A DNA stretch of 63,409 nt, counting the filler, from Olpidium bornovanus S191 (lineage: Eukaryota > Fungi > Olpidiomycota): the NCBI GenBank assembly GCA_017911155.1. It is 26 parts of 26 records of this genome, joined end to end, with 100 filler letters (N's around TTAATTAATTAA, not from the genome) between each part and the next. Parts side by side here need not be neighbours in the genome. Positions count along the whole stretch, not along the records: positions 16,735 to 18,997 come from JAEFCI010011735.1; 25 more parts are not named here. The stretch is one strand, 5' to 3'. How positions within the stretch are numbered: the stretch's first letter is position 1; the number at the start of each line of letters is the position of its first letter. The notes below the pieces were generated by a model that did no database searches, was not told where the DNA came from, and saw only the letters and a program-made list of their open reading frames with translations. The position numbers and the translations under genes were made by a program. This document shows positions 1 through 63,409 of this stretch, piece after piece.

Positions 1-101
1 CCCCGCCCCGCGTCCACTCCCTGTCATAGATCACCCGCGCGGACGTTTGGTCTTGATAAAAAATATGGCCAACAAAAAACACCTCCCGTTTCGCGATTCT
101 G

Positions 102-1173
102 TCACACTCCGCCCTCGTGGAGTGCGTCCTGCACTTTCATGCTCCCGCGGAGCAGTGCCATGGACGCCCGGTTTGGCGACGACGCGTCGCTGTACGGGTG
201 TCCGGCAACTGCGGCGACCGCCGCCGCAGTGGGGGCCGAGAGGGTCGCGGGCGCCGCCGCCGCCGTCGTCGGCGCGTACAGGCCATACAGCCGTTCCGCC
301 TTGGCCGGCTGCGACCGCGACCGGTGCTGCGAGGACGCGGACACGCCGCGTTTCCACGACGGCGCGGTCAGAGGGGCGGCTCGGAGGTCTCCGGAACGGA
401 TTTCCTGAAGCGTCGCTATCTGGTACGTCTGCAAAAGCGGGCAGGCCAAAAAAAAAAAAAAAAAAAAAAAAAAAGGCGCGGAGACGTGAGCCGGTTTCTC
501 AAACGCTTGGGCCCCCGCGGGCGGTACGTTTTGGGTTGCGGCTGCTTGGAGTTTACGCACCCGCAACTCGATCATGTCGAGGACTTCGTCCAGCCTTTCC
601 GTCAGCGCGGCGTGCCGCTTCCGCGTCCACCCTGGTCCCCGCGGTTGCGTCGCCAGGCAGTCCTCCATGAGCTGTTGATACTGCCTGCAAAGCGCAAAAT
701 TAGGCTAAGATGGGACGGCGGTTGGCCCTCGGGTGGCCAGCGAGTCTTCCTTTTTTGGTTTCCTCTTCCTTTTCGTCCTACGAGGCCGTTTCTATATTTT
801 TCCGTCACCGCTGGCGCGGCCCCGTTCTCCCGCAAATCCAGAAAAAAAAACCAACAACTCACATCTTTAAATGCTTCTGCTCGTCCTCAAGCGTGCAGAT
901 GATCCTCTTCAACCCGCCGTCCTCTTCCCCGTCTAACGCGGCGGCGGCGGCGGCGGCGGCGGAGGGTGCGACCCCCGGCGCGGCGGCCGCCGCGTTTTTC
1001 GCGTCGGAACCTGCTCTCCGTCCGCGGGCGGCTGCCGGCTCGTCGCGCCTAAACGCGCCGCCGCCGCCGCCGCCGCCGCCGGTCCGCTTGCGCAAGCGGT
1101 GAGTGCAGACCGAACACGAGTTGGGGTTGTGCGCCTTCACGAGCGACAGCATGCGCTGGATGTTCGCCGTCAC
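102..1173 (-). CDS. Cep57/Ppc89-like centrosome/SPB protein, C-terminal microtubule-binding region (partial, spliced)
   Basis: A GT-AG intron at 862..685 joins LKRIICTLEDEQKHLKM to QYQQLMEDC...RKRHAALTERLDEVLDMIE. This resembles the Cep57_MT_bd pattern (LEDE-hLKM-yQEL...RK..L..L..ME). An upstream HNPNSCSVC motif is also seen in fungal homologues. The 3' end is uncertain. Confidence 0.5.
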
Positions 1174-1302
1174 GGAGTACGATTTGCCGACGCTCTGGGA
1201 TAATTTTTTTTTGGGTTTCGTTTTTAACGCGGCGTCCCCTGCGGGCGATTAGAAGAGATAACCCGCCCCGAAACGAAACCTTCCCCCCCCCCCCCCCCCT
1301 TC

Positions 1303-1402
1303 NNNNNNNNNNNNNNNNNNNNNNNNNNNNNNNNNNNNNNNNNNNNTTAATTAATTAANNNNNNNNNNNNNNNNNNNNNNNNNNNNNNNNNNNNNNNNNN
1401 NN
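1303..1402. other. Artificial contig spacer (N44-TTAATTAATTAA-N44), first of 25
   Basis: Identical 100-nt blocks with stops in all six frames start at 1303, 4487, 8504, 10123, 12821, 15232, 16635, 18998, 22677, 24239, 25726, 26944, 28728, 34113, 35334, 38608, 40551, 42510, 44689, 48420, 51309, 54642, 56341, 58150 and 61694. Confidence 0.99.
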
Positions 1403-1498
1403 GAGGTACCCCATATCTGGCGGTGACGCTACGATAGAACACATCAGTCCCGGTTCGGGGCCTCCGTCCTCGAGTGCTTTCGAGCCCAACGTATCCAA

Positions 1499-3449
1499 CT
1501 AACGTTTAATTTTGGGTGCCATGTCCACACACTTTTCGCCGTCGGCCGAGTTAGAATTCCGTGAAGCAGAGAGCAGGTAGCTTGAAAGCGTGGTCAAAAC
1601 TAATCGCAACGGACGAATGGGGGTAATTTTAACAGCTGAGGCGGGGACTAGTGCTATGCCTAACCAACGAGAGAATAACGGCAATGCTTTAGGAACGGCG
1701 CTCGCGGCAACGCGTCGGGACCGCATCATAAAGATTACAGGATGGGGTCCACGCACAGTCAATTGTGGTGCGACCATCTACCTTGTTGCAGGTGATTGCG
1801 ATTGGGGGCTCAGCACATTTGGTATCGGATTGCAAAGTGTGTGGCAGCCGGAAAAACGCATCCAGTGCCTACAGCGCCAAACAACATGTAATGCGGGTCA
1901 GCAGAGTTCCAAGGCCGACAAAAGAATAAGGCTGTCTCGTCACCTTCGCGAGAAAAGCGTACGGGGAACTGGACGAACATGTCGCAAACCGTGCATCCCC
2001 GACCGCCGTGCCCTCTGGGCCGCTTCTGTATACCTTCGGAAATAATTTCAAACGACTGCACGCTGAATAAACAGAGTGGCAGTCGTAAAACAAAGCGACG
2101 TACTCGGATGTCGACGTCGTCAGGCATGAGAATCGTCGGCTCCAACGACCAGCTCGTGTCCTCCGTTGGCTGGCCGCGGTAGTCGGTAAAGAATCGCGAA
2201 AATCGACCGGGATCAAACCTGTCTATAAAGAGTGACCGCGGGCGAGGTTGGTCGCCAAAGTCCGCAGCGGTTTCTCGGCGCGATGGGAAGTCATGAGGCG
2301 GACGTAGGTCGTGGCCAATAAAGTATGCCCCAAAAGTCGAGGGGTGTTTTCCATGCCGTAATGCACGGCCGTCCGTTTCGCAGAAACTTTCGCAGAAGTA
2401 CTTCGCCATCGCCTGCAATGCGGTCCTCTGAACTACCACAGCTTCTGGTGCCAAAACCCGTGGGTCGATTACTCGAGACTGGCCGACCGGAGTGTTATCC
2501 CTGATCGCGTGCATCCATGAACAAACTTTCTATCTACCGTCCTGCGCAAACATAAATTCCGCGCTTACCAGAGTGAACAAGTGGTTGCCGCTGGCGGTAT
2601 GAAACGGTAATCGTCGACGAGCGGCATTGGCCTCGAAAAGGTTTCCGTTCGTACTGTTCCCAAAGTGTTGGAACCGCACGCCACGCTTTGCCTACTTCCG
2701 CATATCCTCGAACCGACAGCATCGCTGGCGTCTCGGTGGATACCTTCGGTATTTGCTGGTTTCTGGAGCCGAATTTCAGGTCGAAGCTCTTCGTTCCTGC
2801 CGAGATCTGGAACGCAGTTCCTGTCACCGTCGTTCCCGGGGGCGCTCCGGCCGTCTGCAGTCACACTCTCCGATGTCCCCACAACACGCTTCGCCGTCGC
2901 GACTCGTGTTCGACCGTTGCTCAGCTCGGTCATAGTCTGGCACGCGTTGGCTCTGCGCAGCTGCTTAGCGAGAACTTCGATGCCAGACTGTGCGGTAACT
3001 GCCTCGAGTTCTTCGTGGGAAAATTCCGGTCGGGCTGCTGTCAGCTGCAACTGATAACCACGACGACTCGGTATCGGCCTTGCCGGCGCATTCCCGGTCT
3101 CGTCTGCCGAGAAAGCAACCCGCCGCTCCGCGCTCTTCGTCGGGGCCGCCTGTCGTTCGCGCCACGGCGGTGGGCCAAAGGCCGGATCTGCTCTCCTCCC
3201 TGGCAGGGCCGACCGCTTTTGCGGCGGAGGCGTACAGGGCGCGTCGCAGTACTCGCTGTCGGAGTCGAACAGCACGGACGGACGCGTCGGCATCGTCGGA
3301 CGTGGGTGGGGCCTCGGCGGGCGGAGGGCAGACGGCCTCGGAGGGCAAGAAAAGGCGGAGACGAGCCGGTCGTCGCCGGAAATCGCGCGGTACGGATCGT
3401 GCCTATGCGCGAACGGGCGCGGTATCCGCGAGGGCGGCGGCGGCGACAT
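1499..3449 (-). CDS. Multi-exon hypothetical protein (low-complexity N-terminus, unassigned C-terminal region)
   Basis: Long same-strand ORFs (2565..3449, 1810..2514, 1499..1777) with GTAAG donors between them. No family recognised and the exon structure is not resolved. Confidence 0.35.
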
Positions 3450-4586
3450 TTGACCCTGGGCTGCCTACGGGCGTTCTCGAAAACTCCCCCTCGCGGCGAA
3501 AGCGCGTCGCAGTCTTGGTTTGTTCGCCGTCCGCGGGCAGGTGGAGCCGAACGGTCGGTCCGGTCGGCGGCAAGTTCCTGGGAGTGCCGCTCTGGGTGAG
3601 CTTTCACGGATGGGCGGCTCTCCGCGAAAAATTGCGCGCCACCGTCACTTCCGGGTGCCCCGCGAGGGCACCCACCCCCTCCTCCTCCGCCTTCCTTTTG
3701 ACGAGGAAAAAAAAGGGGTTTCCAGGGAGGATCGAGTCACTTCGACCCCTGATTTTTACCCCTGAACTCCTCTCTATTAAACCGGGTAGAATCACGGAAT
3801 ACATGAGCCCCGTGGAGCTTTTCTTTTCCCCCAAAAAGGAGACACGGGCATCCTACAGCTTTCTCCCCCCCCCTCCCCCCCACCTTTTTCTCTGGCGTCC
3901 CACACGATCTTCCTTCCACCCAGCTCAAAACAGCACACAACGCCATTAGTTTTTCTTTTTTATTTTTATTTTTTTTTTGGGTGGGGGTCCCTTTACCATC
4001 GTGAGCAGCACATGCGCCATGAGCCGGCCAGGCCACACGAAAAAGCTCGCTGAGAAAACGCGGACAAGAGGGTTGGGCAAAGCACGTTCATCAAATTGCG
4101 ATCTGCGCTCTAGTCTGCGTTCGCAACGGTGCCCCCCGCAAAAGGAGGGCAAAAAGCGAGGAGATGGGAAAGGAGGGGGAAAGAATGTGCTTGGCCAGTT
4201 CCTGTTTGATGTGCTGTTGCGGAACGAGGGGGTCGCCGCAGAGAGTGCTACATTGGTGACGTATGCATTTATGAGCTCAGTAGCCCGGACGGACTTCGAG
4301 TCCCCCATCGAACATGCAGGTCGGCGGCACGCCGCTATCAAAGGCGTGAAACCCATTGCTCCGGCCATGCAGCCGTCACCTGTCCCGGCCACTTTCAAAT
4401 CGAGGTCCAGACCTGGCGACTGGTGGCTTAAGCGATTCCGGCAAAGTGGCCGGAAGCTGTATGAAAACAAAATGATTACTCCCGCANNNNNNNNNNNNNN
4501 NNNNNNNNNNNNNNNNNNNNNNNNNNNNNNTTAATTAATTAANNNNNNNNNNNNNNNNNNNNNNNNNNNNNNNNNNNNNNNNNNNN

Positions 4587-7500
4587 TCGCGCTGTTCAGC
4601 GCCGCGTCGACTTTCGCTAGTATCGCCGCCCTTTCCGAAAGTTGCAGCGCCGCGTCCCGGACCACCCTTTCTCGCCGCTCGAGCAGTTTAGCCGCCGAAC
4701 TCATGTCGACGCAGACGCCGGCGTGTTTTTTCTGACAGCACCAGCATACGGGAACCGGCCGCAGCTCGTGGTTCTTGGCGAAGTACAGCCCGCATTCTAT
4801 ATCCCGGCGAGCAAAAAGAGAAACAGGGATTTTGTCAAAACGTGGCCGAACGGGGCAAAAGACACTGTCACGGGGACGTCAAAAAGAGGAACCGGCCGCG
4901 CCGTCCGGCCCGGCCAACGGGACGAAAATCGCAGAGGCTTGCTCTTTGCGGGAATGACTTTCGGCTTACCGTCACACAACAGTCCGCTGGCTCGCTCTCC
5001 ATGCCGCCACGTATGACTCTGAGTCGTCTGGCAATTCGCGCACCGTCCACGTCTCGGGGCAGGTTGCGTAGGAAGACCAGAAGTCGTCCAATATCGATTA
5101 ACGTTGTACGCGTACTCCGACAGGGCGGCTTCAATTATCTGGACCCTGTGGTCCGGACGCGGAGAGGGCACCGACGGGGTAGGCGGAGCCGTCCGCTGCG
5201 GCACGTGAGGGCCATAACCATTTGCACCTGCAGTCGAAGGCGGCCGTGTGGCCCGCGTGACTCCACCCGTCGCCTGTTTTTGCAGAGCGCGTTGTAGCGC
5301 TGACGACAATTGTTGCACGTATAGGGGGGACGCCCAATACGGCGCGTATTGCGTATAAGGGGTGGACGCCGGCGCCTTCGACCATGACGATGAGGATGCT
5401 GCTGGCCTGCCCGGCGGCGGCAACGGGCCATGATCACGTGCATAACCTGCTGCGTTCGCCGGCCGGGCGTCAGGTTGTTGTCGGAACGATGCGAGCGCGG
5501 CTGTGGGACCAGATGGAACCTGATCCGCCCAACGAGCGTCCTCAGCCGAAGCTGGCTGCGAAACCGGCCGGGCATTAAAACCGTCGGAAGTCAGTGGCGC
5601 CTTTGCAGCGAAGAACAACGGCTGATTGGAATGCGGGACGTGTGTAGCTGTGTGCCCCGTCGCAATGCTTCCCGGGCCCATCCGCATCGCCGTCTCCCCG
5701 GTAGTTGGTTTCTGCGGCTGTCTGTCTTTAGACAGAGCGGCGGCCGAAGCCTGCGCCATGGCACGGGCGTCCCGCATCGTTTCGTTTGCCACGTCGCGTT
5801 CGGACGACATTTCCGAATCGGATACCGACTCGACCTCCTCGCGGGCGGGCGTGTATTCGTCCTCGTTAACCTCGGGGACACGCGGCTTCTTCGGAGCCAG
5901 CGGGGAACTTTCGGCGCCGTCGTCGGCCTCTTCGTAATTCTGACATAACAAAGAGCCGCGTGTAAGCAAGCAGTTGAACGCCACCACCCACAGCGTTCAT
6001 ATACCGAAAACGCTTCGCCGCACCGCCCGCATCCTTTTCCGCGTGCCGCGGCCAGAACGTCCTTCCATCTCCGCCTTTCGCTTCCGCCGCTCCTCGACGA
6101 TTTTGGTCCAAAAAGACTCTTCGTGCGTATCGTCCACCGCTTCCTCTTCAACCTGCTCCTCCGCGTGGTCGTTGACCCATATGCGAGCGAAACCGAACTG
6201 GCCGCCGGAATCGGCCACGGCGTCGTTCGAATTGGCGGCGTCTTCTCGGCGCACAAGCAGCGCCGAAATCTCGGCAGGCCCGTACTTAATTGCTTTGTCA
6301 GACGAATCATCATCCTCCTCAAACAGCGCTTTCGCCCCAAACTTCAGCACGCTCGCCACGTCTGATGTCTCTTCTTCGTCCCCCTTCTTGCCCAGAGATT
6401 CGATAATAAGGTGGTCAAGTATCAACTTCTTCTTGGCGACCTGCATGATTCTCTCTATGTTGCCGAAAACCATGCGTAAGATGAAGCCGACGTGAAGACG
6501 CCTATACGCACGACAAATGAGTCACAATACCTTCGGCCGAACCACGCGTCATCAGCTTTAAAACTAGTACTTTCTTTTTAGACAAGAAAGAAATAACGTG
6601 AGAAACCGAAAACCTTGTGCAAAACAACTTATTTCCCGTCATGTACCGGACCTTGCTCTGCCCTATCCGGTGAGCCCTGCTGAGTGCCTGCAAATCCTGG
6701 TGCGGATTGAAATCGGCGTCGTAGATGATGACCGTGTCCGCCGTCGCTGATGATCCCAACTCGTGAGCACACGAGACACAGAAAAGAAAACATAAAAACT
6801 TTGCTGCGAACCCGTACCAAGGTTGACACCGACGCCGCCAGCACGGGTGGAGATGAGAAAAACAAAAACATCCGAGTTATCGTCGTTGAAAACGTCTATC
6901 CGCTCTTGCCGGGCGTCTTGCGGCGTGTCGCCGTCAAACCGCAGGTAACGGTAATCCTCGTGCGCTAGGTAGTCTTCGAGGATGTCCAACGCAAGTTTCA
7001 TCTGGGAAAATATCAACACCCGGTGACCCCCGCTCTTCAGCTGCTTCAGCAAATCATGGAGAAACCGGAGTTTCCCGCAGTGGGCGATGAGGTCCTGGTG
7101 CTGCTCTACCGAGTTTCCTGATGGTGCGTGCACGCAAAGGTACGGATGGTTGAGGCACTTGCGGAGCTCCATGAGGCTGCGAATATCCGGACGTCAGGTC
7201 CGTTCACCCCGGGGTCGGCGCCGTTACTTATCCATGGTAAAGAATGTTCTATTGCCTAACCCTAACCCGAACATACATGTTGTGCAGGCTTTTGTGTCGA
7301 ACGGGCCGGCCGCTTCCCTCCGATGCAGAGATAGCCTGAAGCAGTTCCACATTCTTGCTGAGAATGCCTTTGTAAACTGTTTTCTGGAATGGCGTCATGC
7401 TGACCGGAACGATGATCTCCGTCTGTCACAACGCAAAGATATGAGCAGCATTCAAAAAACACAATCTTTGGTTAGTATACATCACAATATTGTGATCCTG

Positions 7501-8503
7501 TACAAAACGATGATCTAAATGACGCGAGAGGAGCGGAGCAAGCCGTACCACTGGTGGAAGGTCCTTCAGGACATTTTGCTTGGTCCGCCTCAAGATGTAA
7601 GATTCCAGCATCTATGAGAGGTTTCCATTATCAGCGCAACGTACGTCGCGACGCACGGAACGCCAAGTAGTCCGCACCCCTTTGACTTCCGCCACCGCCT
7701 GATCATCGAGATTCGTGTATTTCTTTTCCAACGCGCGAGGATCAGGAAATGTCTTGGCGTCCAAGAACCTCATAAGGTTGAACATCTCCCTAAAACCACC
7801 GCACCGGGGCCAACCGGGTCGTCAAACGAAGAAGAGATGCAGTCGCAAACCCAACGACGACGACTCACCGGACATTATTCTGCAGCGGCGTCCCGGTTAA
7901 CAGCACCTTGTGCTGCACACTGACCTCATTCAGGCTTTCCAGAAGCTTGGTCGAGTCGGCTTTGAGGCGCTGACCCTCGTCAACGACCAGCATTTCATAC
8001 GGACCGGCCTTTTTCAGAGTGGAAAGCTCACTGGCGGCCATCTCGTACGTGCCGACAAGGACGTGGAATTTCAACTGCGCGTTCTTCCCCTTCTTCGCAA
8101 AGAGCAAATGTTTCTTGATGATGTCCTTGTCCGGCCGACGTGCCGAGTACCCGACGACCACCAGCCTAGGTGCCCACTTGCGAAACTCTCGCACCCAATT
8201 CTCAAGCGTGGAGTTCGGGACAACAATGAGAAACGGAAAGAACCCATGTCTATCGAAGATTATCGAAAGCAGCGATATAATTTGGATGGTTTTCCCTAGT
8301 TGACGATACCGCCGTTCCATTAGCGGGCCCGTCAGATTGAAACTGAGAGAGCCCCTTGCGCAGTAAGAATCTAACCTAAACCCATGTCATCTGCCAAGAT
8401 GCAAGGATCGTTTGAGTAGTATTTATACAGAAGCCAGCTAATCATATAATAGGCGAAGTAAGGCGTCTGAACAGTCGCGAACTCCGACGCGCAATCAAAC
8501 GCA
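4587..8503 (-). CDS. CHD/Mi-2/Mit1-like SNF2 chromatin-remodelling ATPase with C-terminal GATA-type zinc finger (partial at both ends)
   Basis: Spliced motifs: [114 protein letters not shown]. The C-terminal exons give CANC-x18[16 protein letters not shown]. Confidence 0.92.
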
Positions 8504-8603
8504 NNNNNNNNNNNNNNNNNNNNNNNNNNNNNNNNNNNNNNNNNNNNTTAATTAATTAANNNNNNNNNNNNNNNNNNNNNNNNNNNNNNNNNNNNNNNNN
8601 NNN

Positions 8604-9557
8604 ATCGCCATGTCGATGACCTCGTGGTCGGGCGTCTGTTTCTCCTTTTGGGCCGCGTACAAGTCGGCCGCTCCGGACTGTTCGTCGTTCATATAAACGA
8701 AGCACAAGCCCCTGTTGTAGAGAACTTCGGAGCTGTACAGTTTATAGTCGAGACCCAATTGCTGGTAGTCTATAAGCAGGTTTCCCCGCAAATACTACAG
8801 ACCGGAGAACGATAATCAGCATACTGCCGATTCTCGCGGAGGTATCGAGGGAAAAAAAAACCCCCCAGCAATCCGCACTCCCAGGAACCCTGCACATACC
8901 GACAGAGCACTGCTGAAATCCTCCACAGCCTCTTCGAAGCTACCGAGGAGGAAGCTTGCCACGCCTTTCTGGAAGTACGCCAGCGCAAAATACTGATCGG
9001 CATCGATGGCCTTCATGAACGCATCAATCTTCATTGCGGCCACAAAAGAAAAAATTAGATTGGCGACTCGTTGCGGCTTTTTTAGCAACCAATCGTGGGA
9101 CGTACTGCTGCATCGTATTCCTGCACGGCAGTAAGCGTGACGCCAATGTTGAAGTGAATCTTCGCGCACACCGTAATTTGCTTTCAAAAGGAGAGCGTGG
9201 GTGTTCAGCGGTGGTCTCATTCGCGGCAAATTGCCGCCCTCGCGGCGGGGAAGAAGGGAGGAAAGGGGGGGAAGGCCGTGTGGGGGCCGCACCGCCAACT
9301 GGAGCCTTACATCGAATTCGCTCAGCGCCGCTTCGAAGTCCTGGCGGTCGAACGCTTGGCAGGCATTGTCCCAGCCAATCAGTTCGGCCTGAGGGCGAAA
9401 CGCAGGAGTGAGCGGGAAGGTGGGGCGGCGGCGCCGCGCTCGCAACCCGCGGCGGAAAATCACCCAACGTCAGCCCCCTCCCCTTCCCCCCGGAATCGCC
9501 GTTCCCCTTCCCCCGCGCCGTCGGTGAGACCCGCTTTCTTTTTACCTTCGTCGTCAT
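8604..9557 (-). CDS. noxR: NADPH oxidase regulator NoxR (p67phox/NCF2-like TPR region), 3' partial
   Basis: MTTK|AELIGWDNACQAFDRQDFEAAL, AIDADQYFALAYFQKGVASF, LRGNLLIDYQQLGLDYKLYSSEVLYNRGLC; GT-AG introns. Confidence 0.92.
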
Positions 9558-10255
9558 CCGGCCAGTTTGATCGGCGAGCTTCGGACGGTTCGGTTGTCTG
9601 ATTTCTGGGCGACAGATAAGCGCGGGTACCAAGGGCGGAGGGCAGGGCGGGGGAGGCGCGGCCGGCCGCGGGAAGTGCCCGAGTTTTCTTAGTTTTTGTT
9701 CCTCTTTGTTATTCTCGATTACATGCGCCAAAGGGCGTCTTTCCCGCAAGGGAATGATTATTACTTGGAGCTTCCCAGCTGGAATACTGCGGGCGGTGGG
9801 TTGGATGGGGCGGGATGCGCGGGTTGTGAGGTCTCTTCTTTGCCCCACACTCCCCCGCCCTTCCCCCCCCCCTGGCTCCATGTGGGGGAACACATGTGAC
9901 CCTTCCTGGCCCCCCCCCCCCCCCCCCCTCTCCCCTCCTCCCCCTCCCCTTCCCCTCCCCGTCATCAGAGGGCGCCGAGGGGAAAAATCCGGTTCGCACC
10001 CGGAAATTAGCGCTCCGCGCGGGAGGTGCTCGAGTTCCCCCAACCGGAAATCGTCAGGCCGCGGTCGTTCGGCCCCGGCTTTTCCCGGCAGAAAAGGTTG
10101 GGGGGGGGGGGGGGGGGGGGGCNNNNNNNNNNNNNNNNNNNNNNNNNNNNNNNNNNNNNNNNNNNNTTAATTAATTAANNNNNNNNNNNNNNNNNNNNNN
10201 NNNNNNNNNNNNNNNNNNNNNNCATGCTGAACGACAACGGTTTTTTTTTGTTTTA

Positions 10256-11246
10256 GCGGAAGAAAGTGATCAAGTTTATACTCAAGGGGCGGATTCTTGT
10301 TGAGTGTTGGTCAAAGGACCCGGAGATAGGGGTGGTACCGCTTGAGATCCGAATCCTGCACCAGCTGTCCAAGAGCCCGCATCCAAACATTATCGAGATG
10401 AGTAAGTATGGTCCATAGTATTTTAAGCGGGGGAGGCTGGGAGAGAAGGCTGTGCCACGAAAGTACAACACTTGTGAGCGAGAAAAACCGGTGCACCAGT
10501 GTGCAGGCACCCACGCACACACGCACACGCCCACACAAGGGGAGCACTGACGGGACTTTGGCAATGTCGCGCATCAGAACACTTCTTCCAAGACGCCAAC
10601 TGCTTCTACATCGAAATGGACCTCTTCGGCTTTGGGACCGACCTGTTCGACTACATTGAGCTCAACAGGAACATGACCGAGGACGAGATGAAGCGGATAT
10701 ATCTTCAAACCTGCCTCGCCGTGCAACACCTTCACGACCGGGGGATCGCCCACCGGGATATAAAGGTCAGGCGTGCGAGAGGAAGGAAGAAGGGCGGAAA
10801 CGGAGCTTCCGATGTTCCGAGGGGGAGAGGGAGGGGGAACAATAAGTTCCGACTCGCCCCGTCGCCCTTTTTTTTGGTTGGACCAAATTCGGTTGCGCAG
10901 GACGAGAATCTGATCGTCGGCGAGAACAGCCACATCCGGTTGATCGACTTCGGGTCCAGCGCGTACGTCCGGTCGGGCAAGATGTTCGAGACGTTCTGCG
11001 GTACGTACTCATCCCATCCGGCAAGCTTTTTTGGTCCTTTTATGTTGCGGCCTGCTCTGCTGCCTTAGAAAGCCTGGATGGGTTGGTAGTCGGAGGGGAC
11101 GGGAAGGGCGGGGGTTTTTTTGGTGACGCGTTTGTCGAAATTGTCCGGTTTCTGCCTCAACCCAGGTACCCTCGATTACGCGGTACGACGTGCGCCATGT
11201 TCGGCCAAAAATAAATCCGGCACGGGAACGGGAATTTTTCGTCATT

Positions 11247-11290
<44 letters not shown>

Positions 11291-11852
11291 CTTCCTCCGC
11301 GGACCCTGTCCTGACCACAATCGCCGTAAAATTCCACCTGCCAAATTCAAAACACCGGGGGAAGTGGCGAAAGGCACCGGAAGTCCTTGAAGGGTGTAAA
11401 TACAAAGGAAAGCCTCAGGATATCTGGGCAATGGGCATCCTGCTGTACACGCTCGTGTACAAGGAGAACCCATTTTACAACGTTGACGAGATCATCTCCG
11501 GCTCACTACGAGTCCCGTTCGTCGTTTCCGCCGGTACGGTTCCCAGATCGTTTCATGCTTTGTCCTTCTCCTCCTTCTCCTCCTCCCTCGCACGGGGTTT
11601 CCCACGGGATACGTCTTCATCACTCTATTTTAACCTTGCCGCTAACGGCCCCTCCCCGTGTTTTCGTACACTTCGGCGACAGCGAATCTTAACCTGATCC
11701 GGAGCATCCTCAACCGGGACCCGGAGAAACGCCCGACCATTGTCGCCATTTTGGAGCACGAGTGGCTCGCGGGCGTGAAGGAGGAACTCGACTTTCCCCT
11801 GCCCGGGCGCGGGGACGACCCGCCGCCGCCGCATCGGCCGCGAGCGGCGTGA
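10256..11852 (+). CDS. PAS kinase-like (PASK/Psk1/2) Ser/Thr kinase domain, 5' partial
   Basis: VIKFILKGRILVECW..DPEIGVVPLEIRILH, GTDLFDYIEL, HRDIK|DEN, IDFGSSAY, GKPQDIWAMGILLYTLVYKENPFYNVDEI. Confidence 0.88.
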
Positions 11853-11990
11853 GAAAGAAAAACGAAGGCGGCTTCGCCGTCTTTTCTCTTGCTCTCTCTC
11901 TCTCGCTGCCCGTCACGCCTTTCCGCGCAAAAATCCCGCGCGCGAGCTCCGACGACAGGGAACGCGTTTTTTCCCCTTTGCTAACCGCTC

Positions 11991-12025
<35 letters not shown>

Positions 12026-12579
12026 GGATCCGCCAAAAAGGCCCCCCTTCCAGGTCCCCCGGCGCCGTCGTTCGTTTCGGCGCGCTCTAGCCCCAAAACC
12101 ACCGATCCCGGGGGGGGGCGTGTTTTTTTTGCTCGTTTTCTTGATCGATCGCAGAAACCTGCGGGCGGGCCGCGGGTAGGATGGCGCGCCACCGCCATTT
12201 AAAGCACGCGAACTGTATCGCGTAATCTCCGATAAACAGAACTTGTTCATTCGTATTTGCGTTTTTCTATACAGTATACCCCTTTCCTTCCCCCTCCCTG
12301 CCCATCCCTTTTTAGAAACGATGGGAACGACAGCAATCGTACATCCACCAGCCCCGTCTCGTCGCGCCTGTGTGTCGGAGGGGTGACGTTTGACAGTTGT
12401 GGATCCAAAAAAGAACGGTCTTTTTTTCCCTTTCCTGCCAAGAAAGGGTAAATTTCTTCCGTCGACATTGGTGTCTCCACGAGACAAACGGAAGTTAGGA
12501 ACGGGCTGATCACAGCTTTAAAGCATAACGCGGATTTTCGACAGTACGGCACGGCGACTTTCACGATGTTCCACGAGGG

Positions 12580-12614
<35 letters not shown>

Positions 12615-12710
12615 GGGGTTTCGGGGGGGTGTTTTTTTTTTTTTTTTTTGGGGTTCCGGGGGGGTGTTTTTTTTTTTTTTTTTTTTTTTTTTTTTGGTGG
12701 CAGCAGGTTC

Positions 12711-12820
12711 ATGTCTGAACCCGAGTTAGCGGAGATGAAAACCCAGCTGACCGAGCTGCTAGCAGCCGGCCATCTCCGCTACAGCAAATCCCCGTGGAGA
12801 GCACCCGTCCTGTTCGTCAA
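12711..12820 (+). mobile_element. Ty3/Gypsy reverse transcriptase N-terminal fragment
   Basis: MSEPELAEMKTQLTELLAAGHLRYSKSPWRAPVLFV matches the Gypsy RT start (L..QL.ELL..G.IRPS.SP..APVLFV). It is cut by the contig end. Confidence 0.85.
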
Positions 12821-12920
12821 NNNNNNNNNNNNNNNNNNNNNNNNNNNNNNNNNNNNNNNNNNNNTTAATTAATTAANNNNNNNNNNNNNNNNNNNNNNNN
12901 NNNNNNNNNNNNNNNNNNNN

Positions 12921-15205
12921 GAGCAGGCAGCGGTCGTCCTCCTTGTCTAGCAAAGGTGCAAGCGGCGAGGAAACCAACGGGGACGGCAAACGAAAAAAGA
13001 GGGAAAAGAAGGGCGGCGGCGCGGCTAAAGAGATCGACATGGTCGAGGTCACGAAGCTGAAGCCGACCCCGCAGAGCATCATTTCAGACATTTTTGAGGG
13101 GGTGCTGGAGAGTAGGGTCACTTGTGCCCTCTGCAAAAAGGTACCGTTTCGGTGTGTTCTTGCCGTTCTGAGGAGCAGTTGACAAATGGTCGTTGATTTC
13201 TCCTTTGCTTGTTGTACACTAGGATTATGTAAAAGAGGAGAGGTTTTACGATCTCTCCATTCAAATAGACAAGAGGCATCGGTTGGCCGGTGCCGAAATT
13301 GTCGCCAAGGAGAAACCCGCCGGCTTCCTTGGCGCGTGGACCGGCCACATCGGCAACCTGGTGAGGTGCGTTACCCTGTAACCCCGCTCAGGCGAATTCC
13401 TCCGCAGCCTTCGGTTTGCGCGACATTTCGGCTGACGCGCTGCTGGTTCTTTTCACCAACAGCGCTGGTGGGCGCAGCGTGAAACTCCAGGACTGCTTGG
13501 CGAGTTTCTGCGCCACCGAGAACCTGTCTGGGGACGACCGATTTATGTGCACGAAGTGCAAAAAGCGGAACGACTGCCAGAAAACACTGCGAATACTGCG
13601 GCTGCCGGAAGTATGTGAGCCTGGTAGTATATACCGACTTCTGCGTCGTCGTCGCCGCGCCGTGGGGCAAAGGGCACCCAGTCGCCGAGCGCGCCGCTCC
13701 AACTGAACTGCGCGCGATCCGCTTCGCTTCCTTCTGTTCGATCATCGGCGCAGACGCTGATGATTCATCTGAAGCGTTTTCGGTACGACAGTTATTTCTC
13801 GTCCAAAATCACGACACATGTCCAGTTTCCGACGAAGGACCTGGACATGCGGCCGTTTGTCAAGACCGTGGCCGGCGAAGCGGGGCCGGAAATCACCAAG
13901 TACGACTTGTACGCGCTGATTCACCACCGCGGGGGGTTAGGAGGTTGGTCGAGATTGCGTTTTTTTCGGGAAGGAAATGGAAAAACCCGCTTCCGACCCA
14001 AACGCCCGTTGACTAGTGCTCCCATCGAAACGGCTGCGAAGGCGGTCACTACGTTGCGTATGCGCTCAGCCCTGTGAATAACACCTGGTACGAGTATGAT
14101 GACAGCTACGTCACCGCCAAGGACGAGGCCGAGGTGTCCCGGCTGGAAGCATACGTGCTTTTCTACCGCCGGCGGATGCCCGCAGCACGCGAGCAGGAGC
14201 GGCAAGAAGTCCTGGCGGACATCGAGCGGGCCCACGTCCGCCTTTCGTGCGGCGTTGCGGTCCCGAACCCAGTCGTGGCAGGGTGCGTCCCCGGGTCGGT
14301 GCGGAAGGGGCGGAGGGCGACCGAGTTCGACGATCCACAAGACGCGGCGGACGGGGACGGCCATACGTCGCCCAAGACGCGACCGGATCTCGTCTGGATC
14401 TCGAGGCTGTGGTTTAACAGGGGGCTCCACATGGCCGATCCGGGGCCGATATCGAACTACGACTTCACGTGCCCGCACGGCTGTGAGTGTCGAGAGCCGC
14501 TTTCTTTTTCTTTCCGGGACCGGCTGTCGTGAGGAAGTGGAGGAGGCGGCGGGGAGGCGCTGAGCGCTTGAGCATGTCGTTCGCAGCCATACGGTCGTCG
14601 GACTCCCGCGACGTGCTGGCGTTGGTACAGAAGATACCCGCGAGCACGTACGAGACGCTCGTTAGTATCCACGGGACCGACGGAAGCCCAGCGTTCACGG
14701 ACGACCGGTCCGCGGAACCCCCCTGCGGCACGTGCGACGTGAGTAGGGGAAATTTCTTTTTTTGTTTTATTCTTTTTTGCTGCGGCCGCGTATGAGGGAA
14801 TGGATGGTACGGGAACCGTCGCCGACGCCTGCATAATACCTGCATGCCGTTTTTTTTTTTTTTTTTTTTTGCACGAAATCCGGATCGGCTCCCTTCCAGG
14901 CTGAAGAGCGCGAGCTGCGGGCCCGGCGTAAACGGGAGGAGCAGGACATCCTGGCCGTCGACTCGTCGTCGCTGGCCGACGGGCACTGCTGGTTCCTCAT
15001 CAGCGCCGACTGGCTCAAGACGTGGCACGCGTTCAAGGCGGGCGGGTCGGACCCCGGCCGCATCCGGAACTCGCACTTCCTGCACGCGGACGGCTCCCCG
15101 CGGAAACGCATGAGAAAGGGGTTGGACTACCGCGGCGTCAACCAGCTGGTCTGGGAGTACTTCCACGGGATATACGGCGGCGGCCCCGCCTGCGTCCGTG
15201 GTTAG
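12921..15205 (+). CDS. Ubiquitin-specific protease, USP20/USP33-like (USP domain plus two C-terminal DUSP domains), 5' partial
   Basis: SIISDIFEGVLESRVTC..C, LQDCLASFCATENLSGDDRFMCTKC, IHLKRF, His box GG|GHYVAYA..WYEYDD..EAYVLFY, WISRLWFNR..DPGPISNYDFTCPHG, WFLISADWLKTWHAF..DPGRIRNS..DYRGVNQLVWEYFHGIYGGGP. Confidence 0.88.
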
Positions 15206-15418
15206 TCGTTGAAGCCGTATTGACAGTCCCCNNNNNNNNNNNNNNNNNNNNNNNNNNNNNNNNNNNNNNNNNNNNTTAATTAATTAANNNNNNNNNNNNN
15301 NNNNNNNNNNNNNNNNNNNNNNNNNNNNNNNCCCCCTTGTACCCCCGGCCCGTTTTTTTTTTCTTTTCTTTCTCCTGTTTGTTGTTTTTTACAAAAAAAT
15401 ATTATTATCATCAGATTA

Positions 15419-16606
15419 TCACCGTTGGCGGTTCTTCCGGTCGGCGGCGACGCGCGCCTCCAGCTGCATGAGGAGGTTTTTCAGGCTTTTCCCGCCGCGG
15501 TTGCACGAGTCCCGCAGGTAGTTTTCGAACTTGCGCCGGATGTCCCGGAGGCGCCCGGCGAGCGCGGGCCGCGCGCTCGCCGCGTCGCCCCCGTCGTGCC
15601 GCCGGGGGTTGAGGAGGACGTCGAACAGCTCCTGCCACAGGTCCGTCTGCCAGTAGCGGCGGCACCGCGCCGCGGGGCGGAACCTCCCCCTTCGGAGGGC
15701 AGTCCGGCCGTCGCCGCCGTCGCCGTCTCTCCCTCCCTTCCCCTCGTCCTCCTCCCCCTCCTCCGCCTCCTTTTCCTCCACGACCTCAAGATATCGGCCG
15801 TGGAGCAGACAGTACGCCACGTTCGCGATGCCGTAGTAATCCTCCTCGTACCTCCACGGCTCCCCGCGCCGCGCCTCGGTGCAGTTGAGGCCGTCCACCT
15901 CCCAGTCCGCCAGGAACCGCATGGGCCTCCCGGGGCTGTCGTGCGCGGCGACGTCCACGGCCCGGCCGAAGTCGATCAGCACCAGGCCCTTGCTTTCCCA
16001 GCCCCCGCCGCCGGACGGGTCGTACTGGGACGCCCACTGGCCGTCTCCCGGCTCTTCGAGTCTCAGGAGGAGGTTGTCCGGTTTGATGTCGGCGTGGAGG
16101 ACGTCGCAGGCGTGCACGGCCTCGACGGTGCGCATGAGCTCGACGGTGAAGAATATCGCGAGCAGCTCGTCCATCCCGGGGGTGCCGCCGGGGACCGAGC
16201 AGCCCCACGCGTTCACGGCTTCCAGCAGGGTGCCGTGGTCGTGGTATTTCATCACCAGCAGCGACGCGTCCCGGTACTCGAACAGCTCCGTCGGGTAAAC
16301 AACGCTGGCTAGCAGCTGTTGGCTTCCGGCGCGCTCCCGCATGCGCCGGTGCAGCTGGCGCAGCACGTAGAATTCCCAGCAGGAAGACGGCGCTTGGAGT
16401 TTCAAAACGCAGAGAGGGCGGTCGCGCTCGCGGTGGCGGCCGACCGTTTCCGGATCCAAGGCTAACGCACCGAGACCGGCGGCAGCGTCCGTCGCTGCCG
16501 CGGCGACGTCGGTTGCGAGGAACGCCGTCCCGTAGCCGCCGGTTCCTAGCTTCCGCCTGACGAAAAACTGGCGCCGTTGGATCCCGCAACTCAAAAGCAA
16601 GCGCAA
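15419..16606 (-). CDS. BUB1: Spindle checkpoint kinase Bub1, C-terminal kinase domain (5' partial)
   Basis: LGTGGYG, LKLQAPSSCWEFYVLRQL, DELLAIFFTVELMRTVE..LHADIKPDN, KGLVLIDFGRAVD, PWRYEEDYYGIA. Confidence 0.92.
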   Translation of the reverse strand: MRLLLSCGIQRRQFFVRRKLGTGGYGTAFLATDVAAAATDAAAGLGALALDPETVGRHRERDRPLCVLKLQAPSSCWEFYVLRQLHRRMRERAGSQQLLASVVYPTELFEYRDASLLVMKYHDHGTLLEAVNAWGCSVPGGTPGMDELLAIFFTVELMRTVEAVHACDVLHADIKPDNLLLRLEEPGDGQWASQYDPSGGGGWESKGLVLIDFGRAVDVAAHDSPGRPMRFLADWEVDGLNCTEARRGEPWRYEEDYYGIANVAYCLLHGRYLEVVEEKEAEEGEEDEGKGGRDGDGGDGRTALRRGRFRPAARCRRYWQTDLWQELFDVLLNPRRHDGGDAASARPALAGRLRDIRRKFENYLRDSCNRGGKSLKNLLMQLEARVAADRKNRQR

Positions 16607-16734
16607 GTCCGTTGGCCCGTCCGAAACCGGCAGGNNNNNNNNNNNNNNNNNNNNNNNNNNNNNNNNNNNNNNNNNNNNTTAATTAATTAANNNNNNNNNN
16701 NNNNNNNNNNNNNNNNNNNNNNNNNNNNNNNNNN

Positions 16735-18002
16735 CATGAACTGTTGCGCCAGGAGCGTTATCACTCCGGACCGACCATAGGCCTGTCCGAAGCCGGGATT
16801 CCCAGAGAGTTCTCTCGGGACCTGGTCACGGAGGTGGCCGGGGAAAAGAGGTGTCTGGCGGACGGTGACCTGATCCTCGCGAACAGACAGCCCACGCTGC
16901 ACAGGAATTCCATCCAGGCGCTCAGGGCCAGGCCGACCGAGGGGATGACCATCCGGTTGAACCCCGGGGTCATAACTCCGTTCAACGCGGATTTCGATGG
17001 AGACAAGATGAGCATGTATTCTGTCATGGGGGCGAAGCAGCGGATCGGGGCGGGGAGGGTGTGCAGTGTCGAAATCAACATGCTGGACTTTAAAGATTCT
17101 AAGTTGAACTTTAAGGTCAGCCAAGACGTGATGACGGGTCTGCACATCCTGTCCCTGCTGGAGACGAAGGATATCCACCAGGGTGTGGAAGATGTTGAGG
17201 GTCGCCAGCGGTCGGGCCCTCATCAGCTCCCTGTTGCCGGCGGACTTCAATTACCGCTACCACGGCCTCGTCATAAAGGACGGCATATTCGTCGACGGTG
17301 TGATCACGAAAACCTCCTTCTGGACGGACAAAGACAGCATCCTGAGAAAGATCTGCATGTCTTACGGGGGAAGCGCCACGGTCCGGATCATGAACAGAGA
17401 TCCGGAGGGTTGTTTTGAGGTGGACCCAAAAGAGGGAGGCCAGCGTCGGGCTCTGGGATTGTTTCGGATGCGATCTCGTAGAAGAACCCAACACGGACGA
17501 TCTCAGGGTTCTGTCTGTCCACAAGTTGAAAACGGAAAGGGTCGCAGCGGAGGCCGCAGGGCCAGGGAACAGGCTGCTGAGGATGGTTTCCAGCGGAACC
17601 AAGGGCGACCGTAATAACTTGGGCCAGATAATGTGTTGCGTCAGGCAGCAGCTGGTCTTCGGTCGCCGCCCGGAGAAGCTGCCGCACATGAAGCACGATG
17701 CTTCCCCCGCGTCCACGGGTTTTGTGAGGTTGTCGTACCTCTCCGGACTGCTGCCTCACGAGATGTTCTACCACTCTCAGATGGAGAGGGAGGTGGTCGT
17801 GAGAACCGGGATCAGTACCGCGGAGACGGGCTACGCGCAGCGGATGATATCCAGGTTGGCGGAAGGTCTGACCGTCTGGGAAGACAAGACGGTGCGGGAC
17901 TGGGACGATACGATCGTGCAGTTCGGTTACGGGGAGAAGGGGTTGGACCCTTCCAGGGCCTTATCGGAGGAGACGCGTTTGCTAGTGACGTCCTCCAGGT
18001 GA
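16735..18002 (+). pseudogene. Frameshifted, intronless, compacted RNA polymerase largest subunit (Rpb1/beta'-like), probable large-DNA-virus (Nucleocytoviricota-like) relic
   Basis: Collinear motifs: ARSVITPD, NRQPTLH, PFNADFDGDKM, SQDVMTGL, SGRALIS, MVSSGTKG..NLGQI..CVRQQ, LPH..GFV..SYLSGL.PHEMFYH, TAETGYAQR, IVQFGYGEKGLDP. Frameshifts at about 16772, 17180 and 17399. No introns in 1.27 kb. Confidence 0.9.
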
Positions 18003-18048
18003 TCGCCAACAATCCGGGGAAGGGCTAACATCCGCCACCCCTCAGACC

Positions 18049-18710
18049 TGTAACGTGCGAAATACGTAATCTGCGCGTAGCGCTATCTGGAGATTAATTG
18101 TATTCGCCGTCTGGCTCTGGATCTGGGTCTGGAGTACGTGAAGTACAGGATTCTGGAAAGGTGAACGTAGCTCTAAAGGTACGTGCTATATGCGCTTTAT
18201 ATAGGCGCGGCTGCCATAGCCGGCGCCGTAGCGGATATGTGGCGTGTGCGCAGTACCGCGCGTACCGGTGCGCAATACTGATGCGCAATCTTGGTGCGCA
18301 ATATCCGGTATTGCGGCTCCGGCACTGGCGTTGGGCTCGGAAATGCTCCGAGAACGCGGTGAAAATAAGACGCAGGCTCGGAAATACTCCGAAAGCCACA
18401 GCGTGGTGGAAATTCGCCGATAATACGGCTCGGGCGCCACCACACTGGTGAGCCCACGCCTGGTGAGCCCACGCCTGGTGAGCCCACGCTCACTGCGGGC
18501 GCCACCACACTGGTGGGCCCGCGCACACACGCCGTTCTTGGTCTTGGTCTAGATCTGGAGGGTCATGTGATGTCGCGACTAGACACACTGGTGTGTCTAG
18601 TGGTCTCAGCGATTTCTGGATCACGTGACTGCCGCTCGGCAGGCTGTTCCCAAGAGGGGCTTGACGCAGCCTGAGGGGTTTGACGCCACCGTAGCGGGCG
18701 CGCCGTGACA
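18049..18710 (-). mobile_element. Solo LTR (662 bp) with 5-bp target-site duplication
   Basis: The termini TGTAACG...CGTGACA form an imperfect inverted repeat (TG...CA). AGACC flanks both sides (18044-18048, 18711-18715). Three perfect 15-mers lie at 18445-18489. TATATAAA is on the minus strand near 18196-18203. Homologous to 53638-53885. Confidence 0.9.
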
Positions 18711-18754
18711 AGACCCTCTTAAAATGCGATTGGTCCCGCGAGAGCGAGTCGTCG

Positions 18755-18997
18755 ATGGCGCAGACCAGGGAAGTCAAGCTGAGGTTCCTCGGCGCGGTCA
18801 AAAGGCACGAGAGGGACGCGCAGGCGAAACTTGACGTCGCCCTGTCTCTGTGGTTGCGTCGGAGCGGAGAATACGAGGAGGACGAAAACGTTCGGGCGGC
18901 GCGATCCAGGTTGCGCGACATCGGGAAGCTGAGAGACAGGCTGGAGCGCGAATGTTCGATTTTGCGATTACCGCTGGAACGACGTTTCGCTAACATG
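18755..18997 (+). CDS. Hypothetical helical/coiled-coil protein (3' partial), possibly part of the same viral-type insert
   Basis: Intronless ORF MAQTREVKLRFLGAVKRHERDAQAKL...; purine-rich, GC3-high codon style like the upstream RNAP relic. Confidence 0.4.
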
Positions 18998-19097
18998 NNN
19001 NNNNNNNNNNNNNNNNNNNNNNNNNNNNNNNNNNNNNNNNNTTAATTAATTAANNNNNNNNNNNNNNNNNNNNNNNNNNNNNNNNNNNNNNNNNNNN

Positions 19098-21840
19098 CTC
19101 CGACTCGTCTTTCAGGTCCTCCACGATGCGCGAGAGGATCTCCGACACGCCCACGCGCTGCGCGAGCTCAACCGTTGTCTCAACCAGCTGCTTGTAGTTG
19201 CGCCGGTCCAGGGCCATGCGGCGCACCCAGAAGTTCTTGAAGAACTCCGGAAGGATCTCCTCTTTGATGTACGCCGGCGTTACGCCGTCCGTTGCAGCGC
19301 ACTGCTTGACTACCTTCAGCACAATCTTCTTCATCTCTTCGTCGGGCGAAAGGAACTCGCGTCGGAGAATGACGACTACTTCCTTGGTATAGTAGTTTGC
19401 GTACACCGAGTCCATCAACGGGATGATATAACCGATGGCTTTAAGAAAGGCCGCCAGGCCCTTCCCGCGATGCTTGCGGATACCGGTCCACAGAGGCTTG
19501 AGCACGGAGTCGAAGGACTCGATACCGTAGGGTGCCGCGGCTTCTGCCAACGCGGCGATGGCGAGGGCCGTGATCGTGCGGACCTTCTGCTGCTCGTCCT
19601 CCAAACCGTGTGCGATGCAGTCCACAAGACTCTTCAGGTGGGGCAGCACGGCGCAGCCGAGTAAGATGGAGATCTGCTGGACAATCTTTATGCCTGTGTG
19701 CCGAGCCTGCCAGGACTTCTTGCTCCGACAAACGGCCTTCAAGAACGGCAGGAGTGCCGGGATTCCAAGGGCGGAAGCAACTACTGAGAACGCCCGGGCC
19801 GTGGTATTGCGGACGTACTCGTCGACGTGGTCGATATCGGGTCGCATTGTCGCAATCATGGTCGCCAGACCTGCTGCTTTACTCAAATTGCTGATAATCT
19901 CGCGTCCTTCCACGCGAGCATAGTAGTCTTCGTCAATCAAAAGAGGCTCGATAACCACCAAGATCTTGTGCACGTAAGGCCGAACAAGGTCATCCAACTT
20001 GTAAAGAATCCGATCGATGACTTTAACCTGTGAAGTAAGAGAACAACGATATTCTGTCAGCTCTAGAAAAATACAAATTTATGACACACCGGCTCTAAAA
20101 AATATAAATTTAAGAGACACAGGAAAGAACCCACCAGCAAATGGCGTTCCTGATCTTCTAAGGTCGGCGACATGAGCAGGGGCAAGATCTGGCTGAAGAG
20201 CGGGCCCGCACCGAACTCGCGGGCCTTGTCAGTAATCTGCCTCAGCGCAGTCTTCCTCATAGGCGGAGTGCCGTTCTTGATTTTGAGGAGGAGTCTCATG
20301 ATTTTGCGTTCGCGCAGTTCCTCGACCGTCATGTCCGAGTCGTCTTTCTTGTCAAGGAGCTTACCGAAATGCTGCATGTCCTCCTGTTTGAAAAACGGCA
20401 GGGGTCCAACGCCGGGAATTTCCGAGGGAAGGTCGACCAGCGCAGACTGGCGCATTTCCTCGTCCAGACCCTGGGACATAAAACCGCGCGTCTCCCCCAT
20501 CGGCGTAGGCGTGGCCATCAGCTTCCTTGCCGGAGTGTGGATAGGCACGTACGACGCCGGCGGCTCCAGTATCTTGTACCCCGGGGGGAACATTGCATCC
20601 AGCTCCTCGTTCGAGAGCGGCCGGTTGCGGGCGTCGCCCTCCTTCTCCCAGCGCATCGCGTTCATGGCCTCCGGGGTCATGGGCTCGAGATGAAGCTGGC
20701 CGGGGGTCGGGGTAACCAATCCAGCCCCTCCCACCAGTGTGGCGCCGATACCCGCGTGCACAGGAGTTTCGTCCCAGCGGGACCGCTTCTTGGGTGTCTC
20801 ATCCGCGGCACCAGACTTCTTGGGGGTGGCGTCCCAGGCATTCCCGGCAGCAGCGGGGGCAGCCACGGGGGTCTCGTCCCACCTCGAGCGTTTGCGGCTG
20901 GAGGGAGTCTCTTCTTCAACCGGCTTCGGTGTCTCATCCCACCTGGTCTTTTGCAACCCCGGCTCCTCGCTTTCGTCCTGGTCCCACCGCGAGACCCCGG
21001 GCTTCTTCGGTTCCTTGGCGGCGTCCGCGACCGGCTGTGCGGACGTGTCCCCCATGTCCCACCGCCTCTTCCGCCTCTTTTCTGTCGGCGCCTCTGCCGG
21101 CGCCACGGCAGCCGGCTGCGCAGGCGCCTCGGACGGCTCGGCGGCCTTGGCCGCTTCGGCTTTCTTCTTCTCGACGATGGCCCGCATGACGCGCTCTTCC
21201 TCCCGCCTCAGCTCGTTCTCGCGGATGACCTCGGCGTATGAGCGCGCGTTCTCGTTCGTGGCGGCGGCCTCGCCGAAGGCGTCAACGCGTTCCGGGGACA
21301 AGGTGCGCTTGAACCTTCGGGAGTGGTACTCGTCTTCCCTCTCCGCAATGACGCGCGAAGGCGCGCCTCGGCCCTTGAAGGGGTCGGCGGCGTCGCCGTC
21401 ACCGTCCACGCCGAGTACCTCGCGGAACACCTCCTTCGGGGCGGTGTAGCTGGCAAGCTTCTTCCGGTCGTGCGCACGGGTTTCCTCGTCGTCGCCCATC
21501 GGTTGATCGTCCTCCTCATCTTCGTGTCCCTCCCCCTCCTGTTCGCCCTCCATCGGAATTGTGGTGGAGTAGCCCTCAAACTTGTCCCGCGCGCTGCCGT
21601 AAATGTCTTCGTCGAAGCCGCCCTCGCCGCCGAGTCGCACCTTCTGGCCGCTCTCCATGGCGAGCTTCGCCGCCTGGCGAGCCTCCTGCTGCTCTTGTAC
21701 CTGCCTGTCCACGTCTACACGAAGAGCAAAGCGGATTTCCCGGTCGGGGTTAGCAGCGTGAGCGTGGAACGCGCGGAGCGCGCGGCGGCTCTTTAGCAAA
21801 GGCGGCCTGCCGGGGCGCCGCAGCAGTCCTTACCTTCCAT
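19098..21840 (-). CDS. SF3B1: U2 snRNP splicing factor 3B subunit 1 (Hsh155/Prp10), 3' partial
   Basis: RWDETP repeats, [94 protein letters not shown] short first exon ME is spliced at GTAAG (21833). Confidence 0.98.
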
Positions 21841-22776
21841 GGCGGGCGAGCTCGCGAGAAGTGCGGGTTTTGCGTCCCCCGTTCGCGCCGTCGGCCGGCC
21901 TTCCGGCGTTCCCCTTCCTCGGCCACTATCGCGTGCAAGGCGTTAGGGCACTCCAACGGTTGTCCGCCGACCCTGCCCTCGCCAAGGGTGCGGACGGGGC
22001 ACGCGGTCCGAGGCCGGTCTTCCTTTTTTTTTTTTTTTTTTTCTGTCCCCTACTTCCTGCGTCCTGCGGAGGGGGGTGTTCTCGCGCCCCGTGCTGCTGC
22101 TGCTGCGCAGCCGGGATCACCGCCGCCCCCCCTCCCCACCCATTCCTCTCCCCCACGGTGTCTACATTACACGCACACAAATAATACACTCTGCATTTAG
22201 TGTCACCGTATCTACTGCACGTACCCAAACATGTATTGCGTTTGGTATAAAGCTGTACCTTCCGGCGTGAGCTGGAACGAGTGCAAGTGCTGCCGCGTCA
22301 CCCCTCTCCGCCTCGTCCCCGTGACATGAGGCTTACCGCACCGCCGCCCCCCCCCACACCCCACCCTTTCCGTAATGCTCACTGCATCCTCGTCCGGAAA
22401 GCCTGCACTCCGAGAATGTGGGGCTGTGGCCGCCTGCCATCACGGACCCTCTTGGAGGTAGTACGGGTGAAAAAGATTAGCAGAACAGGACCAAGCAGCG
22501 GAAAAAAAACGCTCGCATTTGAGCAAAATCATCCAATTCGTAATGGCGGCATCCGCATGCGCAGGGCCATTTCTTTTTTCTCGTAACGATATTTCTCGTT
22601 CGTCGCTTCACCAGGATCCTCAATGCTCCTCAACTGCCTCTCCGACCACAGCGTTTGCAGTAGTCTCAGCGTGAACNNNNNNNNNNNNNNNNNNNNNNNN
22701 NNNNNNNNNNNNNNNNNNNNTTAATTAATTAANNNNNNNNNNNNNNNNNNNNNNNNNNNNNNNNNNNNNNNNNNNN

Positions 22777-24041
22777 GGGGGACAAACAATTGCGCACGTC
22801 TTCGGAGTAGGCATCCGACGGCAAAGGCGGATATTCGAGCAGTTCGATCTTCTGGATCAGCGAGAACAGGGTCATCTTTTCCCCGTAGAAGGGACTCCGC
22901 AGGGCGGCGAGCTCGTAGAGGACGCAGCCGAGCGACCAGATGTCAGACTTGAAGTCGTAGTTACTTTCGTGGATCCGTTCTGGCGACATATAGTACGGCG
23001 TACCGACTACCCGCGAAAAAGAAAAAACCCCCCGGGCGGCTTTTTCGGTTGGCGCATGGCTTTCGTGCGAACTCATCCCTTCCTCCCCCCCCCCCCACCT
23101 AAAGAATGCGCAGCCTTGGTCATCGAGCTGAACAACCTCCCCAAGCCGAGGTCGCCAAGCTTTACGACGCCTTGGGCATTGATGAACACGTTGGCCTGAT
23201 AAAGAGGATAGATTTCGGGGCAACCGGCGGGGGGTTGTGGTTGGGGTTGGAAAGGCGGGTTGGGGGAAAAGGGGAAAGGTCCCGCGGCGGACCGTCAGCG
23301 GGCTCGTAAAACAAAATTCCAAGGCGGGGTTGCCCCGGGGGTCTGTTTGCCCGCAAGTTGTCCCGGCCCGAGGTCCCCGTACAGGCTTTATGTCTCTGTG
23401 CATAATTCTCCTCTCGTGCATGTGTTTCAGGCCTCGACAGATCTGCTCGAAATAGTTCCAGACCGCCGCCTCCGGGATCAGCTGTTTCCGATTGCGGTAG
23501 TCTTGGACCAGGCGCGCGAGGTCGCCGGCTTCCGCCATCTCAAGCACGATGAGCAGCTCGTTCTTCTCGACGAACGACGCGAGGCAGGATATCACGTTCG
23601 GATGATCTAGCGTCTTTTGATGACGGGGAGAAGCGGGATCAGGGTGGAGGGCATGTGGGTCTCCAACCCCCTCTCCGGATCATCGTCCCCTCAGTCCCGA
23701 TCAGCAGGGACGGCGGGGGGTCCGGTTTCGTCCGCCAGCCGCAGACATCCGTTCTCCCGGTCCCATCATCTGACCCCCTTCCCCCCCTTTCCGCTCACGG
23801 TCAACAGGTCGATCTCGCGCAGGCAATCGCTCCTCGTCTTCTCGTCGACCAAGTCATAAAGGTGGACCCGCTTGAGCGCCACGGCGGGGCCGTCCTTGCC
23901 GATGCGGGCGCGGTAGACGACGGAGAACTGGCCCTTGCCGATCTTCTTCTCCACGGTGTAGCCGGACAGCGCCGTCGGCACCTGCAGCCGGGCGCCGGAC
24001 GGCGGGGGGCGAGTCGGGGGGGACTGCAATGGGGCGGCCAT
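22777..24041 (-). CDS. NIMA-related kinase NEK6/NEK7-like, 3' partial
   Basis: [54 protein letters not shown]|[45 protein letters not shown]. Confidence 0.93.
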
Positions 24042-25483
24042 CGGGGGGGGGGGGGGGGGGGGGGGTGTGGGGGGGGGAGGGGGGGGGGGGGGCGGTTAGC
24101 CAGGCGGTTGGCGGGTTAAATTGGGCGCTGTGGACCAACGGGGAAGGCGTACGCCCGCCCATCACTTCATCAACTCCCCGCGCGCAAAACGCGCGTAAAC
24201 AAACACCCCGCCGCCGTCCGTCCGTCCGTCCCCCCCCCNNNNNNNNNNNNNNNNNNNNNNNNNNNNNNNNNNNNNNNNNNNNTTAATTAATTAANNNNNN
24301 NNNNNNNNNNNNNNNNNNNNNNNNNNNNNNNNNNNNNNCGGTGAGGTTGAGTTCCTTTGTGTGTGTGCATAGGTGGTGGCGGTTGAAGTTAAGTGGTGTG
24401 CCTGTAGCCGGGTAGTGTGTGCGCACAACACAAACCACAGCTTTCACCGAGCAACATGCATGGGCATTCAATTTTCACAGCAGACAGCTCTCAGCCGCAC
24501 CTCGTTCAGCTGCTACAAGCAGAAGGCACCTTTCCGGGTTCCAAGATTCAAACGTTTTCCCAGCGCGGCGATTGATACTGCATCCCGCCCGTGCCGTCCG
24601 GTGCACCGTACTCTCCGAGCGCTCGCTTCGATCGCTCGCAGCAGAGCCGCCGAAAACGCACGTCGTGGGGCTTGGCCCCACGTCCCCCCCCCCACACACA
24701 CACACACACAGGCAGTGCGGGCAGATTGTGACGGCAAAAATTTGCCTGCGCTCTTTATACAGCACAGAAAGCAGAAAAAAAGAACGTCCGCTACTGTCAC
24801 CCCAGCCGTCGAGCAGTAGTGCGCCGTGACGGCCTGCCAGCTGGGTTTGGCGTCAAATCGCGGCTCTCTTGGCCGGGACAACTGCTCCACCGCCGGGTTT
24901 CCTCGCGTAACGTGACCGCCAAAGCTGCCCATTTTGCTCTCTCTCCCGGCCTCCTCCCCACCCCCCCCCTCCTGGCCTCATCCTCACCCTCCCGGCGCGT
25001 CGGCCAGATCACCTTGGAGAATACGCCCCGTGGTCCGGTTCGTAGGAAACGGGATCCAAAACCCGGGGGGGGGGGGGGGGGGGGGGGGTGCCGCCGTCCA
25101 CAAAGGCAACTCGGGTGCTACCGAGCTTGCTGCTCTGCGGTGCCTCGCCGGCCAAATTACCAGTGGCCATCGGTTCCAGACTATCCAGCTACGGGGGGGG
25201 GATTCGAAATCCGAAGTCCTGAAAAACGCGACCCCGCAAATCCTGCGGACGCCAAACGGCCCCCGGACTCCCCAACCTGAAGGCTCGAAGCCGATGGGGC
25301 CACCTTCCCCCTCCGGGTTCGACGGGCGAAACCAGCACGGGTCCTTTCTGCCCATAGCCCCAATCGCAGTAGAATTTCGGTTCTTCGGCAAAGGGCGGCA
25401 AATCAACAGGAAGGTTCGTTCTGCAAGGCAACCAGCAACGCCGAAGGTGAATTACAAAGAACTCACCTCTTGGAAACTACGTG

Positions 25484-25725
25484 TTACCGAATTGTGCTTT
25501 TCGACACCTCGACTTCCACGTCCGAGTCCGAGAGCTCCCTGTCCTGTATCTTCGCGGTATCACGAACGGCCACCGGCTGCCTCCGCGGGGGGATCCAGAA
25601 TTGCCAGACGGCATAGGCGACGAGCGACGAGAGAAACACCGCCCAGAACACGAGCACCTCGGGCGGTGCGGGTTGGGTGAACTCGCCCCTTCCGAACTTG
25701 AATATGATTAGCGTCTCGGTCATGA
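25484..25725 (-). CDS. Base-exchange phosphatidylserine synthase (PTDSS/PSS-like), C-terminal fragment
   Basis: TETLIIFKFGRGEFTQPAPPEVLVFWAVFLSSLVAYAVWQFW resembles the PSS C-terminus (E.LI.IKFG.G.f..P.P...W). Only about 80 aa are visible. Confidence 0.5.
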
Positions 25726-26186
25726 NNNNNNNNNNNNNNNNNNNNNNNNNNNNNNNNNNNNNNNNNNNNTTAATTAATTAANNNNNNNNNNNNNNNNNNN
25801 NNNNNNNNNNNNNNNNNNNNNNNNNCATGCATCCCCCTCCCACACACGCGCCCTCTCCCCCTCCCCCTGTCCTAAGGCATCTCGCCGCACATCTCTGCAC
25901 GGCATCACTGAAGAGAAAACGAGCGAGCGGGTCACGGGGTCCCGTGAACCATTGCACGGTCGGCCCGCTTTAGCGTCAAATCGGACTTACTAGAAAGGAG
26001 TGAGCTCGGTATTCCTTGCCTGGCCTGTGACGAAATTGTGGGAGTGGTACAGAAAGCAGGCGAGGTGTGCGTAGGGGTACTCCAAAAACTACTACGAGAG
26101 CCGCAGCTGGCAATGATGCGGGATGCGCACCAGGCACACGGACTTTGTAGAGGGCCTAGCCCCCGAGATATTCGTTACGCCGGTCA

Positions 26187-26943
26187 TCACTCACGAGGGC
26201 CTCGTCTAACAACCACGGGAAGGCTTTTCGAGGACGTCATACGCTGGATACTGGCCGTGCTGCCGGTCCCGCGCTGATTGCTGCGGCCGGAGGAGGTGCG
26301 GCGATTCTTCACTAAGTTCGGGTGAGGGTCTCGCACAAGTTTAAAGCCACGATGATGCCAGTAACTCAAAACAAGCCGAAATTTACTAACTATATTACAA
26401 TTCGTCTCTTGCGGGCGCCGCACCTTCCTTCCGATGGTGCAAGGAACCTTCACCTTCCTGCTCCTCATTATCCTCGTCTTCCTCCGTCTCCGCCTCCGTC
26501 CCCGATCGCCTCATTTCCGCGCCGGCATCGTACACTACGCGGAAAGAACGCTCCAATTTCTCGAGATGCGAAGCGGGTTTGGGTTTTGGTTTCGAGCTGG
26601 TAGGAGAACCGCGAACTCGCGACCTCTGCATCTCGCCGGTAACGCGGGAAACGACGTCTTCGAGGTCAAAGAAGAGCTCGCTAAGAGCGGGCAGTCCACG
26701 TCTCCCTTCCTCGCCTTTGTCGGAGGCCGGCCGCCCCGCGGTGGCGCCGCTTTCCTCCCGCTGCGGGGAGGAAGCGTGTAAACCGCTGCGCTCTGGAGCG
26801 AGGTAGTTCTCGACGATGAAGTTGCCCGTGAGCGGGTCGCGGCGCAGACTCACCGCCTTCCAGTCAACGGCCGGCTTCATTTCGTGCATTCCCTTCCCCT
26901 CATCCTCCTCAGCGTCCGCGGCAGCCCGCTGGTGTTGGCCATG
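26187..26943 (-). CDS. Hypothetical protein fragment
   Basis: GC3-rich ORF 26395..26889 (VDWKAVSLRRDPLTGNFIVENY..LSELFFDLEDVV); no family recognised. Confidence 0.3.
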
Positions 26944-27043
26944 NNNNNNNNNNNNNNNNNNNNNNNNNNNNNNNNNNNNNNNNNNNNTTAATTAATTAAN
27001 NNNNNNNNNNNNNNNNNNNNNNNNNNNNNNNNNNNNNNNNNNN

Positions 27044-28457
27044 CCATGATTTTGTGCCGCCGCCCGATCTCCATCAGCAAAAGGTAGAAGCGTTCGTTCG
27101 CCTCGAAATCCCGATCAGCAAAGAGCTCTTGGCCGTACTTGTAGTCGCTGTAAGATATGAACAATCAGCAACGAGTGCTACCGGCGGCCGACCCAAACGA
27201 ACGGCGCGCGTTATCTCTAACCTGGCAACGACCAGCCCGGAAATGATGGCGCAGAGCTCCTTTATTTGAGCGATTATGCGCTTCGTTCTATTTCGATATG
27301 AAATGCAGTCCACCTGCAATAGGTCGCATGAGCAGCAGGCAACGAGAGGCGGAAACCCTGTGATTTCGCCTGACACGAAGGGGACCACGCACCACGTCAG
27401 TGTACTCGCTGACATTGAGCGCCGCTTCCAGCAACCGTAACTGTTTCCGTTCCGTATGAGACTGGACGGAAGATTCCATGAAAAATATAAAAGAATCAGG
27501 CACGACTCGCCAACATCAAGTTTTTTTTTTGAAATGTCACGACAGGCCGCGTACCAATCTGATAGGAATATACTGCGCAACAGTCGTAAAATGTCAGCTT
27601 ACACACACAGTTTACGCGGACAGACGTGGACTGCGTTGCGCTCGGAGCCCACCTTCGCTCGTTCGCTTATCCAGTCGCCGAACCGCGGCCCTGCCGATGT
27701 CTCCATATGGACGGCACCGGTGGGTTCGGTCACCGCGTCGTCTGCCGAGGTCTGTCCAGTGAAACAGTTCCTTCGCCGTTAGAGCCGTCACGTGACTTGC
27801 GAGCGGTAGGCCGTCCGGCCCGGGCGAGTGCACGTGTCAAGCGAGACACAAAGCCCGCTTTGGCTCACCACGCACGGCCGCTTACCTCCAGGTCCTGCAG
27901 CTCTTTGCCTGGCGAGCTGGATCGAAGTCGGGGGCACCGCTTTCCAGTTGGGGCTGGGGCTGTGGTGCCGCGCAGCCGCCGGGTCTCGTGGCGGGAACGC
28001 GTCCCTTTCCGGTGCAGTGATGCAAAACACATATCGCAAAACGGCTCCCCGCACACAGAGCAGTGGACGTCGGCCTGCAGGTTCAATGAACGAGCGGGGG
28101 GACGCGGCGCAATGGTCAAGCGTCGGGGGCCAACCGTCGCCGTCGAGCGGGTCTGACGGCGGGCTAGGCCGCCCGGAATGCGCCTCACAGGGGCCCCGGG
28201 AGCAAATCTACCTGCTGGTCTTCGCACTCCACACAGAAGCCGTCCTTCGGCGCGGCGTCAGCGCCGGTCGGACGCTTCCGGTGCGCATGCAGCTCCTCAC
28301 CGCGGCGGCGGCGGCCGTCGTCATCCTCGCCGCCGTCGTCAATAGGGTCGTCCTCGGTGGCGTCGGCGTCGGCGTCGTCGTCGGGGCGAAAGGCACCGTC
28401 GTCATCATCGCCGTCTTCGTCGCCGCGGAGAATGGCGTCCAGCGTCAGGCCCCGCAT
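27044..28457 (-). CDS. UPF0652/DUF2009 family protein with N-terminal B-box-like zinc finger, 3' partial
   Basis: FCVECEDQ|QADVHCSVCGEPFCDMCFASLHRKGTRSRH, ERKQLRLLEAALNVSEYTD, RIIAQIKELCAIISGLVVA, DYKYGQELF..F..L.MEIGRRHKIM. Confidence 0.8.
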
Positions 28458-28614
28458 ATCCGCGGCCGGCGGGTGGGCGACAGGCGGCGCAGCTGGTGTG
28501 GATCCGTTGTGTTCCGGCCGTTCCCAGATTGTCTGTTGGCCGCCGAAGGACCTTCACGGCTCCCTTCCCTCCCAGGTTTGCGGCCGCCGCTCCCAGCGGA
28601 AAAGGAAGAGAAAG

Positions 28615-28659
<45 letters not shown>

Positions 28660-28827
28660 CCCCCCCCCCCCCCCCCACCCCCCCCCCCCCACACACCCCC
28701 CCCCCCCCCCCCCCCGCCCCCCCACCGNNNNNNNNNNNNNNNNNNNNNNNNNNNNNNNNNNNNNNNNNNNNTTAATTAATTAANNNNNNNNNNNNNNNNN
28801 NNNNNNNNNNNNNNNNNNNNNNNNNNN

Positions 28828-30757
28828 CATGCCCTCCATCCTCTTGCACGTGCCAAATGTGCCTTCTGGAGATTCCTTGACCAGACTCAGCATCTGCTTC
28901 ACGAACTCGGCATCGTGTATCGGCCCGTTCCAAACCGGTCCGGCAATCTAGCAACCGCCGGCAGATAATATTGCTCAAACTCACCGCTATTACGAGCAAA
29001 CCCGGGAAAGAATATGAACGCGACAAAAATGAAACGCGCAGTAAGCAACTGACGTGAAAGCCCTTGCCGCAGTGCTCGCACTGCCTATCTACCGGCGGCG
29101 CAAGATGCGACGAGAAATTAAACCCATTGCCCGAGGGCAAGGGCGTCTTCTTGCAAAGAGGATTGAGCGTAAATGATCTGCACCCGTGGCACACGTATAC
29201 CATGGAAAGATTGCTGGTCGCATAGGCGCAGCCAAGTTGGGCCAGAATGTAACATATTATCCAGTATGTCAACATACATTTCATATCCTCCATTCTGGCC
29301 GCGAGAGCCAGTGAAAGAAATAACAACCTAGCTGCCTTCTTGACTTCCCCCGCGGAATCGAATACTCTAACAAATAACCGGACGTAGAAGTCGATGCTGC
29401 AGGACAGCAGCGGCACAATGCACCTCTTGTACCTTGCTGCTGACGTTTGCAAGGTGTTTAAAACAATCCGCAGGGCCTAGGAACGTGAATGGAAACAGAC
29501 AGTGAGCGTACGGAAAACAAAAGCAAAACAGACCCCAAACCCACGCAGGAATACTTGTGTTATTGATGCGTACCATCTCGTGGCAAGCCTCCGTCTTTGC
29601 CGTCATAGAGCCGTACTTTGCGAAACTGACGGAGATTCTGGAGGAATTAAATCGCCGGCGTTCGCTTGCAAGAGGAATCGGCCTGCCGGTGAAAATCGAA
29701 CGTACCAGGTTTCCCTGTGCTGATTGCCTGCGAGGACGCCCAAGTCCGTGCAGGTCACGCATAGCAACCCGCCATTCGCGACCGACTGCACCGCGCCGTC
29801 GATGAACTGCGAGGCCGAGCCGTACGGGTCGAGGTCCACGACGTCGAATCGCTTGTCAACGTTGCGGTGGGCGTACATGACGTCCCTGCGTTGCACGAAT
29901 CGTCCGGACCAAATATTGCGCCCGTTCACGACTTCTCAGAACAAGCAAGCTGAGCAGTGGGGTTTTCGGCGCACGATAGCCCGGGGGTGGGGGGAGGGCC
30001 TCAACGTACATCGCGTCGCCGCTGTTCGGCACGACCAGTCCCGGCGGCAGTTTGTTATGCTCAACGTTACGTTTGATAGATTCCACCGCCTCCGCTACCA
30101 AGTCGTTGGCGAGGATTTCGTCGACGCCCGAGATTTCCTTCGCGTACCGGACAGAACGGAGCCCGGAAGCAGATAGAGCCTCCAGGATCTTGAATCGGAG
30201 TCTCGGCGGTGGCCTTGAATCGGGCGCGGCGGCGGACTGCGGCGGCGTTGAATCGATTGCAAGGGCCGACTTCAGCGGTTCCGCGCCCGCTGCTGTTGTC
30301 CCCTCCTCTGCTTCTGCCTTCGCTTCCACTCTGCCGAGTTGATTCCCCTCCTTTGCTTCTGCCTTCGCTTCCACTCTGCCGGCTTAATTCCGAACGGCCG
30401 ACAAAAGAACCCCAATTTGACACAATCACAAACCGGCCCGAAAATGCGAGGGCTGACGGCAGGGGCGGACGAAAACGCGGAGGGGGCGGGCGGGGGGAGA
30501 AGAAGGGAGCAACGCGGATTTCCGCGTGCGTGGGTGTGCTGCTCACCGGCCGCAGGCATCTTGTACGCCCGGTGCTTGGCCCTCTTCTCCTCAACTTCTT
30601 GCCGGCGCAGCTTGTCCCAGGTGCGGATCGCGGCGATCGACATGTCGCGGTTGAACTCCTGCACCGGGTTATAGAACACCTCGTTTCCCTTAGGGAAAAG
30701 GATTGTCGCCTTCCCCTCGGTTATTTCGACGTAGCCGTCGACGTCCATCGTCTCCAC
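28828..30757 (-). CDS. TRM1: tRNA (guanine26-N2)-dimethyltransferase Trm1, 3' partial
   Basis: [88 protein letters not shown]. Confidence 0.97.
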
Positions 30758-31885
30758 CCGTCGTTGTCGTCCGCAGTCCGCGGCCGGTGTCTAAAATGTG
30801 CCCGCCGTCAAGATTGCAACCGCGGGCGGAAAGCGGCGAGGTCGGTGGCGTAGGTCGTCCCGTAGCGGAGGGCGGGCAACGAGGCGGCGGCGGCGGCGGC
30901 GGCGGCGCGAGGGCGGGCGGGCGCGAGGGCGGGCGGACGGGCGGACGGGCGGACGGGCCGATGGACCGGAAACAAGCGGAGGGTTGTGGGTGAACCCGCA
31001 GAAAAAACAGGGCACGGGCGCAGGACGGAAAGGTTCTTGTTTTTCTTTTCTCTTTTTTTTTTCTTTGATTTTGAGGGGAGAAGGAGGAGGAGGCACGCCG
31101 CCGGCACACACGCGGGGGTGGAAAGGCAGGCGCGCGACGCTCATGCTACAAAGTGCCATCGTTGATTGTCTGAGACCGCCACAAACTCCAGCGGCTTGCT
31201 GAGACGGGGAGGAACGCGAGCGAGCGACGCAAGCCTTTCGTCGCAGTGCATACGGTACGACGCCGGCGGGTGTGACAAAAGTCGATTGAGCCAGCAACGT
31301 GTGCGGTCTGCAGATGAGTGTCGGGGCGTGGCAGTTATCGACTGCGTGGTCGACGGGCGGCGCGTCGATGGCGCGCTAACGGCAGACGGTTACGACGTCG
31401 AAAGGAGTTGTTTGCCCGTCAAAACGGAGTTTTCTGGTATGCACACAGTGAGATTACCAGACGGCAACGACGCATCGCCCTTTCCGCCGGGCGACGGGCA
31501 AAACAGAGCCAGCCGCGCTCTGGCGGTTTAGCAGCCTCCGGGGCGGGGCTGCACCGGGGTTGCCTGTGCACGGGGAAATCTCTTTCCCGAGGCGCGTTTG
31601 TTTAGTGCGCATAATCGTCGCCTTGCCGCCCCCGCCTCGCCTGCGCTTGGATTTCCCGAGGACTGCTGCTGTTCGGGGAAAAGGCGCGACCCCGGCGGAG
31701 TGAGCGATTGGCCCGCCCCCGCTTCTGTGAAGGGTCACCCGTAACGCGGTCGTCGAACGCGACCTCGCCTTCTCCTGTGCCTCTCTGCATTCCACGGACC
31801 CGACTTTTCCCCGGCCGGGAAAGTGGGGAAGAAGGAGAGGGGGCGGGGCAGGGGCGGGAACGCACGCAAATCTCCAAGTCCTGAT

Positions 31886-33350
31886 ATGCCGACGCTTTCC
31901 GAGTTTTCGGACGCCGACGTGCCGCTGCGCGAGGTGACGTCGTTCCTGGACGTCACCGGACGCCCGGTGGCCGCAGACAGGCCGTACGCGTGGTCAAACA
32001 CGGTCAGGTGCGCTGTCCGTGGGGGGACGTGCCGCGCGCAGGACGCTCGGCCCGAGCGTCAAAGCGGGAACCATGGGATTCGAGCCTGATCGAGCACAGC
32101 CGCCCGCTGCAGGACCGTGGACGGGATCATAGCCTTTGCAGAGGAAGGGTCCGCGTCGAGCGACGTCGCCCTGAAGCACGTTCCGGGAGTCGGCCGTGGC
32201 GCCGCCGCCGACTGGAGGCTGGTGGCGGCCGGCTGGTCCAACGCGGACGCGGTGCTGGTCTCCGGCGCGATCCTGAGAGACGAAAACGCCGATGGCTGGG
32301 TAGTAAGGTCCGCCTCTCCTGCGCGTCGCGCGGCAAACCGGGCGATCTTGCGGTCGCACCCGGCGCGGCAAGCTGATCGCCCCTTCCGTTTAACCCGCCC
32401 GGTGCAAACCCGCTCTCCCGCCTGGCCTCCCGCGCGCCGACCTTGCTGGCAAAAACCTCTTTTTTCTTTGTCTTTTTTATTTATTTTTTTTCTTTCTTTC
32501 TTTTGGCAACGCTTTGCAGTGACCCCGATCTCCTAGAACATCGCAAGTCCGTCCTGCGCCGCAGCCGCGAGCAGCCAGTCCAGGCAGTCCTATCGCGGAA
32601 TTGCGAATTCGATTTCGGCCTTCCAGTGTTCAGGAGGGAGGACGTGGACGTGGTCGTGCTGACGTCGAAAGAGGGCAGGCGACGGGGCGAGGAGCGAGCG
32701 GCGCGCGCCCTCGGCGGTTCCGTGCCCCGCCGACTGCGGTTCGTGGAGTTCGTCGAGGGCGCCACGGGCATCGACCTGCGCCGCGCGTTCGAGTACCTGA
32801 GGAAAGTGCTCGGCGTCGAGGTGCGGTTTGGCGCCGCCCCCCACCCGCCCCCCTCGACACGTGACGCGTGGCACCGCGGGGAGGTTGCAGTGCGACAAAA
32901 GAAAGGAAAGAAACAAAATTTGCGCTCATGCGGCCGCACGAAAGGGCGTCCTCCGCCCCCGACACCCCACCCGGAGAAGAGAAACATCCGCTTGCTTTTG
33001 CCCGCCGTCCGTCCGTGCGCCTAACATCCCCCTCCTCACCTCCGCCCGCTCCCCTCCCCTTCTCCCTTCCCCGGACTTCTGCCCAGTATCTCGACGTGGC
33101 CTGCGGCGGTTCGGTACTCCGCCAGCTGATCGACCTCAAGCTGCTCGACGAGCTGAGGTGCACCGTGTCCGGCGCTTTCGCAGGCTCGCTCAGCTCCTCG
33201 GGACAACCGCGCCCCACGCAGTTCGCGGAGGACGACGAGCGGCACAGGCGGTTTTCCAAAGACGATTGTCCTCTTGTTCGCTGGATTGGCATCAGGACCC
33301 TCGGCGAACATCACATATTCCTCAGGGGCGAGTGGATGTACCGACATTAG
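31886..33350 (+). CDS. RibD C-terminal (DHFR-fold reductase) domain protein
   Basis: RPYAWSNTV|RTVDGIIAF, ADWRLVAAGWSNADAVLVSGAILRDE, QPVQAVLSR, GIDLRRAFEYLRKVLGVE|YLDVACGGSVLRQLIDLKLLDELRCTVS; three GT-AG introns. Confidence 0.75.
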
Positions 33351-34339
33351 AAAGATTTGCATTCGTTTTTCTACATTGTTTCCCGTTGTCTTTTGCTTTA
33401 ACGGGAGAAGAAGGGGTGGATGGGCGGGGGAAAAAAAACCTTTCGCAGTTGTTCTTGAGGGCTGCCGCTGCGCGGAACGCGGCCGTTCAGAAAGAACACG
33501 ATGCTTGTCAGCTGGCTTCGGTGAGCGCACGTGAGCGAGGGGTGCGAAGGGAGCGGGGATGTGGGAACGTAGAAGGGGCCTCGGTCCTGCTGCAGAACTA
33601 GTGAAAAGACGAACCCGGACGGATCACAACTGGGAGTTATGCGTTAAAGGAGGGGGGAGGGATTCGTTTTTTTTTTTTTTTTCTGCCTACGGGGTTGTCA
33701 TCGGACCGCGAGCGGGAAAACGGACCGAAAAAATGAAAAAAATAGAATAAAAAAAGGAAAAGGAAAGAAGGCGGACCTTGAGCGGGTAGAAAGACACGCC
33801 CCCCTCCCCCCCCCCACGCCTCACCATCACGCTCTATCTCTCTTTTTTTATCCACCACGGTCCTGAGCACCGAGTCCGAGCACCTGAGCACCGAGATCTA
33901 TGTCGAACACCCGGAGGATTTTGTCAATCGCAAACGGCCCACAGCCCAATGATGTAGTAAGGCTTGCGACTGAAGTACCCCTCAGCACCCGGAATCGCAG
34001 GTCATTCGATTGCGATATGGGACCCGTCGATGACACCGCAGCAGTTGGGGATCTTGCCTTGGATCTCAAACGACTGGGAGATTTCACACAATCTTGCTGT
34101 GGAGGGCCATGCNNNNNNNNNNNNNNNNNNNNNNNNNNNNNNNNNNNNNNNNNNNNTTAATTAATTAANNNNNNNNNNNNNNNNNNNNNNNNNNNNNNNN
34201 NNNNNNNNNNNNCATGGACAAGGAACATTTAGACCTCAACAAAATCCACAAATGGCAAGGGCCCCACCGAAGCTTTTTAGCCCTGTCGCATTTCGCTCGT
34301 CACGCACGGAAAACGCGAAAGAGTTTCGTTGCTGACGAG

Positions 34340-34864
34340 TTGGTGCTCCAATACGCCGGCGGAAACCGTTCCCGCGACTCCTAACGAAACAGTCACACCA
34401 ACGCTTTCGTCCGCGACTATAACACGGCGATGGGCGTTGTGGCAAACATGTACCTGGAGAGCCTCGTTGGCGGCGTCGACAAGGCGGCCTGCGCGGCCGC
34501 GGCGAACGCGGCCGAAGGCAAGTTTTCGCCGTGGTGCGCGGACGTAAAGGGCGACCTTAAGAAAGCTTTCCGGTTCTGGGATCAGGTGAGGCGTCAAGGT
34601 GTTTTTCCGACGTCGTTTGCCGATCGTGGTGGCCGGCGTGGATGGTGCAAAGTCCTGGGAAAAACGGGGAACGGCCGCGTTTGTCCTGGCGCAAACGGAG
34701 AGAGGGCTGGGGACTGATTGCCGCTCCGTCTTCCGGACGCTGGGCGACTCGGGCAGATCGTGCAGTCCATCAACACTCTCAAGACCGAAAAGGCCGTGAC
34801 CGATGAGCTGGCCCAGGAGTTCAAGTCTGCCGACCGATGGTTGGCTTCCCGTCGAGCGTTCTGA
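34340..34864 (+). CDS. MKT1: Mkt1-like post-transcriptional regulator, C-terminal fragment
   Basis: FVRDYNTAMGVVANMYLESL..DVKGDLKKAFRFWDQ|..FKSADRWLASRRAF* matches the fungal Mkt1 C-terminus pattern. Confidence 0.7.
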
Positions 34865-35253
34865 GCGGCCTTTGCATTCTGATTTTGGTAGATTCTCCCT
34901 TTTTTTTTTTTTTTTTTTTTTCTCGCTTTGGTTTCCAGTTCACGTTTCCATCCCCCCTTTTCCCGGCTGAGCCGGTACACCGTCTTTTCACGCTCAACTC
35001 CCGGTCCCGCGCTCCTTTTTTTTTCAGGCTTTTATGTGCGATCCTCAAGGTCTCACCCGGTAATGTTTTCTACCGGTTCGTTTTACCCACCCCCTCCCCT
35101 CCCCCCCACCCCCACCCTCTCCTTCCCATAGCAACTTTCGCAATTCGCACGTAAACGCCCGTCGGTACAAATTCTTAATATATAAGCGTCCAAAAAAAAG
35201 CAAAAAAAAAAACGATGGATCCTTTTCTATGGCGAGCGGGCCGATTCGGCTGC

Positions 35254-35300
<47 letters not shown>

Positions 35301-35433
35301 GGGACGTCCCTTGTCGGGGGCGCCCCCCTCCCCNNNNNNNNNNNNNNNNNNNNNNNNNNNNNNNNNNNNNNNNNNNNTTAATTAATTAANNNNNNNNNNN
35401 NNNNNNNNNNNNNNNNNNNNNNNNNNNNNNNNN

Positions 35434-36764
35434 ACGTGTCTTAGCTACGCACCGGTTCGGAATAATCTATAATTTATTATTGTAAGCGACCAGCAAAAGT
35501 GCGTCGTCAGATATGACAGGCGCAGACGACCATTCTCCAAAGCCGACAACCATGTGTCATTGATGAATACCGACCTCTCCGGTACCTGCATCTCTCGTGA
35601 CCCGCACTTTCCCATGCATCTCATCGATCTCTTTGGTGTGGCGATGATGGATCCTGAACCTCTGTAAAACACGTCGAGAGCAGCGAAGGGGGAGGATAAT
35701 AATAGATGGAACTGAGATATACCGGTACTGTCCGCCATGTTCTTGGCGACGACAGTTGAGAGCGTGAAGCCGACTCTGCATCCGTGCAGGAATGAACGGC
35801 GTTCGAGACGAACCGCAAAACTAACCTCCTTGCTACTCGAACGTTCCTCAACAATCTTGTTGATTAGTTCGTTAAAAAAGCGGTGCAGATCCTGTGCAAC
35901 AAAAGAAAGAATGAAACTTGTCGTCGCTCTAGCAGACCCGGAAATAAGCAGCCGTTGTCGTTTACCTCTGACATATTCGATTCGAACCGGAGCCAGGAAT
36001 AGTCATTAAAATCAAGGACTACAACGAGAAGGAGCCGAAGATCGTCATCATTTTCCGCCCCGCCTCGATCAGTTCGCGAGTAGTGACCGCCGGGATAACG
36101 CAAACCTGTCTCTGTCACGACGGGAAGGTACACCCTTTCGCCAGTACCCTTGTCAATCATGACCCCAAGTTTTGCTTCGATCTGCGGGCCCCTCGGCGAG
36201 AAGCAATCTTCACTACCGAAGCCGGAGCGTAGGCAGACACTCCACGGGTAGAGACGTCAGTCGTACCTCCACGTTTTCATGTGTCATATGCTTGTACACG
36301 AAATCGGAGACGAGCTTGATCGTAGGGTCTCCAGGGACTTGGCCGAACATGCAGGGCTCAAGAGGCATGCTGCTGGCATGATGATGGTGGGACTGCTGCA
36401 GCTGCACCGCCACTGACGAAGGCGGGGCAGAGGTAGCCTGCGCGGCGGCAGGCGTCCCCGCCGAGCCGGATTGCGCCGCGCCGAAGACCTTCTCCTTCCA
36501 CGGTTGCGCCACTCCCGAGCCCCATAGCGCCGCGGCCGGCGGTGCGCCCGACTGCGGCGCAGCGGCGGCCTCCTGCGGCAGAGAGGTGGGCGGCTGCAAG
36601 CGGCCGCGCCCCGGCGAAGCTTCCTCCTGGGCCTGAGCGGGCGGTGACAAGGTCCCGGCTTTCTTTTTCTTCCGCGCGCCGTCGTCGTCGCCGTCGTCGT
36701 TCCGGTGAAGAGGGGCGCCGTTCCGGCCGGCATCGCTCTGGGCGGGTCCGTGGCCACCGGCCAT
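35434..36764 (-). CDS. CET1: mRNA-capping RNA 5'-triphosphatase, fungal Cet1/Pct1 (triphosphate tunnel metalloenzyme) type, 3' partial
   Basis: PCMFGQVPGDPTIKLVSDFVY..NVE|IEAKLGVMIDKGTGERVYLPVVTET..WLRFESNMS..HRFFNELIN..KVRVTRD. Confidence 0.8.
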
Positions 36765-37430
36765 GTTAGGACAGGCGGGGACGGGGAGCCAAGCGCAGCG
36801 AGCGGGCGGGGCGTGGCGCGGCGCGGCGAGCAGAGGAGCCGGGGGCTGGGCGGCGGGGAGCGGGCGGGCGGGCGGAGAGCGGGCGGGCGGGCGGGCGCGC
36901 GGCGCGCGGCGCGCGGGTGCCGGGCGGCGGCGGGCTGGGGGGCGGCCCGCCGGCGGGCGAAATCCGCGGCCGGAAGGGGAAAGCGCACGTGCGGTCTCGT
37001 GACCGTCTCCCGCTCGAGAGGTGGTCGCCCGCTGTCCCCCTCGCCGCCTGCTGACCGCGGCTCCTCCCCCCGCCGCTCTGGAGAAAGCCGTCGTGCGCGC
37101 GTCGGACGGAGCCCGGCGACTCTTCCTTACCCCCGCGCTTCAGGAAGAGTCTCGCCCTCCGTCCCATGGGCCAGCGCGTCTTTTGCCCGAACTCGCCCGC
37201 GTGTCCGCTCGCGTGCCGCCCGGAACGGGCCCCCGCGTCGCCTCTGCCGCCGAGCTCCGGCTTGCTCTCGTCTTCGGCCTCGTGTGCCTCGCGAAGCGGC
37301 GCCGGCGGCGGGGTCCCACCAAACACCCTTCTCGCCGAGCGTTTCACGCCGGCGGGATACCACCTGGCATGGTGCGTGCCGGGACGCAATCGCCGGCCGC
37401 TGACCGGGCGGCGCTCTCGCTGACACGGCG

Positions 37431-38607
37431 TTGCTGCGTTCCGGCTTCTGCGGCGCCAGCCCGGCCTGTATGACCGGCGTGATGCCGTGCGAAGCCTGCG
37501 CGGCTATTGTCCCGCTTCGACTTCCGCAAGACGACGACGCTGGTTCTACGGATTCAGGCTCGGTGACGGTAGAATTGCTGCTGCAGAAGGCAACGGCGAG
37601 TTGCCTCGCGTGCGGGTTTCGATGCTTGCAAGGTAGAATAATATTCGAACTTGTCGAACAGCTGGTACCTTTCGTTTACACCTCATCGCCGTTGCGGACA
37701 GACTCGAGTCAGCGTGCATTGTGCGGTTTGCGTCCGATCTTTCCGCTCAGCTCGGAAGACGTGGTTTGTTGCGTTCCGTCTGTGCCCTTGCTTGTCAGAA
37801 GCATTTGTTAAATGACGAGCCCTTCACAGCGCCGACGCTAAGCGCATTGGCTTCCTCCGCCTCAGATAGCCATCCAGACCTCCCGGTTCGCGTCTGTTGA
37901 AGTGTACCTTTCACGGAAAATTCGGCAGTTGGCAATCCTTACCGCCGAATTGGCGGCGTGCCAGGCTTCCTTGGAGAATTCGGCCCGCAAAAGAACTCCG
38001 AATGCTCCCAGCAGTGCGGGTCAGATCTCTGTCTTTCGGCGGCCGAAGCGCCCGGGCTTCTTCGCCAAGCCTAAGAAAGCACCCGCCGGTCTCCAACAAA
38101 TTGTTCTGGAAGGCGTTTCCAACCTTCGCGAAGGCGGTTTTGATGACGTCCACGCTGCGCATCATCAAGGACAGTTTCTGGCTGTGCAGACGCCTCATCC
38201 GGAAAACCCGAAGTGCCCAGCTGCGTCGGAAGATGCGGGAAAACGTAAAACGAAAAAGGAAAGAAGTTTGAAATCCCACTGTGCTGTTGCTACAACGAAC
38301 CATTCGAACGCTGCGACCGCCACAGGAGAACCCGATATTCACGAGAAGTTCATGTTGCTGGCAGAGCACCCGAAGGTCCCGGCTGCGACGGTGGCCGAGA
38401 GAAATTGTAAAAAGAAAAAGAAAAGCGCACGGCAAGCCCACTGCGCTGTTGCCATAAAGGGCAATTTGAACGCTGTGGCGGCAGCGGGAGAATGCGATGT
38501 TTTAATGCAACCCGTGACGTTGGTCCACGAGGCAGGTGACGCTCAACAGGCCAGCGCGAACTGCTCCTCCCTTGCAAACGGAAAACGGCGCAAATTGAAC
38601 AACCATG
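37431..38607 (+). CDS. Hypothetical protein (spliced, 3' partial)
   Basis: The 253-aa ORF 37902..38607 has upstream Cys-pair segments (CEAC, CLAC) and an internal degenerate repeat HCAVA..NA.AA.GE.D. No family recognised. Confidence 0.35.
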
Positions 38608-38707
38608 NNNNNNNNNNNNNNNNNNNNNNNNNNNNNNNNNNNNNNNNNNNNTTAATTAATTAANNNNNNNNNNNNNNNNNNNNNNNNNNNNNNNNNNNNN
38701 NNNNNNN

Positions 38708-39675
38708 CATGGGTGGGTACACAAAACAAAGGCTTTCGGAGATCGCCGTGACACTGGACTGGACAAACAGCAGGCCAAAAACGAGCATTAAGTAATTGGT
38801 ACAGGCGCCTTGTGCCGGGCAATCACGGCCCTGTCTACATACCGAACCGCGGCCGTGTATTGCAATGCAGACCGGAACGACGCCTCCGTCGACAACACTG
38901 GGAAGACGCCCCAGCAACCATTCGACGTCGATTACGAAAGTTGAGAGGAATGCCCTGCGCAATTTGTCCTTTTATATGAGACGCAAGTCCCCGTTAACAT
39001 TCTGTCGAGGCACGCTTTATCTGACGTTTCTCGCTGAAAAAGCCACGAGAAGTGCCATCAAATTTTGGACCACAGAGGACGACCTTGGCTCACCGTTTCC
39101 AGGAGCTCATCTATACGAATGTATTTGCCTTTTTCGCGCCAATGACCCCGAACATACGTCAAGTGCATTGAGCCGCCTTCAAACCTGGAGGTTGCTTTGT
39201 CCGATGCCACTTCCGTCGTGGGTTGGAGACGCCAACGTTTCGACTGCCCAACGGTCTTTTCCTCGGCAAAAGCTGCTTCCTGCTCGGGAGTTTCCCCTTC
39301 GCGAGAACGCTTCAACCGTGCCAAACGCTCGCGTTCCATCCCTGCGCGTTCTGCAAGGAAGTTCGTCGCCGTCGACGGCATCGGCTGATCATTTCTCCTA
39401 TCGTGGCATGACGCTGTAGGAAGCGAGGCCACTTCATGCAGCCGAGTGTTCCCGCCTTCAACGGCTGCGTGCTTGGGGTCGTCGAGAAGCGATAAGCGGA
39501 TAGCCTCGGCCAGGTCCGGATCGTTGTCCGGCACTGAACGCCGTTCGTGGTCCCGTTGCCGTGGGGACGTGCACCTTGCCGCTCCGCCGGAGATGTCCTC
39601 GCCGCCAAGCCGCTCTGCCCTCGAGTGCTCTTCCAGCGCGAGGCGTATCGCTTCATCTAGGTCGCGGTCCGCCAT
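38708..39675 (-). CDS. Tyrosyl-DNA phosphodiesterase (TDP1-like) N-terminal part with two UIM-like motifs
   Basis: DRDLDEAIRLALEE and DPDLAEAIRLSLLD (UIM-like), FLAERAGMERERLARLKR, HLTYVRG..YIRIDELL, RAFLSTFVIDVEWLL, LCFVYPPM. The catalytic HxK motif lies beyond the contig end. Confidence 0.72.
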
Positions 39676-39959
39676 TTCCCGTTGCCGGTTAACAGCCTCG
39701 CGACTACGACCACGGGCGGATGGAGAGGGCTGGGAGGAGAGCGAGAGCGGCTTGCCTGCCAAGGACCCCCGCACCCCAGGCGTAACATACCAAAACTGTC
39801 CTAAGCACTTCAACGCCAGCGCCGGCCCACGACACACGCCGGCGCCGTCAAGCGCCAGCTGCCCGCCGCCGCCTCACCGTCTGCAGCGGCCTCCGCAACC
39901 GTCGTTGGCATCTTTCCGCAAAAGCCAAAGCGAGAAATCGCCTGTCGGCGCGTCGAATA

Positions 39960-40200
39960 AAGAGGCATCCCCAGGATCTGCTCCAGTAGGCCGCCGGCGC
40001 CGAATGCGAATTGTTTCTTCAGGTGATCTTTGATCTGAAGCAGTGCGGTGATGTCAGGGCCGGTAATGACCAAATCATCGACGTACAGTGCGAGGATCAC
40101 ACGGCTGTTGCCGATGGCGTCCTTCTTCACGTAGAAGCATGGCTCGCGACTCCCCGGCTAGAACCCAACGGTCCCAAGCGCAGGATCCAGGATGTCGGCC
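39960..40200 (-). mobile_element. Degenerate Ty1/Copia reverse transcriptase fragment
   Basis: GF*PGSREPCFYVKK..ILALYVDDLVITG..QIKDHLKKQF..G..ILGM contains the Copia YVDD motif and an in-frame stop. Confidence 0.88.
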
Positions 40201-40479
40201 CCTGAATGAGGGGAAGAGGGAAGCGGCACGGTTTTTTGGTTATGGTTTTATTCTACAAAAGAAACATAAAACCACGCACGCCGGCAGCCTGTAAACGAAC
40301 AAAAAAAATTGCAGGCGGCCTTTTTTTTTAAAAAAAAAAAAACCAAAAAAGGAGGAAAGAAGAAGAAGAAGTAAAACCCGTATGCTTGCATCCGTCAGGA
40401 ATCGAATTTGCGCTGCCAACCATCAAAAAAAAATAATCAAAAAAAAATTGAAAGAAAAAAAGAAAATTCACCCCGGGGC

Positions 40480-40538
<59 letters not shown>

Positions 40539-41916
40539 GGGTTTCCCCCCNNNNNNNNNNNNNNNNNNNNNNNNNNNNNNNNNNNNNNNNNNNNTTAATT
40601 AATTAANNNNNNNNNNNNNNNNNNNNNNNNNNNNNNNNNNNNNNNNNNNNCATGCGGCGGACTCGACGCGCCAGAGTCCCGAGGTGCGGGATTGGGGTAG
40701 TCGCAGTCTCTTTTGTTGATTTGGGGATTTGGGGAAGGGCAAAGGGTGTTTGGCTTCACTTCGCGGTTCACAGCAGTGCCAGAAATTTTGTAAGGCAGAG
40801 CGCGGAGGTGGTCAGGCACGGCTGCCTCGGCAGGCGAGGCGACCGCGGCGGGTGAAAGACACTTAACCGGCCGAACGGACCGCCCGACCGACGAACCAAT
40901 AACCGACCAGGGCGCCTTCGACCGTCCCCGCCGGACAACGCGAAAGCGGCAGGATGACCCTGCGAGGTCGCATTGAGGTAAAGAGCAGCCGTTGTCGGGG
41001 ATTCTCCGCGGGGAGGCGTGTGCTTCCCTTCAGTCTCACATGACTGGGATGACGTTTGGGAGCGCGCGAGCTTACTTTGCCGTCGGCGCCTGCGCCGCCG
41101 GAAGCTTATCACGAGGAGCGGAGAACATGCGGCGTAGCGCCTCCTGCGATTGCCGTATCCCCAAACCGAACCGCGTTGATCCCGCCAACTTCGGCGATTG
41201 CTCTCTGCCCGCTTGACCTCTGGCTTTAGAGAACACGACCTACTGGGCGACGCGTCGTTCAACTTTACCGTAGGTTCACGGCCAACCGCCGGCAGCCCCA
41301 GCGAAGGCGGAACGCCGTGGGTTTGCGATGCGGCAGGTGCCCTGAGGTGCCCGATCTTTACGCAAAGGGCGATTTTTGGTTTTCCGCTGAGACACGGAAG
41401 TGCTGTCGGCGGGGCGGGCCGCCGGGTAACCCCTGCACGCACGCCTTGGGACGCGGGCCAATCCGGGCTGCTAGTGCTACGCGTCCTCGCCTCTCACGAC
41501 CGTATCCCGCCACCAACAGCCCCCGAGGGGATGACGTTGTGTGGCGCGCACGCGTGTTTCTGGTGCCTAAGTTCGCTTATGCTTGCGCGCTCCGCGACGG
41601 CGGTGCCGTCTATATCGCCGGTCCTTGTCGGAGACCCCATGCGCGCTTTATGCGCTTTCCCTGCGTCGTTCGGCCGGCGACACAAACGGACAATTTGGTT
41701 CAGGCAGCCCGCGCCGCTTATGTTTCGCGCGTTGCCGGCGTTCTTCCGCTGCGCCACGTTCAATACCGAACGGCGCCAGGAAGAGATTGCACGACGCGGC
41801 GTACACAGCACGAAATGCCTAACGGAAGAGGCCCGCGTGCGCGCAATTTCCGGGGGCCTATCTTCCAGTCAACATAAACGCGCGGCGCCTCGGCCAAGTC
41901 TGGTCGAAGCCGCCGA

Positions 41917-42410
41917 GTGAAACGATGGAGCAAAGCGGAGATCGAACTGCTGATGGAAACTGCTAAGTTGAAGGAGGAGCACCCGGAAGTAATCATTTGG
42001 GAAGAATTTGCGAAGAAGATTCAAAGGTCAAGGTCGTCAATGATAGGAATGATCTGTAAGCAGCGAGGAAACTCAAAAATGGTCACCCACAGAATTGCAA
42101 ACTCTTTGTTATGCACTGGAAGGGTGTAAAGTGTCCCGCAAAATCAACTGGTGTGTCGTTGCAGACAAAGTCGGTTGCACAATGCCATCTTGTGCGTCAA
42201 AAGCCGCAGTTATAGGCCTGCGTTCAAGTTCCTCAAAGACAAATTGGACCCCCCTGGAAGATAAACGTCTTCTGCTTGCAGTCGACAAAATCTGAGAAGC
42301 AGCGGTTTGATCAGCTGGCGTGATGTATCAAAACGCTTTCTTGGCCTGTCTGTGGCGGCTGTAAATCAAAGATTCCGTTGTTTGAATTCCACAAAACGAT
42401 GTTGGTTTAG
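41917..42410 (+). pseudogene. Degenerate multi-repeat Myb/SANT-domain gene
   Basis: Three Myb-like repeats: KRWSKAEIELL..IIWEEFAKK; KWSPTELQTL..INWCVVADKVG; NWTPLEDKRLL..ISWRDVSKRF. They are broken by two frameshifts and a TGA. Intronless and more AT-rich than the flanks. Confidence 0.65.
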
Positions 42411-43697
42411 CGTGAGATGCCAAACGATGGCTACACCAATACTCTTGAAATAGCGAGGAATGGAGCGCCACTTAGTGCTGTGGCTAACGGACATCCGAAA
42501 TGTCCCATGNNNNNNNNNNNNNNNNNNNNNNNNNNNNNNNNNNNNNNNNNNNNTTAATTAATTAANNNNNNNNNNNNNNNNNNNNNNNNNNNNNNNNNNN
42601 NNNNNNNNNCCATGCTATACACCCTAACGAAGATTAGCCGAAACGCCTATACCTAACCTGTCGGGGCGCCATCGGCCGTGCGCTTCTCTTTTATCCTTTC
42701 TCGCTTCGTAGAGAATTCAGATTTTCCCATACGTTTTGAGTGGAAACCCAGGTAAAACGCGATTCCGAACGTCGCAATCTTTTGAAGGCCAGAGAAGCAA
42801 GATGTTTAGGCTAGAAATTATCCGTCAGCAGAGAGCCCGCGTCGCGGCTGCTCGGACTGCAACAATCATCCGGCGCCAGCTACGGGGCTGCGGAGAATCG
42901 ACCACTGGGAGTTCTGGTGTTACCTTAAGCGCGGTGAAAGCAAGAAGGAGAGCGGTGAAGGGACACTTCTGTATAGCTCCGGGTTCAGGCAGCCGGACTT
43001 CTCACTCTCCGCTTTTAAGTCGATCTCAGTTCCGCGTGCTCGGACGCGGAGCGCGCTCGCCGGCCGAGGAAGGCGTTGATGACGGCTCGGAAGGGGGACC
43101 GCGGATTCTCCACCATTTTGGAGAGGCCCCCACCCCTCCCCCGCGGCACGGGGGGACGGAGGAGGATGGGCGTTCCCTGAGTGTCTGTCTGTTTTCGGGG
43201 GGCAAGACAGGTAGCGATTGAGTGGCGCCGACGTGCGCTATCCATTTTTGCTTTTTTTTTTTTCCGTTCATTGGATTTTTTTTTTTTTTTTTTTTTTTGG
43301 TTTGGTCGGCTGGCCCATCCCCCCAGAAAGTCACGTCCGCAGGGTGCCGGATTCTGCCCGCACACAGTTGCATTCGCGCGCGCGAGCGGAAAAATTTCCC
43401 TAATCACCAGACTCGCCGCGGGCACCCCCCCCGCTGAGGGGGGGCCGAATTGCCGCCACGTCGGAAAAATCCAGCCCGAAAAGCTCCAAAAAAAAAAAAA
43501 GAAAAAACAATCGCACGTGGGAAATGTGCAAACGTTCGGTTTATTTAAACGGCCGCGTCAGCGAGAGAGCCGCTCGAAACTACTTTTAGCGGGATAACAC
43601 ACGATCCCGTGGTCGTTGTTTCCCGGGGGAGTGGTTTTTTTTTTTCCGCTGCGGCCGTCGGGGGAGGGAGTCGGCGGGCAAGCCGAAGGGGCGTTTC

Positions 43698-44171
43698 TCA
43701 GCGTTTAACAGGGAACTGGATCTCGATTCTGAGTTCGTCGCCGGCGGCGGCCAGGCTGCCGCCGCCGCAGCCCGCCGGGAGCTTGACGTACACCTCGCGC
43801 GACGGGCCGTCCTGCTCGAGGCCGTGGTCGGCGAGCCACTTCACCATCCTCTCGTACGCCTCGTGGATGCGCTCCAGGGCGGTGTCGTGGACGGCGACGG
43901 CCGCGCGCTGCGGCGGCAGCGTCCGCGCCGCGAACCGGCCCTGGCCGGAGACGTCGACGGGCGCGTCGACCGGGAGGCACACCTCCACGTCAATCGGGTC
44001 GCCGCCGCTGTGCAGGACGGCCAGGCCGGGGCCGGCGGCCTGAATCCCGCGCGCCTTCGCGAACCCCGTCAGGTCGTCCCACAGCCGGCCCTGGTCCTGG
44101 AACGAGCCGAGCTTCTCGCGCAGCGAAACGACCAAGAGCGCGGGCACGTCGCGGACTTCGATGTCGGCCAT
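43698..44171 (-). CDS. GyrI-like (AraC/BmrR effector-binding) small-molecule-binding domain protein, 157 aa, intronless
   Basis: MADIEVRDVPALLVVSLR..LWDDL..GPGLAVLH..IDVEVCLPV..TLPPQRAAVAVH..IHEAYERMVKWLADHG..GPSREVYV..IEIQFPV* follows the classic GyrI-like pattern. Confidence 0.88.
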   Translation of the reverse strand: MADIEVRDVPALLVVSLREKLGSFQDQGRLWDDLTGFAKARGIQAAGPGLAVLHSGGDPIDVEVCLPVDAPVDVSGQGRFAARTLPPQRAAVAVHDTALERIHEAYERMVKWLADHGLEQDGPSREVYVKLPAGCGGGSLAAAGDELRIEIQFPVKR

Positions 44172-44204
44172 GGCGGCCGGGGGGGGGGGGGGGGGGGCGC
44201 GGGG

Positions 44205-44240
<36 letters not shown>

Positions 44241-44788
44241 CAGGGATATCGGAAACAGAGGCGGACCCAGCACTCCCACTCACTCCCCGTTCCCCACACG
44301 CGCCCCCGCCTCCCACGCGAACGGGAGCGGTGTTGGAAAATTTCTTTGCGAAAAATACGGTCAGAAAAAAAAAAAAAAAAAAATGAATTAAGCCTCCTGC
44401 GCGGGCGCTTTGCCTCCCGTTCGACCTGCGGGCGCCGGGGTTTTGAAACGGGGCCGCCGCTTGCTCCGCGGCCGGCGAAATCGCAGCGTGGACGGTCAAA
44501 ACCAATCTTCGGAGTAGAAAAACTTTTGTTGCCGGGCCGTCGACCGCGGCGCCTGCTGCCGCTGAATGCGAGAAAGCCTGCCGCGAAGCGCGGGACGGGA
44601 GGGGTGGGGGTGGGGCGGGGGGGGCGGCGGGGGCGGCGGGGGCGGCGGGGAGCGGGGGACGAAGCTCCGGGTGCAATCGGAAGCAGCGNNNNNNNNNNNN
44701 NNNNNNNNNNNNNNNNNNNNNNNNNNNNNNNNTTAATTAATTAANNNNNNNNNNNNNNNNNNNNNNNNNNNNNNNNNNNNNNNNNNNN

Positions 44789-46603
44789 CATGGAAGTGTC
44801 CAAGAGAACAGAAAGAAGAGGGAAACCGAGAAAAAGATGCGACAAAAAAACCGCGCTGTAATCGGCCTTACCGCCTGCCGGTCTTTCATCTCTTCCTTTT
44901 CCAGATCCTTTCGCGCCTCGACCCGCGTCTTCCAGCCTTTTGTACGAGTTTCCGGTCGTAGCTTCGCTTCGTCGGCGATGACGTCTACGAGGTCGATCGC
45001 TGCTCGAAGAAGGTCGGAGTTGTCGACGCCGCTTGGCGACAGGTGGTACGTCAAGGTAAGCAGCTTTTGAACCGGCTCTCTGATTGATTCCAGAGAACGG
45101 GAGAAGGTCACCATATGCGTTTTGCTTTCATTTTGGCCGAATCAACAGATTTCGGAGACGAAACAAGGAATCATTCGCGAGAGCACAGGCAGCATCAGAA
45201 CATACTTGGTCGTCGGTTTCTCAGTCGGCTGATCGGTGATTATCAATTCCTCGAATTGATCGCCGGAGGTGCGGATCGCTGCGACCAAGCGGCCGTTTAG
45301 GATGGATCCCAGCAGCTCGGGTCCTTCGCTCAGGCACACGTGGCTGTCGGGCAGCTCTTCCGCAGCATACTGCCTGGTAAAATTTTCCTTCGAAACAAAA
45401 GGGCCGCATCTCCGGTTTCAGCTTCAGCTCGACGTCGCGTTGTCCATCAATTGGCTTTGACGACACTCACAATGTCCCAACGCGACTTCTTCAGAGACAG
45501 CGCTTTTTTCCGAGGCAACACCGCAAACACAAAGTTCTCGGTCACCTCCGGATCAAGAGCAATTTCGATGGTCTTGATCCAACCAAAAGGCGCGAACACC
45601 GCGAATATTGAAAAATTTTACGCTCGAATCACAAAAGGGAGGCAGCAGCGAACGTGCAGAGGGCCGCTCACCAACGTGTCTCTTATCGGAAAGAACAAGC
45701 GGTAAAACATTCCGAACAAGTCATGCCTGGGTAAAAGCTGCAAATTAATCATGCACGTCCGCGCATTTTATGTAAATACGAAACCACGCGCATGCAGCTT
45801 TTCCCGGGTTCGGAGATGCAAAAAATGCGCCGAACGATCAAAATCGGATTGCTAACGAGCGCGAATGGCAATCCGGGAAGGACGTGCACACCTTCATTTT
45901 CACGAACATGTGTTGGCAATACATCCGTCCGGACGCGTAAACGATGCACCTCGTCGCGCCTTCGCGAACGATAAGATTGCCGTAGTCGTCCCCGACATGT
46001 GCAAAATTCTGTGTGATCAAAAGCGATTGAGACGCCACCCTGCGGGCGCATACGAGCGGATCACTATCTGGTCATTCTGTGCCCCTGGTTTTCCGGCCCC
46101 ACGCAGGTCGTCCGGAAATATCGGCTCTTTCCTGCTCTCCACATCTCCCTTCAACGAGGGTCCGCACGTAACCTCACCCCTTGCCACGTGGATGCGTCAC
46201 CCGCTTTTCTATTTAAGTCCGAGCCATTTCCAATGCCGTCGTCTCAAAACCGGGCCCTCCCCACACACACGGCCTTTTTCTGGCAGAAAGAAATTTTGTT
46301 TTGTTTTACCATGACCGCGCCAGCTTTTCGTTCTTCGCCTTGCCGCGTACGCAGTTGAATGTGTACACAAGCAACAGGCAGATGATGGCGCACTCGACAT
46401 AAAAGTCGCTGAGACGCGCCGAGCGGTAAATCATGTCCGCACCGCGCGTGCGCCCAAACCCTGCAGTCTCGGCGGGGAAACGTCGAGAGAACGCAGCAGA
46501 AGTGTGAAGGCCAGGATCGCCGGCAGGCGCCGGGAACGGGCTTTGTTTCCAGCCGCCGGATCTGGGGGGCAAATAAACCGCCGAACGTCCCCGCCGCGTC
46601 CAT
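44789..46603 (-). CDS. CCDC47/DUF1682 family ER membrane protein (PAT complex subunit-like), partial
   Basis: DFYVECAIICLLLVYTFNCVRGKAKNEKLARSW (TM plus G..N..A..W), QNFAHVG..YASGRMYC, FEELIITDQPTEKP, KLRPETRTK..TRVEA. Confidence 0.7.
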
Positions 46604-48117
46604 CTTTGCACTCCTCTAAAAAGAGGGGGGATGAACTGAGCGCAGGTTTGGGGAGCGGGGTTCGCGAAAAAAGACGGGAGTCAGCGGGCCGGTTGTTTCC
46701 TTGAACGCGGCCTTCTTCCGCGCGTCTCCTCCCGCATCCCGCACGAGCAAGCAGCGGGCGGCTCCGACAAGCCCGCGAGTACCACGCTCAGCAAGGCCTT
46801 GTACAGTACACCGATGTTCTTCCCGTCCCGGACGGTGGGGGCGGCGTGAGGGGAGGGGCGGCTCCCGGACGCCCCAGGGATTCAGCAGCAATCGTTACTG
46901 TTGTAATTGCAGCAGCTGTTTGGGGGGGAAAAGAAAGGAAGAGGGGAGGAGAGTGTTTCACGTCGACCATTGGGAATTCCACGTTACATGGCGTGGAATT
47001 TAACATAACTGGCCGCGACAGTAAAACATTGGCTACGAGAGCACCATTGGAGCTGATCGTGGGAAAGAAATCAACCACGGCGAGCTGTCGCAACTTCGGC
47101 TGCCGCGCGCGGTGTTGTAAGCCTAAAGACAACAGATGAAAGCTTGATGAAAAGTTAAAATAGCTTATGCTTATTAGGTACGAGGCCAGGGCCGGGAACT
47201 GTCAGCTATTTAATCGAAATAAATGGATCATAATTGGCCAGGGACTGCCATCTCATAAGGACGCAATACATACATCCAATGCCGGCGAAGAAGGCGGAAA
47301 CGCAGGCAGCTTTCAGCCTGCTGAATATCAAATATAGGTTGAGCATCCGTGGTTACGTCGAGCAGCAACAGCGTTGAACGGCGGCGAGAGCGTGTTGTTC
47401 TTCACCCCGTGCTTTGCGCTTTCAGGCGACGCGGACGCACCTGCCACAGCAACCGGGTTGCCCGGATCACCTCTTCCCCCCGGCCCCCCGTCCACTCCCC
47501 TTTTTCGGGGAGGTTCGGCGATTTTCTCGCCACCTGAACAACAACACGGGAAAACTCATCCAGGAAGGGAGGGGCTTTCCCTGGTTCGGCCGCATCGGTC
47601 GGAGCCTTCTGGTGTGGGGGCGTTCTGGCGGCGGCAAAGTGCAGAGGTTTCCGAGGTCGAGCGGGAATCACACGTGTCAACCCGCGCCCGCGGGGCGGAC
47701 GGACGTTCTTGCTGTGCGAGGGAACCTGACGCGCGAATCGTACTGCGGACACGCGAAACCGGCGTGCCCGCGCCGTGCGGCGACCTCGACGCGAAATTTA
47801 CCCCAGCAAAACTTGGGGGAGTCCCATCCACCCAAATTCGAGCAGCCGCTCTCACCACGCACCCCATCCTCGCGTTGCGAACGGAAGAAACATCTCGAGT
47901 AGGGAGGCGCGAAAGACCCGCGGGAACCCTTTGCTTCTGCCGCCTCCCCTAGTTTTCTCCCGCTGGCTCGCTTTCAACATACGTCTTCAAGCACTTAGCC
48001 ATTCGGACAAAAAAAAAAGGCCAAACAGTTCTGCAGGCCGGCCGACAGCAGGGCGGTGGAATCGAATTCGCTTTGACAGCTGCCGTTGCGAAAAGAGAAA
48101 AAGAAAAGAAAAACAAA

Positions 48118-48350
48118 ATGGGCGACGCGTACAAGGCAAGGTTAGCGGAGACTTCCCCGGCGCAACATTTCGAATTTTTTTTTGGATCCCGGTTGTCTCT
48201 GGCCCAAAACCGTTTGGTACGGATCCGATGACGCGAAACGCGCGCAGGGCAGAACGCTTCAGGACGCTCCTTGAACCGCTGTCCGAAACCGAAAGTGACG
48301 CATGTTCTGCCGTTATCGACGTCGCGCGGGTACGATCTATGTGCTTCTAC
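48118..48350 (+). CDS. Possible TBC1D13-like Rab-GAP, N-terminal fragment
   Basis: The spliced read MGDAYKAR|AERFRTLL..VIDVARVRSMCFYG resembles the TBC1D13 start (R...F..L...ID..LR.L.F.GIP). Too short to be sure. Confidence 0.45.
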
Positions 48351-48587
48351 GGTTAGTGGCCGCTCGTGAGTACCGGACATCCGGGGTGACGCACGCGACC
48401 AATAGCTTTTGTTCTCACGNNNNNNNNNNNNNNNNNNNNNNNNNNNNNNNNNNNNNNNNNNNNTTAATTAATTAANNNNNNNNNNNNNNNNNNNNNNNNN
48501 NNNNNNNNNNNNNNNNNNNGGCGGCGCTTTGCCCCGCGACCCCACACCCCCGCCCCCCAGGAGGCGGCAGGGGCCCCCCGGGGGATT

Positions 48588-48622
<35 letters not shown>

Positions 48623-50493
48623 CAGGCGGTCGAGCACGCCTCGATGCTCGAAGGACTTGCATCAGCATGAAAGCCTGTTCCCATCGCCGCACATGTCGCC
48701 GGCAACAAGGCTGCCGGCGGAACTCTGAGAGCGGTGCCGTTACACAATTTCCCATGCTCGGAAGCATGGGAAGCGTCGGCCAGTCCGCTCTGCAGGAGCT
48801 TGAACGCATGCGGCGTGAGACGCCTGGCCGCATGCTTCTCCATCAGAGAATTGACACGAGAGGCAGGGGTTCTTAATCTTCGAAGCCATCGATCCCGCCA
48901 AACTTGCCGTGCAGCCCGCCGTGTTCGTGGCACTTTGAGGGAAAATCGGCGGGCAGTAGGGACAGGTGGCGCCGGGCCTTGCAAAGAATTTTTTTTTTTG
49001 CTCCAGCACAGCGACTTTCAACTCTCAAACCCCGATTGCCAAATTCCACTTGTTCGCGTCTCCTCGCCCGCTCGCTCTAACGTCCCGATCTTTTCTCCGA
49101 ACCGTCTCCCAACGCTTCCCTCCCGTCTTTCTCCTCCGCTTAGTCTTTTTTTTTGTTTTCTCTACGGGGTTCTCTAAGTCGAGTGGTGTACTCTCAGGGC
49201 GCCGCCTTGGGGAAAGCTTTAACGAGGCGGCGGGTCGATTTCTTTTGGGGGCGGAAGAGGGTCCACAACGCGTTCGGGTGGCAACGCGTAATGTGGAAGG
49301 GGGGGGGGAAAGGGGGGGGGGGAGGGGGAGAGGAGAGGGGGGTGGAGAGAGTTAGAAAAGAAAATTCCCAACCGAGCTTCTACGTTTCCGTCGCGGTTGG
49401 GATTTCACGCTCGACTTTTGGAATCTAACGGTGATTTTTTTTTTTTTTTTTTTTTTGGCTTTCCGCCCGTCCCTTTCTGCCACTTCTCCCCGAAGTTTTC
49501 TTCTACAGCGGCCGTCGCGTCCGCACACCCAGCCAGTTTTCCATCCAGCCAGGGTCATATCTTCAGAGCTCAAAGCAAACCCAAAGCCTTCTCCTGACTC
49601 CAAGGAACAGCGTGCGCGCCCTTTCCGTCGTCGCCGCTGCGTCTGGGATGGCTGGTTAGTCGAGTGGTTGGGGGTGTGTGTGGTGTGTGTGCATCGGTTT
49701 GAGCCCAGTAGGATATGGTGGTGACGTTTCCCATATGCGAAGCATTCCTAATCCTCAAAAAAAAAGGTTCCTACTCCTCAAAAAAAAGGCATGGCCACCA
49801 GTGTTCTTGTCGCCCACGTGACTTAACTTCCTACCTTAGCTCATCCCGCTTTTCGTGGGCGTCAATCGGCCGGATGGTCCGAAGCCACGAATACAAATCC
49901 CGCCTTTGGGCACCGGGCCTCTGCGGGTTGAGCTACGGTCGGAATAAGTCGGGCAAGTCGCACAAATGCCCACAGACGCCAAACTGGGGCTGCCACTACC
50001 AACGCAACTCCGCCTTGTTCCGGCGTTTCGCCTTGAAAGCCGACGAAGCTCATGGACAAGATGAGCCGCCACGCGGACGTCCGACCTCCCACCCTCCCTC
50101 CTTGGACAACCTTCAACGTCGCGTTTACCCAGTGTGGCCACCACAAAAAAAAAAGGCCGCCGGTCAAACATGACCGCGTACCAGACATGGCAAGACCTTG
50201 TGCGCCAAAAAAAAAGCCAATAAAGGAAAAGAGAAGCCTTAAAGGAGAAACAAAAACTCTCGTTGTGAGGAACCTGCAGATGAAAGAACGCCATATACCG
50301 TCAAGTCGCACGTGAACTGTATGACAAAAAGCCGCCGAAAAGGAGGGCTCCAGGACGGGACATTGGACGTGTAAGGTTGGGTGCGAACTTGGAAAAAAAA
50401 AACAAAAAGATGTTCATACGTAACCAAGGAACGTGACGCGGAGTCTGCGGGCGATCAAAGGAACGAAAATAAAAAGCAGGGAAATGACGTCGA

Positions 50494-51308
50494 TCATTCC
50501 AGGTGGTGAAAATGCGGCGGCAGTTGAGCCATGCGTGGGTTGACGGGCCTGGGTGGCTGCTTCTCCCGTTGGATGTCGTCCGGAAATTCGTCAGGCCCAA
50601 CGGAGGTCACCTCGGCACTTGGTGCGAAACTTCCGCCGACGGCTATCGCTGACAAAACGACCTGGTTGTGATGGGGAGGGAGGAAGGGGGGAGGGCGGGG
50701 GAGAGGGGGTCAACGGAAGCGATCGGCAAGGCGCACAAGCCGCCCTCCCTCCACGACACGATTGAAAAGATGCAGCGGGTCCTGACCTTGTTCAGAAGAT
50801 CCGCGACGCAGTAAAGAACTTCTGTCTCTTCGAAGGAGATTTTGTTGAACATGGCCGCGGCCCACACCACCCAAGTGAGCGGCCAAACGATGGTGATGTG
50901 AGCTCTCAGAAGTCTGAGCGTTGTCATCTGCTGCCTTGCGCTTCTATCTCCCTTGGAACGCAGCCGGTCCACGGCCCTGTCGATTGCAGAGGTCAGCCAC
51001 CGCCACAGCTCGGCAGTGACAAATGTCAAACATCCCAAGGAAAGCAGACACATTGGGACGGAGTAGGAGGCCGGAAGAAACGAGGCCAGAAGTCGAGTGG
51101 TCGTTGCAACCTGACGCCAAAGGTTCAGTACCACCGTTTAGCCCGGTTCGGAATAATTCTTTGAAACTCCCTTGAGACTTACCGCAGACATGCACTTCCC
51201 GGTAACAGATTGCGCCCGGCCAAGATACGTCAACTCATCGCCCTCCGGCCATAATAAGAAAGCGATTCGCAAACTTACCATTGCTCTTCGAAGCTTGCCG
51301 TTTGCGGA
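50494..51308 (-). CDS. Type-1 (microbial) rhodopsin, enzyme-rhodopsin/RhGC-like, TM4-TM7 and C-tail (5' partial)
   Basis: ..LLSLGCLTFVTAELWRWLTSAID..LRLLRAHITIVWPLTWVVWAA..ISFEETEVLYCVADLLNK|VVLSAIAV. DxxxK retinal-binding motif with the Lys codon at 50787-50789, then a phase-0 GT-AG intron at 50786..50662. Confidence 0.78.
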
Positions 51309-51408
51309 NNNNNNNNNNNNNNNNNNNNNNNNNNNNNNNNNNNNNNNNNNNNTTAATTAATTAANNNNNNNNNNNNNNNNNNNNNNNNNNNNNNNNNNNN
51401 NNNNNNNN

Positions 51409-52820
51409 CAAGTTCGCGATCATCCGTGATTGGTTGTTGAAGGCGATTTCCACGTTCCTAGGCAAAGATGCCCGTATTTGAGCAAGAAACAGAGTTGCAA
51501 AAAGCAGAGGTCCAACCAGGATGTGCATGTTCACCTGGCCAGCCCACGCGGGATTTCCGGGTTCAGAACCTCCAGTTCTAGCGCGGCGCGGGGATATAGC
51601 CCCGGGACCGCCAGACGGCAGCCAACCTTATCATTTTCCAGGTCGAAAACAAAATCCGGGTCGGAGGGGCAAAAATTAAACGTGATCACGGTCGCACCGT
51701 CCGGTCGAGTTCTATGACAGGGAGGAAAGCAGCGGCAAATCAGCTGCACTGCCAACAAAAAACGCGCCAAAGCGGAAACATATTACTTACTCTTCAACGT
51801 TATAGGACATGCGGAACCGTCGTTCCAGCTGGCGAAGTTCAGCTTCGCGAGCTTCTTCGGGATTCCCCTTTTAAGTAAATTTAAAGGTAAGTCAGAAAAC
51901 GCGACTTTACCCAGCACGGTGGCACGTGTGGCTCGCCACGCACATACTCTTTCCTGCGCACGAGGCCTAAACACTGGTCTTCGAGGAACCGGCTCCCGTG
52001 GACGGATGACTGTCGTTGCAACACTTGTAGTTGCCCTTTCCTTAGCGATAGGCGGCGTCGCCGCCTTGTGGCTCCTGCTCTGCTGCACATCAAAGTATAA
52101 CGTCAGACGCCAAGCGATTGACTCGAGTTTCAAAGTATCCGTCCGTCAACCCTCTGTTTCTGGAATCGGTGGTTGTGTATGGCGTTCAAGCCGACGCGGA
52201 GAGTCTTCGCCTCTGTGCGTACCGGGCCGATCGGCCTCAAACCGCGGCCGGGTCAGATTGTTTTGGTACTGCGTGCACGACGGATGCCGGGCTCCTGGCC
52301 GTCTGGCGGTTTTCTCCAGCTGCATTTGCGGTCCTTTTGCGGTCACCGGTTGAGAAATGCTGGGTATCCGCTCGGACGGTTCCACACTATCCAACGCAGG
52401 GGCGTCGTGGCGTCCCTGCGCCTTCGCCGACGTGGCGTCGGGCAGTGTCCGCGAGTTCCTCGCGGCAGGTTGCGCCAAGTGCGCGTACGGACAGCCGTTG
52501 CCGGCGCGGCAACCACCCGGCCGGTTGAAGAAGCGGCATCTAACGTTTGCCCTGCCAGGCCTGCCGGCGAGGTCTCCAGATCCGGACGAAGTGGCATCGT
52601 CTCCAATACCCGGCGGCCGGGCAGGAGGAGGACGTCTCGAACGATTCCGACGGTCGTCACTGCGAGATTGACCGTCGTTGGCCTTGGCGGTGTCGGCCCT
52701 AGCGGTGTCGGCCCCGGTGGTGTCGGCCCCAGCGGTGTCTGCCCCAGCGAAACCGCACGCGGCGGAGTTCGGCGGAGCTGTGAACGACACGGCGTTTGTC
52801 GCGGGAGTTGCCGGCGCCAT
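51409..52820 (-). CDS. CCCH zinc finger plus RWD-like domain protein (fungal family), 3' partial
   Basis: CRFFNRPGGCRAGNGCPYAH (CCCH); TVITFNFCPSDPDFVFDL..CRLAVPGLYP..LEVLNPEIPRG. Confidence 0.55.
52687..52746. repeat. 15-bp coding minisatellite, 4 copies
   Basis: The unit GCGGTGTCGGCCCCA encodes (A/T)GADT-like repeats on the minus strand. Confidence 0.9.
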
Positions 52821-53637
52821 GGTCGCCGTCTTGAAAACCCGACGCCGCGCGTTCCCGCAGGCTCTCGACGCCGCTGGACGGGTGAGCTCTTTCCGCCCTA
52901 CTTGCACAACCTTCCTTCCCCGGAAATGCCCGCTGCCGAAACCCTTCCCTCGGCTATTGTGTTGGCGGTGGCGGCTGCGCCTGGGCTGCGCGGGTCACGC
53001 GGAGAAGGGCAGCGAACACCGAAATCTCGGCGCTGAAAAAAAAAATGAAGGAGTAAGCCTACTTCGCGGCGGACCCGAATCGCTGCAATGGAGAAAGAAA
53101 AGAGTAAGGTTTAGCAGAGTAGATGCATTTCGCAGAGGGGGTTTTCATCAATGGTACGGACCTTAAAACAATGCATTGGTGTCAGGAACACTTGGAAATC
53201 CTTTCCGGTGAACAGAGACAGAGGATGGCAGGAGGATGATTGCGTTTGGTTCCCCTCGGTTTTTGCGAGTCACGGCGAGCATATGACAACAGAACAAGGA
53301 AACCAAATCAAGGACCAAAGAAAGCTTTTGTTGTATTTAGAATAGTACAGAAAGAAAGAAGGAATACGGTAACTACTGTGAAGAAGAAAGTTTAGAGGTC
53401 CTGCGTGCCTGAAGCAATCAGAAGCTGCTTGCCTTTGGCTGATTTGGCAGACTTGGCCAACCGGCCAGAGTGCTCTTCCACAGCGGCCACATCATCTGTG
53501 GGCAATCCGGTGTCACCGGAGCTGGGAGAAGAACAAGGCCCTTAAAAGGTGGGCGAAGATTGCATGGCGGGGTACAGGAGGGCTGCTGGCAAAGTAGAAG
53601 ACAACTTGGAGGAGGAGGACGATCCCAATTGGATGTT

Positions 53638-53885
53638 TGTCACGGCGCCCGTTACGGGTGGCATCAACCCCCTCTCGGGCTGCGTCAAACCCTTCTCAGG
53701 GGCAGCCTGCCGGGGGCCGATCACGTGACTCAAGAATCGCCGAGACCACTAGACACACCGGTGTGTCTAGTCGCAACGTCACGTGACCTCTGCACTCAGA
53801 GATCTAGATTAAGACCAAGAACGGTGTGTATAATGCGTGCAAGCGTAGTGGTGATAGAGCCAAAACATCGGCAAATTCCCACCAT
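53638..53885 (+). mobile_element. Partial LTR, same family as the solo LTR at 18049-18710
   Basis: Starts TGTCACGG and aligns by eye with the reverse complement of about 18405-18710. It includes the perfect palindrome ACTAGACACACCGGTGTGTCTAGT (53748-53771) and two TCACGTGA sites. Confidence 0.85.
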
Positions 53886-54641
53886 GAGTCCGCTGGGAGC
53901 GGTGCGAGGCCTAGTGGCATGCGGAAATGTTCGAATTCTGGGTGCCTGAGACCTTTTGTAAAATTGTCTGCCAGATTGTCTTTGGACGCGACAGCGCGTA
54001 GCTCGATGGTTTTGTCCGGGACAGTGTCACGCACGTAGAGGTGCCTGATGTCAATGTGCTTTGATCTCTTGTTTATTTTTTGGCGTTCTTGCGTGATCTC
54101 AAGTGCTCCGCGATTATCGATGCAGAGGGAAACGGGTTTTGTGTTGCCAGAGATGTCGGCGAACGGTTGACGGAGCCACGTGATTTCTTTGCTGGCTTCT
54201 GTCGCCGCCATGATTTCTGCCTCCGTGGTGGAATGTGCAATTGACGCGGGACAACGAGCGTCGGCCACATGAGCTTGACGCCGATTACCCTGTTCCGTGC
54301 CCTGGCTGCCTTTGTTGCGTTTGGTGAGCATGGGGCAGTTTGCGTACCAATGACGTGCACCATTGCAAAACTTGCACGGTGGAGGATTGTCGCATTGCTT
54401 CCTAATTTTTCTGTCGCCTTCGTTGTTGCTTTTCTGTGTCTTCGTCAACTGCGGACCCGGGCCCTTCTCGTGTCTCCTTACATGATCAGCCGTCCGAGCG
54501 GCTGGCGTTGCCGTGAATGGCATGTGATCCTTCTTCTTTTTCAGCTTGAGGTCCTTGTTGATGGCAACCTCTTGCGCGATGTCCAAGGAATCGTTGTGAG
54601 CGGGATAAGCGGAGACGAGATCTGCAATTCGTTGTTCGCGC
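53804..54641 (-). mobile_element. Internally deleted Ty1/Copia element: gag zinc knuckle fused in frame to RNase H
   Basis: CKFCNGARHWYANC (CX2CX4HX4C) followed about 30 aa later by SIAHSTTEAE..WLR..IDNRGAL..KRSKHIDIRHLYVRD..VASKDNLADNFTKGL. No protease, integrase or RT in between. Confidence 0.9.
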
Positions 54642-54741
54642 NNNNNNNNNNNNNNNNNNNNNNNNNNNNNNNNNNNNNNNNNNNNTTAATTAATTAANNN
54701 NNNNNNNNNNNNNNNNNNNNNNNNNNNNNNNNNNNNNNNNN

Positions 54742-56340
54742 CAGCACGCTGAAGAATTCGCTCGACGTGGTGCGCGCCGAATTCGAGCGAACGGGAAGGA
54801 ATCATCTTGAGCTCGCGCAGCAGATCCGGAAAGAGCTGGATCTGACGATAATCGCCTTCATGTACAAGCAGCGGGAGGCGCGGAAACCGGTATGCGTGTC
54901 CTCAATCGACCCGGCATTACCTCCCTTCCCACTCCCGCGACCTCTTCCGGCTCTTTTCCGTTCCCGCGAAGGCATCCGCACTGACGTTTCCCGGCGCGGA
55001 AAAAGGTAGCCACCTCAATGGAGAAGTTACTCAAAGCCAAAGCCCTTGCCGCGAACACCGCGATCAAAGCCAAGGAGAAATACGAGACGGAGTGCATAAA
55101 AGCGAACGGGCTCAGCGCGATCAAGAACACGGTTTTTGGGAAGGAATACGATAAAGTGCGGGTCATGTTGTAGAACCGCCCTCTCGGATGGCAGAACCGA
55201 TAACGGCTGCCCGCCGAACTGAAAATTTTACGCCCGCGCGGAACCTGAACAGACGAAAGCGAAGCTTGAGAAGACAGAGCAGACCGCGCGCACCGCGGAC
55301 CGCGACTACGCAAACGCGGTGGACAAACTCTCCGATATTTCGAAACGGTGGGAGAAGGAGTGGCGGGCGGCGCTTGACAAGTTCCAGTCGCTGGAAATCG
55401 AGCGGATAGATTTCACGAAGGAAACGCTGTGGGCGTACGCCAACATCCTCAGCATCGCGTGCGTAAAAGACGACGAGGTGAGGATCTGCCTTTTTTTTTT
55501 TTTTTTTTTTTTTCGTTGGAGAATCCTCGGAGTGGTGATTTTGGGGGGCCGGCGAACGTTGTTTCACACGTTGGCGGAAATCTTTACGGGGACGGGCGTC
55601 AGGCAAGCGAGAGAGTGCGGAAATCGCTGGAGTTGTGCGACCCAGGGGCTGATATAGACTTGCTCATAACCACGAGGGGAACCGGCTCAGATATACCAGG
55701 CAAGCGGACAGAATGTTTTCTCCCGGGCGGAAAGCGTCCCCTTTCGGGCTCGGGCTGCCGCACCTTCTTTTACTATTGACGTAATCATTTGGCGGAATTT
55801 CGCGGACGCGCGCCTTATACAGAACCATTGGGATACGTCAACTTCTTCACCGGCACTTCGGACCGGGAGGCGGGCATTCTGCCGTCTGCGCCGTACGGCG
55901 CGGCGGCAAGGGAGCTCCAAGGCCAGGACGGCCAGAGGCAATCTGCGGACGCGGGAGGGGAAGGGCGAACAGGGTCGACGGCGTACGCGGCGCCCGCCAA
56001 CTTCGGCGGCAGCGAAATGTCCTCGACCCCGACGATGGCGGCCGCCGCGTCCGGAGACAGCCTGAGCCTGATGTTCCCGGGCCTCCCGTCGTTCGAGAGC
56101 GGGCAGCCGCTCTCGACGGACCTTTCCGGCTACTACGCGGGCGCGTCCGGCGCGCCGGGCGGAGAAACTTCTTTCGACGGCGTGCTCCGCCAAAGGGATT
56201 CCGTGGCGTCGTTCGACGTCATGGAGAACCTTTTGGGGAAGCGGCCGTTCCCGGAGACGCACAGCCTGTACGACCAGTACGTGCGCCGTCCGCTCGACGA
56301 GCAACAAGGAAAGGTCGACGAGCAGCAAGGAAAAGTCGAC
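54742..56340 (+). CDS. Cdc15/Imp2/Hof1-family F-BAR protein (partial at both ends)
   Basis: TLKNSLDVVRAEFERTGRNHLELAQQIRKEL, KAKEKYETECIKANG, DRDYANAVDKL..WEKEWRAALDKFQSLEIERIDFTKETLWAYANILSIACVKDDE, ERVRKSLELCD..GTGSDIP..YVNF. Confidence 0.88.
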
Positions 56341-56440
56341 NNNNNNNNNNNNNNNNNNNNNNNNNNNNNNNNNNNNNNNNNNNNTTAATTAATTAANNNN
56401 NNNNNNNNNNNNNNNNNNNNNNNNNNNNNNNNNNNNNNNN

Positions 56441-56557
<117 letters not shown>

Positions 56558-58249
56558 AAAGGGATGCTCCGGGGGTATATATATATAGCTTTTTTTGTCG
56601 GAAACTGGTCTAGTCCGGAAAGTGGGACGCGGGAAACAGAGCTCCCAGCTCCCGACTGCGAAAACCCCGGGAAACAAAAGCCGGCCAAAAACCGGCCGGC
56701 GTCTTTCACCCTGTAGAGAATAAAGGGGCAAAATAAAGGGGGAAGCTTAGACACTGCGCGCACCGGCCCGCGTTGCCCCTTTGTAGAATCCCCAGCTCCT
56801 GTGGTATAAAATAGGGCTAGAGCAAACTAGTAAACAAACGCCCAGAACACAGAATAAAGTTCTCCTTTCTTCGTCTTCGTCTTCGGCCCGGCTCCAACCC
56901 CCCCCCCCCATCTCCAGAGTTCCAAGCGGAGTGTCGGGGAGGTCCCACGCACCTACCAAGGTCTTACTCGTCTCGACAGCAGCTCAGTGGAAGCGAGACG
57001 GCGCGGAGCGAGCGGAGGCCGAAGGCCCTCTCCGACGTTCGCCTGCACAGCGGGTGCTGTTGAGGACGAGAGGAACGTTTGGTCCATCTACCCTCGTTTC
57101 GGGAGAGAGGGGGGACGTTGCGACACGTCTTGCCTTTGCAGTTAAGAGGCGGGCCGATAATACATTGTAGAATCACCAGCCAACCCCCGTCGAATTGCCA
57201 TCGCGGCATGTCCCCATCCAGAAAGTGTTTTCGGATTGGGCGATACATATCCTCACCCCCCCCCACACACCCCCCCCCTCCTCCTTCCTTCTGGTGAGCT
57301 TGTGGGCGGATACGCAGCAGTCTGCTCTATAATCCCGCGTTGCAGGCGACCATCATTTTGTTTGCGACTTTTCGACGGGCGACGACATCACCCCTGCCCC
57401 TGCAGGAACGGCTTCAAGACCCGACCGGGGCGGGGCGTCATCCGCGTGCCGCATGCGGTTTCGCGCAGCGTGCTTCACGCGCTCTCCGACGAAAAAAACA
57501 GTTTTTGTCGCTCAGAGGGCGAAAAAAAAAACGGGAGGCGCGCGCGCGCCCCCTTCCCAAGTATCTCAACGGGCCTTTTTTTTTTTTTTTTTTTTTTCAT
57601 GAGCTGCCAAGTGCGACGACAGAAACGGTTTTAAGCGGGCTCGCCACCGGGGCGAGGGCGAGTCCCCCGGCAGGCCACCAGTACCCGGCCCCGGTCGTCT
57701 CAAAGTACAGGAAGAGTCCCGACGCGAGGCTGCTGGCGAGCGCGAATCAGCAGCAACTTTCTCGGTTTTCCTCGCCGTTTCTCTCCGGCTTGAGCGTTTG
57801 ATTCACACAGGAGCGGGGCCTGCCCGGGGTCGACGGCCGTACCTTCGAGACCGGTTTTCTAAGGGTTAATGGCCGAGGGGCAATGTCGCCATTGAAACGA
57901 CGTAGGACGCCGATCCTGGGGAGAATTGTATTACACCCGCCGTTCCCTCTGTGACGTACTTCAAAACGGCCATAGGATTATTTTTTTTTTTTTTTTTTTT
58001 TTTTTTGCCTGCCTCACTCGCCCGTAAACATGGCCGTGCCCCCCTCCATCCGCCCCCATCCCGTCACGACGCTTGGCCGGCAATGAAATGAAGGAAGTTC
58101 TTCCCGGTAATTTTCCGGGGTCATCGACGTGCGGAAGAATGACCACGCCNNNNNNNNNNNNNNNNNNNNNNNNNNNNNNNNNNNNNNNNNNNNTTAATTA
58201 ATTAANNNNNNNNNNNNNNNNNNNNNNNNNNNNNNNNNNNNNNNNNNNN

Positions 58250-60513
58250 ACCTCCCCCAGACGCTCGCACTCTGTTCTAACATCCTCCTTGAGATCTAGC
58301 ATCAGAGTAACGTCTTCCTGCAAACGGGATGTAAGAAAAAAAAAAATAGAGGTCAGCCCCAAATTCCATGAAAATCTGCACATAAAATACACCCAGATCT
58401 GAAATGGCGTAAATCACCACCATATCGCCCACCCCCTTCTCTTTTCAAACCGCACGAGAATACAGTGAAAGAAGGTAAAACGAACGAAAATAAAAGAAAC
58501 TGAAGGATTCCCATATCCTTCGCCACATTCATCCTTCGTTCGTTTAGCCTTTCCTACCTCAAGCTCTTTCCGCGTGAAAATGTGCTTAAGGACCACAATC
58601 TTCTTAAACCGCTCGGCATTGGTCTTCTCCTCGGCTTCAAACCACTCCAACTTCCTGCGGAGTGGGCCGGATAGCAAATGAACAACACCGTCAGAAAGCA
58701 ATCAGCCGTACGATAACAAAAAGAGAGAAGACTTAGACACCCACTTTTCCATCTGCAGCTTCCGCTTCCGCAGCTTCTTGCGTTCCTGGGCGGACGTGGG
58801 GTCCTTCTTCGCCGCCTCCGTCTTCTCCTTGAACTCAGCCTAAGTATGGATCCAGAACAGGGGCCGTCCGTAACGGTTGTCGAAGCAGGGAAAACCCTTC
58901 AGATCCAGCCCATAAACAACGGAAACGCAGACGTCGACTACGGGGAATACGGCCGCCCACCGACTTTTTGCACTCGAATCTTGAATCCAGACCCAGGACG
59001 AAGCTCCGTGTCGTCCAGCAGCTCGCAGGCTAGCGGGACGGACTCCGGTTTCAGGTAGGAAACCAGGCCGTCGCCTTTTGGTCGCCCGGCAACGTCTGTG
59101 TACACTTTGATCTTCGGCTTTCCTGATGCCAGAACGAAGTGGGTAAAAAAATCGGACAACATTTAAACGAGAGGAGTGTCAGGAGCAACAAAAGAAGAGG
59201 AGGCATTGAAACGTGACGGATAAGAGGGGAGCGGAGATGATGGAAGAGGAAGAGGGGGCGGAGGAGGAAAAGTCGGATGGATCACAAAACGGAGAGACTA
59301 ACCGGTGGCAAGGTCTTCCATAAGAATTCCGAATTTGCTGAACACCTCCACAATCTCCTCAACGGTCGCGTCCTCTGGCAGGCCGGTAACGTAGACTGAG
59401 GTCACCGGCGGAGGGGGGACGAGCTGTTTGGCCTTTTTCCCGCCGCCGCCGCCGGGCACAGACTAACGGGTCCGGCGGCGATGTCGCGGTATAGTGCGTG
59501 TGTAACATGTCGGAGGAAACAGGCGGCTTGATTACGTCAAGGGTGCTGCCCCTCCAGCCAGAACGCCTCCGCGGCGGGGAGGGAGGGGGGGGGGCAGAGC
59601 GGGCATGCGCTCTGCAGTAGTCCTCGAGACCCCAGGACGCTTATTTCTCCTCCTCGGTTTTCCCCACCTCTGCCTTTCTCTTCGCGTTCGTCGGCTGGCT
59701 CTGCTCGGCGGCGGCGTTGTCCGTCGACTTGCGAAAGTACCAACCGCGAAATCGGAGCACGAAGTCACGTCTGAGCAGCCGCGGCCTACCGCGCGCACAC
59801 GAACAAACAGCCACCTTGCGGTTCTCACGTTTAACGTCTCCTCTTCTACACCGTACGCGGACTGCTGGGACTCGACAAGCTCTTGGTTCCACTGAGCAGC
59901 AAACGATATCGGCCCCCCCCCCAAGCCAATGATCAAATCCGAATGTAAGCAACACGGTCGCCTTCTCCCTTCCCCCCTCCCGGCTCCCGGTCGAAAGGGA
60001 ACGCGAAGGTGCAGTTCGCGTTCTGCTGCTACTGCGCAACGACCACAAGTTTACCATCGGAAACCAGGCCTTCCGCTCTTCGTCGAACTCGTACCGCACG
60101 TTTTGGGCATCTTCGTACGTCCACTTGCCGGATTCTGTGATGCAAATGTCGGTGCGGTGGCGGCAAGGCGGGCAACAGAGACGCCGCGCAGAGAGCGGTT
60201 CGGTGAAAACGCTGCAAAAAGGGAGCCGAGGGCCTTCTCCCAGCGCGGCGATAGGCCCCTCAAACGCGTCCGCCGTACGCCGGAGCGTTTCCGCATCCCC
60301 GAGGCACTCTTTTTCGCTCCGCAGGAGAATCCGGCAGAACAGGCCCGACGGCGCCGGCCGCGGCCAGCGTTCGGGGGGAGGGGGGAGAGAAGGGAAGGGA
60401 CGGCGAAGTTATTTACCCTCGTCCAGGGCGACCCTGCTGTCGTGGGCGAAGTCGGCCGGGCCCTGGGCGAGGAGGCTGGCAGGGTCTGGGGGGTTGAACT
60501 CGGGCTCTGCCAT
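58250..60513 (-). CDS. HTATSF1/Cus2/Uap2 U2 snRNP-associated RRM protein, 3' partial
   Basis: WTYED..YEFDEERKAWFP, TSVYVTGLPEDATVEEIVEVFSKFGILMED, PKIKVYTD..GRPKGDGLVSYLKPESVPLA, IVVLKHIFT..ELE, LDLKEDVRTECERLGE. Confidence 0.93.
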
Positions 60514-60580
60514 GCCGCCGTTTCCTCTCCGGCGGAAACCTGTGTCGGTCTCCAAAGCTTGGGTTTCCCGGGTTTTGCCC

Positions 60581-60622
<42 letters not shown>

Positions 60623-60809
60623 GGCGGTTACCCAGGTGAGTTGATTGAAATTTTTTTTTTTTTTTTTTTTTTTCCGAGTTTCCCTCCGTCCGGCTCCCGC
60701 TCGGGGGGTTTTTTTTTTTCTGATCCCGCGCTCGCGACGACCGTCGAACGGACGCTCTCGGGAATCAAGAAGGATATAGCGACCGACCGCGGCCCCGCCC
60801 CATCTTAAA

Positions 60810-61580
60810 ATGCTGGCCCGGCGACCGGCAACGCGCTGGCGGCTCCTGGCCGTGCGTTGCCTGGCCGCCGTCTTGCTCGCCCTGCCGCACGGCGGCTGCG
60901 CGGGGAGGTACGTGTGGACCGGCGCGGTCACCGACACCGCGTTCGACATCGTGGTGGAGGTGAGAGAGCGGCGGCCGACCCGGACGGGGAGCGGGCGGGT
61001 TTGTGTCGCCCGGGAGCGGCGGGATGCGGGCAGCACCGGAGGGCGTGGGGTCGAAGGAGCCCCCGCAGTTATGTTGGTTAGAGCTGACCTTCCCGCAAAC
61101 CCGGTGCCGCTTGCCGACCGCACGCCCCCCCTTCCCCCGATGCCGCAGGCAGCGGAGAACGATTCGCTGCTGTACTACCCGGCGGGCGCCCAGCCCCAGG
61201 TGCGGAGTGTGCCCGTCCCCGCGCCCAAGCTGGGCCTGGCCAGGGTCCAGGTCACAGGCCTGCTCCCGCGCACCCGCTACGCCTACGGCCTGGCTTCCGT
61301 CGGCGAGAACTCGCCGCTGGGCACCGTCACGACCTTTCCCACGCCCGGTACGAACAGCCGGCTCACGCTCGCGTTTGGGTCCTGCGCCAAATGGACCAAG
61401 AACGACGTCAGCTGGCGTGAGATCGCCGACCGAGCGCCCGACTTCATGCTCCACATGGGGGATCTGTTCTACGGGGACATTGCCACCAACGACGTCTCGC
61501 TGTTCAGATCGACGCTCCAGACCGTGGTCACGAACGAGGGTCAACAGAGGGTGTTTAGCTCGATGCCCGTGGTTCGTTGA
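60810..61580 (+). CDS. PhoD-like secreted alkaline phosphatase, N-terminal part (3' partial)
   Basis: Signal-peptide-like start, YVWTGAVT, VTGLLPRTRYAYG (FN3/PAP-N-like), LAFGSCA, PDFMLHMGDLFYGDI. Confidence 0.82.
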   Translation: MLARRPATRWRLLAVRCLAAVLLALPHGGCAGRYVWTGAVTDTAFDIVVEVRERRPTRTGSGRVCVARERRDAGSTGGRGVEGAPAVMLVRADLPANPVPLADRTPPLPPMPQAAENDSLLYYPAGAQPQVRSVPVPAPKLGLARVQVTGLLPRTRYAYGLASVGENSPLGTVTTFPTPGTNSRLTLAFGSCAKWTKNDVSWREIADRAPDFMLHMGDLFYGDIATNDVSLFRSTLQTVVTNEGQQRVFSSMPVVR

Positions 61581-61626
61581 CGGGGACCGCGTCCGGGGTG
61601 GGGGCGGAAGACGGTGGGGGGGGGGG

Positions 61627-61693
<67 letters not shown>

Positions 61694-61793
61694 NNNNNNN
61701 NNNNNNNNNNNNNNNNNNNNNNNNNNNNNNNNNNNNNTTAATTAATTAANNNNNNNNNNNNNNNNNNNNNNNNNNNNNNNNNNNNNNNNNNNN

Positions 61794-63215
61794 GAACGCC
61801 GGCGTAAATATTCGGTTTATGAAGTCACCATCCGGTATTTCCTGTTGAAAGCCGAGCTGAAACGGGGGACGACCGGCACGGAAGAGGGTTGCGTCGACCT
61901 ATATCAGACGCATGGTAAACATTGCTCTGTTCTTTGTTCCGGCGGTTGGACCGCCGTCGTCCCGTACCTCATCTGGCGGTCTGCGGGTTGGCGTCGACAT
62001 GGGTGATCCCACCGTACGCGGCGGCACTATCGGCACGGGCGGACGAGCATGCGGCTGGCACACGCGGATCGTAGACTGCTGTCTTGGCCGCGGTAAAAAA
62101 AAAAAAAAAAAAAACAGTCAGGAGGAATAACTCAAGGTGGACAGTGCGCGGCCGCAGATTCGAGACCAAAACGTCACCTCATCCGGAAGCTGTTTCCCGG
62201 TTCCGTCTGGCGGTGCGGATGGCGTCCGCGGCTGCGGCACCGGAGGCGGGGGCGCGGGGCGAGTCCGATGGGGCAAGGCGCGCGGCGGCGGATCAACCAC
62301 CGGTGCGCGCGCAGTGTCAACGTCCGTGCCGGCCACGACGGTCGCATCAAAGGTTTGCGATGCCGATTGGAGTCGGCCTCCGTCCGTGGTTGACGGCGGG
62401 CCTTGCGAGGCCGACGTTCCTTGAGAGGATGTCTCCGCTCTCGGGGTTGACGGCGGCGTCCCTGGAAACTGAAGCTGCTGCTGTTGCTCCTGCCACTTCC
62501 TCGCCGGGGACGGAGGGACGGACACCTGCGGAGCGCGGACGGTGCCGAAATCCCACGGCGCCTCCTCCGCCTCCGCCTTGCTTTTGCGCGCAAGGGCCGG
62601 CGTCGGTCACCTCGGAGCAAGGCGACGGAAAACGCCGGCGAACATATCGGCTGTTTAACTTGTGAATGCCATACCTCTCGTTTATGCTTTCCGCAGATTC
62701 TTCCGATTGGCTTCCTTGGGCTGCTAACCATTGCTCCCGACGCTCCACAAGATCGATCATCAAAAGCGTCCTCCTTGCCGTCTTGATGAATCGGTGCTTC
62801 AGCAGCTCTTTGGCGGTCGGCCTCTGCGTGGGCAGTTGAGAGCAGGTCGGACGCGCCGTCCAGATTCATCAACAAGCCGCGAACAATCGCGCGAACAAGC
62901 AAACGTACGAGTTCTGGCTGCTTTTGTAAGCACAGCGCCACGAAATCCTTGAACATTTTCGAGAAGTTGCCCTCGAGGACAGGAGGCGCGTATTTAGGAA
63001 TCAAAAAGAGGACTTTCATCGGATGCGTCCCCGCATATGGCGGTTCCCCCCGGGCGAGCTCGATAGCGGTGATGCCCAGGGACCATATGTCCGCCTGCGT
63101 TTGGAAACAGGGAACACTCGCTTGTCAGCACGCGGCGCTGTCCGTCTCTGCAGATCATTGCCGTTGGCCGCACCTTAAAATCGTAGCCAGATTGCTTGAT
63201 GACTTCAGGAGCCAT
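61794..63215 (-). CDS. STE20-family GCK-III kinase (STK24/25/MST-like), partial
   Basis: [15 protein letters not shown]|[64 protein letters not shown]. Confidence 0.92.
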
Positions 63216-63409
63216 CCAAAACTGGAGGGGAGAGGGGGGGGGGGGGAAGGGGGGGGGGGGGCAAGGGGGGGATGGGGACGCGCCCGCGACATGCTGGCCG
63301 TGCCCTGGGGCGGTTAGCGTACACCTCCCATTCGGATATAATACGACAGACTGCTTCTACTAGTGAGCGAACAAGTCTCCTACATTTCGCTGCAGCTCAC
63401 AGCAAAGAA

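Follow-up and report, generated by a model that had tools for sequence, protein, structure and literature searches.

Gong, Zhang and Han (2020; PMC7017919) describe fundsalphaviruses, Pithovirus-related endogenous elements that they define by PolB and report from 14 fungi in six phyla. As their text presents them, these elements have an RPB1 gene split into RP1n and RP1c, carry frameshifts and stops, and lie near retrotransposons; elements of the moss Physcomitrella patens are placed within the same group. The NCLDV-like regions of P. patens were described by Maumus et al. (2014; PMC4083422), who proposed the RP1n/RP1c split as a lineage signature and gave 20 gene families without a capsid; in that account the regions have an affinity to Marseilleviridae, Iridoviridae and Ascoviridae, LTR-retrotransposon insertions and silent copies.

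The locus analysed here, from Olpidium bornovanus, resembles the fundsalphaviruses as described in PMC7017919 in its early-diverging fungal host, Pithovirus affinity, split RPB1, frameshifts and nearby retrotransposon. It differs in that the group is defined by PolB, whereas the Olpidium contig (2,263 nt) carries no PolB, capsid or A32 gene, and Olpidium is not among the 14 hosts given there. The P. patens regions comprise 61 loci of 2-34 kb in a moss (PMC4083422), whereas Olpidium has yielded one 1.27-kb fragment, whose clade is sister to that of the metagenomic contig L025. We liken the fundsalphavirus and moss RP1n to the deep subclade of the window's gene by way of published descriptions and the gene order of sister contigs.

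Integrated giant-virus DNA in zoosporic fungi is also the feature shared with Mycodnaviridae and Mycodnavirales (PMC13533422, PMC13524828). The Mycodnaviridae are described as basal to Imitervirales, with a capsid gene and sizes of up to 350 kb (PMC13533422), whereas the Olpidium gene groups with Pimascovirales, in trees without Mycodnaviridae. The main text of PMC13533422 mentions neither RNA polymerase nor Olpidium, and Olpidium is absent from the readable supplements of both papers. A literature search, with subscription papers and unreadable supplements beyond its reach, found no published report of endogenous Nucleocytoviricota or giant-virus DNA in Olpidium.

The window, by which we mean the whole stretch of 63,409 nucleotides that was analysed (positions 1-63409), consists of 26 contigs of 1.1-5.3 kb with N/TTAATTAATTAA/N linkers at the joints, so genes adjacent across a joint are not true neighbours. 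A preliminary description had read part of one contig as a probable endogenised RNA polymerase gene of a large DNA virus; it overlooked the composite nature of the window, the natural split that makes the gene an N-half, and the flanking LTR.

A frameshifted polymerase gene

At positions 16735-18002 (+) lies a collinear, intron-free Rpb1-type gene in which the NADFDGD motif is intact and three frameshifts interrupt the reading frame (Table 1). Pfam places Rpb1 domains 2, 3, 4 and 5 in order across three pieces, with domain 3 under its curated cut-off; this ordered series and NADFDGD, already recognised in the preliminary description, identify the largest subunit of a two-barrel RNAP. With five intact relatives as queries, tblastn resolves four collinear segments in frames 2, 1, 2 and 3 and leaves no intron-sized gap, bearing out the three frameshifts and the lack of introns over 1.27 kb that had been claimed. 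The breaks fall near 16772-16777, 17160-17171 and 17392-17397, and the longest run within 15 nt of them is 2-3 nt, so that none lies in a homopolymer. Freedom from introns and homopolymer runs, which had been taken to set the gene apart from most host genes, proved not to be distinctive: both are shared by three long host ORFs (1212, 1764 and 981 nt), none of which has a run of ≥7, and 5 of the 26 contigs are without any such run.

The 5' part of the gene lies beyond the contig end: by tblastn, the sequence sets in near residue 279 of P0002, a relative of 731 aa, and the stop codon occupies 18000-18002. The PDB matches are multisubunit polymerases, the best being archaeal A' and Pol II/III, with Pol I scoring below Pol II. 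Strong divergence from cellular polymerases, noted from the outset, is evident in the last piece, for which the best PDB match has an E value of 2.7e-27 versus 2e-53 for the nearest metagenomic relative.

Substitutions accompany the frameshifts. The window's gene is altered at 13 of the 102 columns that are invariant in seven intact relatives; in a leave-one-out control, six intact relatives were altered at 0-9 of 102-111 invariant columns, and the divergent intact relative P0010 at 30 of 132, above the window's gene. No clear excess of C>T/G>A changes was found (5 of the 13 substitutions; CpG observed/expected 0.92), and a bias of the methylation or RIP type was not seen. The sequence at 16735-18002 is a frameshifted front half of a split polymerase gene of giant-virus type and has likely lost its function.

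The NCBI model on this contig, KAG5456449.1 (P0007 in our set), is titled 'MAG: hypothetical protein, partial [Olpidium bornovanus]'; this 345-aa protein, built from pieces of the contig, was the top match in the full library. We discarded it, since its 'intron' deletes conserved domain 3 and it also splices into an unrelated downstream ORF. With splices across the frameshifts and a 'hypothetical protein' name, the public model has hidden the viral gene. An Rfam search of the contig gave no matches. Viral sequence accounts for 1.27 kb only, the remainder being the LTR and the ORF at 18755-18997; as the related contigs are also all 40 kb or shorter, the 'giant' endogenous element that had been proposed is not supported.

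Table 1. Features of the polymerase contig and of the contig that shares its LTR family
Feature	Positions	Strand	Evidence or remarks
Whole contig	16735..18997	.	2,263 nt, GC 0.587
RNAP pseudogene segment 1: RSVI.PD motif; gene runs off contig end, ~280 codons missing	16736..16771	+	tblastn
Segment 2: shortened dock region, NRQP motif, catalytic NADFDGD	16777..17160	+	PF00623 E 9.8e-22; PDB matches; dock span
Segment 3: Rpb1 domain 3 (pore)	17171..17392	+	PF04983 E 2e-4, below cut-off; tblastn 36-47% to five relatives
Segment 4: funnel, KGDRNN clade signature, bridge helix, natural stop of N-half	17397..18002	+	PF05000, PF04998; alignments
Ty1/copia-type LTR: purine tract in front, ~80-nt tandem expansion (15-nt unit), end ...TGACA	18399..18711	+	Homology to other contig
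Open frame, 81 codons, runs off contig	18755..18997	+	No Pfam match; flank without tblastx match to fetched loci
Second LTR-family copy, directly after copia zinc-knuckle/RNase H ORF	53637..54640	-	Contig 51409-54641, also with CCCH-finger ORF

A compact N-half with intact relatives

Closest to the window's gene stand nine intact proteins from metagenomes (JGI, Logan, ENA), 695-744 aa long and 46-59% identical where measured; JGI annotates some relatives as 'subunit A-prime'. With the last piece as query, 6 proteins among 3,620 candidates stood at 50-55% identity. In a 50%-cluster library, 7 of 4,444 matches reached E 1e-30, namely the gene's own model, five family members and one repetitive nematode fragment; a search for shorter relatives gave 10 matches, the only relative among them being the gene's own model. 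The nine full-length metagenomic members and the window's gene constitute the inner clade, which has the motifs KGDRNN and FYH..GREG..RT, and a profile search added an outer set of 657-729 aa, ∼30-36% identical to P0002. Proteins of Basidiobolus, Mortierella and Neocallimastix were absent from the named matches of the protein searches, as is expected of fungal copies because decayed ones often go unannotated.

The window's gene stops 58 aa past the bridge motif, and the seven intact relatives measured all stop 58-68 aa past it; Pol II/III-like rows, where measured, continue for 465-1016 aa, with one exception at 242. Because the intact relatives end likewise, the stop at 18002 marks where a compact N-half naturally ends and is not damage. 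RPB1 is thus split: in the window's gene, as in every intact relative, the N-half stops past the bridge helix; a separate RP1c was seen only in sister contigs. The dock region, which is the TFIIB-binding surface in Pol II, spans 43 aa in the window's gene and 35-45 aa in the relatives; the cellular rows measured have 89-103 aa, bar one Pol III row at 42.

A comparable split of Rpb1 occurs in ascoviruses and PM_01 (SfAV-1a, HvAV-3e), which fall in the same large clade (see below) and whose N-halves end 61-77 aa past the bridge motif in five of the six named rows measured. These N-halves are, however, longer (859-1009 aa versus 695-744 aa), retain a full dock span (100-152 versus 35-45) and are only ∼25-32% identical to P0002.

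Placement among Pimascovirales

An IQ-TREE C20 tree was computed from 79 rows and 670 columns, the window's gene being read with X at the breaks and filling 403 columns. The inner clade (100/100, on a stem of 1.06) joined the outer rows at 100/100, and both sat in a 40-row clade (100/97) with nine of nine named Pimascovirales, which comprise PM_01, PM_06 and PM_08 (labels from supplement rows of PMC8575486) and two ascoviruses; Pol III formed a separate 100/100 clade. A second tree of 46 rows, in which Imitervirales were more numerous and a named Pandoravirales row was included, returned the inner clade at 100/100, inner plus outer at 100/99 and the large clade at 100/98; contrary rows were one Pimascovirales incertae sedis among the Pol II-like rows and one IM_09 row beside the clade (99/95). 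AU tests rejected a grouping of the inner clade with four Pol II-like rows (p 5e-7) or with four archaea (p 1.7e-7), and of inner plus outer with six Imitervirales (p 0.012, in a set with no Mycodnaviridae row).

Rows were hand-picked from FastTree runs of 307 and 229 rows, with phage and bacterial rows dropped. Source names are available for one Pol II row and one Pol III row, the remaining Pol II and Pol III labels following from tree position, and the trees are without Pol I, mirusvirus, Asfuvirales, poxvirus, Algavirales, Mycodnavirales and yeast VLE rows. Within this sampling, the repaired protein falls with Nucleocytoviricota and, among them, with Pimascovirales, rather than nesting in a cellular Pol II/III or archaeal A' clade. 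A Foldseek search of the P0002 AlphaFold model against BFVD agrees with an affinity to the Pithovirus, irido-, asco- and marseillevirus assemblage, the top named matches being pithovirus, solivirus, iridovirus and marseillevirus RNAPs at 19-23% identity; because the model is mediocre (pLDDT 67, pTM 0.46), these ranks are supportive only. Among Atlas clusters, the three ranked highest are viral to 79-100%. Long-branch pull is a possible contributor to the clade placement.

The ∼900-aa RNAPs of L007-type loci were excluded from the later trees, L011 being phage-like and L016 bacterial. The phage-like contig (L011:4704-16330) carries two large RNAP subunits beside JAB and ThiF (ubiquitin-like) genes and FolE2, and about 35 RNAPs of this ∼900-aa kind were fetched.

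Gene content of sister-clade contigs

The outer clade includes two IMG/VR contigs, L025 and the contig of L024, with a giant-virus replication and transcription module. On L025 (434-14628 of a 17-kb contig) the genes are RP1c, Rpb2, RP1n, TFIIS, UDG, a 113-aa ORF, Rpb5, DUF5757, PolB and FEN1, followed by three ORFs; its ORFs are intact, and the contig may stem from an intact relative or be itself an endogenous copy. The contig of L024, in ∼33 of its 40 kb, has MutS, RP1c, PolB, FEN1, D5, DUF2738, a capping enzyme, DUF5757, RP1n and dUTPase. The 40-kb sister-clade contig (L295:10001-15983) further encodes a MYND finger and a truncated globin. Capsid and A32 Pfam families were absent from 31 ORFs (12 of L025 and 19 from the ∼33 kb of L024's contig), and as queries the PolB of L025 and the D5 and MutS of L024 found their own contigs only.

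The killer-plasmid VLE polymerase YKP6 is a beta/beta-prime fusion. VLEs, known from yeast and zygomycetes, are comparable as Nucleocytoviricota-derived, capsid-less transcription machinery in fungi (PMC13348850). They have a protein-primed polymerase, as described there, whereas the polymerases of the sister contigs are PF00136 PolB and a D5 primase is also encoded.

Eight named genes share their order between L025 and the P. patens 'virus' as printed by Gong et al. 2020 (PMC7017919). The shared gene set (D5, SNF2, MTase, RPB2, RPB5, UDG, TFIIS, FEN1) is matched by L025 and partly by L024's contig, in the sister clade only. For the inner clade, motif scans of viral and metagenome contigs and of 185,579 prokaryote genomes gave no matches (one viral scan excluded TTR codons at one position), and the matches listed in profile scans were distant loci, the best at 33% identity. 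Because no inner-clade context was found, the gene content proposed below is drawn from the sister clade, beyond the long stem.

A copia LTR beside the gene

An LTR of the Ty1/copia type begins 400 nt downstream of the RNAP gene on the same contig. It matches 53637-53829 at 79% over 195 nt (E 9e-41), with 160 bits against 33.7 bits for the best of 100 shuffles. The homology spans 18399-18711 and 53895-53637, starting at a purine tract and ending in TGACA; the tract in front and the CA end we take to be LTR boundary marks. The shared repeat is identified as an LTR because its second copy directly follows an ORF with a copia RNase H tail, for which 30 of 30 Atlas matches are copia-type RNase H/RT clusters (top score 0.95). 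At 53807-54640 (-), a single open frame passes from a gag-type zinc knuckle directly to the copia RNase H tail and the LTR; protease, integrase and RT are missing from it, and this is probably an internally deleted copia element. Another contig holds a copia RVT_2 fragment at 39813-40157 (-; E 2.8e-9).

The GC3 of the RNAP gene is 0.80, and that of five other window ORFs 0.67-0.93. The tetranucleotide fit of its contig (r 0.73) is the second lowest of the 26 (0.70-0.93), with seven viral loci at -0.59 to 0.36 and the contig at 51409-54641, which bears the second LTR copy, at 0.85. Since the LTR lies near the gene and its family recurs on another contig, integration is supported; decay and a physical link to host DNA are here found together, at the level of the assembly. 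LTR and composition support the view that the RNAP copy resides in the nuclear genome of a eukaryote from the same bin. The identification of this host as Olpidium rests on the MAG label; the label is that of an early-diverging fungus, which agrees with the fungal source proposed in the preliminary description. Its central claim, a decayed and probably integrated gene of Nucleocytoviricota type, is upheld by the trees, the AU tests, the frameshifts and the LTR. Published O. bornovanus data come from non-axenic zoospores and were binned by tetramer composition (PMC7865070).

Probable origin of the Olpidium copy

The sequence data make it probable, in our judgement, that 16735-18002 is a frameshifted, likely non-functional RP1n copy left in the Olpidium nuclear genome by a Pimascovirales-related virus of the fundsalphavirus/Physcomitrella-virus group. 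The same viral origin and decay could instead belong to another eukaryote, a root fungus or protist binned with Olpidium; the NCBI record is marked MAG, the published zoospores were non-axenic and composition-binned (PMC7865070), and the tetranucleotide fit of the contig lies near the bottom of the range. We hold such a mix-up to be unlikely, however, given that the LTR family recurs on the better-fitting window contig with the CCCH-finger ORF and that GC and GC3 match the other window ORFs. Alternatively, the gene could be a relic of a separate family-level lineage, distant from the fundsalphaviruses, with the two clades joined partly by long-branch attraction and shared shrinkage. The long inner stem (1.06), the clade's own motifs, the 30-36% identity of P0002 to outer rows and the lack of Basidiobolus, Mortierella or Neocallimastix proteins among the named matches would all fit, but inner and outer rows unite at 100/100 and 100/99 under a site-heterogeneous model and have the split point and short dock in common, while decayed, unannotated fungal copies are expected to be missing from protein searches; a distant family of this kind is thus quite unlikely.

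Integration would be illusory if the contig came from an extrachromosomal virus or virus-like element in the sample and the frameshifts were sequencing or assembly errors. The intact catalytic motif and the intact relatives in metagenomes would be in keeping with this, but the gene is broken three times within 1.27 kb and never in a homopolymer, it has changed in excess at columns otherwise invariant, and its contig bears a retrotransposon LTR, all of which render such an origin very improbable. Least credible of all is a divergent cellular gene, whether a fungal Pol I/II/III paralogue or a contaminant archaeal A': although the best PDB matches are archaeal A' and Pol II/III, JGI uses the label 'subunit A-prime' and the split point resembles that of archaeal A', the AU tests reject Pol II-like (p 5e-7) and archaeal (p 1.7e-7) placements, Pol III is a separate 100/100 clade, none of 185,579 prokaryote genomes has a motif match, and Pol I, which is not in the trees, scores below Pol II against PDB.

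If a fundsalphavirus-like virus left the copy, the sister-clade contigs suggest how the intact element may have worked. Its N-half would assemble with a separate C-half (RP1c), Rpb2, Rpb5 and TFIIS into a compact polymerase for transcription of the element's own genes, with the capping enzyme beside it, while PolB, the D5 primase-helicase and FEN1 would copy its DNA. Loss of the dock region might, speculatively, permit TFIIB-independent initiation, and a capsid-less life style of the source element is an equally speculative thought. After insertion, selection would have been lost and frameshifts and substitutions would have accumulated, leaving the present copy presumably inert, and a host retrotransposon would then have landed beside it.

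The Olpidium copy thus likely extends a known kind by one further member, found in a host new to it. The 'undescribed lineage' of the preliminary description mostly falls away, in that the sister clade has the P. patens 'virus' gene order; the host and the deep subclade may be the new part. A bolder view, to which we give some credence while thinking it rather unlikely, sees in the inner clade an undescribed family of Pimascovirales-derived elements that are small, still active and possibly without a capsid. The family would have at least nine intact metagenomic members and split RNAPs among the most compact of viruses, and Olpidium, a root parasite that transmits plant viruses, would be its first identified host and offer a route by which the group came to land plants.

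Should the fundsalphavirus-like origin be correct, Olpidium, the flagellated sister of the terrestrial fungi and a vector of plant viruses, would join the hosts of Pithovirus-related fossils, so far six fungal phyla and a moss. A zoosporic fungus would then harbour a Pimascovirales-related lineage that stands, as far as tested, apart from the Mycodnaviridae, and because such fossils are tied to intact metagenomic genes, the elements they came from may persist today. What is known of endogenous giant-virus DNA in fungi would stay unchanged.

Other window features concern separate contigs. A match to mRNA triphosphatase at 35867-36256 (-; PF02940, E 6.6e-4) was considered as a second viral piece and set aside, being weak, on another contig and probably a host capping-enzyme exon. 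An intron-free GyrI-like domain at 43701-44279 (-; E 1.3e-12, GC 0.75, GC3 0.93) is a possible bacterial transfer, and 50646-51137 (-) holds a microbial rhodopsin fragment (PF01036, E 4.9e-5, just below the curated cut-off).

Follow-up and report, generated by a model that had tools for sequence, protein, structure and literature searches.

Among the flagellated relatives of the terrestrial fungi, Olpidium is the closest, and a short contig from Olpidium bornovanus S191 raises the question of whether this lineage carries an opsin of the rhodopsin-cyclase family in a form that has no cyclase. The window analyzed here is the whole stretch of 63,409 nucleotides along which all positions below are counted; positions 48520-51308 of it are the complete contig JAEFCI010006564.1 (2789 bp) of assembly GCA_017911155.1. 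The rhodopsin gene lies on the minus strand between 51308 and 50494, with its last four exons on the contig. By hydropathy the contig covers helices D to G of the protein; helices A to C, and any helix 0 or extension, lie beyond the contig edge. An earlier note on this DNA had described a divergent, enzyme-rhodopsin-like opsin apparently lacking its cyclase domain. We read the locus as an expressed cyclase-less opsin of the fungal rhodopsin-cyclase (RGC/CyclOp) lineage, with an overall probability of about 0.6. The structural side of this reading is very probably right, and the odds that the protein is still a functional sensor are about even.

Gene structure and transcripts

Assembled RNA contigs from three runs (X1, X3, and X10) were placed on the genomic contig, and the exons and introns described here, all on the minus strand, follow from them and from the translation. 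The most upstream coding sequence in view, at 51279-51308, is the 3' end of an exon cut by the contig edge. It encodes SANGKLRRAM, a loop and the start of helix D, which aligns with NVKRAM of the nearest relative (P0003, described below), and the donor GTAAGT comes next. RNA contigs of all three runs cover this exon and extend upstream past the contig edge. Intron 1 (51195-51278, 84 nt, GT..AG) is skipped by the RNA contigs in the three runs and is followed by a micro-exon of 12 nt, TGCATGTCTGCG, at 51183-51194, which encodes CMSA of helix D. Intron 2 (51111-51182, 72 nt, GT..AG) is placed by the RNA contigs and the splice sites. The micro-exon is seen in X1, X3, and X10 as the plus-strand letters GCAGACATGCA, which fall inside the 51111/51279 joint; in all three runs the joint from 51279 to 51110 carries eleven extra letters, which correspond to the 12-nt micro-exon. 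CMSA keeps the reading frame, and the alignment to P0003 is gap-free across it, which provides independent support for the splicing.

The main exon (50787-51110, 108 aa) takes the protein from the last part of helix D through helices E and F and into helix G as far as the Schiff-base lysine (CVADLLNK); its translation is VATTTRLLASFLPASYSVPMCLLSLGCLTFVTAELWRWLTSAIDR...LRLLRAHITIVWPLTWVVWAAAMFNKISFEETEVLYCVADLLNK, and RNA depth over it is up to 83. Directly after the lysine codon lies intron 3 (50662-50786, 125 nt, GTCAGG..CAG, pyrimidine-rich). In X1, X3, and X10 alike, 50661 is joined directly to 50787 with these 125 nt skipped, and the three introns are confirmed in the three runs. The last coding stretch, at 50494-50661, was assigned from its translation and from RNA that runs through it without a joint. 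It holds the rest of helix G (VVLSAIAVGGSF), a tail of 43 residues that includes 9 prolines, and the stop codon, TGA at 50496-50494, so that the reading frame ends 55 codons after the Schiff-base lysine. The earlier note had read a proline-rich tail of about 45 residues and a stop at 50494, in good agreement with this, and RNA, which it had named as the means of defining the 3' exons, confirms the intron after the lysine and shows the micro-exon.

The RNA contigs of all three runs pass the stop codon unspliced into a 3' untranslated region at 50246-50493; the X3 contig reaches 50246, and the main X10 contig (depth 83) ends at 50418. Past 50418 the depth in X10 drops from 83 to about 12, and farther downstream it is about 3.5; the drop after approximately 50418 fits an mRNA end shortly past the stop. 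Splicing onward to an effector domain, which would have overturned the earlier note, is thus absent at the C terminus of the dominant isoform. Such RNA contigs report the dominant isoform and drop rare splice variants, so a minor isoform that continues past the stop is possible.

Run X10 also has unspliced RNA contigs of low depth (3.5 to 7) at 48628-50227, with several single-nucleotide differences from the reference. Read-through, another transcript, and DNA carry-over are the candidate origins of these contigs. Unlike this downstream region, the rhodopsin coding part has no single-nucleotide differences in X10 RNA.

The protein deposited for this contig, BJ554DRAFT_8456 of Olpidium bornovanus (P0001, 188 aa), is contradicted at both ends by the RNA contigs. 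Its model, at 50643-51281 on the minus strand, begins at an ATG that lies inside intron 1, takes intron 1 as coding, and treats part of intron 3 as coding too, until a false stop codon at 50643 that lies past this intron.

A type-1 rhodopsin and its nearest relative

By its sequence, the Olpidium gene is a type-1 (microbial) rhodopsin. The motifs that the earlier note had quoted from the TM5-TM7 region (WLTSAIDR, LRLLRAHITIVW, and ISFEETEVLYCVADLLNK) were all found on the minus strand, as was helix G, which reads CVADLLNK/VVLSAIAV with intron 3 at the slash, directly after the Schiff-base lysine; the codon of the aspartate is at 50801-50799 and that of the lysine at 50789-50787. The rhodopsin fold, for which the earlier note had looked to a profile search, is recovered by Pfam Bac_rhodopsin (PF01036) on the main exon, with E=4.7e-5 and 23.4 bits over profile positions 124-211 of 224, a fragment score that stands 1.2 bits below the whole-protein cut-off of 24.6 bits. 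An ESM Atlas feature search likewise returned "Bac_rhodopsin", with no finer placement.

Bacteriorhodopsin (BR) numbering was transferred to the Olpidium protein through an alignment of P0003 with BR (P0003 was also aligned to the rhodopsin phosphodiesterase, Rh-PDE). The aspartate at D212 and the lysine at K216 are kept, as are, in helix F, the proline at P186 and the tryptophan at W189. Other positions of the retinal pocket have changed: W182 is threonine (serine in P0003), Y185 is tryptophan and so still aromatic, and G122 is apparently arginine, as it is in P0003, although the register of helix D is uncertain. These alterations make chromophore binding uncertain. The primary counterion and W86 belong to helix C, which lies beyond the contig edge.

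When 1.84 billion representative proteins were searched exhaustively by phmmer with the 108-residue exon, there were three matches, namely, the gene's own deposited model, P0002, and P0003. P0002 is spurious. It is a tandem-repeat protein of 1396 aa in which a helicase-like unit of about 70 aa ("KNYRSHPTLL") recurs about 20 times nearly unchanged, and its E value of 5e-16 comes from "SFEE"-type words alone, matched in 11 stretches, a case of significance inflated by repeats.

P0003 (394 aa; E=1e-11 in the same search) is the only real relative. It is 37% identical to the exon in a pairwise comparison (E=6e-22) and 35% identical to the spliced, 177-residue C terminus over 130 residues (E=1.6e-26). 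P0003 comes from the Logan transcript contig L002 (SRR31163103) and is a fusion of a rhodopsin to a class III cyclase, with scores of 68.8 bits for Bac_rhodopsin and 142 bits for Guanylate_cyc. The rhodopsin part has its best solved match in the Rh-PDE of Salpingoeca (7cj3, E=3.5e-11), with bacteriorhodopsin at about 1e-7, and the cyclase part matches the cyclase-domain crystal structures of BeGC1 (6ao9) and CaRhGC (6sir and 5oyh) at about 1e-32. P0003 and the Olpidium protein have in common the idiosyncratic motifs LP.SY..P, GC..F, VWRW, and SFEE.EVLYCVAD, and each has a polar residue at BR W182. In P0003, unlike the Olpidium protein, the rhodopsin part is followed by a linker of about 50 aa and then the cyclase. 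Upstream of a frameshift, L002 encodes an N-terminal extension and extra hydrophobic helices in the manner of RGCs. The frameshift itself, of one base at about 890-905 of L002, falls between helix B and helix C and splits the sequence into two overlapping gene calls (306 aa and 394 aa); it is either an assembly error or real.

The cyclase of P0003 departs from that of BeGC1 in two regions (about 255-262 and 345-355), in which the second metal-binding aspartate is asparagine, the transition-state asparagine is threonine, and the specificity cysteine (C566) is glycine; the glutamate of the GTP-specific pair is retained. This cyclase is probably impaired catalytically as a homodimer, and the substitutions hint that the cyclase may be degenerating in the branch formed by P0003 and the Olpidium gene. 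Comparable degeneration of a cyclase has been described for CcNeoR4 (Broser 2023, PMC10622942).

Because P0003 is a rhodopsin-cyclase fusion, an enzyme-rhodopsin affinity is indicated for the Olpidium gene, by way of P0003 alone. The affinity proposed in the earlier note holds to that extent, the only detectable relative being a cyclase fusion; no known RGC is reached directly, and the Olpidium fragment matched no catalogued RGC at E<=0.001 among the 1.84 billion proteins. That the link to the RGCs would pass through a single intermediate sequence counts against our reading. As far as sequences tell, the branch is very sparsely sampled, with this fusion as its sole other known member.

Absence of a cyclase and comparison with known systems

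Several searches bear on whether the contig also encodes a cyclase. The cyclase part of P0003 found nothing better than E=0.35 by tblastn on the 2.8-kb contig, and with the whole of P0003 the same search returned the rhodopsin exon alone (E=8e-19). A hidden Markov model built from four cyclase domains reached at best 0.4 bits on all six-frame segments, compared to 66 bits for the rhodopsin control. The last coding stretch has no Pfam domain, and the tail exon taken by itself shows no similarity to the linker or the cyclase of P0003. Ten open reading frames downstream have no Pfam family, and the downstream DNA has no Rfam match, in keeping with the absence of a cyclase from the next 2 kb or so noted earlier. 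Since the frame ends 55 residues past the lysine and gives way to the 3' untranslated region, the main product has neither linker nor cyclase.

The DNA from 48520 to 50245 contains no recognizable gene, with no cyclase, Pfam, or Rfam match, and is marked by homopolymer and C-rich tracts. On the minus strand these comprise a run of about 31 T, another of about 23 A, and C-rich stretches, at 48590-48625, 49440-49462, and 49293-49340. The contig ends beside one homopolymer or low-complexity tract, which is the probable cause of the break in the assembly.

Known opsins with this architecture are the NeoRh proteins of the Rhizophydiales (GpNeoRh and GhNeoRh), which are NeoR-like, lack linker and cyclase, and have RGC(b) genes as their neighbors on the opposite strand; W86, W182, and Y185 are replaced in them, at least one binds retinal and fluoresces, and their function has been called mysterious (Broser 2023, PMC10622942). 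Compared with NeoRh by description only, the Olpidium protein is likewise a fungal type-1 rhodopsin, probably associated with the RGC family, that ends after helix G, and it too lacks the linker and cyclase. Pocket aromatics are replaced in both, W182 by asparagine in NeoRh and by threonine in Olpidium. The two differ at Y185, which is isoleucine or valine in NeoRh and tryptophan in Olpidium; W86 is glutamine in NeoRh and lies off the contig in Olpidium. They differ also in their surroundings, the adjacent RGC(b) genes of NeoRh having no counterpart in Olpidium, where no cyclase gene lies within 2 kb downstream, and in their hosts, chytrids of the Rhizophydiales in one case and the phylum Olpidiomycota in the other. 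At the ci3 position, NeoR has a glutamate (E262) and the Olpidium protein an aspartate.

The rhodopsin guanylyl cyclases, or RGC/CyclOp proteins (BeGC1, CaRhGC, chytrid RGC, and NeoR), carry a linker and a class III cyclase on the same polypeptide as the rhodopsin, and the dominant transcript of the Olpidium gene encodes neither of these. The likeness to this group lies in the relative P0003, which has the RGC architecture; P0003 shares the TCP motif of helix C with this group and CVAD..K of helix G with the Olpidium protein. In Homolaphlyctis polyrhiza the rhodopsin and GC1 genes have undergone fission, with GC1 547 nt away (Galindo 2022, PMC9616733). Olpidium resembles that case in encoding a rhodopsin, probably of CyclOp type, without a fused cyclase and differs from it in having nothing cyclase-like in the 1.97 kb downstream and none reported in the proteome. 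The Rh-PDE of Salpingoeca rosetta (7cj3 and 7d7q) shares CVAD..AK in helix G and LP in helix D; it differs in its C-terminal phosphodiesterase effector and matches the Olpidium fragment weakly in a direct comparison (E=0.62, profile).

The earlier note had gone further and suggested a new type of fungal photoreceptor, which is too strong given that the cyclase-less NeoRh proteins of the Rhizophydiales and the fission in Homolaphlyctis are already published. Cyclase-less opsins associated with the RGC family are a known kind of protein, to which Olpidium would add a new and highly divergent case from a new phylum.

Function, decay, and other readings

On our reading, the Olpidium rhodopsin would bind retinal and sense light but would itself make no cGMP. 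By descent it would be a cyclase-less derivative of the RGC/CyclOp lineage, with an architecture like that of NeoRh. Its role could be that of a stand-alone or modulatory opsin subunit, or it could be what is left, still transcribed, of a phototaxis system in the course of being dismantled by a soil and root parasite. Function is favored by a reading frame that is intact in all four exons, by the precise splicing of the micro-exon, and by the level of expression; decay is favored by the altered pocket and by the reported absence of GC1 and BeCNG1.

In its full form, decay would mean that an ancestral rhodopsin-cyclase has left behind a gene that is transcribed but has lost its cyclase, is losing its pocket, and senses no light. 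The missing cyclase (from the RNA contigs, tblastn, and the hidden Markov model), the threonine at W182 and tryptophan at Y185, the already degenerate cyclase of P0003, and the lack of any GC1 or BeCNG1 reported in the Olpidium proteome are all consistent with such a leftover, and in Spizellomyces the loss of CyclOp has been tied to a soil lifestyle. Yet the visible frame is uninterrupted through all four exons with a 12-nt exon spliced exactly, the lysine and aspartate are retained, expression reaches a depth of 83 in one run, and GpNeoRh, with a pocket altered even more, still binds retinal. We regard such a leftover as somewhat unlikely.

A second alternative concerns the 5' end of the mRNA. 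Of the 2909 nt in the X10 RNA contig, the first 2299 are upstream of 51308; the RNA contigs of X1 and X3 (1069 nt in X3) likewise extend upstream of the contig edge. By analogy with L002 and P0003, the contig edge should be reached with about 340 aa, or about 1 kb, which leaves roughly 1 kb or more of surplus in the approximately 2.3 kb of upstream mRNA. The surplus could be a longer N-terminal extension, 5' untranslated sequence, an extra domain, or a neighboring transcript merged by the assembler. Because these 2.3 kb in X10 exceed what an RGC-like N terminus needs, and may hold another domain or a merged neighboring transcript, they count against our reading. The rhodopsin would then not stand alone but form part of a larger protein with an additional N-terminal domain, or face a divergently transcribed partner, and NeoR and RGC genes are in fact often arranged head to head (Broser 2023, PMC10622942). 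Against this, the effector is C-terminal in the known enzyme rhodopsins, the RGCs already have a long N-terminal extension and a helix 0, and an RNA contig that spans two genes is not the same as a single transcript. We consider an extra domain or such a partner unlikely. It is distinctly unlikely that Olpidium keeps a functional retinal photoreceptor from the rhodopsin-cyclase family whose output passes through an N-terminal domain, encoded in the approximately 2.3 kb of upstream mRNA, or through a separate partner; if true, this would make the photoreceptor a derivative of enzyme rhodopsins whose output architecture is new.

For the N-terminal half, word-indexed protein searches with P0001, P0003, and residues 1-165 of P0003 returned only the queries themselves and bacterial cyclases. 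Two of the bacterial matches, P0004 and P0005, have operon-like bacterial surroundings and are irrelevant here. Neither exact-match DNA scanning nor a degenerate-pattern scan of JGI metagenomes gave a match, and viral contigs, when scanned, gave none either.

The provenance of the contig also has to be weighed. The S191 assembly was made from zoospores that had been washed off cucumber roots and were not axenic, and two conservative rounds of binning by tetramer composition and similarity reduced 187 Mb of raw assembly to a working assembly of 29 Mb; the assignment of the contig to Olpidium is based on this binning. A contig of just 2.8 kb from such a preparation might come from some other zoosporic eukaryote in the root wash. 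The contig did survive both rounds, however, and near-identical RNA (at least 99% alike) was found in 17 runs from at least six studies, which would fit a common obligate root parasite. Contamination is, on balance, quite improbable.

An ion transporter, either a pump or a pump-like channelrhodopsin, in place of an enzyme-rhodopsin derivative is very improbable, since ChRmine, the best solved match of the fragment alone and one that shares TEV..CV.D...K in helix G, is a non-significant match (E=0.73 for the fragment and 0.0016 with a two-sequence profile, no better than the matches to BR and HR), the only significant relative is a cyclase fusion with a rhodopsin part nearest to Rh-PDE, and helix C, which is decisive for transport, is off the contig.

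A cyclase-less opsin of RGC descent in Olpidium, the reading that we prefer, bears on a published absence. For this same assembly, GCA_017911155.1, the CyclOp fusion, the rhodopsin domain, GC1, and BeCNG1 were all scored "NF", and the system was placed as lost before the split of the Olpidiomycota and the terrestrial fungi (Galindo 2022, PMC9616733). The rhodopsin was probably missed because the deposited 188-residue model starts in one intron and reads into another. An expressed RGC-related rhodopsin in Olpidium, if true, suggests a stepwise loss in which the cyclase and the channel went first and the opsin was kept. Olpidium would then be the second fungal lineage, after the Rhizophydiales, with a cyclase-less opsin of the RGC family, and the main value of the locus would lie in correcting the published absence and in adding a second independent example of such an opsin. 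With a single relative among the 1.84 billion representative proteins, the branch is extremely rare, and its unusual pocket, with threonine at W182 and tryptophan at Y185, may interest those who mine rhodopsins for spectral or fluorescent traits.
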